Source: Nitrospirota bacterium
GTDB lineage: Bacteria; Nitrospirota; Thermodesulfovibrionia; Thermodesulfovibrionales; JdFR-86
DNA: 29,799 bases
Direction: 5' to 3'
NCBI GenBank assembly: GCA_030667205.1
Contig: DAOUWH010000001.1
Span: forward strand, 1 to 29,799
Made by a program: the position numbers and the translations under genes. The notes beneath the pieces were generated by a model. The model saw only the letters and a list, made by a program, of their open reading frames with translations. It made no database searches and was not told the origin of the DNA. Shown here one piece after another: positions 1-29,799 of the stretch (within the stretch, counting starts at the first letter, position 1; each line of letters starts with the position of its first letter).

Positions 1-88
1 CGGACACTGCCTCGAAGGCTGACGCCGGCAGCGCAAGAAAAGATATTGCCAGAATTACTATAACGGTCGCACGGGCCATGTTCGTCAT
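1..88 (-). CDS. N-terminus of a secreted/periplasmic protein (partial, runs off the window; not in the ORF track)
   Basis: Manual translation from ATG 88 gives MTNMARATVIVILAISFLALPASA-FEAVS: basic/hydrophobic/A-x-A Sec signal peptide. AGGGA lies 9 nt upstream; no stop before the window edge. Confidence 0.7.
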   Translation of the reverse strand, partial: MTNMARATVIVILAISFLALPASAFEAVS

Positions 89-140
89 CTGTTTTCGTCC
101 CTGATTTCGGCAGCATACAATTGGAAAATGTCGCTTTAGA

Positions 141-149
141 ATTTTAACA
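141..149 (-). promoter_or_regulatory. Candidate extended -10 (TG-T-TAAAAT) for the gene starting at 88
   Basis: Minus strand reads TCTGTTAAAATTC in the intergenic region 89-208; no convincing -35. Confidence 0.3.
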
Positions 150-208
150 GATAGAGCGGGGTTTTACATAGTAAAGAGGGCTGAGAAAGCACCTCCCCGG
201 GCTTCCGG

Positions 209-1753
209 TCAAAGCCCCTTGCCCTCCAAAAACTCCCGTACGACCTCGGCGACTTCCCGTTTTTTCTGGTCGGCCTCGAAGTTCAAAAGCTGCATGGTCC
301 TGTCGTCTATAAGCCCCGAAAGCTGGGCCAGGGCCGCGCCCACCTCGGGGAATTCCTCAAGCACCCCCGCGCGGAGCACCGGCGCGGCGTGGTAGGGCGG
401 GAAGAACGATTTATCGTCCTCAAGGATGCTAAGGCGGTAGCCGGGGATGCGGCTGTCTGTGGAGAAGGCGATGATTATGTCCACCTGACCTTTTTTAAGG
501 GCGTCGTACATCAGGGAGGGGTCGAGGTCCAGGACCTTTCCGAACTCGATGCCATATGCTCGCCTGAACCCCGGATACCCGTCGGGCCGCTCCGAAAACT
601 CCGACGTAAATCCCGCCTTCATCGAAGGCGCGTGGTCCCTTAGGTCGCTGACCCTGCGCAGGCCGGACTTCTCCGCCGCTTCCTCTGTAACGGCAAAGGC
701 GTATGTGTTGTTAAACCCGAAGGGTTTTAACCAGCGAAGATCGAACCGTTTCAGGTATTCGCGTGAGACGAGGGCGTAGACCTCGTCGGGGTCCGTGGGC
801 CGTGTCTCGCTCTTGAGTATCGCGGTCAGGGCCGTGCCCGTGTACTCGGGGTACATGTCTATCTCGCCCTTTGCGAGCGCCTCGTGGCAGACCATCGTGC
901 CGCCGAGGTTGAAACGTCTCTCAACGCTGAGGCCCGTGGCCTCAATTCTCTGGGCCAGCATCTCGGCAAGGATAAGCTGCTCGGTGAAATTCTTGCTGCC
1001 GATTTTTACGGCCCCCTTCGGCCCGGCCTGCCAGAGCGTGCCAGCACCACCGATTAGAAACAAGACCGCGAGGGGCGCCAGCGACAGTAACAGGCCCGGC
1101 CTGCCGGACAGGGCCCCGAGGTTCTTCCTTCTTCTTTCGTTAAGACCCCACTCCACAGAGGATATCGCGAAGCTCACGTACAGGGCGAGCATCGCCGAGG
1201 GCACTGCGCCCAGCAGTATGAGTCTCGTGTCGGCAAGCGACAGGCCGCGGTTGATGAACTCTCCAAGGCCGCCCGCCCCGATAAATGCCGAGAGCGTGGC
1301 TATGCCCACGCTTATTACGGCAGCGGTCTTTATGCCCGCCATTATCACCGGCCTTGCAAGCGGCAGCTTCACAAGCCGCATCTCCTGTCTCGGGGTCATG
1401 CCCATGCCCTCTGCGGCCTCAAGGATGTCGGGCGAGACGCCCTCAAGCCCGGTCACGGTGTTCTGGATTATCGGAAGTAACGCATAGAGCGTAAGGGCGA
1501 TTATCGCCGGCACCACGCCTATCTTCCCTATGAGGGCAAGCAGGAAGGCAAGCATCGCCAGACTCGGCACGGTCTGCACTACCCCCACCAGTCCGAACGT
1601 AAAGGGCCTGAGCCAGAGCCGATGCGAGATATAAATGCCAAGCGGGATTCCAACCAGCACCGCCACCCCTGTGGAGACCCCGGTAAGGAGCAGGTGCTCC
1701 CTTGTGCGTAGCAGCAACTCGGGGAGACGCTCTGTGATGAACTCAACCGGCAT
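209..1753 (-). CDS. Glycine betaine/choline/carnitine-type ABC transporter, fused permease + substrate-binding protein (OpuBB/OpuBC-like)
   Basis: N-terminal TM domain with TVPSLA and EAA loop (EAAEGMGMT...VKLPLA). C-terminal OpuAC-type binding domain with GSKNFTEQ, YPEYTGT, GFNNTYA, RPDGY, FSTD, LEDDKSFFPPY. Confidence 0.93.
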   Translation of the reverse strand: MPVEFITERLPELLLRTREHLLLTGVSTGVAVLVGIPLGIYISHRLWLRPFTFGLVGVVQTVPSLAMLAFLLALIGKIGVVPAIIALTLYALLPIIQNTVTGLEGVSPDILEAAEGMGMTPRQEMRLVKLPLARPVIMAGIKTAAVISVGIATLSAFIGAGGLGEFINRGLSLADTRLILLGAVPSAMLALYVSFAISSVEWGLNERRRKNLGALSGRPGLLLSLAPLAVLFLIGGAGTLWQAGPKGAVKIGSKNFTEQLILAEMLAQRIEATGLSVERRFNLGGTMVCHEALAKGEIDMYPEYTGTALTAILKSETRPTDPDEVYALVSREYLKRFDLRWLKPFGFNNTYAFAVTEEAAEKSGLRRVSDLRDHAPSMKAGFTSEFSERPDGYPGFRRAYGIEFGKVLDLDPSLMYDALKKGQVDIIIAFSTDSRIPGYRLSILEDDKSFFPPYHAAPVLRAGVLEEFPEVGAALAQLSGLIDDRTMQLLNFEADQKKREVAEVVREFLEGKGL

Positions 1754-2514
1754 CAGTGGGCCTCCTTAAAGTCCTTAAGCTGCTCTATCGGTCTCAGAAG
1801 AAGGTCCTTGACGAACTCGGTCTTCGGGGCCGAGATTATCTCTTCTTTTGTGCCTATCTGCTGTAGCCGGCCTTCGTGGAGCACGGCGATGCGGTCGGCC
1901 AGGGTGAAGGCCTCGAAGATGTCGTGCGTTACGAATACGATGGTCTTCTTAATCGTCTGCTTGAGTTTTAAAAGCTCTTGCTGAAGCACGTTCCTTGTTA
2001 CGGCGTCCAGTGCGCCGAAGGGCTCGTCCATAAGGAGTATGGCGGGGTCCGCCGCCAGAGCCCTTGCCACCCCGGCCCGTTGCTGCTGGCCGCCGGAGAG
2101 CTCGTCGGGGTATCTGGGGCCGAAGGTCTCGGGCTCAAGCCCCACCATATCGAGCACCTCACCGGTCCTGTCCCTCTTCTTATCCTCGGGCCAGCCCTTG
2201 AGCCTCAGGACCACCGAGACGTTGTCGGCGATGCTCATGTGGGGGAAGAGCCCTATGCCCTGTATGGCATACCCTATGGAGCGCCGCACTTCAATGGGGT
2301 CTTGCCCGAGGATATCCTTCCCGTTAATCCTTATGACCCCGGATGAGGGCTCGATGAGGCGGTTTATCATCTTCAGGATGGTGGTCTTCCCACACCCCGA
2401 GGAGCCCAGCAGCACCAGGGTCTCGCCGTCGAGCACCTCGAAGGACACCCCACGCACGGCATGGGTGCCGTTAAAATGCTTCCGGACATCTATCAGTTCT
2501 ATCGCCTTTTCCAT
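1753..2514 (-). CDS. Osmoprotectant ABC transporter ATP-binding subunit (OpuBA/ProV-like, no CBS domains)
   Basis: Walker A GSSGCGKT, Q-loop YAIQGIGLFPH, signature LSGGQQQR, Walker B LLMDEPFGALD, H-loop FVTHD. TGATG stop/start coupling to the permease. Confidence 0.95.
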   Translation of the reverse strand: MEKAIELIDVRKHFNGTHAVRGVSFEVLDGETLVLLGSSGCGKTTILKMINRLIEPSSGVIRINGKDILGQDPIEVRRSIGYAIQGIGLFPHMSIADNVSVVLRLKGWPEDKKRDRTGEVLDMVGLEPETFGPRYPDELSGGQQQRAGVARALAADPAILLMDEPFGALDAVTRNVLQQELLKLKQTIKKTIVFVTHDIFEAFTLADRIAVLHEGRLQQIGTKEEIISAPKTEFVKDLLLRPIEQLKDFKEAH

Positions 2515-2543
2515 CGCGCTTCCGGGTTTTCTTGATTTTCAAC

Positions 2544-2573
2544 AGTTTATCAGAATACCCCGCCCCCTGCCAA
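2544..2573 (-). promoter_or_regulatory. Candidate sigma70 promoter of the ABC operon
   Basis: Minus strand TTGGCA-N18-TAAACT with TG extension (TG-A-TAAACT), about 30 nt upstream of ATG 2514. Confidence 0.45.
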
Positions 2574-2721
2574 GGGTAAAAATCCGGCCTGTACCGGACT
2601 TCCGGAGTCTCCACCGCCGTTTAGAGCAGGCCGTTTGCCGCTGAGAGGGCGGTCTCGGCCACAATGCTTTCCCGCATAAAAGTGTAATAATATCAATAGC
2701 TTAGAAGGATTATATTAGATA

Positions 2722-2730
2722 TGGTATAAT
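2722..2730 (+). promoter_or_regulatory. Candidate extended -10 promoter of the methyltransferase operon
   Basis: TG-G-TATAAT, a perfect extended -10, in an AT-rich intergenic region. It would imply a 5' leader of about 230 nt. Confidence 0.5.
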
Positions 2731-2802
2731 ACGGGACTTTTCCAGCTTATTAGTTATTAACGGGCGCACCAGTAAAAGGGGGAATACTAGATTAAAAAAC
2801 TT

Positions 2803-2827
2803 TGCGTTTATAAGTACTTATGACGCA
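2803..2827. promoter_or_regulatory. Palindrome, candidate operator or hairpin
   Basis: TGCGT-TT-ATAAGTACTTAT-G-ACGCA; perfect 12-bp core at 2810-2821. Confidence 0.4.
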
Positions 2828-2966
2828 TAACTACCAAAAAATTTCCTGAAGTTCCTGAATCTTTAAGACACCGCCCAAGTTGATGCCGTTTGTTATAGGT
2901 TGTTGATGGCTATTTGTCTATTTTGGGGGCAAAGGGACAAAAAGCAGGTCTTAAAGCGAAATTCGG

Positions 2967-3650
2967 TTGAAGGTTTTCGAGAACATAAGGCTTGATATCA
3001 AAAAGGACGATGTCTTCCGGTTGCTCGGCAAGAAGAGAAACGGGAGGTTTCATGTCAGGACCGAAAAGCGCCTGGATGAATTTATAGACAGGGCCCGCAA
3101 CATAGTAAAGCCGAAAATCGTTTACAGCACAAGAAGAATAAACAAGGTAGAAAAACATACCATAACCATCCAGGGGGGCGTGTCCTTCCGAAGCGGGCGG
3201 CTCTCGAAGTCCATTGGCAAGTGCGACAGGGTTGCCGTCTTCCTGGCCACCGTGGGGAAGAAGCTCGACGACATGATCCACTCCCTCATGAAGCAGAGGA
3301 AGATGGCCGACGCCTATATGTTCGACGCGATCGGCTCCGCGGCCGTCGAGGAGACGGTGGAGAGTTTTCAGAGGGGTTTTGATTCGCTCGCCGAAAAATC
3401 CAATGAGCGAAGCACTCTAAGGTTCAGCCCCGGGTACTGCGACTGGCGGATTCAGGAGCAGGAAAAACTCTTCAGCGTCGTGGACAGCGAGCTTGTGGGT
3501 GTCCAGCTTAGCCCGGGTTGCCTCATGACACCGAGGAAATCCGTCTCCGGCGTCTTCGGCATCGGGAGCGTGGATGATGTCGACAAGAGAAGGAACAACC
3601 CATGCGAACAGTGCAACATGCACTCATGCATAGCGAGGCGCGTATCGTAA
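2967..3650 (+). CDS. Stand-alone vitamin B12-dependent methionine synthase activation (reactivation) domain protein
   Basis: AVFLATVG, DAIGSAAVE, RFSPGYCDW...Q..LF, GVQLSPGCLMTPRKSVSGVFG, and C-terminal CEQCNMHSC. TTG start with weak RBS, so the start is uncertain. Confidence 0.85.
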   Translation: MKVFENIRLDIKKDDVFRLLGKKRNGRFHVRTEKRLDEFIDRARNIVKPKIVYSTRRINKVEKHTITIQGGVSFRSGRLSKSIGKCDRVAVFLATVGKKLDDMIHSLMKQRKMADAYMFDAIGSAAVEETVESFQRGFDSLAEKSNERSTLRFSPGYCDWRIQEQEKLFSVVDSELVGVQLSPGCLMTPRKSVSGVFGIGSVDDVDKRRNNPCEQCNMHSCIARRVS

Positions 3651-5128
3651 ATAGAAGCGGCATTAAGGCATTAAGTGAGCTAAAGGGGCTGGTGGGCGGC
3701 GCTTACAGGCCCCTTGGCAAGGACGACATAGAGGCCATCCATGAGACCTCGATGAGGGTCTTGTCCGAGGTCGGCATCAGGGTTAAGAACGCAGAGGCCC
3801 TGGAGCTTTTCGCCTCAGCCGGCGCGACCGTTGACCGCGAAAAAAACCTCGTGCGTATCGAGCCGGAGATGGTCATGGACCTGGTCTCAAAGGCCCCGCA
3901 TACCATTGGCCTTTACGGCCAGAGGCCCGAGCATACCCTTGAGGTCGGAGGCGAAAGGGTATACACAGGCACGGGGGGCACGGCCCTCTATGTGCTGGAG
4001 CCCGGCAGCGACGAGAAAAGGCGCGCCAGGCTCTCGGACCTCAGGGACATGGCAAGGCTTGTCGATGCCCTCGATAACATAGACTTCTTCATGCTCCCCG
4101 TCTTCCCCAGCGACGTCTCCGAAGAACACGTGGACGTAAACAGGTTCGGCACTGCCCTTACATACACCGGCAAGCACGTCACCGGCGGGGTGTACACGGC
4201 CGACGGGGTCAGGAATGTAATCCGGATGGCCGAGATAATCGCGGGCTCAAGATATGCCCTGATAGAGAAACCACTGATATCGATGGTGACCTGCTGCGGC
4301 ATTAGCCCCTTCGTGCTGGACGACCATTACAGCGCGCTTGCGCTGGAGGTCGCAAGGGCGGGGATACCCGTTATCACGCCGGTTGAGCCCCTGTGCGGCA
4401 CGACCGCGCCCATCACCCTGGCGGGCAACCTCGTCGTGCAGAACGTCGATACGCTTGCCGGGGTAATGCTCACTCAGTTGGCGAACCCCGGCACGCCCGT
4501 GATGTATGGCTGCATATCGAGCATCTCGGACATGAAGGACATGAAATACCTCAGCGGGGCGGTCGAGATGGGCATCATGAACGCCGCCGCATCGCAGTTG
4601 GCAAACTACTACGACCTTCCCATTTACGCGACCGCGGGGATGTCGGACTCAAAGACACTGGACGCGCAGGCGGGGGTGGAGTCTGCCATGACAAGCTTGC
4701 TTGTGGCCCTTGCCGGGGGCAATTTCATCCACGACGCCGCAGGCCTCCTGGAGTTCTGCCTCTGCGCGAGCCTCGAGAAATGCGTCATGGACGACGAGAT
4801 ACTCGGCATGGTAAAGCGCGCCCTCCAGGGCGTAAAGATCACCCCCGAGACACTTGCCTTCGACCTCCTGAAACAGGTCGGCCCCGGCGGGCATTACGTC
4901 ACATCAAGACATACCCGGAAGCACATGCGGGAAGAGCAGTACTTCCCTCGCCTGTGCGACCGCCAAACCCGTGAGGAGTGGCTCAAAAGCGGTGCTCTGG
5001 ACGCAAGACAGAGGGCCAGGCGGAAGGTCGAGGAGATACTCGGCAGGTCCGCAGACCCGGTCCTCCCCGAAGAGACAAGACGGACCTTAAGGAGGGAAAT
5101 AGAGGGGCTGGACACCGCCCTTATATGA
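3602..5128 (+). CDS. Trimethylamine methyltransferase (MttB/MtgB) superfamily MT1, non-pyrrolysine, paralog 1
   Basis: GGAYRPL...IHETSMRVLSEVG, TAPITLAGNLV, PGTPVMYG, GAVE, YATAGMSDSK.LDAQAG.E, ALAGGNFIHDAAGLLE, VGPGGHY. No in-frame TAG. ATG 3602 has AAGGA 7 nt upstream but overlaps the upstream gene by 49 nt; start uncertain. Confidence 0.92.
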   Translation: MRTVQHALMHSEARIVNRSGIKALSELKGLVGGAYRPLGKDDIEAIHETSMRVLSEVGIRVKNAEALELFASAGATVDREKNLVRIEPEMVMDLVSKAPHTIGLYGQRPEHTLEVGGERVYTGTGGTALYVLEPGSDEKRRARLSDLRDMARLVDALDNIDFFMLPVFPSDVSEEHVDVNRFGTALTYTGKHVTGGVYTADGVRNVIRMAEIIAGSRYALIEKPLISMVTCCGISPFVLDDHYSALALEVARAGIPVITPVEPLCGTTAPITLAGNLVVQNVDTLAGVMLTQLANPGTPVMYGCISSISDMKDMKYLSGAVEMGIMNAAASQLANYYDLPIYATAGMSDSKTLDAQAGVESAMTSLLVALAGGNFIHDAAGLLEFCLCASLEKCVMDDEILGMVKRALQGVKITPETLAFDLLKQVGPGGHYVTSRHTRKHMREEQYFPRLCDRQTREEWLKSGALDARQRARRKVEEILGRSADPVLPEETRRTLRREIEGLDTALI

Positions 5129-5934
5129 TGATAATAATCGGCGAAAATATAAACGCAAGCATCCCCAGGATAAAAAAGATGATCCTGGAGCATGACGAAG
5201 AGGCCCTGGGCGACCTTGCCGAAGAGCAGGAGAAAGCCGGGGCTTCGTTCATTGACGTCAACGTCGGCACCGGCGAAGGCACGGCCGAGGACGAGGTCAG
5301 GGACATGAAGTGGCTTGTGGGGCTCCTCAAGGACAGGGCAAAGGGCAAGCTGTGCATTGACAGCGCCGACCACAAGGTACTCAAGGCAGGCCTTGAGGCC
5401 GCAGGCGATAGGGCCGGGTTGGTAAACTCGGTCAAGGCCACGGAGAAAAACATGGCCGAGGTGCTGCCCCTTGTCTCTGAGTTCGGCGTCCCGGTAATTG
5501 CCCTCGCAATGGACGAGGGGGGAATCCCCGGAGACGTGCAGGGCCGCCTGAAGGCATGCGAGAAGGTCTTACAGGCCACCAGCCAGTACGGCATTGCGGA
5601 GGAAAGCATATTTTTCGACCCCCTTGTAATGCCCGTCAGCACTGATGCCTCGCAGGGCATGGTTACGCTTGAGACCCTCCGCGGGATAAAGGAAAATTTC
5701 CCCGGGGCAAAGACAGTGCTTGCGCTTAGCAATGTCTCGTTCGGTCTGCCGCGGCGTTCCCTCGTCAACAGGACGATGCTGAACATGGCGATGTTCCTCT
5801 CGGTCGACGCCCTTATCGCAAATCCCCTTGACGCAGGGCTCATGGGTGCGGTTAAGGCCGGCAACGTGGTCCTCGGCAAGGACCGCCATTGCAGGGCATA
5901 CACCCGCGCCGTAAGACAGGGGGCCATGGGATGA
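5125..5934 (+). CDS. Pterin-binding methyltetrahydrofolate:corrinoid methyltransferase (MT2, AcsE/MtgA-like, DHPS fold)
   Basis: IIGENINAS, FIDVNVG, LCIDS, GLVNSV, IALAMDEGGIP, FFDPLVMPV, LSNVSFGLP.R. Start moved from 4978 to ATG 5125 (ATGA overlap with the MttB1 stop). Confidence 0.9.
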   Translation: MMIIIGENINASIPRIKKMILEHDEEALGDLAEEQEKAGASFIDVNVGTGEGTAEDEVRDMKWLVGLLKDRAKGKLCIDSADHKVLKAGLEAAGDRAGLVNSVKATEKNMAEVLPLVSEFGVPVIALAMDEGGIPGDVQGRLKACEKVLQATSQYGIAEESIFFDPLVMPVSTDASQGMVTLETLRGIKENFPGAKTVLALSNVSFGLPRRSLVNRTMLNMAMFLSVDALIANPLDAGLMGAVKAGNVVLGKDRHCRAYTRAVRQGAMG

Positions 5935-7487
5935 CACAGGCGGCCGGGAAATTCCGGGAAGGCGTCGTAGTAAGGAAGCCTTTCGAGAGGCTCCTTTCCG
6001 AAGAGATAAGGGTGCTCGATGCGGCCTCCACAACCATACTTGAGAGGACGGGCATATTGTGCTTCAACGAAGAGGCGGTAGGGATATTCAGCGACCACAA
6101 GTGCGACGTACAAAGACACGACGAGCGCACCTATAAGGTAAAGATTCCCGCCCGTGTATTGAAGGACGCAATATCCGCGGCACCAACGAGGGTAAAGCTC
6201 GGGGCCCGGAACCCCGAAAACTCCCTCCTTCTGGATTCGGAAGTGCCGCGCATCTATTTCGGCAGCGGCTCGGAGACGAACATATGGCTTGATGCCGCGA
6301 TAGAGACCTTTAAAAGCGAACAAGACCCCGGCATCAAAAGAAGGCTTCCCGTCTTCACCGAAAGGCGCGGCACCGTCGAGAGGCTTTCTACGGCGGCCAG
6401 ACTTGCCGAGGAGCTTGAGCACCTGGACTTCTTCATCAGGCCCGTAAACATACAGGACGAGGACATTAACGAGGACAACCACGACGTAAACAAGTTCTAC
6501 GCCTCCCTGGCCAACACGACCAAGCACGTGCAGGCGGGCCTCACCAGCCTCGAGCAGCTCGACAACGTGCTCCGCATCGCCGAGACAATAGCCGGAGGGA
6601 AAGAGGCTTTAAGGGAAAACCCGGTTATCTCTTTCATAACGTGTACGGTTAAAAGCCCCCTACAGATGGTGGACGACGCCACGCAAAAGCTCATAGAGGT
6701 CGTAAAGCGGGGCATGCCCATAGTTATATCAAGCTCTCCGCAGGGGGGCTCGACCGCACCGATACAGGAGGGCGGGATGGTGGCCCAGATAAATGCCGAG
6801 ATACTCTCGGGCATCGCCCTTTCGCAGATGGTCAGGCCGGGCGCGCCGGTCATTTACGGCAGCGTCCCCGTCAGGGCGAGGATGGACAACCTGCACGACA
6901 TGTACGGGGCCCCCGAATTCAACCAATACAATATAGACTGCATACAGATGGCCAGGCACTACAGGGTGCCCTGTTACTCGACGGCGGGGGTGGGCGACTC
7001 ATCGGTGCCGGGCATGCAGGCCACGATGGAGAAGTTCTTCACGCACCTGCCTATCGCCATGGCCGGGGCGCAATACATACACTATGCCTTCGGGCTGCTG
7101 GAAAGGACAAATATCTTCTGCCCGGTCCAGGCCGTGCTGGACGACCAGCACATAGGGATGATAAAGATGTTCCTCTCGGCGCCGAGACTCGGGGAAGAGG
7201 ATATCGAGGGCGCAATCCGGCAGATAGACAAGGTGATGGACTCAAAGCAGAAGCTCTATGTGCGCTTCGTACGAAAGAGCCTCAGACAGGGCCTCGTATA
7301 TTCGCATTACCCGTTCGAGAGCAACGACGGCGAGGCGGGGGTGATTGAAAAGGCACTCGGACGCATGGAGGAACTCCTTTCAAGGCCCGCCAGGGAGCTT
7401 TTAAGTACGCAGGAGGACGAAATATTCGAGAAGGTACCGGGAATTCTGCCCAGGCTAAAGAGGCAGGGTGACCGTGCTGTTTTATAA
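5931..7487 (+). CDS. MttB-superfamily methyltransferase, non-pyrrolysine, divergent paralog 2
   Basis: ILERTGI, GARNPEN, KSPLQM, STAPIQEGGMVAQINAEILSGIALSQMVRPGAPVIYGS, GAPE, YSTAGVGDS, AMAGAQYIHYAFGLLE. Start moved to ATG 5931 (ATGA overlap). Confidence 0.85.
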   Translation: MTQAAGKFREGVVVRKPFERLLSEEIRVLDAASTTILERTGILCFNEEAVGIFSDHKCDVQRHDERTYKVKIPARVLKDAISAAPTRVKLGARNPENSLLLDSEVPRIYFGSGSETNIWLDAAIETFKSEQDPGIKRRLPVFTERRGTVERLSTAARLAEELEHLDFFIRPVNIQDEDINEDNHDVNKFYASLANTTKHVQAGLTSLEQLDNVLRIAETIAGGKEALRENPVISFITCTVKSPLQMVDDATQKLIEVVKRGMPIVISSSPQGGSTAPIQEGGMVAQINAEILSGIALSQMVRPGAPVIYGSVPVRARMDNLHDMYGAPEFNQYNIDCIQMARHYRVPCYSTAGVGDSSVPGMQATMEKFFTHLPIAMAGAQYIHYAFGLLERTNIFCPVQAVLDDQHIGMIKMFLSAPRLGEEDIEGAIRQIDKVMDSKQKLYVRFVRKSLRQGLVYSHYPFESNDGEAGVIEKALGRMEELLSRPARELLSTQEDEIFEKVPGILPRLKRQGDRAVL

Positions 7488-7499
7488 GGGGAGGATTTT

Positions 7500-8183
7500 A
7501 TGGCTGAAGAGCTTATAGAAAAGATTAAGGCAAACGTCATTCAGGGCAGGGTAAATAGCGAAGACGAAGGTTTTGACGAGGGGTTTGAAGGACAACCCGC
7601 CACCGTGGAACTCGTCCATGAGGCAATAGCCGGCGGGGTGGACGTGCACTCGTTAATCGTCGACGGCCTCACGAGCGGGATGAACGTGGTCGGCGAGAAG
7701 TTCGAAAGCGGCGAGTACCTCATCCCCGACATGCTCGCCTCGGCCGAGGCCGTGGGCGAGGCCATGGACGTCCTCGCTCCTCATCTTCAGAACGCCGGTG
7801 TAAAGAGCAAGGGCAAGGTCGTTATCGCGACGGTCAAGGGCGACCTGCACGACATAGGCAAGAACATCGTGGCAATAATGCTCAAGGGAGCGGGGTTCGA
7901 GATAATCGACCTCGGCACGGACGTCCCGGGCAAGAGGATCCTTGATTCGGTGGGGCAGAACAAGGCGGAGTTCCTGGGCCTCTCGGCTCTCCTGACGACC
8001 ACGATGCGCGAGATGCAGAACATTATCGAGGCCCTCAAGGAAAAGGGCATAAGGCAGGACGTGAAGGTCATGATAGGCGGTGCGCCGACATCGCCGGAGT
8101 TCGCCGGGAAGATAGGGGCCGATGTGCACTGCGCCGATGCCTTCCAGGCGGTCGAGTACGCAAATTCAGTTGCGGAGGCGTAA
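7500..8183 (+). CDS. Cognate corrinoid (B12-binding) protein, MttC/MtgC-like
   Basis: Cap domain GLTSGMNVVGEKFESGEYLIPDML; B12 motif DLHDIG...LSALL...IGGAP; RBS GGAGGA. Confidence 0.95.
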   Translation: MAEELIEKIKANVIQGRVNSEDEGFDEGFEGQPATVELVHEAIAGGVDVHSLIVDGLTSGMNVVGEKFESGEYLIPDMLASAEAVGEAMDVLAPHLQNAGVKSKGKVVIATVKGDLHDIGKNIVAIMLKGAGFEIIDLGTDVPGKRILDSVGQNKAEFLGLSALLTTTMREMQNIIEALKEKGIRQDVKVMIGGAPTSPEFAGKIGADVHCADAFQAVEYANSVAEA

Positions 8184-9436
8184 TGGGCAACAGACACCAG
8201 ATACCGTATACCGAGGCCGTTAGCACCGGGCACTACGCGAAGAAGTCGGGGCTTTACGGCAAGTACGACAACGTCCGCCGCTTCTGGGAAGACGATACCA
8301 CGAGGCTCTTCATCCGCCCCTACCTCAAGGAGATGGTCGACAGGAAGGCGGGCAGGCTCCAGCGCCTGAGGATACTGGACCTGGGCTGCGGGGCCGGCGA
8401 CGGCTACGACCTCCTCACCGGCATTACCGTTAAGGACGTGGGCATCTACGAATACGCCGTCAACCTCATAAACCAGGAAATGCTCGGCTTCTACATGGGA
8501 GTCGACATAAGCGCCGACCTGCTGGCCCAGGCCAGGGAACAATGGGGAGGCAACGACAAGGTAGTCTTCGCAGAGAGTGATATCTCCGAAGGCCTCGATA
8601 TCGCCGAGGGACCTTTTGATGTCTACTTCTCCTCATATGGCACCTTGTCCCACTTCAGGGCGGAGCAGGCCGTAAAGCTCCTGGCCAGTATAGCGAAGCA
8701 TTCCGAAAGCAATGCATTGGTGGTGCTGGACTGGCTCGGGCGGTACTCCTATGAATGGCAGGACCTGTGGTCGGCCAATACGGACGAAGAGGAGTTCATG
8801 GACTACCGGATATCCTACATCTATCCCCCGGAGGAGAGGGACAGAGTGGACATACAGTCCTTCCCCCTGAAGCTCGTATCCAGAGACGAACTGCAGCGCA
8901 TAATAGACGAGGCGAGGAGCCTCTCGGGTATTGAGATAAAGGTAAATCAGTTCTTCGACAGGTCGATATTCGTGGGCAGGCATAGTGACACCGCCGAGTA
9001 CAACAGGCATTGCACCCCGGTGCGCGAGGCCGTAAACTCGCTGCTTGAGCCCAACACACGCACGGACCTTGCCTCCCTCATCGTGGACTATGTCCCCAAA
9101 AACGGCTTCCCGCAGCTTAATAAGTACTTCGAGGGCTTCGCGATGAGCTGGAACACCCTTGTAAAGCACACCATCGAATTCCTCTCGGAATACCAGGAGG
9201 GGGCAGGCAATGCGGGCGGAAGCGCGGAGCACTACCAGTTCTATCCCGAACCGCTCAGGATAGCCGTGGAGACGATGCAGAAGGTCGTCGACACAACCGG
9301 CGGCCTGCTGGGGGATTCGAGGGCCAACATGATAGAGCCGCAGCTTGCCTACGCGCTAAGAAGGCTGGAGATGAACCTTCAGTCAGGGCTGGGTACCGGA
9401 CACGGCCTGGCCGCGATATTAGAGATAAACAAGTAG
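8183..9436 (+). CDS. Class I SAM-dependent methyltransferase of unknown substrate (417 aa)
   Basis: Motif I RILDLGCGAGDG, acidic post-I GVDIS, FDVYFSSYG. TAATG coupling to the corrinoid gene. Long C-terminal extension. Confidence 0.8.
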   Translation: MGNRHQIPYTEAVSTGHYAKKSGLYGKYDNVRRFWEDDTTRLFIRPYLKEMVDRKAGRLQRLRILDLGCGAGDGYDLLTGITVKDVGIYEYAVNLINQEMLGFYMGVDISADLLAQAREQWGGNDKVVFAESDISEGLDIAEGPFDVYFSSYGTLSHFRAEQAVKLLASIAKHSESNALVVLDWLGRYSYEWQDLWSANTDEEEFMDYRISYIYPPEERDRVDIQSFPLKLVSRDELQRIIDEARSLSGIEIKVNQFFDRSIFVGRHSDTAEYNRHCTPVREAVNSLLEPNTRTDLASLIVDYVPKNGFPQLNKYFEGFAMSWNTLVKHTIEFLSEYQEGAGNAGGSAEHYQFYPEPLRIAVETMQKVVDTTGGLLGDSRANMIEPQLAYALRRLEMNLQSGLGTGHGLAAILEINK

Positions 9437-9486
9437 CCACCCGACATGGCATCTCAGGCAGGTCTGTGTAAAACTCCGGTTGTCCC

Positions 9487-11004
9487 CTAAAGGCTAAGCC
9501 ACTGCCCCACGGTCTCCGCCGCGAGCGGGGCGCCGAAACTCTCACTGAAGATGCGGAAATAATAAAGCTCTTCCTTGCTCCGGATTATCTGGTGCCTGGC
9601 CTGCGCCTCTTCGAACTCCGCGTCGCTTATCGTCAGTTCGAAATACTCCCGCAGGACGTCTGCCGAGCCCGAGCCCTGGGAGAACTCCTGCTTGAGCCTC
9701 CAGACGATTGACTCAGGCAGTTCGTCCTCGTAGGCCTTTCTGAAAATCCATTTCTCTATTTTCCGGTCGCCCTCGGTCCTGAGCTTCAGCTCCGGGTCTA
9801 TGGCAAGGGAGTAGTCCAGCAACTCTCCGGATATCAGCGGGGTGACCACGCGCACGGAGTTGCACATGTTCATGCGGTCGAGCCTGAGTGAGGCGTTGTT
9901 GTGCAGGAAATCGAGGCATTTTATCTGGTGGCTGAAAAGCTCTTCCCTTGGAAGGGATTTAAACTGGCTGTAGCCGCAAAATACCTCGTCGCCGCCCTCG
10001 CCGGACAGTAGCACCTGTACGCCCTCCCTGCTTGCGTACCTGGATATCAGGAAGTTCGACACAGAGCTCCTTACCAGGGACGGGTCGAAGGACTCGAGGT
10101 GATAGATTACCTCGGGCAGCACTTCAAGCATCTCCTGCAGCCCGATGATGAGCTCGTGGTGCTCGGTGCCAAGGTGTTCCGAGACTACCCGGGCGCTGTG
10201 TATGTCGGGGCTTTCGCCTACGCCGAGCGCGAAGGTTTTTAAACGCGCGCCCCCGCCGAATTTTTTCTTATAGGCCCTGCTTGCCAGAGCGGCTATCACG
10301 CTGCTGTCTATGCCCCCGCTCAGGAGGCTGGCGGTGGGCAGGCTGAAGTCCACCCTGCTGTGGAAACTGCGGGCTATGATGTCCCTTATGCTGTTTAAGA
10401 TAGTGTCCTCGTCGGTGTGCATGTCCTCGGGCGGGGATTTCGGAAGCTCCGCGTAACGTGTCAGCTTGCCGGTGCCGTCCATGTAGTGTCCGGCTGGAAA
10501 CTCGTAGACCTCGTCGGTGACCGCGGTTACGGCCTTGAGCTCTGATGAGAGAAAGACGTTTCCGTTTTTCAGGCCGTAAAACAGGGTCCTTATCCCCAGC
10601 AGGTCTCTTGCCGCGAAGAGTTCTTCGCCGTCTGAGATGACGAAGGTGAAAACCGCGTCCCCCAGATGCTGGAGCATCTCCGTGCCGAGTTCGCGATATA
10701 GCTGCAGCAGCAGCCGGTCCTCCTTGAGCGGGCCGTCCGGGACCCCGTGCCGGGCTGCCAGCACGTGCCAGTTTCCCATCTGCCCGTCATAGCATATCCT
10801 GGCATCGTCGTTTGGCCCTGATGAAAGAGGCAGGGACATCTCACTCGCTACGGGGCTTTCGGCCTTAAGGTAGTTCTGGAACATGATGACCTTACTGCCC
10901 ACATATACGCCCTCGGCGTGCGGCCCTCTATGTTTGATGGTCCCGGACATTGCCTTGACTTCGGCGAGTCCGGGCGTGCCGTATGCTACTGCAATACCTC
11001 CCAT
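9487..11004 (-). CDS. Asparagine-synthetase-B-like ATP-dependent amide ligase with degenerate glutaminase domain
   Basis: KHRGP, ARDLLGIRTLFYG, PP-loop LLSGGIDSS, LSGEGGDEVFCGY, KWIFRKA, RLKQEFSQG. N-terminus is MGGI rather than MCGI. Confidence 0.85.
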   Translation of the reverse strand: MGGIAVAYGTPGLAEVKAMSGTIKHRGPHAEGVYVGSKVIMFQNYLKAESPVASEMSLPLSSGPNDDARICYDGQMGNWHVLAARHGVPDGPLKEDRLLLQLYRELGTEMLQHLGDAVFTFVISDGEELFAARDLLGIRTLFYGLKNGNVFLSSELKAVTAVTDEVYEFPAGHYMDGTGKLTRYAELPKSPPEDMHTDEDTILNSIRDIIARSFHSRVDFSLPTASLLSGGIDSSVIAALASRAYKKKFGGGARLKTFALGVGESPDIHSARVVSEHLGTEHHELIIGLQEMLEVLPEVIYHLESFDPSLVRSSVSNFLISRYASREGVQVLLSGEGGDEVFCGYSQFKSLPREELFSHQIKCLDFLHNNASLRLDRMNMCNSVRVVTPLISGELLDYSLAIDPELKLRTEGDRKIEKWIFRKAYEDELPESIVWRLKQEFSQGSGSADVLREYFELTISDAEFEEAQARHQIIRSKEELYYFRIFSESFGAPLAAETVGQWLSL

Positions 11005-11056
11005 TGTCGAGGAATCCTTCCCTTTTGTGGGATATGAAATGGTAAAAAAGTTCGAT

Positions 11057-11086
11057 ATTATAACTATTTGGGGTTGGTTAACACAA
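11057..11086 (-). promoter_or_regulatory. Candidate sigma70 promoter of the AsnB-like gene
   Basis: Minus strand TTGTGT-N18-TATAAT, about 50 nt upstream of ATG 11004. Confidence 0.4.
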
Positions 11087-11122
11087 ATCCGGAGTTGTTT
11101 TAGCGAAGAATTCGGAAGGTCT

Positions 11123-12823
11123 TTACTGGTCTGCGGGGGCGTTGGCTTCCCGCAGGCCTTTTAAGCTCAGCTGTACGCTGCGGTTGCCGTTCCAGTCGTT
11201 TATTGTAGCGGCAAAGGCCGCATCCACCTTGCCTGCCTCATTTATGAAATCGCAGAGCCCGCCCATGCCCCAACCTATCGCGTCGTGGGCGCAGTTTTTG
11301 CCCCTGAGCTTGACCTTCAGGTGGTTGTTGCCAACCACGCGGGGGTTCATCGCCTCAAGGTCCCTTGAGCCGAGTACCGGCTCGGGGTTTCCGTAGCCAA
11401 ACGGCTCGAGCGCCTCAAACTCCCTTACGAGGCCGAAGGTGACGTCCTTTAAAACCACCTCGGCATCGATATCGAGGGTGGGCGTGAAGTCCTCCATGAG
11501 GGAGGCGGCCACCACCTCCATCTTTCTCTGGAACGCCTCAAGCTCCGTGGCCCTGAGCCTCAGCCCGGCGGCCTGCTTGTGGCCGCCGAATCCCGTCAGG
11601 TGTTCGCTTGCCGCTGTCAGGGCGGCGTGGACGTCGAAGCCGGGGATGCTCCTTGCCGAGCCCTTTGCCGTGCCGTCGTCCTTTATGGAGAGCACGAACG
11701 TCGGCCTCTGGTACGTCTCCGCGATCCTTGAGGCAACGATGCCGACCACGCCCTCGTGCCAGCCCTCGCCCGCAAGCACGATTGCGGAGCCGTAACCCTT
11801 CTTCTCGACAAGCTCAATGGCCTCCTCAAGGACGGCCCCCTCCGTTTTTTGCCTCTCGTAATTCTTACGGTTTAGCGAGGCCGCTATCTCCTCGGCCCTG
11901 CTTGCGGAGTCCGTAAGCAGAAGCTCGACGACCTCCGCGGCGTCCCCCAGGCGGCCCGCTGCGTTTATCCTGGGCACCAGGGTGAAGGCCACAAGCCTGG
12001 CCTTGAGTGCCCGGGAGCCAAGCTCCGCAACTTCCTTCAAAGCCCTCGCGCCCGGCCTCAGGGCATCGACAAGGGCCGGAAGCCCCTCCCTTACGATGGT
12101 GCGGTTCTCACCGACAAGTGGCACCGAATCCGCAATCGTACCGAGCGCGGCAAGGTCAAGAAACTCGCGGGGCTCAAAGAGCGAGGGCTCCTTCATCGAA
12201 AGCGCCTGCACGGCCTTAAACGCGATGCCGGCCCCGGAAAGCCCGGCGACCGCGGAGCCTTCCGCGGAAACTTTGGGGTTTATGACGGCAAGTGCCTCTG
12301 GTATGCCTCTGGTGTCGGGTTCATGGTGGTCGGTTATTATGAGGTCAATTCCGCTTGCTCGCGCGGCCTCGGCGGCCTCAAACGAGGTTATCCCGCAGTC
12401 GACAGTTATGATGAGGCCAGCCCCGAATGCCTTTGCCTGCTCTACGGCAGGGGGGTGGAAACCGTAGCCCTCGGCGAAGCGGTTTGGTATGTAGTACTGC
12501 ACTACGATGCCCAGTCGCCTCAGCGCCCCGGCCATTATGGCCGTTGCCGTAAGGCCGTCTGCGTCGTAGTCGCCGTGTATGAAGACCTTTAAACCCTTGT
12601 GTTTTGCCCCAAGGACGGCATCGACAAGTGTGCTCATGCCCTCGATGTCGAATGGGTCGCACATCGCATCAAGGCCCTGGGACATGAAGGAGTGGACGTC
12701 CTCCGGGGTCTTGACGCCCCGGTTTATCAGTACCTGCGCCAGTGCGGGCGATATCGATGCCGCGCGGGAGAGGTAGGAGATGTACCCGGGGTTGGTTTTT
12801 TTAAGCAGCCAGCGCCTGTGCAT
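11123..12823 (-). CDS. recJ: Single-stranded DNA-specific exonuclease RecJ
   Basis: GDYDADG, ITVDCGI, ITDHH, LGTIAD, PRINAAGRL, GSARS, FGGHKQAAG; follows secDF. Confidence 0.96.
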   Translation of the reverse strand: MHRRWLLKKTNPGYISYLSRAASISPALAQVLINRGVKTPEDVHSFMSQGLDAMCDPFDIEGMSTLVDAVLGAKHKGLKVFIHGDYDADGLTATAIMAGALRRLGIVVQYYIPNRFAEGYGFHPPAVEQAKAFGAGLIITVDCGITSFEAAEAARASGIDLIITDHHEPDTRGIPEALAVINPKVSAEGSAVAGLSGAGIAFKAVQALSMKEPSLFEPREFLDLAALGTIADSVPLVGENRTIVREGLPALVDALRPGARALKEVAELGSRALKARLVAFTLVPRINAAGRLGDAAEVVELLLTDSASRAEEIAASLNRKNYERQKTEGAVLEEAIELVEKKGYGSAIVLAGEGWHEGVVGIVASRIAETYQRPTFVLSIKDDGTAKGSARSIPGFDVHAALTAASEHLTGFGGHKQAAGLRLRATELEAFQRKMEVVAASLMEDFTPTLDIDAEVVLKDVTFGLVREFEALEPFGYGNPEPVLGSRDLEAMNPRVVGNNHLKVKLRGKNCAHDAIGWGMGGLCDFINEAGKVDAAFAATINDWNGNRSVQLSLKGLREANAPADQ

Positions 12824-12837
12824 CGTGCGCGCAGAGG

Positions 12838-13746
12838 CTACCTCCCTTTAAGTTTTTTGCCGCCCCAGAGGAGCACTACCGGGCTTGCCACAAAAATCGA
12901 AGAGTATGTGCCGATTACCACGCCGAGGATTATCGCCAGCGAGAAATCGTGCATGACCTCGCCGCCGAAGACAAAGAGCGAGCCCGCGGCAAGGAGCGTG
13001 GTCATCGAGACGATTATGGTCCTCGAGAGCACCTCGTTTATGCTGGCGTTGATGACGGAGTTTGTCTCTTTCTGCGCCCTCCGCCTGAGGTTCTCCCTTA
13101 TCCTGTCGAATACCACGACGGTGTCGGTAAGTGAGTAGCCCGCTATCATCAGGAGCGCGCTTATCAGTATGAGGTTTATCTCCTTGCCCGTAAGGTAGAA
13201 TATGCCCAGCACCCCGAGGACGTCGTGGAACGTGGCCACCGTCGCGCCCACGCCGAAGCTGAACTGGAACCTGAATGCCACATATATCAGTATGCCCGCG
13301 GTGGCCGCCAGTATCGCGATAAGGGCGTCCTTGCGGAGCTTCTTTCCGACCTTGGGGCCTATCTCGGTGGTGGAGTCCACGACCGGTTGCTGCCCGGCGA
13401 ACCTTTCGCTCAGGGTGGAGACTATCTTTTCGGAGTACCCGCCGAGGACGGCCTCTTTTTTCTTGACCCTCACCAGTATCTTGTTCTCGGTGGGCAGGTC
13501 CTGGAGGTCGAAGTCCTTAAGCCCCGAATCATCGAGCGCGCTCCTTATGTCCTGAAGAGGGGGCGCTTTGGCGAACTGTATCTGCACCGAGGTGCCGCCG
13601 GCAAAGTCGATGCCCAGGTTCGCCTTGCCGAGGGCGATCTGTAATACGGTAAACAGCCCCAGCGCGGCAATGGCTATAGAGATGGCGAAGGCGTACTTGC
13701 GCTTTGCCATGAAGTCTATGTTGGGTTTCTTGATGAGTTCTATCAT
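12838..13746 (-). CDS. secF: Protein translocase subunit SecF
   Basis: GIDFAGG, IGPKVG, FHD, GYSLTDTVVVFDRIRE, SRT, GTYSSIFVA. Confidence 0.97.
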   Translation of the reverse strand: MIELIKKPNIDFMAKRKYAFAISIAIAALGLFTVLQIALGKANLGIDFAGGTSVQIQFAKAPPLQDIRSALDDSGLKDFDLQDLPTENKILVRVKKKEAVLGGYSEKIVSTLSERFAGQQPVVDSTTEIGPKVGKKLRKDALIAILAATAGILIYVAFRFQFSFGVGATVATFHDVLGVLGIFYLTGKEINLILISALLMIAGYSLTDTVVVFDRIRENLRRRAQKETNSVINASINEVLSRTIIVSMTTLLAAGSLFVFGGEVMHDFSLAIILGVVIGTYSSIFVASPVVLLWGGKKLKGR

Positions 13747-15359
13747 ATGCTCAGGTTCTTGACCTCCCTCCTTGAGTTTACGAAGTCAAAGATGGTCTTG
13801 GTGCCGATGAGCGCGGTGAAAAGGTTTATGGAGACGCCGAAGCTCAGGGTAACGGCGAAACCTTTAATCGGCCCCGTGCCGAACTGAAACAGGACGATTG
13901 CCGTAATAAGGGTAGTCACATGGGAGTCGAAAATTGTCCAGAAGGCCTTGTCGTAGCCCGAGTCCACGGCGGCGTGCGGGGTCTTTCCGGTCCTCAGTTC
14001 TTCCCTCATGCGCTCGAACATCAGGACGTTGGAGTCCACGGCCATCCCGATGGCCAGTATTATCCCCGCGATGCCCGGAAGGGTTAAAGTGGCCTCGAGC
14101 ATCGCCATCGCCCCCATAAGAAGCAGTATGTTCAGGGCGAGTGCGAAGTCCGCTATCACCCCGGCCAGCCGATAGTAAAACACCATGAATATCACCACTA
14201 ACACCGCGCCGATGAGGCCCGCAGCCTTCCCGGCCTCTATGGAGTCCCTGCCGAGCGATGGGCCCACAGTTACGTTTTGCAGCATCTTCATCGGGGCGGG
14301 CAGCGCGCCTGCCTTCAGCACTATGGCCAGGTCCTTGCTCTCCTCCATCGAGAACGCACCTGATATCTGCGCGTTTCCTCCGGCTATCCTTTCCCTTATG
14401 ACCGGGGCGGAATAGACCGTGCCGTCAAGGATTATGGCCATCCTCTTTTCGACGTTCCTGCCCGTGACGTCTTCGAAGATCTTAGCCCCCGCAGGGTTGA
14501 AACTGATGGCGACGTAAGGCTCGTTGTACCTCTGGTCTATGGTCACGTTGGCCTCGGTGAGGAGGTCGCCGGTGATCTCGGTCTTTTTCTTCACCAGTAT
14601 GGGGGATTTCGAGACGACTTTCCTTGTTGTATCATCCACATTCCGTATAAAAAGTATCTCGTCGTCTTCGGGAATTTTTCCCCTGAACTCATCGAGGACC
14701 TTTTGTTCGTCTTCGGGCAGTATCGCCTGGGGGAGGTCGGCTGCTATTGCCGCGGCGTCGTCCACTATCTTGAACTCAAGCTGTGCGGTCTTGCCGATTA
14801 TGTCTATGGCGCGCCCGGGGTCCTTCACCCCCGGAAGCTGCACCACTATCTCGGTGGCGCCCTGGCGGTGGATGACCGGCTCGGCAACGCCGAACTGGTC
14901 AATTCTGTTTCGGATGGTCTCAAGGGCCTGCTCGGCCGAGTCGTCCTTTATGCGGTCCTGCTCCCTCGGGATAATCCTGTATTTTCCGGCCCCCGCGGAC
15001 TTAAGCACGGTGTAGTCGTCGTCGATGAGCTTTTCGGCCGCCGGTGTTAGCGGCTCGACGGAGATGATGAGGCCCTCGGCCTTTGTCTCGGCCTGTATGT
15101 CTTTTTCGTCGAAGGATTTTTTAAGCGAATCGGCAAGCCTGCTGGTGGTGATCTCCACGGCCTTCTCGGCCTCTACCTCAAAGACGAGGTGGAGGCCGCC
15201 CTGGAGGTCAAGCCCAAGGGTGATGCCCCTGTCGGGCATGCTCGTTTTCCACCAGCCGGGCATGGAATTGTAAATGTGGAGGTCCGGAAGCAGGTAGACA
15301 AGCGCAACGAGCGCAAGCGCGCCCATCAGTATGAACCGCCACATCACCTTTTTCTTCAA
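13743..15359 (-). CDS. secD: Protein translocase subunit SecD
   Basis: LGLDLQGG, RIDQFGVAEP, VQLPG, LKAGALPAP, VGPSLG, LTLPGIAG...GMAVDSNVLMFER, GTGPIKGFAVTL. TTG start with GGAGGG RBS. Confidence 0.97.
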   Translation of the reverse strand: MKKKVMWRFILMGALALVALVYLLPDLHIYNSMPGWWKTSMPDRGITLGLDLQGGLHLVFEVEAEKAVEITTSRLADSLKKSFDEKDIQAETKAEGLIISVEPLTPAAEKLIDDDYTVLKSAGAGKYRIIPREQDRIKDDSAEQALETIRNRIDQFGVAEPVIHRQGATEIVVQLPGVKDPGRAIDIIGKTAQLEFKIVDDAAAIAADLPQAILPEDEQKVLDEFRGKIPEDDEILFIRNVDDTTRKVVSKSPILVKKKTEITGDLLTEANVTIDQRYNEPYVAISFNPAGAKIFEDVTGRNVEKRMAIILDGTVYSAPVIRERIAGGNAQISGAFSMEESKDLAIVLKAGALPAPMKMLQNVTVGPSLGRDSIEAGKAAGLIGAVLVVIFMVFYYRLAGVIADFALALNILLLMGAMAMLEATLTLPGIAGIILAIGMAVDSNVLMFERMREELRTGKTPHAAVDSGYDKAFWTIFDSHVTTLITAIVLFQFGTGPIKGFAVTLSFGVSINLFTALIGTKTIFDFVNSRREVKNLSI

Positions 15360-15398
15360 TCAACCCTCCAGAATCCAATAAATATTATATTTCAGGAG

Positions 15399-15418
15399 AT
15401 TCCGGCACAGGCCGGAAT
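15399..15418. repeat. Short palindrome (REP-like or operator); related copy at 2581-2600
   Basis: ATTCCGGC-ACAG-GCCGGAAT, 8-bp stem. Its reverse complement matches 2581-2600 at 17 of 20 positions. Confidence 0.45.
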
Positions 15419-15477
15419 AATTAAACGCTATATTTTGCCTTAAAGGGGACTGTTTACTCAAGTGGCACCATTGGTGC

Positions 15478-16179
15478 TTATGCCATGCGGTTTTCGTTTA
15501 TGAAGAGCTGAAACTCGCAGCCCAGGGCGCGGGCGGCCTTGCGGCAGTCGGACATCCTGGAGAGGAATATCTGGAAGTACTCGATGACCTGCGAGATGCG
15601 GGTGTCGATGACCAGGGTGAGGGTTATGGTCCTGTGCTCGGCGTCCACGGTGAGTTCGCTCTCGGTGGCGGCGAAGTTCACCCTGTCGTGGATGTCCTCG
15701 CGGATGCTGCCTGAGGTGCGCACGCGGGAACGGTGCACGTCGGACTTGTCCGCAATGAGCATGGCCGCCGAGACCGGGTCGAACGTTACCACGCCCTCGT
15801 CCTCTTCGTGGGTGACGATGGCGGCCATCACGCGGCCTATGTCGCGGAAGTCGAAACCGAGTTCCTCAAGCAGGTCTTTCGCGATGACGGCGCCGATGCG
15901 GTGGTGCTGTTCGCGGCCGGCCATGTTGCCGATGTCGTGCAGGAAGCCGGCCACCGCGGCAAGTTCGGCGTCGTGCCTGTCGTATGAGAGGGCATCCAGT
16001 ATCTTAAAGGCCGTGGTTGAGGCGATGTCGACTTGGCGGAAGCCGTGCTCGGTGTAGCCGATGCTCTCAAGGTAGCGGTCGGCCATCTCGATGTAGAGGC
16101 GGGCCTTCTCGGAGCTGCGGACCGCCTCGATGCCGGGGGACTTATCAGCTTTCGTCCGAGGGGGTTCTGACGGCTGCAA
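15478..16179 (-). CDS. HD-domain metal-dependent phosphohydrolase
   Basis: GYTEHG, FLHDIGN, H, THEE, LIADKSDVHRSRVR, DIHDRVNFA. TTG start with GGGAAGG 6 nt upstream, inside yajC. Confidence 0.88.
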   Translation of the reverse strand: MQPSEPPRTKADKSPGIEAVRSSEKARLYIEMADRYLESIGYTEHGFRQVDIASTTAFKILDALSYDRHDAELAAVAGFLHDIGNMAGREQHHRIGAVIAKDLLEELGFDFRDIGRVMAAIVTHEEDEGVVTFDPVSAAMLIADKSDVHRSRVRTSGSIREDIHDRVNFAATESELTVDAEHRTITLTLVIDTRISQVIEYFQIFLSRMSDCRKAARALGCEFQLFINENRMA

Positions 16180-16495
16180 TATATGCCTTCCCGAATTTGA
16201 CCTTTGTGTTGTCCGCGATCTTCAGCATGACGGTCTTCTCGCTCACGTCCTCCACCAGGCCGTATATGCCGCCGGAGGTTACGACCTTGTCGCCCTTCTT
16301 TACGCCGGCGAGCATGTCCCTGTGCTCCTTGCTCTTCTTCTGCTGCGGCCTGATGAGGAGGAAGTAGAAGATTACGAATATTATTATAAGCGGCATGAAG
16401 CCCGTAAGCACCGAGCCGCCGCCCCCGCCGCCCTCGGGCGATGCGCCCATGGCCCACGCCTCGGATACTAATAAGGACGAAATGAAGTCAAACAT
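16145..16495 (-). CDS. yajC: Preprotein translocase subunit YajC
   Basis: FYFLLIRPQQKK, KKGDKVVTSGGIYG; RBS GGAGG; upstream of secDF. Confidence 0.96.
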   Translation of the reverse strand: MFDFISSLLVSEAWAMGASPEGGGGGGSVLTGFMPLIIIFVIFYFLLIRPQQKKSKEHRDMLAGVKKGDKVVTSGGIYGLVEDVSEKTVMLKIADNTKVKFGKAYIAAVRTPSDES

Positions 16496-16523
16496 TGAAT
16501 ACCTCCGGATAATTGGTTTTAAT

Positions 16524-16553
16524 ATATTAAACCGTACGCTGGCCTATAATCAA
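16524..16553 (-). promoter_or_regulatory. Candidate sigma70 promoter of yajC-HD-secDF-recJ
   Basis: Minus strand TTGATT-N18-TAATAT; the -10 lies within the palindrome TTAATATATTAA (16519-16530). Confidence 0.45.
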
Positions 16554-16567
16554 GGCGAAGCAGGGTT

Positions 16568-17167
16568 TTACAACAGGTCTTTCACAGGTTTTTCCGTAAG
16601 CGAGCTTCCATCGTACAGCATAACGGTGGCCTCATTGGCCTCGATACTTCCTCCGGGCAAGGGCTTCCCGAGCGCGCGGAGTACGAGTGCGGCGTATCCC
16701 CTTACCGGGGGCCCGGGGGCCTGAAGGTATTCCATAGCTATACCGGCGAAGGGCTCGATGAGCCCGGGCCAGCGCTCCGCAATCCTCGACATTGCCCGGA
16801 GCACGCCGGTGCGGAAGAACTCCTCCTCATGAAACGACACCAGCACCGGCACGATGTCGTGGAACGGCTTTGGGTTTGCCCTGAGTATCTCGCCCAGTAT
16901 GTCCGGGGCGCTACAGGTGCTGTTGCCGGACTCTTCCCTCATCATCCATAGCACCTTCTGTATGACCTCCCTTGCCTCATCCGCGGGCATCCGGGCCGTG
17001 ACGGCGCCTATGGCCTCCATCGCGCGCCAGCTCATGAGGTCCTCAATGTCGTAAGTCATGGCGATGAGGTGCCTCAGGACGCTTTTCCTCGTATGAAGTT
17101 CTACGAGTCCATCGAAGTCTCTTCTCTGGAGGAGTGCGGCGATCTCGGCTCTGAGCTTGGGCGGCAT
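16568..17167 (-). CDS. HEAT/ARM-like helical repeat protein (resembles the DVU0298-type family of sulfate reducers, from memory)
   Basis: LIAMTYD...WRAMEAIG, LWMMREESG...APDILGEI, GVLRAMSRIA, VRGYAALVLRAL helical repeats. Confidence 0.65.
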   Translation of the reverse strand: MPPKLRAEIAALLQRRDFDGLVELHTRKSVLRHLIAMTYDIEDLMSWRAMEAIGAVTARMPADEAREVIQKVLWMMREESGNSTCSAPDILGEILRANPKPFHDIVPVLVSFHEEEFFRTGVLRAMSRIAERWPGLIEPFAGIAMEYLQAPGPPVRGYAALVLRALGKPLPGGSIEANEATVMLYDGSSLTEKPVKDLL

Positions 17168-17173
17168 AAGGTT

Positions 17174-17215
17174 ATTATATCAGGATATCGGGCGGGCTCA
17201 AATGATACATATCAT
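17174..17215 (-). promoter_or_regulatory. Candidate leaderless promoter with FNR/CRP-family box at -41.5
   Basis: TTGAGC-N16-TG-A-TATAAT, ending 6 nt before ATG 17167; no SD. ATGAT-N4-ATCAT palindrome at 17202-17215. Confidence 0.55.
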
Positions 17216-17230
17216 ACGGGGATGCCGGCC

Positions 17231-17257
17231 GGGAGGCGCCCGGCAGGGGCACCTCCC
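17231..17257 (-). terminator. GC-rich hairpin just downstream of the vWA gene
   Basis: Minus strand GGGAGGTGCCC-CTGCC-GGGCGCCTCCC: 11-bp stem with one G-U pair. No U-tract, so it is an atypical terminator or a stabiliser. Confidence 0.5.
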
Positions 17258-17266
17258 GTGAGAGTA

Positions 17267-19405
17267 TTATTTGCTGCCCATGGTGCGGGCGGTCTTTGCC
17301 AGGCGCACGAGGTTCAGAAACTCGCTGCGGTAGCCGAAGCTGTCGCGGCCGCGCGCTGGCTCGGCCAGTGCTATGACGTCGTCGTAAGTGAAGTCTCCCG
17401 TGAACCGGTCGCCGCGAAGTATCTGTCCAAAGGCGGCGACCGAGGTGGCAAACCTGACCTCGCCGGAGACTTTTTCAATTGCGGCGTATTCGCTGTCAGC
17501 ACCGATAGGGGTAGTGATAAGCGTGCTTGTGTCCGAGTCGGGGAGCTTGTAGCGTATCTTAAGGAACGCGTATTCGCCTGCCGTTGTCTTTTCGGACTTC
17601 TGCTCAGCGGCCTTCTTGTACCTCAGGTCGTCAAGCAGGCGGGCCGGGCTCCCGGGAGGGGTTATCTCGTAGATGGCCGTGACGCTGTGGCCAGAGCCGA
17701 TGTCGCCGGCGTCGACCTTGTCGTTGTTGAAGTCCTCGCGCCTGAGCATGCGCGTTTCGTATCCGACGAGCCTGTACTCGGCCACCGTCTCGGGGTTGAA
17801 CTCCACCTGTATCTTAACGTCCTTGGCAATGGTAAAGAGCGTGGAGCTTGCCTCGTCCACCAGCACCTTGCGGGCCTCGCTCAGTGTGTCTATATATGCA
17901 GCGTTGCCGTTTCCGTTCTGCGCGAGCTTCTGCATAAGGGCGTCGTTGTAGTTGCCCTGCCCGAAGCCGAGCACCGAGAGATAGATGCCTGTTTCCCTCT
18001 TGCGTTCTATAAAACCCTTTAGCTCTTCGGGGTCGCGGATGCCCACGTTGAAGTCGCCGTCGGTGGCGAGTATCACGCGGTTTACGGCGTCATGGTCAAA
18101 GTTCGCTTCGGCAAGGGCGTAGGCAAGGCGGATGCCCTCGCCACCGGCCGTGGAGCCTCCGGCGCGCAGGCGGTCAAGAGCCGCGAGTATCTGGCCCTTG
18201 TCTTTAACCTTAGTCGGCTCAAGGACGGTCCCGGCGGCGCCGGCGTAGACGACCATCGCTACCGTGTCCTCGGGGGCCAGGGTCTCAACAAGCATGCCCA
18301 GCGAGTTTTTAAGGAGCGGCAGCTTGTCGGCCATGTTCATGGAACCCGAGACGTCGATAAGGAACACGAGGTTTGAGCGGGGCTTTTTCTCGGGCACTAT
18401 GTCGTGCCCCTTGATGCCGATGTGCAGGAGCTTCGTGTCGGGGTTCCACGGCGTGGGATATACGGCTACCGTTGGTTTAAAAGGTTCTTTCCTGTTTTTG
18501 GGGAGTTCGTAGTCGTAGTCAAAGTAGTTGATCATCTCCTCGATGCGCACCGCGTTCTTCTGGGGCAGGTTGCCGCCCATTAAGGCCCTCCGGACGAAGG
18601 CGTACGCGGCGGTGTCCACATCTATCGAGAACGTCGAGACCGGCTCCTCGGCCACGAGCTTTATGGGGTTAGGCGTGAGCTTTTCGAACCTGTCGCGCCC
18701 CACGTATTCCTGATTGTCCGCCGGCATTCTGGCAGGCATCGCCAGCTCGGCCTCGGCAGGGGAGTACTGATAAAGGTTCCCGGCGATACCCGAGGAGCGC
18801 TCCCTGGCGTCCTTAAGCTTTGTGGCTCTAAAGTAATCGCCCTTGGCTTCCTTTTTGGCCAACAACGGAGTTTTAAGGGAATCCGCCTCTGATTTTCCGA
18901 CAAGCCCCTCCGGAGCAGGCTTCGTCCCGGGCCTCCCTTTTGAGCCGTCTGCACGCGGCCCCTTTGCCGCAGACGGTTTGGAGACCTCACTTTTCGCTGT
19001 TAGTACTTCCTGTGAAGCGGGTTTCGCCGGGCCGGACGCTATTGGTTGCTGCTCGTTCTTTGCGATTACGGTCTTCCCGGCTTCATGCCGTTCAATGGCG
19101 GCCTTCCTGGAGCTAAGAAATGTCGGAGTGAAGATACTCAGCGACAGCATTAGTGCCAGTGCGGCTACGCCGGCTGTGATTAGTACGGGCTTTTTCATGA
19201 CAGACACACCTCCTGAAAAGATTTTTTCTTGAAGTCTGCCTGTTAGACGCCTGAGCCTCTCAAATCCTTTGACGGGCTCCTCTGCCGTGTCCTTCTGGCG
19301 CTGAAACTCGGCCATTGCCCGCTGGATGGCCGCTTTCTTCGCGCCCTCGCCGGGTTCGGGTATATCCAATTTATTGAATAATTCTTTCAGTTTGTCCTCA
19401 TCCAT
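17267..19405 (-). CDS. Membrane-anchored von Willebrand factor A (YfbK-like) protein, probable anti-sigma factor
   Basis: 69-aa cytoplasmic N-terminus, one TM segment, low-complexity linker. STFSIDVDTAAY, VRIEEMINYF, MIDAS DVSGS, GGST, LATDGDFNVG, AKDVKIQVEFNP, YRLVGYE.R, DKVDAGDIGSGHSVTAIYE; coupled to the ECF sigma gene. Confidence 0.85.
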   Translation of the reverse strand: MDEDKLKELFNKLDIPEPGEGAKKAAIQRAMAEFQRQKDTAEEPVKGFERLRRLTGRLQEKIFSGGVSVMKKPVLITAGVAALALMLSLSIFTPTFLSSRKAAIERHEAGKTVIAKNEQQPIASGPAKPASQEVLTAKSEVSKPSAAKGPRADGSKGRPGTKPAPEGLVGKSEADSLKTPLLAKKEAKGDYFRATKLKDARERSSGIAGNLYQYSPAEAELAMPARMPADNQEYVGRDRFEKLTPNPIKLVAEEPVSTFSIDVDTAAYAFVRRALMGGNLPQKNAVRIEEMINYFDYDYELPKNRKEPFKPTVAVYPTPWNPDTKLLHIGIKGHDIVPEKKPRSNLVFLIDVSGSMNMADKLPLLKNSLGMLVETLAPEDTVAMVVYAGAAGTVLEPTKVKDKGQILAALDRLRAGGSTAGGEGIRLAYALAEANFDHDAVNRVILATDGDFNVGIRDPEELKGFIERKRETGIYLSVLGFGQGNYNDALMQKLAQNGNGNAAYIDTLSEARKVLVDEASSTLFTIAKDVKIQVEFNPETVAEYRLVGYETRMLRREDFNNDKVDAGDIGSGHSVTAIYEITPPGSPARLLDDLRYKKAAEQKSEKTTAGEYAFLKIRYKLPDSDTSTLITTPIGADSEYAAIEKVSGEVRFATSVAAFGQILRGDRFTGDFTYDDVIALAEPARGRDSFGYRSEFLNLVRLAKTARTMGSK

Positions 19406-19407
19406 AA

Positions 19408-19947
19408 CTACACCTCATGCTTGAGATAGTTCTTTAAATGCTTCCTTGCCTGAAAAATTCGCCACGATACCGTGGTCTCGGCACAGCCGAGCGCTTCCGA
19501 GGCCTCCTTGTGGCTTAACCCCTCGGCAAATACCAGTATGACCGCTTCCTTAAGCTTTACCGGAAGTTTTTCGACCACCGTGTATAAGCGTGCGGAGTCC
19601 ATGTGGCCTTCATTGCCGGGTGCCGGGTTGTTAAGCTTCTGCTCATGTGCGAAGGCGCTTTCCAGGGCCGCCCTGTTGGTATTCTTTCTGTAAAGATCCT
19701 TTGCGGTATTTGTCGTGATGCGGTAGAGCCAGGTCTTAAATGAAGAGCCCTGCTTGAAGGTGTTAATTTTCCTTGCCAGCTTGACAAAGACCTCTTGCGC
19801 TATGTCCTCTGCGTCCTCTTTGACCCCGCACCATTTATATGAAACCTTGTATACAAGAAGATAGTTCCGGTCTACGAGCCGCTCGAACGCTGCCGCATCC
19901 CCGGCCACCGCAAGGTCTACCAGTTCAATGTCGGTTGGACTGTCCAT
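19408..19947 (-). CDS. ECF (sigma-70 group 4) RNA polymerase sigma factor
   Basis: Region 2 AEDIAQEVFVK...FKTWLYRITTN; region 4 LVFAEGLSHKEASEALGCAETTVSWRIFQAR. Confidence 0.93.
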   Translation of the reverse strand: MDSPTDIELVDLAVAGDAAAFERLVDRNYLLVYKVSYKWCGVKEDAEDIAQEVFVKLARKINTFKQGSSFKTWLYRITTNTAKDLYRKNTNRAALESAFAHEQKLNNPAPGNEGHMDSARLYTVVEKLPVKLKEAVILVFAEGLSHKEASEALGCAETTVSWRIFQARKHLKNYLKHEV

Positions 19948-20003
19948 TTTATTATTAGACGCGCGAGCCTGTGAATTCCTTTGATATTATGTTTTAACAG
20001 CTT

Positions 20004-21467
20004 TTAAGCGGATTTTACCTTATTTTTTGAAAACCGCCTTGCGGCTTTAAGGATTCCCTCCGCCCATTCGGGGTGGCCGAGGGCATGGAGGTGGGTGTAG
20101 GTGGCAAGGACGTTTTTGTAAGTGAGGCCGTCCATGCCGCCTTCGATGCCTGTTCCGCGCTGCATCTTATAGGCCAGTGCCATGGAATCCTTTAACTTCA
20201 GTGCCGTGACCTTTGAATAGTGGAATTCGTGGCCCTTGAGCACGGTGCCGCGCTTGAGGAAGGGGTTTTCATGTAAGACCTTTAGCGAGGTGTAGCCGTG
20301 GGCCTGGGGCTTTCGCTTAAGCTCGAACCTTATGGGGAGCACCCCTGCCATGGGATAGGGCTTGCCCCCGACCGTGATGTCCCGTCCGAGGTAGATGAGC
20401 CCCCCGCATTCGGCATATATCGGGAGGCCGTCCTCGGCGGCCCGTTTAAGGCTCTTTCTGAAGGAGGCGTTCTCCGAGAGGGCTATGGCATGTGTCTCGG
20501 GGAAGCCGCCACCGATATAAAGCGCATCCAGAGGGGGAAGTACTTTATCCACAAGGGCGCTTAGCTTTACGAGTTCGGCCCCCTGTTGTTCGAGGGCGTC
20601 GAAATTTTCGGGGTAGTAAAACTGGAAGGCCGAATCCACGATAACCCCCACCTTCAGCCCGGACCTCTTACGTGTAGTGGTCTCAAATAATGCAGCCATG
20701 TCGACAGTTAACGGCCTCGCGCTCCGGGCCACATCAAGGAGGGCGTCGAGGTCAACGTGCTTTTCAACCACTGCGGTGGCCCACTCTATGGCGTCTTCGA
20801 CCTCCGGGTGCTCCTGCTGCGGGGTGAGGCCCATGTGCCGCTCGGGCATTTTTAAATCCCTGAGCCTCGGTATCGCGCCGAGCACCGGGGTGGTAAGATA
20901 CCTCTCGATGGATTCCCTGATTACGGATTCGTGGCGCTTGCCCGCCACCTGGTTGAGGACGAACCCGCCGAGCTTAAGGCCGCGCTCGAAGCGCTCCACC
21001 CCGCTGAGCATTGCCGCGATGGTCCTGGTGGTTTTCGTACAATCGATGATGAGGATTACGGGGGCCTTCAGTTGTCTCGCCACAACGGCGGTGGACATGC
21101 TCCCTTCGGAGTCCATGCCGTCGAAGAGCCCCCTGTTGCCCTCTATCACCGCGCAGTCGGCGTCCCCGATGTGAGAGGCGACTGAGGGGACTATATTCCC
21201 TTTTCCGATGAGGAATGGGTCGAGGTTGTAGCAGGGCCCTCCGGCGGCGGAAGCCAGCCACCCGGCGTCTATGTAGTCTGGCCCCTTTTTGAAGGCGGCC
21301 GCCCTGATGCCTCTTTTTCGGAGGGCGCCAAGCAGGCCAATAGAAAGGGTAGTCTTTCCCGAGCCCCCCCGGAGCCCGGCAACGACTACCCTTGGTATCG
21401 TAAGCTTAAGCTGTCTGTTACTTGATGAGGCCTTTTTCCCTGAGGTACTCCTCGCTGGGGATCTCAA
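20004..21467 (-). CDS. dsrN: DsrN, cobyrinate a,c-diamide synthase (CbiA/CobB) family, putative siroheme amidase
   Basis: GLRGGSGKT, FKKGPDYIDAGW, IEGNRGLFDG, YAECGG, GHEFHYS; directly after dsrD. The only canonical start is TTG 21467, inside dsrD. Confidence 0.88.
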   Translation of the reverse strand: MRSPARSTSGKKASSSNRQLKLTIPRVVVAGLRGGSGKTTLSIGLLGALRKRGIRAAAFKKGPDYIDAGWLASAAGGPCYNLDPFLIGKGNIVPSVASHIGDADCAVIEGNRGLFDGMDSEGSMSTAVVARQLKAPVILIIDCTKTTRTIAAMLSGVERFERGLKLGGFVLNQVAGKRHESVIRESIERYLTTPVLGAIPRLRDLKMPERHMGLTPQQEHPEVEDAIEWATAVVEKHVDLDALLDVARSARPLTVDMAALFETTTRKRSGLKVGVIVDSAFQFYYPENFDALEQQGAELVKLSALVDKVLPPLDALYIGGGFPETHAIALSENASFRKSLKRAAEDGLPIYAECGGLIYLGRDITVGGKPYPMAGVLPIRFELKRKPQAHGYTSLKVLHENPFLKRGTVLKGHEFHYSKVTALKLKDSMALAYKMQRGTGIEGGMDGLTYKNVLATYTHLHALGHPEWAEGILKAARRFSKNKVKSA

Positions 21468-21666
21468 CCGAGCTTGCGCCTCCTCCGTACGAGTACATGA
21501 GCTTTCCGACGTCTATCATGGCTCTCATTGCCTTCTTGACGGTGTCCTTTTCCTCGCCGGTGTCGGCACTGACGCCCTTGAGGATGTCTTTTTCCTTGAG
21601 CTTCTTCTTGCCTTTTGCGGCCTCGACGAAGGCAAAGATTTTATCCTGAAGTTCAGCTGTTTCCAT
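21418..21666 (-). CDS. dsrD: Dissimilatory sulfite reductase D protein (atypical C-terminal motif)
   Basis: 82-aa basic winged-helix-like protein directly after dsrB; GKLMYSYGGGAS; RBS GGAGGT. Confidence 0.75.
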   Translation of the reverse strand: METAELQDKIFAFVEAAKGKKKLKEKDILKGVSADTGEEKDTVKKAMRAMIDVGKLMYSYGGGASSVEIPSEEYLREKGLIK

Positions 21667-21698
21667 TGCCTAATACCTCCGTGTTAAGCGTTATGAGT

Positions 21699-21734
21699 TA
21701 ATAGGGCAGCAACCATATGGTTGCTGCCCTATTA
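21699..21734. repeat. Perfect 36-bp palindrome between dsrB and dsrD
   Basis: TAATAGGGCAGCAACCAT|ATGGTTGCTGCCCTATTA: 18-bp arms with no spacer. Confidence 0.95.
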
Positions 21735-21744
21735 TACAGTAATT

Positions 21745-22851
21745 TTACATCTTGAATGCGGCGGAAGTCCTCAACGTGTCTCTCATGAAGGTGAAGTCGT
21801 CGATGTGCTGGTAGGTAAACTCGATTCCGGTGAGGCTGAAGAACCTCTCCCAACCGATCCTCTCTATCCACTCGCCCATCCTCTCGTGCTTCCTTGCGCC
21901 CTTGGCGTAGGTGTCGAGGATGTTTTTAAGGGCCTCTATTACCTCGGGCCACCTTGGCGGGTTGTTGTATATGAAAGGTATCGCGAGCTTCGAGAACTTC
22001 GGGCCGGTCCTTGCGCTTCCTATCTTGCCACCGACCACTATTGCCACGCCGTCCTCATCGGGCCTGTGGATGTCGATTGGCGGGCAGACCGTGAAGCAGT
22101 TGCCGCAGTACATGCACTTTTCATCCTTGATCTTGACGCTCTTTTTGGCCGGGTCGGGGCTGATGGCCCTTGTGGGGCACGAGCCGATCGTGGTCGGAAT
22201 CTCGCAGATGTTCTTGACAGCTTCGTGGTTGATGGAGGGCACTTTCCTGTGCACCGCAACCACGGCCAGGTCGGAGCAGTGGACGGCGCCGCACATGTTA
22301 ACGCAGCAGGCGACGGCAAGCCTTACTTTTGCGGGGAGCTCCTTCTCGGTGAAGTATTCGTAGAACTCGTCCATCATGGCCTTCACCAGGCCCGATGCGT
22401 CGGTGCATGCGCCGTGGCAGTGCACCCAGCCCTGCGTATGCACGACGTTGGAGATCCTGGGGCCGATGCCGCCTATCGTGAAGCCCTTGTCCTTGAGCTC
22501 TTTCTTGAGGGGCTTGACCTTGCCCTCGTCCGGGGTCATGAACTCAACGTTGTTTCTCGTTGTGAAGCGGATGTAGCCGTCGCAGTACTTGTCTGCGATG
22601 TCCAGCATCTCGTAGATGGTGATGGTGCTCAGGATCCTCGGGGAGGCTACCCTCACCGTAAAGACCTTGTCGCCGCTGTTGGCCTCGTGCACCATAGTGC
22701 CGGCATCGAGCCTTTCGTGGTGTTTCCAGTCGCCGTAGTTCTTCTTTATGACCGGCGGCAGGAACTGCTCGAAATGTGGCGGCCCAATGTCGGTTTGCCT
22801 TTTTTCTTTTGATTCTTCTGCTGTTAGCCAACCTTTCGGTAAATCGGCCAT
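21745..22851 (-). CDS. dsrB: Dissimilatory sulfite reductase beta subunit
   Basis: TDIGPPH, RFTTRNNVEF, HTQGWVHCH, ACCVNMCGAVH, CEIPTTIGSCPT, CMYCGNC, ERMGEWIERIGWERFF. Start moved to ATG 22851 (AAGGAGG 7 nt upstream). Confidence 0.97.
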   Translation of the reverse strand: MADLPKGWLTAEESKEKRQTDIGPPHFEQFLPPVIKKNYGDWKHHERLDAGTMVHEANSGDKVFTVRVASPRILSTITIYEMLDIADKYCDGYIRFTTRNNVEFMTPDEGKVKPLKKELKDKGFTIGGIGPRISNVVHTQGWVHCHGACTDASGLVKAMMDEFYEYFTEKELPAKVRLAVACCVNMCGAVHCSDLAVVAVHRKVPSINHEAVKNICEIPTTIGSCPTRAISPDPAKKSVKIKDEKCMYCGNCFTVCPPIDIHRPDEDGVAIVVGGKIGSARTGPKFSKLAIPFIYNNPPRWPEVIEALKNILDTYAKGARKHERMGEWIERIGWERFFSLTGIEFTYQHIDDFTFMRDTLRTSAAFKM

Positions 22852-22892
22852 TTTCAATCCTCCTTTATAGACTTTTATAGGCTTTATAAATT

Positions 22893-24077
22893 TTATTTCT
22901 TGAAGTCGTCGTCGCTCCAGAAGAAGAACGGGTCTTTCCTGGGCTCAAACACCTGTGCCGGGCTCGGAGGAACTCCTATGGCCTCGAGGAACGGCCTCAT
23001 GCCCTTTACCTCGATGAGCTCGCCGATCCTCTCCCTGGGCTTGGCGTTGTCGTCCCACCATTCGATAATTTTGCTTATCATCTCGTAGAGATCGTCGTAG
23101 GGCGGCTCGATCTTCATGAACGGAACGACTACCCACGAAAGCAGCGAGCCCACGACGATGGGGGCCTTGGAGCCGATGAGGATGGTTATGCCTTTCTCGC
23201 CTGTGGTCTTCAGGGCCTTTGTCATCTTCGTGATGCAGTGCATGCAGCGCGAGCACTCGCCGTTGTCGATGCTGAGTTCCTTGCCGTCGTAGCTCATGCA
23301 GCTGGTGGGGCACATTTCGACTATCTCGGCGTTGATGTCCATACCCTTGCCTGCATAGTCCTTGACTGCGGCCTGGTCAATTGCGATGTCGCCTTTCCAG
23401 GTGCCGATTATCGAGCAGTCGGAACGGGCGATTGCGGCCACGCAGTCGCACGCGCAACCCGCGACCTTTATCTTGAACTTGTAGGGGTATGCCGGCCTGT
23501 GCATCTCGTCCTGGAACCTCTGGGTCATCTCGTTGCAGATGCCCATTGCGTCGATGTTGGACCACTCGCACCTTGCGGCACCGATGCAGCAGCTCGGGGT
23601 CCTCATTGCCGAACCCGAACCGCCGAGGTCCCATCCCCTGGAGGAGTACTCGGCAAATATCGGCTCGAGGGCCTCGGTCGTGGTGCCCAAGAGCACCAGG
23701 TCGCCCGTGGAACCATGTACGTTAGTCAGACCGCTTCCGTACTTGTCCCATATGTTGCAGATTTCCCTCAGGGCCTTTGTCGTGTAGAAAAAGCCGCTGG
23801 GCTGGTTAATCCTGACGGTGTGGAAGTGGGCAACACCGGGGAATTCATCCGGAAGAGCGGAATACCTTCCGATGACTCCTCCGCCGTAACCAAGAACTCC
23901 GACGATTCCGCCGTGTTTCCAGTAGCCGCGCTTGTCCCTGTAGGACTTTTCGACCAGGCCGAGCTCGTCGTTGGCCATGTTGCTATGCGTCGCGGACTTC
24001 TTGATTTCCGTCACGAAGCTTGGCCACGGGCCTTTTTCGAGTTCGTCCAGAAGTGGTGTGTCATACTTCTTTCCCAT
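22893..24077 (-). CDS. dsrA: Dissimilatory sulfite reductase alpha subunit
   Basis: TPLLDELEKGPWPSFV, WKHGGIVGVLGYGGGVIGRY, FHTVRINQPSG, GLTNVHGSTGD, DLGGSGS, siroheme motifs CIGAARC and YKFKIKVAGCACDC, ferredoxin domain, ERIGELI; RBS AAGGAGG. Confidence 0.98.
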   Translation of the reverse strand: MGKKYDTPLLDELEKGPWPSFVTEIKKSATHSNMANDELGLVEKSYRDKRGYWKHGGIVGVLGYGGGVIGRYSALPDEFPGVAHFHTVRINQPSGFFYTTKALREICNIWDKYGSGLTNVHGSTGDLVLLGTTTEALEPIFAEYSSRGWDLGGSGSAMRTPSCCIGAARCEWSNIDAMGICNEMTQRFQDEMHRPAYPYKFKIKVAGCACDCVAAIARSDCSIIGTWKGDIAIDQAAVKDYAGKGMDINAEIVEMCPTSCMSYDGKELSIDNGECSRCMHCITKMTKALKTTGEKGITILIGSKAPIVVGSLLSWVVVPFMKIEPPYDDLYEMISKIIEWWDDNAKPRERIGELIEVKGMRPFLEAIGVPPSPAQVFEPRKDPFFFWSDDDFKK

Positions 24078-24384
24078 TAGCGCCCTCCTTTAAGAGAGAT
24101 TAAGTTTATACTCCTCTAGCTTCCGAACACAAAAGTAGCGGTGAAGACAGAGCTTAAGCCTAATATACCCGTATCTGTGGGGTCAAATAAGAAATATTAA
24201 TCGGCAAATCACTATTGTTTATGTGCCCGGCGTCAGCAGGAATCTCAGCAAATTCAGCCGGTTGGGACAAATCAGGAAGCCTAACCTTTTGCGAGGCGGG
24301 CAAATCTGCTAAGATGAAATCAGGACGGTACACTAATCTAATCGGTGTGAAAACATTATGAAAACAGGCAATTAGGAGGTGGGT

Positions 24385-24963
24385 ATGGCCCTTAAGGAGC
24401 AGGTTTTCGAAATGCACAATGTGATTGACGACATGGTGGAATGCATAGACTCGCTTTATACGGGGTTCATATACAATAACCTTATGCTTATCGGAGAGGC
24501 CGAGAGCGTGGTGGAATCGGCAGGCAGCCGCACGGCCGCCCTTACCGAGGGACTGGCTGGGGAGGCCGGGGCAGAGCCCTATGTCTCGGTGCCTTCTCAC
24601 ATAGCGCAGATGGCCGAGGGACTCGGGCGCGTTGTGCCGAGCCTGAAGAGCAAGATCAAGGAGGACGTGCTCTTCAGCGACCGTGCCATGGCTGAACTCG
24701 ATTATATGTTCGAGAGGACGCGGGACATCCTCATAAGCACCAGGGACCTGGTGCTTGCCCGAAATGTGCTGATATCCAGACATGTGGAGGAGGCCCAGCG
24801 GGCCGTCGAGAAGATGGCCGACACGTATGCCACCCGATACGAAGACAGTCTGGTAGGGGGCCTTAGCACTCCCCGGTCCTCTCAGCTTTATATCCGGATG
24901 CTCGATGCCTTCAAGGTCATTTCCTGGCACGCAAAGGAGATCGCGAAAGACCTTGCCGGATAG
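24385..24963 (+). CDS. Stand-alone PhoU-like helical protein (resembles the C-terminal PhoU domains of Na/Pi cotransporters)
   Basis: LFSDRAMAELDYMF...RYEDSLVGGLSTPRSSQLYIRMLDAFKVISWHAKEIA. Start moved to ATG 24385 (AGGAGG 5 nt upstream). Confidence 0.6.
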   Translation: MALKEQVFEMHNVIDDMVECIDSLYTGFIYNNLMLIGEAESVVESAGSRTAALTEGLAGEAGAEPYVSVPSHIAQMAEGLGRVVPSLKSKIKEDVLFSDRAMAELDYMFERTRDILISTRDLVLARNVLISRHVEEAQRAVEKMADTYATRYEDSLVGGLSTPRSSQLYIRMLDAFKVISWHAKEIAKDLAG

Positions 24964-25897
24964 TTTTACGCCTGCATATCTGTTGCTGACAGAGGCGGAG
25001 CTTGCCCGAAGGGTTGAGGCCGCGGAGAAAGTCCTCCGGCACTGCCGCCTCTGCCCGAGGGCCTGCGAGGTCGACAGGACCGACGGCGAGAAGGGCTTCT
25101 GCCGCATACTCGATAAACATGTAGTCTCCAGCTGGGGGCCGCACTTCGGCGAGGAAAGGCCGCTTGTGGGCCGTTCCGGCTCGGGCACCATATTCTTTGC
25201 GGGCTGCAACCTGGGCTGCATATTCTGCCAGAACTGGCAGATAAGCCATGCCGCCGAAGGCGCGGAGGTCTCCACCGAAAGGCTCGCGGACGTTATGCTT
25301 GAGCTGCAGGACGGGGGCTGCCACAACATAAACTTCGTCACCCCCACGCACCAGACGCCCATGATACTGCGCGCGTTGCTTGTAGCGCGCAAGGCCGGGT
25401 TCAGGCTGCCCCTTGTGTACAACTGCGGGGGCTATGAATCCCTCGATACCCTGAAGCTGCTTGACTGGATAGTGGACATATACATGCCGGATTTCAAATA
25501 CTCCGACCCCGGGCCTGCGAAGAAATATTCAAAGGCCGCTGACTACCCCCAAGTCGCCCGGGCCGCCCTGAAGGAGATGCACCGGCAGGTGGGCGACCTG
25601 GTTATCGACCCCGGAGGGGTCGCCCTGAGAGGACTTTTGCTGAGGCACCTCGTCCTGCCCGGCGGCCTCGCGGGCACCGGAGAGGTCGTCAGGTTCGTTG
25701 CGGAGGAAATCTCAAAGGACACATATATCAATATAATGGACCAGTACCACCCCTGCTACAAGGCCTTCGAACACCCGCCCCTTGACAGGGGGCTCACTGC
25801 CGGCGAGTACGAGGGGGCCGTCCGGATGGCCCTCGATGCCGGCCTCAAGAGGATAGACGGCATTACCGTCTCTCGAAGGGTACGCTTTAGTCTCTGA
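24953..25897 (+). CDS. Radical SAM protein, PflX-like (PFL-activating-enzyme-like family)
   Basis: CRLCPRAC, HFGEE, SGTIFF, CNLGCIFC (CxxxCxxC), HNINFVTP, YMPDFKY, RHLVLPG, NIMDQYHP. Start placed at TTG 24953 (GGAG upstream), uncertain. Confidence 0.88.
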   Translation: MPDSFTPAYLLLTEAELARRVEAAEKVLRHCRLCPRACEVDRTDGEKGFCRILDKHVVSSWGPHFGEERPLVGRSGSGTIFFAGCNLGCIFCQNWQISHAAEGAEVSTERLADVMLELQDGGCHNINFVTPTHQTPMILRALLVARKAGFRLPLVYNCGGYESLDTLKLLDWIVDIYMPDFKYSDPGPAKKYSKAADYPQVARAALKEMHRQVGDLVIDPGGVALRGLLLRHLVLPGGLAGTGEVVRFVAEEISKDTYINIMDQYHPCYKAFEHPPLDRGLTAGEYEGAVRMALDAGLKRIDGITVSRRVRFSL

Positions 25898-25916
25898 TAA
25901 TTGCCTTGAACTCGGC

Positions 25917-27836
25917 TTAATAGCCCATTCGCTCAAGCGCTTTTAGCTGCTGGGCGCCTTGACGGGGGAATCTCTGGTAGATAGCCCTGGCCTCTGCGTA
26001 CTTTTTAAGGGCGAAAAGGGCGTCTGCCTTGGCAATATGGCATGTGGGGTTGTCCGGCATCCCCATGAGGAGCACGTTCTCGGTGTTCACGATCTCGTTG
26101 AATATCCACATCTTGTCCATGTTGTAGCGGGAGATGATTTCCCGGTTCCTCTTGACGTCCCGGACGAAAACCGCGCTGTTGTTTCTCAGGAATACGAGCT
26201 TCCACTGGTCCTCTTCCACGAGGGCCGGAGCCAGTGGGATTATGTGGCCCGATTCCCTGAAGACAACAGGTATAACGATGAAGTTTATGTTGTATGCATC
26301 GAGCTGTTTCCGCCATTCGGGGAAGGTCTTCAGTATTGCGTCTGCGGCCCAGGAGACGTTGCTGTCTATGGCCCTGCCGTCTATAAAGACATTGTACTGG
26401 GGATAGAGCCGCCAGATCATAAACCCTCCCCACGTATAAAAATTATACATTGGCCCCTGGGGCTGCGCTTCTTCGAGGAAGTTCGAAAGGGCAACCGGAT
26501 ACCACGGCGTAATCCATCCGCGAGCAACCGCAGGCCGCAGCATCAAATGCAGGATGCCTGAGTACGTAGTGGTAAGGAAGCCCACGGTGAGCACCAGCAG
26601 AAGGGCTATGACTACATAGAAGAGCTTTCTGTAATTTATCGGCGGGAGTCTGAACTCCAGGGCTGTTTTCCCCATGTAAAACGGAAGCACCGTGAGGGAG
26701 AACATCAGGCCCCTTGCGTAGTAGTTCGCAAAAAACGTAATCATGCCTGCGGCAAACAGCTCGGCAAAATCTATTTTCCGCCTGGCGATGTACTTGATGA
26801 ACAGGCTTAGAAACAGCACGCCCGTGAATATCCAGTAGAACATTATCCACTTGTAGCGCAGGGTGTCGTAAAAATAGTAAAGGGGCTTGAATTCAAGCAC
26901 TACTGTCTCGACCCAGCCCGTTTTGCCGCCGCCTGCGACGGTCTGTGAGAAGTCCCTTATAAACCTTAAGCTCAGGCCTGTGAAATATTCATAGAAGAGG
27001 TGATAGGTGTTGGGGTTGATGAAAGACGCACCTATCGATACAGCGCATATTACGAAGAAAACCGGATGGGTCCCCTCGCGGGCGGGGCCCCTGAGCCTGT
27101 GCCAGAGAAACGAAAGGGCCTCTGCGCCGAAGTAAATAAGAATTATTATGTTGCCCACGATGAAGCCCGCGTGCAGGTTCGACCACAGCGCCATGAGTGC
27201 GGGCATGAGCACCATGGAGATGTCGAACCTCCGGGCCCCGGAACTGCGGAGCCTCTCAAGGAGCATGATCAGGAGAAGGACCAGCAGAAATGAGAACCCC
27301 TGTGGCCTCTCGAACGCGTAGAAAAGCTGAAGCGTCAGGAGCACCCCGGGCAGGGTCACAATCCCGAGGGCCGCATAATGGTTCATCCCCTTTCTTATGA
27401 GCCAGAGAAATATCGCGAGCATCGGCAGTATGATGAGTACATTTCTTAACATCACCACCCCGGCCACTCCTCCGCCCCTTTCGGCGAGGGCGAAGACGAC
27501 CTGCCCGAGCCACTGGCTCCTGAGCCCCCTTATCTGAATGTCGGAGAGTGGCTTCGGTGTCGTGTAGGAGAAGGGGTCCTCACTGGGGAGTTCCATGTTC
27601 TGGAGGATGTAGTCCCCGGTCTTGAGGTGCCACCACACGTCCGGGTCGTTCAGGGGATACTTCAGGGCGAGGCTGAAGAGATAGACAAAGAACAGCACCG
27701 AAAGCAGCACCCTGGGGGCCAGTCTGAACACTGTGATTTTTATATCCGGCTTTACATCCTGCCGGGAAGAATTTTTATCTTCGGGCTCGGATTCTTTGCC
27801 CTGTTTTTTTAGTTTTTTATCCCGTTTTCCTGCCAT
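25917..27836 (-). CDS. Polytopic membrane protein, putative GT-C-type glycosyltransferase with C-terminal TPR-like helix pair
   Basis: DPDVWWHL..G in the first external loop, about 10-12 hydrophobic segments, ERPQGFS, LWSNLHAGF, YNFYTWGG...VFIDGR; coupled to manC. Confidence 0.55.
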   Translation of the reverse strand: MAGKRDKKLKKQGKESEPEDKNSSRQDVKPDIKITVFRLAPRVLLSVLFFVYLFSLALKYPLNDPDVWWHLKTGDYILQNMELPSEDPFSYTTPKPLSDIQIRGLRSQWLGQVVFALAERGGGVAGVVMLRNVLIILPMLAIFLWLIRKGMNHYAALGIVTLPGVLLTLQLFYAFERPQGFSFLLVLLLIMLLERLRSSGARRFDISMVLMPALMALWSNLHAGFIVGNIIILIYFGAEALSFLWHRLRGPAREGTHPVFFVICAVSIGASFINPNTYHLFYEYFTGLSLRFIRDFSQTVAGGGKTGWVETVVLEFKPLYYFYDTLRYKWIMFYWIFTGVLFLSLFIKYIARRKIDFAELFAAGMITFFANYYARGLMFSLTVLPFYMGKTALEFRLPPINYRKLFYVVIALLLVLTVGFLTTTYSGILHLMLRPAVARGWITPWYPVALSNFLEEAQPQGPMYNFYTWGGFMIWRLYPQYNVFIDGRAIDSNVSWAADAILKTFPEWRKQLDAYNINFIVIPVVFRESGHIIPLAPALVEEDQWKLVFLRNNSAVFVRDVKRNREIISRYNMDKMWIFNEIVNTENVLLMGMPDNPTCHIAKADALFALKKYAEARAIYQRFPRQGAQQLKALERMGY

Positions 27837-29256
27837 ATGAGTCGTCAGACCTTATTATATCATCTTCGCCGAGGTACTCGCCGCTCTGGATCTCTATGAT
27901 CCTCAGCGGCACAAGACCGGTGTTCTCCAGCCTGTGCATGACGGTGGCAGGGATGAAGGTGCTTTCGTTTTTATGGACGAAGAACGTCTCTTCGCCCTTC
28001 GTTACCTTTGCCGTGCCCGCGACCACAATCCAGTGCTCCGAGCGGTGGTTGTGCATCTGGAGGCTCAGCTTTGCCCTGGGCTTCAGGTAGATGTGCTTTA
28101 TCTGGTGGTTGGGGCCTTTCTCGAGCACCGAGAACCAGCCCCACGGCCTGTCCTCGACCTTAGGGGAGAGGTACTCCTCTTTGCCCTCCTCCTTGAGCCT
28201 GCCGACGAGGTCTTTGACCTTCTGTACCTGGTCCTTCGGGGCGATGAGGGTTGCGTCGGAGGTGTCCACGACTACCATGTCTTTGAGGCCGATGGCGGCT
28301 ATGAGCCTGCCGCCGCCGAAGAATATCGAGTCGCTGCAATCTATTCCGACGACATTGCCAAGGGAGATATTCCCCTCCGTATCCCTGTCGAGGACCTCGT
28401 CCAGAGCGCTCCAGCTGCCGATGTCCGACCAGGGGAAGCCCGCCGCTACCATCACGACCTTTTTGGACTTCTCCATGATGCCGTAGTCTATGGAGACGCT
28501 ATCGAGAGAGCCGTACATGTTGGCCAGGGCGGCGTCTTCCTTCTTTGTGTTCAGCGCGGCCCCGATGCCAGAGAAAGCCTTGTGCATCCCGGGCATGTAT
28601 TTTTTGAGTTCCTCTATAATCACCGATGCCTTAAAGAGGAACATCCCGCTGTTCCAGTAATAGGAGCCTTCCTTGATGAAGGATCTGGCGGTCCTCATGG
28701 CGGGCTTTTCCACGAACTTCTGTACGCGGGAGACCCCGCCCCGGAGCCTGCTGCCTGCCTTAATGTAGCCGTAGCCCGTCTCGGGCCTTGCGGGTTTTAT
28801 GCCGAGTGTGACGATGTTGCCTTTTTGGGCCTCTTCGGCGGCTCGCCTCACGGTGGCCCTGAACCCCTCGGTGTCGGTTATATAGTGGTCCGATGGCAGA
28901 ACGAGCATGAGGGCCCTGGGGTTTTTCTTGTGGAGCTTAAAGGCCGCAAGGGCTATGGCGGCCGCGGTGTTTTTGCCCTCGGGCTCGATTACGCACTTGA
29001 CGTCATCCAGAACCTCCATAAGCTGCCACTTGACGAGGTCGCTCTGGCCAGCCGTCGTGACTATAAGGATGTTTGAGGGCTTCACCTCGCCGTAGAGCCT
29101 ATGGATCGTCTCCTGGATGAGGGTCCTTTCGCCCACTATCTTGAGGAACTGCTTTGGGAACGTCTCGCGCGAGAGGGGCCAGAACCTGGTGCCCTTTCCG
29201 CCTGCCATGATTACTGCATAGAGGTCTTTGTTTATTCCATGTTTAGTGCCGGCCAT
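27817..29256 (-). CDS. manC: Mannose-1-phosphate guanylyltransferase / mannose-6-phosphate isomerase
   Basis: AGGKGTRFWPLSR..PKQF, EPEGKNTA, LPSDH, WNSGMF, SIDYGIME, WSDIGSW; C-terminal cupin RPWG...LSLQMHNHRSEHW. Confidence 0.95.
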   Translation of the reverse strand: MAGTKHGINKDLYAVIMAGGKGTRFWPLSRETFPKQFLKIVGERTLIQETIHRLYGEVKPSNILIVTTAGQSDLVKWQLMEVLDDVKCVIEPEGKNTAAAIALAAFKLHKKNPRALMLVLPSDHYITDTEGFRATVRRAAEEAQKGNIVTLGIKPARPETGYGYIKAGSRLRGGVSRVQKFVEKPAMRTARSFIKEGSYYWNSGMFLFKASVIIEELKKYMPGMHKAFSGIGAALNTKKEDAALANMYGSLDSVSIDYGIMEKSKKVVMVAAGFPWSDIGSWSALDEVLDRDTEGNISLGNVVGIDCSDSIFFGGGRLIAAIGLKDMVVVDTSDATLIAPKDQVQKVKDLVGRLKEEGKEEYLSPKVEDRPWGWFSVLEKGPNHQIKHIYLKPRAKLSLQMHNHRSEHWIVVAGTAKVTKGEETFFVHKNESTFIPATVMHRLENTGLVPLRIIEIQSGEYLGEDDIIRSDDSYGRKTG

Positions 29257-29270
29257 AGAGCGCCTTCTGT

Positions 29271-29799
29271 TTAATCCTTCTCTTTCGTCCTTCCCCCGGA
29301 AGGATATTTTTTGAGACCGAGGGACTGCATAATGCGGTTTTTAATCTCATCGAGCTTCAGCCGCCAGGGGAGGAACATGGCCTCTCCGATGATGCTCTTT
29401 GACATCTTGGAGGCCCCGTGGGTCCTTTCCGTAAACACTATGGGGATTTCCCTGACCCTCATGCCCATGCGCCAGACCCGGTAGGCCATCTCTATCTGGA
29501 AGGCATAGCCCTCGGAGCGCACGGCGTCGAGGTAGATGGACTCAAGTGCCCTGCGGCTGAATGCCCTGAAGCCGCTGGTCATGTCCGTAAGGCGGGTGCC
29601 GAGGAGGCGGGTGGCGTAAAAATTCCCGGCTCTCGAAAGCAGGAGCCTACTGAAGCCCCAGCCCACCACGCTTATCATCCCTCCTATGTACCTTGAGCCC
29701 ACGACAAGGTCTGACCCGCCCTTTATCTCCTCGATAAAACGGGGGAGCGCCAGAGGGTCGTGCGAGAAGTCGGAATCCATCTCTATGAAACAATCATAG
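29271..29799 (-). CDS. Polyprenol-phosphate mannose synthase (GT2, Dpm1/Ppm1-like), 5'-truncated by the window edge
   Basis: EMDSDFSHDP, DLVVGSRY, TDMTSGFRAF, GYAFQIEM, EIPIVFTER..G.SKMS; the frame stays open to the window end. Confidence 0.88.
   Translation of the reverse strand, partial: YDCFIEMDSDFSHDPLALPRFIEEIKGGSDLVVGSRYIGGMISVVGWGFSRLLLSRAGNFYATRLLGTRLTDMTSGFRAFSRRALESIYLDAVRSEGYAFQIEMAYRVWRMGMRVREIPIVFTERTHGASKMSKSIIGEAMFLPWRLKLDEIKNRIMQSLGLKKYPSGGRTKEKD

Follow-up and report, generated by a model that had tools for sequence, protein, structure and literature searches.

A gene island of anaerobic sediment bacteria joins a vitamin-B12 methyl-transfer chain to an uncharacterized SAM methyltransferase (SAM-MT), usually together with an asparagine-synthetase-like enzyme and often with a betaine-type importer, and this arrangement points to an undescribed way of building or recycling a methylated solute, although its function is inferred. 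A relative of the 417-aa SAM-MT occurs in 338 species genomes, and the island is patchily spread through Thermodesulfovibrionia/Nitrospirota and many Desulfobacterota orders. No description of it was found in the literature that could be searched. The island was examined in a 29,799-nucleotide stretch (the window) of a Nitrospirota bacterium (assembly GCA_030667205.1, contig DAOUWH010000001.1), in which its components are organized as follows.

209 to 1753, minus strand: ABC permease fused to a trimethylammonium-class substrate-binding protein (SBP) domain, an architecture of the BilE/EgtU/OpuBC-OpuCC type
1753 to 2514, minus strand: ABC ATPase with a ProV-like core, 253 aa, without CBS domains
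2515 to 2966, no strand: 452-nt AT-rich divergent intergenic region
2967 to 3650, plus strand: Act, a stand-alone MetH-type reactivation protein with four invariant Cys
3602 (or 3626) to 5128, plus strand: MttB1, a non-pyrrolysine MttB-superfamily methyltransferase
5125 to 5934, plus strand: MT2, a pterin-binding methyl-THF:corrinoid methyltransferase
5931 to 7487, plus strand: MttB2, a remodeled non-pyrrolysine MttB homolog
7500 to 8183, plus strand: Cor, a corrinoid protein (His-on B12-binding)
8183 to 9436, plus strand: SAM-MT, a family-specific class I SAM methyltransferase of 417 aa
9487 to 11004, minus strand: type A AsnB-like ATP-dependent amide ligase with a dismantled glutaminase site, convergent with the operon

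The genes, their junctions, and the Cys-less N terminus of the AsnB-like protein are all as given in the original prediction. ATGA junctions are present at 5125 to 5128 and at 5931 to 5934, a 12-nt gap lies at 7488 to 7499, and Cor and the SAM-MT are translationally coupled through TAATG at 8181 to 8185. The Act/MttB1 overlap is 49 nt if MttB1 starts at ATG 3602, or 25 nt if it starts at ATG 3626; a start at GTG 3692 is excluded because the conserved K-G-L-x-G-G N terminus of the orthologs lies upstream of it. In the divergent intergenic region no Rfam family reaches its gathering score, and one promoter-like site faces the importer.

Profile searches assign the importer and the upstream part of the chain. 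The permease fusion matches BPD_transp_1 (PF00528) and OpuAC (PF04069), and its SBP domain scores 190 to 220 bits to the solved OpuBC/OpuCC, Archaeoglobus fulgidus ProX, EgtUC, and Lmo1422; the ATPase matches PF00005 and TIGR01186 proV (300 bits), although only over profile positions 5 to 230 of 363. Act matches PF02965 (31 bits; cutoff, 25), its best solved relative is Thermotoga maritima 1J6R (E, 1e-9), and R-F-S-P-G-Y and C158/C213/C216/C221 are kept in at least 95% of 50 orthologs. MttB1 matches PF06253 with 372 bits and scores 276 bits to Desulfitobacterium hafniense MtgB, but the glycine-betaine contacts of MtgB, Y97/R312/H348/F356 (PMC13080624), read G/Y/D/C, and Met sits at the pyrrolysine position in 54 of 54 orthologs. 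MT2 matches PF00809 and NF005719 (275 bits; cutoff, 259).

MttB2 scores 202 bits to PF06253 and matches only at profile positions 24 to 411 of 500; its best solved relative is the pyrrolysine-containing MttB 7XCL (139 bits), and Val sits at the pyrrolysine position in 73 of 73. Cor matches PF02607 and PF02310, as well as TIGR02370 (201 bits), and its D-L-H-D-I-G motif is invariant. The SAM-MT matches Methyltransf_25 but has no NCBIfam or Pfam family-level match, has about 100 invariant columns among 26 homologs, and finds only 309 clusters with E <= 1e-3 among 1.8 billion representatives. The nearest named solved relative of its profile is the Plasmodium phosphoethanolamine N-methyltransferase (PfPMT), an amine trimethylase, although this similarity is very weak (E, 4e-5) and restricted to the Rossmann core. 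As with glycine/sarcosine/dimethylglycine N-methyltransferases and phosphoethanolamine N-methyltransferase, this is a class I SAM-MT that could methylate an amine stepwise, but its C-terminal half of about 200 aa and its N-terminal G-K-Y-D-N-V-R-R-F-W-E-D motif have no characterized counterpart.

The arrangement is not chance, as it recurs colinearly in dozens of loci at 50 to 75% protein identity. The test set by the original prediction, whether SAM-MT and AsnB-like homologs usually occur without the MttB cluster, comes out in favor of the island: MttB2 and Cor lie directly upstream of the SAM-MT in 68 of 68 Nitrospirota and Desulfobacterota loci that reach far enough, and the full Act-MttB1-MT2-MttB2-Cor set is colinear in 48 of 51. 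In 251 Desulfobacterota genomes the SAM-MT is in 12 and MttB2 orthologs are in 13; these are the same 12, on the same contigs, plus one with MttB2 at a contig end. One genome, G002, has MttB2-Cor-SAM-MT-AsnB but no MttB1 ortholog and no MT2 at the locus. The constant company of MttB2, Cor, and the SAM-MT might suggest that the SAM-MT and the amide ligase mature MttB2 or its corrinoid partner, either through a posttranslational modification or small cofactor that stands in for pyrrolysine (the biosynthesis of which also appears to use an ATP-dependent amide ligase) or through direct methylation of the corrinoid by the SAM-MT. This is very unlikely, however, as there is no direct evidence for it, and the associations of the SAM-MT and of the tail described below count against it.

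The SAM-MT is followed by one of two interchangeable tails, an AsnB-like gene, either Cys-less or canonical (63 of 77 loci), or a ProA-GCS2-DUF362 module (10 of 77 loci). The AsnB-like protein of the window scores 212 bits to PF00733, 389.5 bits to the AsnB model (below the 499 cutoff), and 232 bits to Escherichia coli AsnB, and it is the only full Asn_synthase gene in the genome. It shares the PP-loop adenylating domain of asparagine synthetase B and its glutaminase-dead relatives (beta-lactam synthetase and CarA), but its N terminus is M-G-G-I, without Cys, and in the alignment to E. coli AsnB, RGPD reads RGPH and NGEIYN reads DGQMGN, while the SGGxDSS loop is kept; orthologs start MSGF, MSGL, or MAGF. 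The Cys-less form is not specific to the island, as canonical MCGI AsnB or the ProA-GCS2-DUF362 module replaces it among close relatives. The tails are true amino acid enzymes: type B passes the AsnB cutoff (568 > 499), and ProA scores 501 to 544 bits against a cutoff of 289. In 201 Nitrospirota genomes, AsnB-like genes (E <= 1e-30) occur only beside the cassette, the one other case being a contig that ends there.

AsnB and the SAM-MT are also coupled outside the island, as natural AsnB::SAM-MT fusions with canonical AsnB, here designated P0146 (901 aa), P0148 (934 aa, starting MCGIL), and P0252. The fusions lie next to an ABC ATPase and a permease-SBP fusion, with no MttB or corrinoid genes nearby, and the SAM-MT, AsnB, and importer trio also exists on its own. 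The tails and fusions bear on a further possibility, that the AsnB-like ligase (or ProA-GCS2) and the SAM-MT derivatize the imported compound before demethylation, for example by masking a carboxylate as an amide. There is a precedent in the Eubacterium limosum choline pathway (MthK/MthB/MthC/MthA), in which phosphocholine rather than choline is the MthB substrate and mthK is clustered with mthB (PMC12155760), although there the accessory enzyme is a kinase whose phosphate is recycled, and here the accessories are a SAM methyltransferase and an ATP-dependent amide ligase. Replacement of the carboxylate-binding R312/H348 of MtgB by Y/D in MttB1 and by Y/Y in MttB2 fits a substrate without a free carboxylate, and both tails act on side-chain or terminal carboxylates. 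Nonetheless, this reading is improbable, as methylating a compound with SAM in order to demethylate it afterwards gains nothing, fused AsnB::SAM-MT occurs where there are no MttB genes, and the match of type B to the curated asparagine synthase B model suggests Asp as its substrate.

Several features look like those of a methylotrophy island. The proposal that a MetH-type domain acts instead of RamA is overstated, as the genome has two RamA/RACo genes and a RamA-type gene flanks the cassette in about 10 loci; a classical MttB system with DUF1638 is adjacent in at least six loci, and because such neighboring systems also carry MttB pairs, the presence of two MT1 genes is not unusual. Among the closest known systems is the MtgB/MtgC/MtgA glycine betaine:THF methyltransferase system of D. 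hafniense (also Methanolobus vulcani), with a non-pyrrolysine MttB-family MT1, a His-on corrinoid protein, a pterin-binding MT2, and a linked betaine transporter, but the cassette differs from it in the loss of all four glycine-betaine contacts in MttB1, in the second, remodeled MttB, and in the SAM-MT, the AsnB or ProA-GCS2 tail, and the MetH-type reactivation protein. The island could be catabolic, with an imported quaternary amine (glycine betaine, DMSP-like, or another betaine) demethylated by MttB1 and MttB2 onto Cor, and MT2 passing the methyl groups to THF for oxidation through the reverse Wood-Ljungdahl pathway coupled to sulfate reduction; the SAM-MT and tail enzymes would then be a colocated but chemically separate solute-synthesis or product-processing module under the same regulator. 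All characterized MttB systems work this way, usually next to a betaine transporter (PMC13080624, PMC12155760, PMC8604678), the importer is of the trimethylammonium class, the genome has ACS and MTHFR, and the window's DNA occurs in marine sediment and cold-seep metagenomes, where such amines are plentiful. Plain catabolism leaves unexplained, however, why MttB2 orthologs never occur without the SAM-MT, why a SAM-consuming enzyme is translationally coupled inside a catabolic operon, and why AsnB-like genes in Nitrospirota are confined to the cassette, and MttB1 lacks the MtgB contacts. This reading is doubtful but nearly as likely as the one preferred here.

The preferred reading, which is itself tentative, is that the island builds a betaine-type (N-methylated, amino acid-derived) compatible solute. 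The tail would supply or neutralize the amino acid precursor, through side-chain amidation of Asp or reduction of Glu, and Cor would be loaded with methyl groups from CH3-THF of the Wood-Ljungdahl pathway by MT2 and/or from an imported quaternary amine by MttB1. MttB2 would run in the methylating direction and pass these groups to the amine of the precursor, the SAM-MT would perform the thermodynamically demanding quaternizing step, Act would repair oxidized Co(II) by MetH-style reductive methylation, and the importer would recapture or scavenge the solute. The original prediction was partly supported; of its two inferred functions, demethylation coupled to remethylation or amidation of the product and reverse flow from CH3-THF to a methylated solute, the evidence mildly favors the second.

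An Opu-type transporter lies within 10 kb of the cassette in about 26 of 82 loci, and a MarR regulator often accompanies the island. Anabolic and osmotic signals are consistent with the preferred reading. MetK and AhcY follow the tail in five to seven loci. Neighbors include MscS/BON, TrkH/TrkA, a Na+/H+ exchanger, and Usp, and a Usp::SAM-MT fusion exists. The presence of ACS and MTHFR indicates that a CH3-THF pool exists, and from Thauer-type free energies, methyl transfer from CH3-THF to ammonia or to a primary or secondary amine is likely downhill by roughly 25 kJ/mol, whereas formation of a quaternary amine is probably not, which would fit two MttBs plus one SAM-MT. However, every characterized MttB-superfamily enzyme is a demethylase of quaternary amines or, with pyrrolysine, of methylamines, and no corrinoid-dependent N-methylation from CH3-THF is known. 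Organisms with the AsnB::SAM-MT fusion manage without MttB genes, so the SAM-MT can presumably do every methylation itself; the importer's ATPase lacks the CBS domains of osmosensing OpuA; and the flanking RamA-type genes and classical MttB systems, and the absence of MttB1 and MT2 from the G002 locus, also weigh against it. No substrate was identified for any enzyme, and because the two tails make different products (Asn versus glutamate semialdehyde/proline) yet swap among closely related SAM-MTs, a single defined solute is hard to name.

The chain also has a MetH-like logic, which is consistent with the preferred reading, with pterin-binding, B12-binding (DxHxxG), and SAM-type reactivation modules present as separate proteins, as in split forms of cobalamin-dependent methionine synthase (the T. 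maritima stand-alone reactivation protein 1J6R and Ruegeria/Phaeobacter MtgC-MtgD-MtgE; PMC12478193), in which the methyl group likewise comes from, or goes to, CH3-THF. MT2, Cor, and Act could conceivably act with an MttB homolog in place of the homocysteine-binding domain to regenerate methionine for the SAM-MT. The genome has no PF02574 and no PF01717 hit, only one of five other cassette genomes has a convincing MetH homocysteine domain, MetK and AhcY are clustered in some loci, and a corrinoid shared between betaine demethylation and methionine synthesis is known in Ruegeria (PMC12478193), a system that relies on RamA/DUF1638. This role is nevertheless quite unlikely: almost the whole order lacks PF02574 whether or not the cassette is present, and the cassette is in only 3 of 201 genomes of the phylum and therefore cannot be their methionine synthase. 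No conserved thiol-activating metal site was found, and the candidate Cys356 of MttB1 is not kept in a distant cassette (L090). The four invariant Cys of Act are not covered by the 1J6R alignment.

The window carries a divergent importer, six tightly packed genes on the plus strand, and a convergent AsnB-like gene that is followed by recJ. The features are as follows:

209-1753, minus strand, ABC permease fused to an OpuAC-type binding domain
1753-2514, minus strand, ABC ATPase
2967-3650, plus strand, Act, a MetH-activation-like protein
3602 or 3626 to 5128, plus strand, MttB1
5125-5934, plus strand, MT2, a pterin-binding methyltransferase
5931-7487, plus strand, MttB2
7500-8183, plus strand, Cor, a B12-binding protein
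8183-9436, plus strand, SAM-MT, a 417-aa class I SAM methyltransferase
9487-11004, minus strand (convergent), AsnB-like gene

The junctions ATGA, ATGA, a 12-nt gap, and TAATG are as described in the original prediction, although the first overlap is 49 or 25 nt, depending on which ATG is used for MttB1; a downstream GTG start is excluded because the conserved N-terminus of the orthologues lies upstream of it. No riboswitch was identified upstream of the operon at Rfam gathering scores. Some RNA-library contigs cover parts of Act, MT2/MttB2, the SAM-MT, and AsnB, but depth is low, many of the contigs come from relatives, and DNA carry-over cannot be excluded, such that this is weak evidence and not proof of cotranscription.

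An alignment-based scan of one genome per species identified SAM-MT relatives in 338 genomes (a search with the single protein found nothing), and 80 loci were retrieved from Thermodesulfovibrionia/Nitrospirota and many Desulfobacterota orders, including the cultured Desulfoferrobacter suflitae DRH4. Searching these loci with the window's proteins using tblastn shows that MttB2 and Cor lie directly upstream of the SAM-MT in 68 of 68 loci that reach 2.6 kb upstream, and that Act-MttB1-MT2-MttB2-Cor is colinear in 48 of 51 loci that reach 6.3 kb. The three exceptions are informative: one genome has Act-MttB1-MT2 elsewhere, one has a split MttB1, and one has no MttB1 orthologue at all, and the invariable core is therefore MttB2-Cor-SAM-MT. 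In genome G001 (locus L009), the MttB1 orthologue is in two pieces (C1:589641-590735 and C1:984247-984846) about 390 kb apart on a closed MAG chromosome, one of which is still beside the cassette, reflecting either a rearrangement or a misassembly. In an even sample of 251 Desulfobacterota genomes, the SAM-MT is present in 12, and MttB2 orthologues (56-60% identity) are present in those same 12, on the same contigs, plus one genome in which the contig ends just after MttB2 and part of Cor. No hit lies between E = 1e-90 and E = 1e-185, so MttB2 is a distinct orthogroup. Three MttB2 orthologue matches (G313:C70:3202-4737, G346:C14:16304-17839, and G389:C23:56845-58380) carry one in-frame stop (TGA or TAA) within the matched stretch, although the stops may lie at the edges of the match. 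The cassette is in only 3 of 201 Nitrospirota genomes, and is thus accessory and patchy.

Of 77 loci with at least 1.8 kb downstream of the SAM-MT (a few of which are drawn from the same genome), 63 have an AsnB-like gene, 10 have a ProA-GCS2-DUF362/4Fe-4S module instead, and 4 have neither. The AsnB-like genes are either type A (about 60% identical to that of the window, with N-termini MSGF, MSGL, MAGF, or MGGI, and thus no nucleophile Cys), type B (about 35% identical, with a canonical MCGI), or both. Type B passes NCBI's curated asparagine synthase B cutoff, and the ProA genes pass the glutamate-5-semialdehyde dehydrogenase cutoff. In one Thermodesulfovibrionales locus (L003), a BioA-like aminotransferase (11268-12671; TIGR00508, 537 bits) and a PDDEXK gene sit between the SAM-MT and the ProA-GCS2-DUF362 tail. 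The tail types are intermixed on a maximum-likelihood tree of the SAM-MT, with type A requiring at least 13 changes and the ProA tail turning up in about five separate places; the tails have therefore been exchanged repeatedly without deep divergence of the SAM-MT. In the 201 Nitrospirota genomes, AsnB-like genes at E <= 1e-30 occur only in the three cassette genomes, adjacent to the SAM-MT, the one other case being a genome in which both types lie at the end of a 7.7-kb contig. In Desulfobacterota, 7 of 12 cassette genomes have such a gene, compared to 10 of 239 others. The outcome that would have counted against the original prediction, that SAM-MT and AsnB-like homologues usually occur without the MttB cluster, is therefore not observed.

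An exhaustive HMMER search of 1.8 billion representative proteins found only 309 clusters related to the SAM-MT. Notable among these are P0146 (901 aa), P0148 (934 aa, starting MCGIL), and the fragment P0252, which are natural fusions of a canonical AsnB to this SAM-MT. Two further fusions are P0179, in which a universal stress protein (Usp) is joined to the SAM-MT (597 aa), and P0171, in which the tail of a B12-binding domain is joined to the SAM-MT (350 aa), although the latter may be a gene-call artifact. The AsnB::SAM-MT fusion genes lie next to an ABC ATPase and a permease-SBP fusion like that of the window but have no MttB or corrinoid genes, and their neighbors include a Na+/H+ exchanger, MarR, MFS, and CBS proteins. 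SAM-MT, AsnB, and importer thus form a module of their own, and the corrinoid chain is an addition found in anaerobes.

Both MttB homologues match the MttB superfamily profile (PF06253; MttB1, 372 bits; MttB2, 202 bits; cutoff, 25), but neither reaches the cutoff for the pyrrolysine-type trimethylamine methyltransferase (TIGR02369; 450 and 262 bits, respectively; cutoff, 525). There is no in-frame TAG at the active site; the codon at that position is ATG (Met) in 54 of 54 MttB1 orthologues, and the residue is Val in 73 of 73 MttB2 orthologues. The Rfam family PYLIS_3 (the pyrrolysine insertion sequence of mttB) matches above its gathering score within MttB1 at 4640-4739 of the window, as well as in loci L003, L004, L005, L024, and L046, with the match starting exactly at the codon equivalent to the pyrrolysine codon, but this most likely reflects coding conservation rather than a working element. 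MttB1 scores 276 bits to Desulfitobacterium hafniense MtgB, but the four residues shown to hold glycine betaine (Y97, R312, H348, and F356; PMC13080624) read G, Y, D, and C in MttB1. MttB2 is closest to the pyrrolysine enzyme (139 bits), has an unmatched C-terminus, and reads G, Y, Y, and T at those positions.

The remaining components of a corrinoid methyl-transfer chain are encoded in the same operon. Cor matches PF02607 and PF02310 and has an invariant DxHxxG motif, and MT2 scores 275 bits to NF005719 (cutoff, 259). Act matches the MetH reactivation domain (PF02965; 31.1 bits; cutoff, 25) and resembles the stand-alone Thermotoga maritima protein 1J6R (E 1e-9). F-S-P-G-Y is kept in at least 95% of 50 orthologues, and the window reads R-F-S-P-G-Y, corresponding to the R-x-x-x-G-Y loop that probably binds SAM in MetH. 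Act also has four invariant Cys residues, C158 plus a C-terminal CxxCxxxxC, which may form a metal or Fe-S site. No RACo_C_ter/ASKHA and Fe-S corrinoid activase is encoded in the window, but the genome has two RACo/RamA-type genes on other contigs, and a 668-aa RACo gene flanks the cassette in about 10 related loci. The original prediction that Act stands in place of RamA is therefore too strong, although Act is the constant partner.

The importer's binding domain (PF04069, 225 bits) scores 190-220 bits to OpuBC/OpuCC, archaeal ProX, the ergothioneine binder EgtUC, and Lmo1422, all of which are trimethylammonium binders. The ATPase is 253 aa, with only ABC_tran-type domains found and a proV profile match over positions 5-230 of 363, and it lacks the tandem CBS domains that act as the ionic-strength sensor in OpuA-type importers. 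The AsnB-like protein starts with M-G-G-I, and its aligned RGPD and NGEIYN motifs read RGPH and DGQMGN relative to Escherichia coli AsnB, whereas the PP-loop synthetase domain is intact (PF00733, 212 bits; S-G-G-I-D-S-S aligned to S-G-G-L-D-S-S). It scores 389.5 bits to the asparagine synthetase B model, below the cutoff of 499.

The SAM-MT has a generic class I fold (Methyltransf_25/31/11), with L-D-x-G-C-G-x-G-D-G conserved in 26 homologues, and a 200-aa extension that nothing explains. Fold searches with a predicted model (pLDDT 73) gave only generic class I methyltransferases at TM < 0.4, with rat GNMT at rank 43 (TM 0.33), and a protein atlas returned unnamed clusters of about 410-435 aa. 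There is no NCBIfam match beyond E about 5e-4 to BioC/ChlM/UbiE, and thus no family-level match to the glycine/sarcosine/dimethylglycine N-methyltransferases of betaine synthesis; the best named solved hit of the family profile is Plasmodium phosphoethanolamine N-methyltransferase (E = 4e-5). Prediction of a complex between the SAM-MT and Cor returned no answer (score, 0.00), which is not evidence either way.

MttB2 and Cor thus accompany the SAM-MT in all 68 loci that extend far enough, the SAM-MT is functionally coupled to AsnB by fusion and by co-occurrence, and both are linked to a betaine-class importer. SAM-dependent methylation is anabolic and is cotranslated with the corrinoid protein, and we therefore tentatively favor a solute-building role. 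In this scheme, the tail supplies or neutralizes an Asp- or Glu-derived precursor, Cor is loaded by MT2 from CH3-THF or by MttB1 from an imported quaternary amine, MttB2 delivers these methyl groups to the amine, and the SAM-MT quaternizes it. Methyl transfer from CH3-THF to ammonia or to a primary or secondary amine is expected to be downhill by about 25 kJ/mol, while the last step is not, which would fit two MttBs plus one SAM-MT. The genome encodes acetyl-CoA synthase and MTHFR, so a CH3-THF pool is available; its only MTHFR (MetF) match (G000:C209:513-1382, G000 being the window's genome) has one in-frame TGA that could be a selenocysteine codon or a sequencing error. Related loci carry MetK and AhcY after the tail and are flanked by MscS/BON, TrkH/TrkA, and Usp genes, and the window's DNA recurs in marine sediment and cold-seep metagenomes. 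However, all known MttBs are demethylases, organisms with the AsnB::SAM-MT fusion need no MttB, RamA and classical MttB systems sit nearby, and the two tails make different products. In loci L031, L035, L046, L062, L064, and L084, a second, classical system (MT2, a corrinoid protein, and two MttB paralogues at 31-38% identity, with DUF1638 in some) lies 5-8 kb beyond the AsnB-like gene, and paired MttB genes are therefore common in these genomes. Plain catabolism with a colocated synthesis module is almost as likely, but the SAM-MT/AsnB link and the four-Cys MetH-type repair protein would then still be unexplained additions to a well-studied system. Derivatization of the substrate in the manner of MthK (PMC12155760) is unlikely, and a role for the SAM-MT in maturation is more doubtful still.

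A MetH-like role in methionine/SAM regeneration is also only a weak alternative. The genome shows no MetH homocysteine-binding domain (PF02574) and no MetE (PF01717), as do most of five other cassette genomes, but PF02574 is missing from almost every sampled genome of the same order, with or without the cassette. The MttB1 residues C202, C235, and C356 are invariant in close orthologues and were considered as a Zn-thiolate site, but C356 is Ala in the distant cassette L090, and C202 is shared with MttB2 and Pyl-MttB. In genome G003, a 248-aa ORF (locus L098, 4359-5105, minus strand) with a weak MetE-catalytic-domain match (37 bits, first half of the profile) lies divergently next to the relocated Act-MttB1-MT2 sub-operon.

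MttB-family genes are widely counted in sediment, gut, and subsurface metagenomes as markers of methylated-amine breakdown. Although the parts of this cassette belong to known families, no description was found in full-text literature searches of the combination of a distinct MttB orthogroup paired with a specific SAM-MT, interchangeable AsnB or ProA-GCS2 tails, and a four-Cys MetH-type repair protein, or of a biosynthetic route for asparagine, glutamine, or homoserine betaines, and there is a real chance of new chemistry. It is possible, although less likely than not, that MttB2 is a corrinoid-dependent N-methyltransferase running opposite to every characterized MttB enzyme, taking methyl groups loaded on the corrinoid protein by MT2 (from Wood-Ljungdahl CH3-THF) or MttB1 (from an imported quaternary amine) and putting them on the amine of an amino acid-derived precursor, with SAM spent only on the last, quaternizing step. 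This would be an energy-saving route to a betaine-type compatible solute in energy-limited sulfate reducers and the first SAM-sparing biological N-methylation, and would reveal an unknown compatible solute of marine sulfate reducers, including partners of methane- and ethane-oxidizing archaea.
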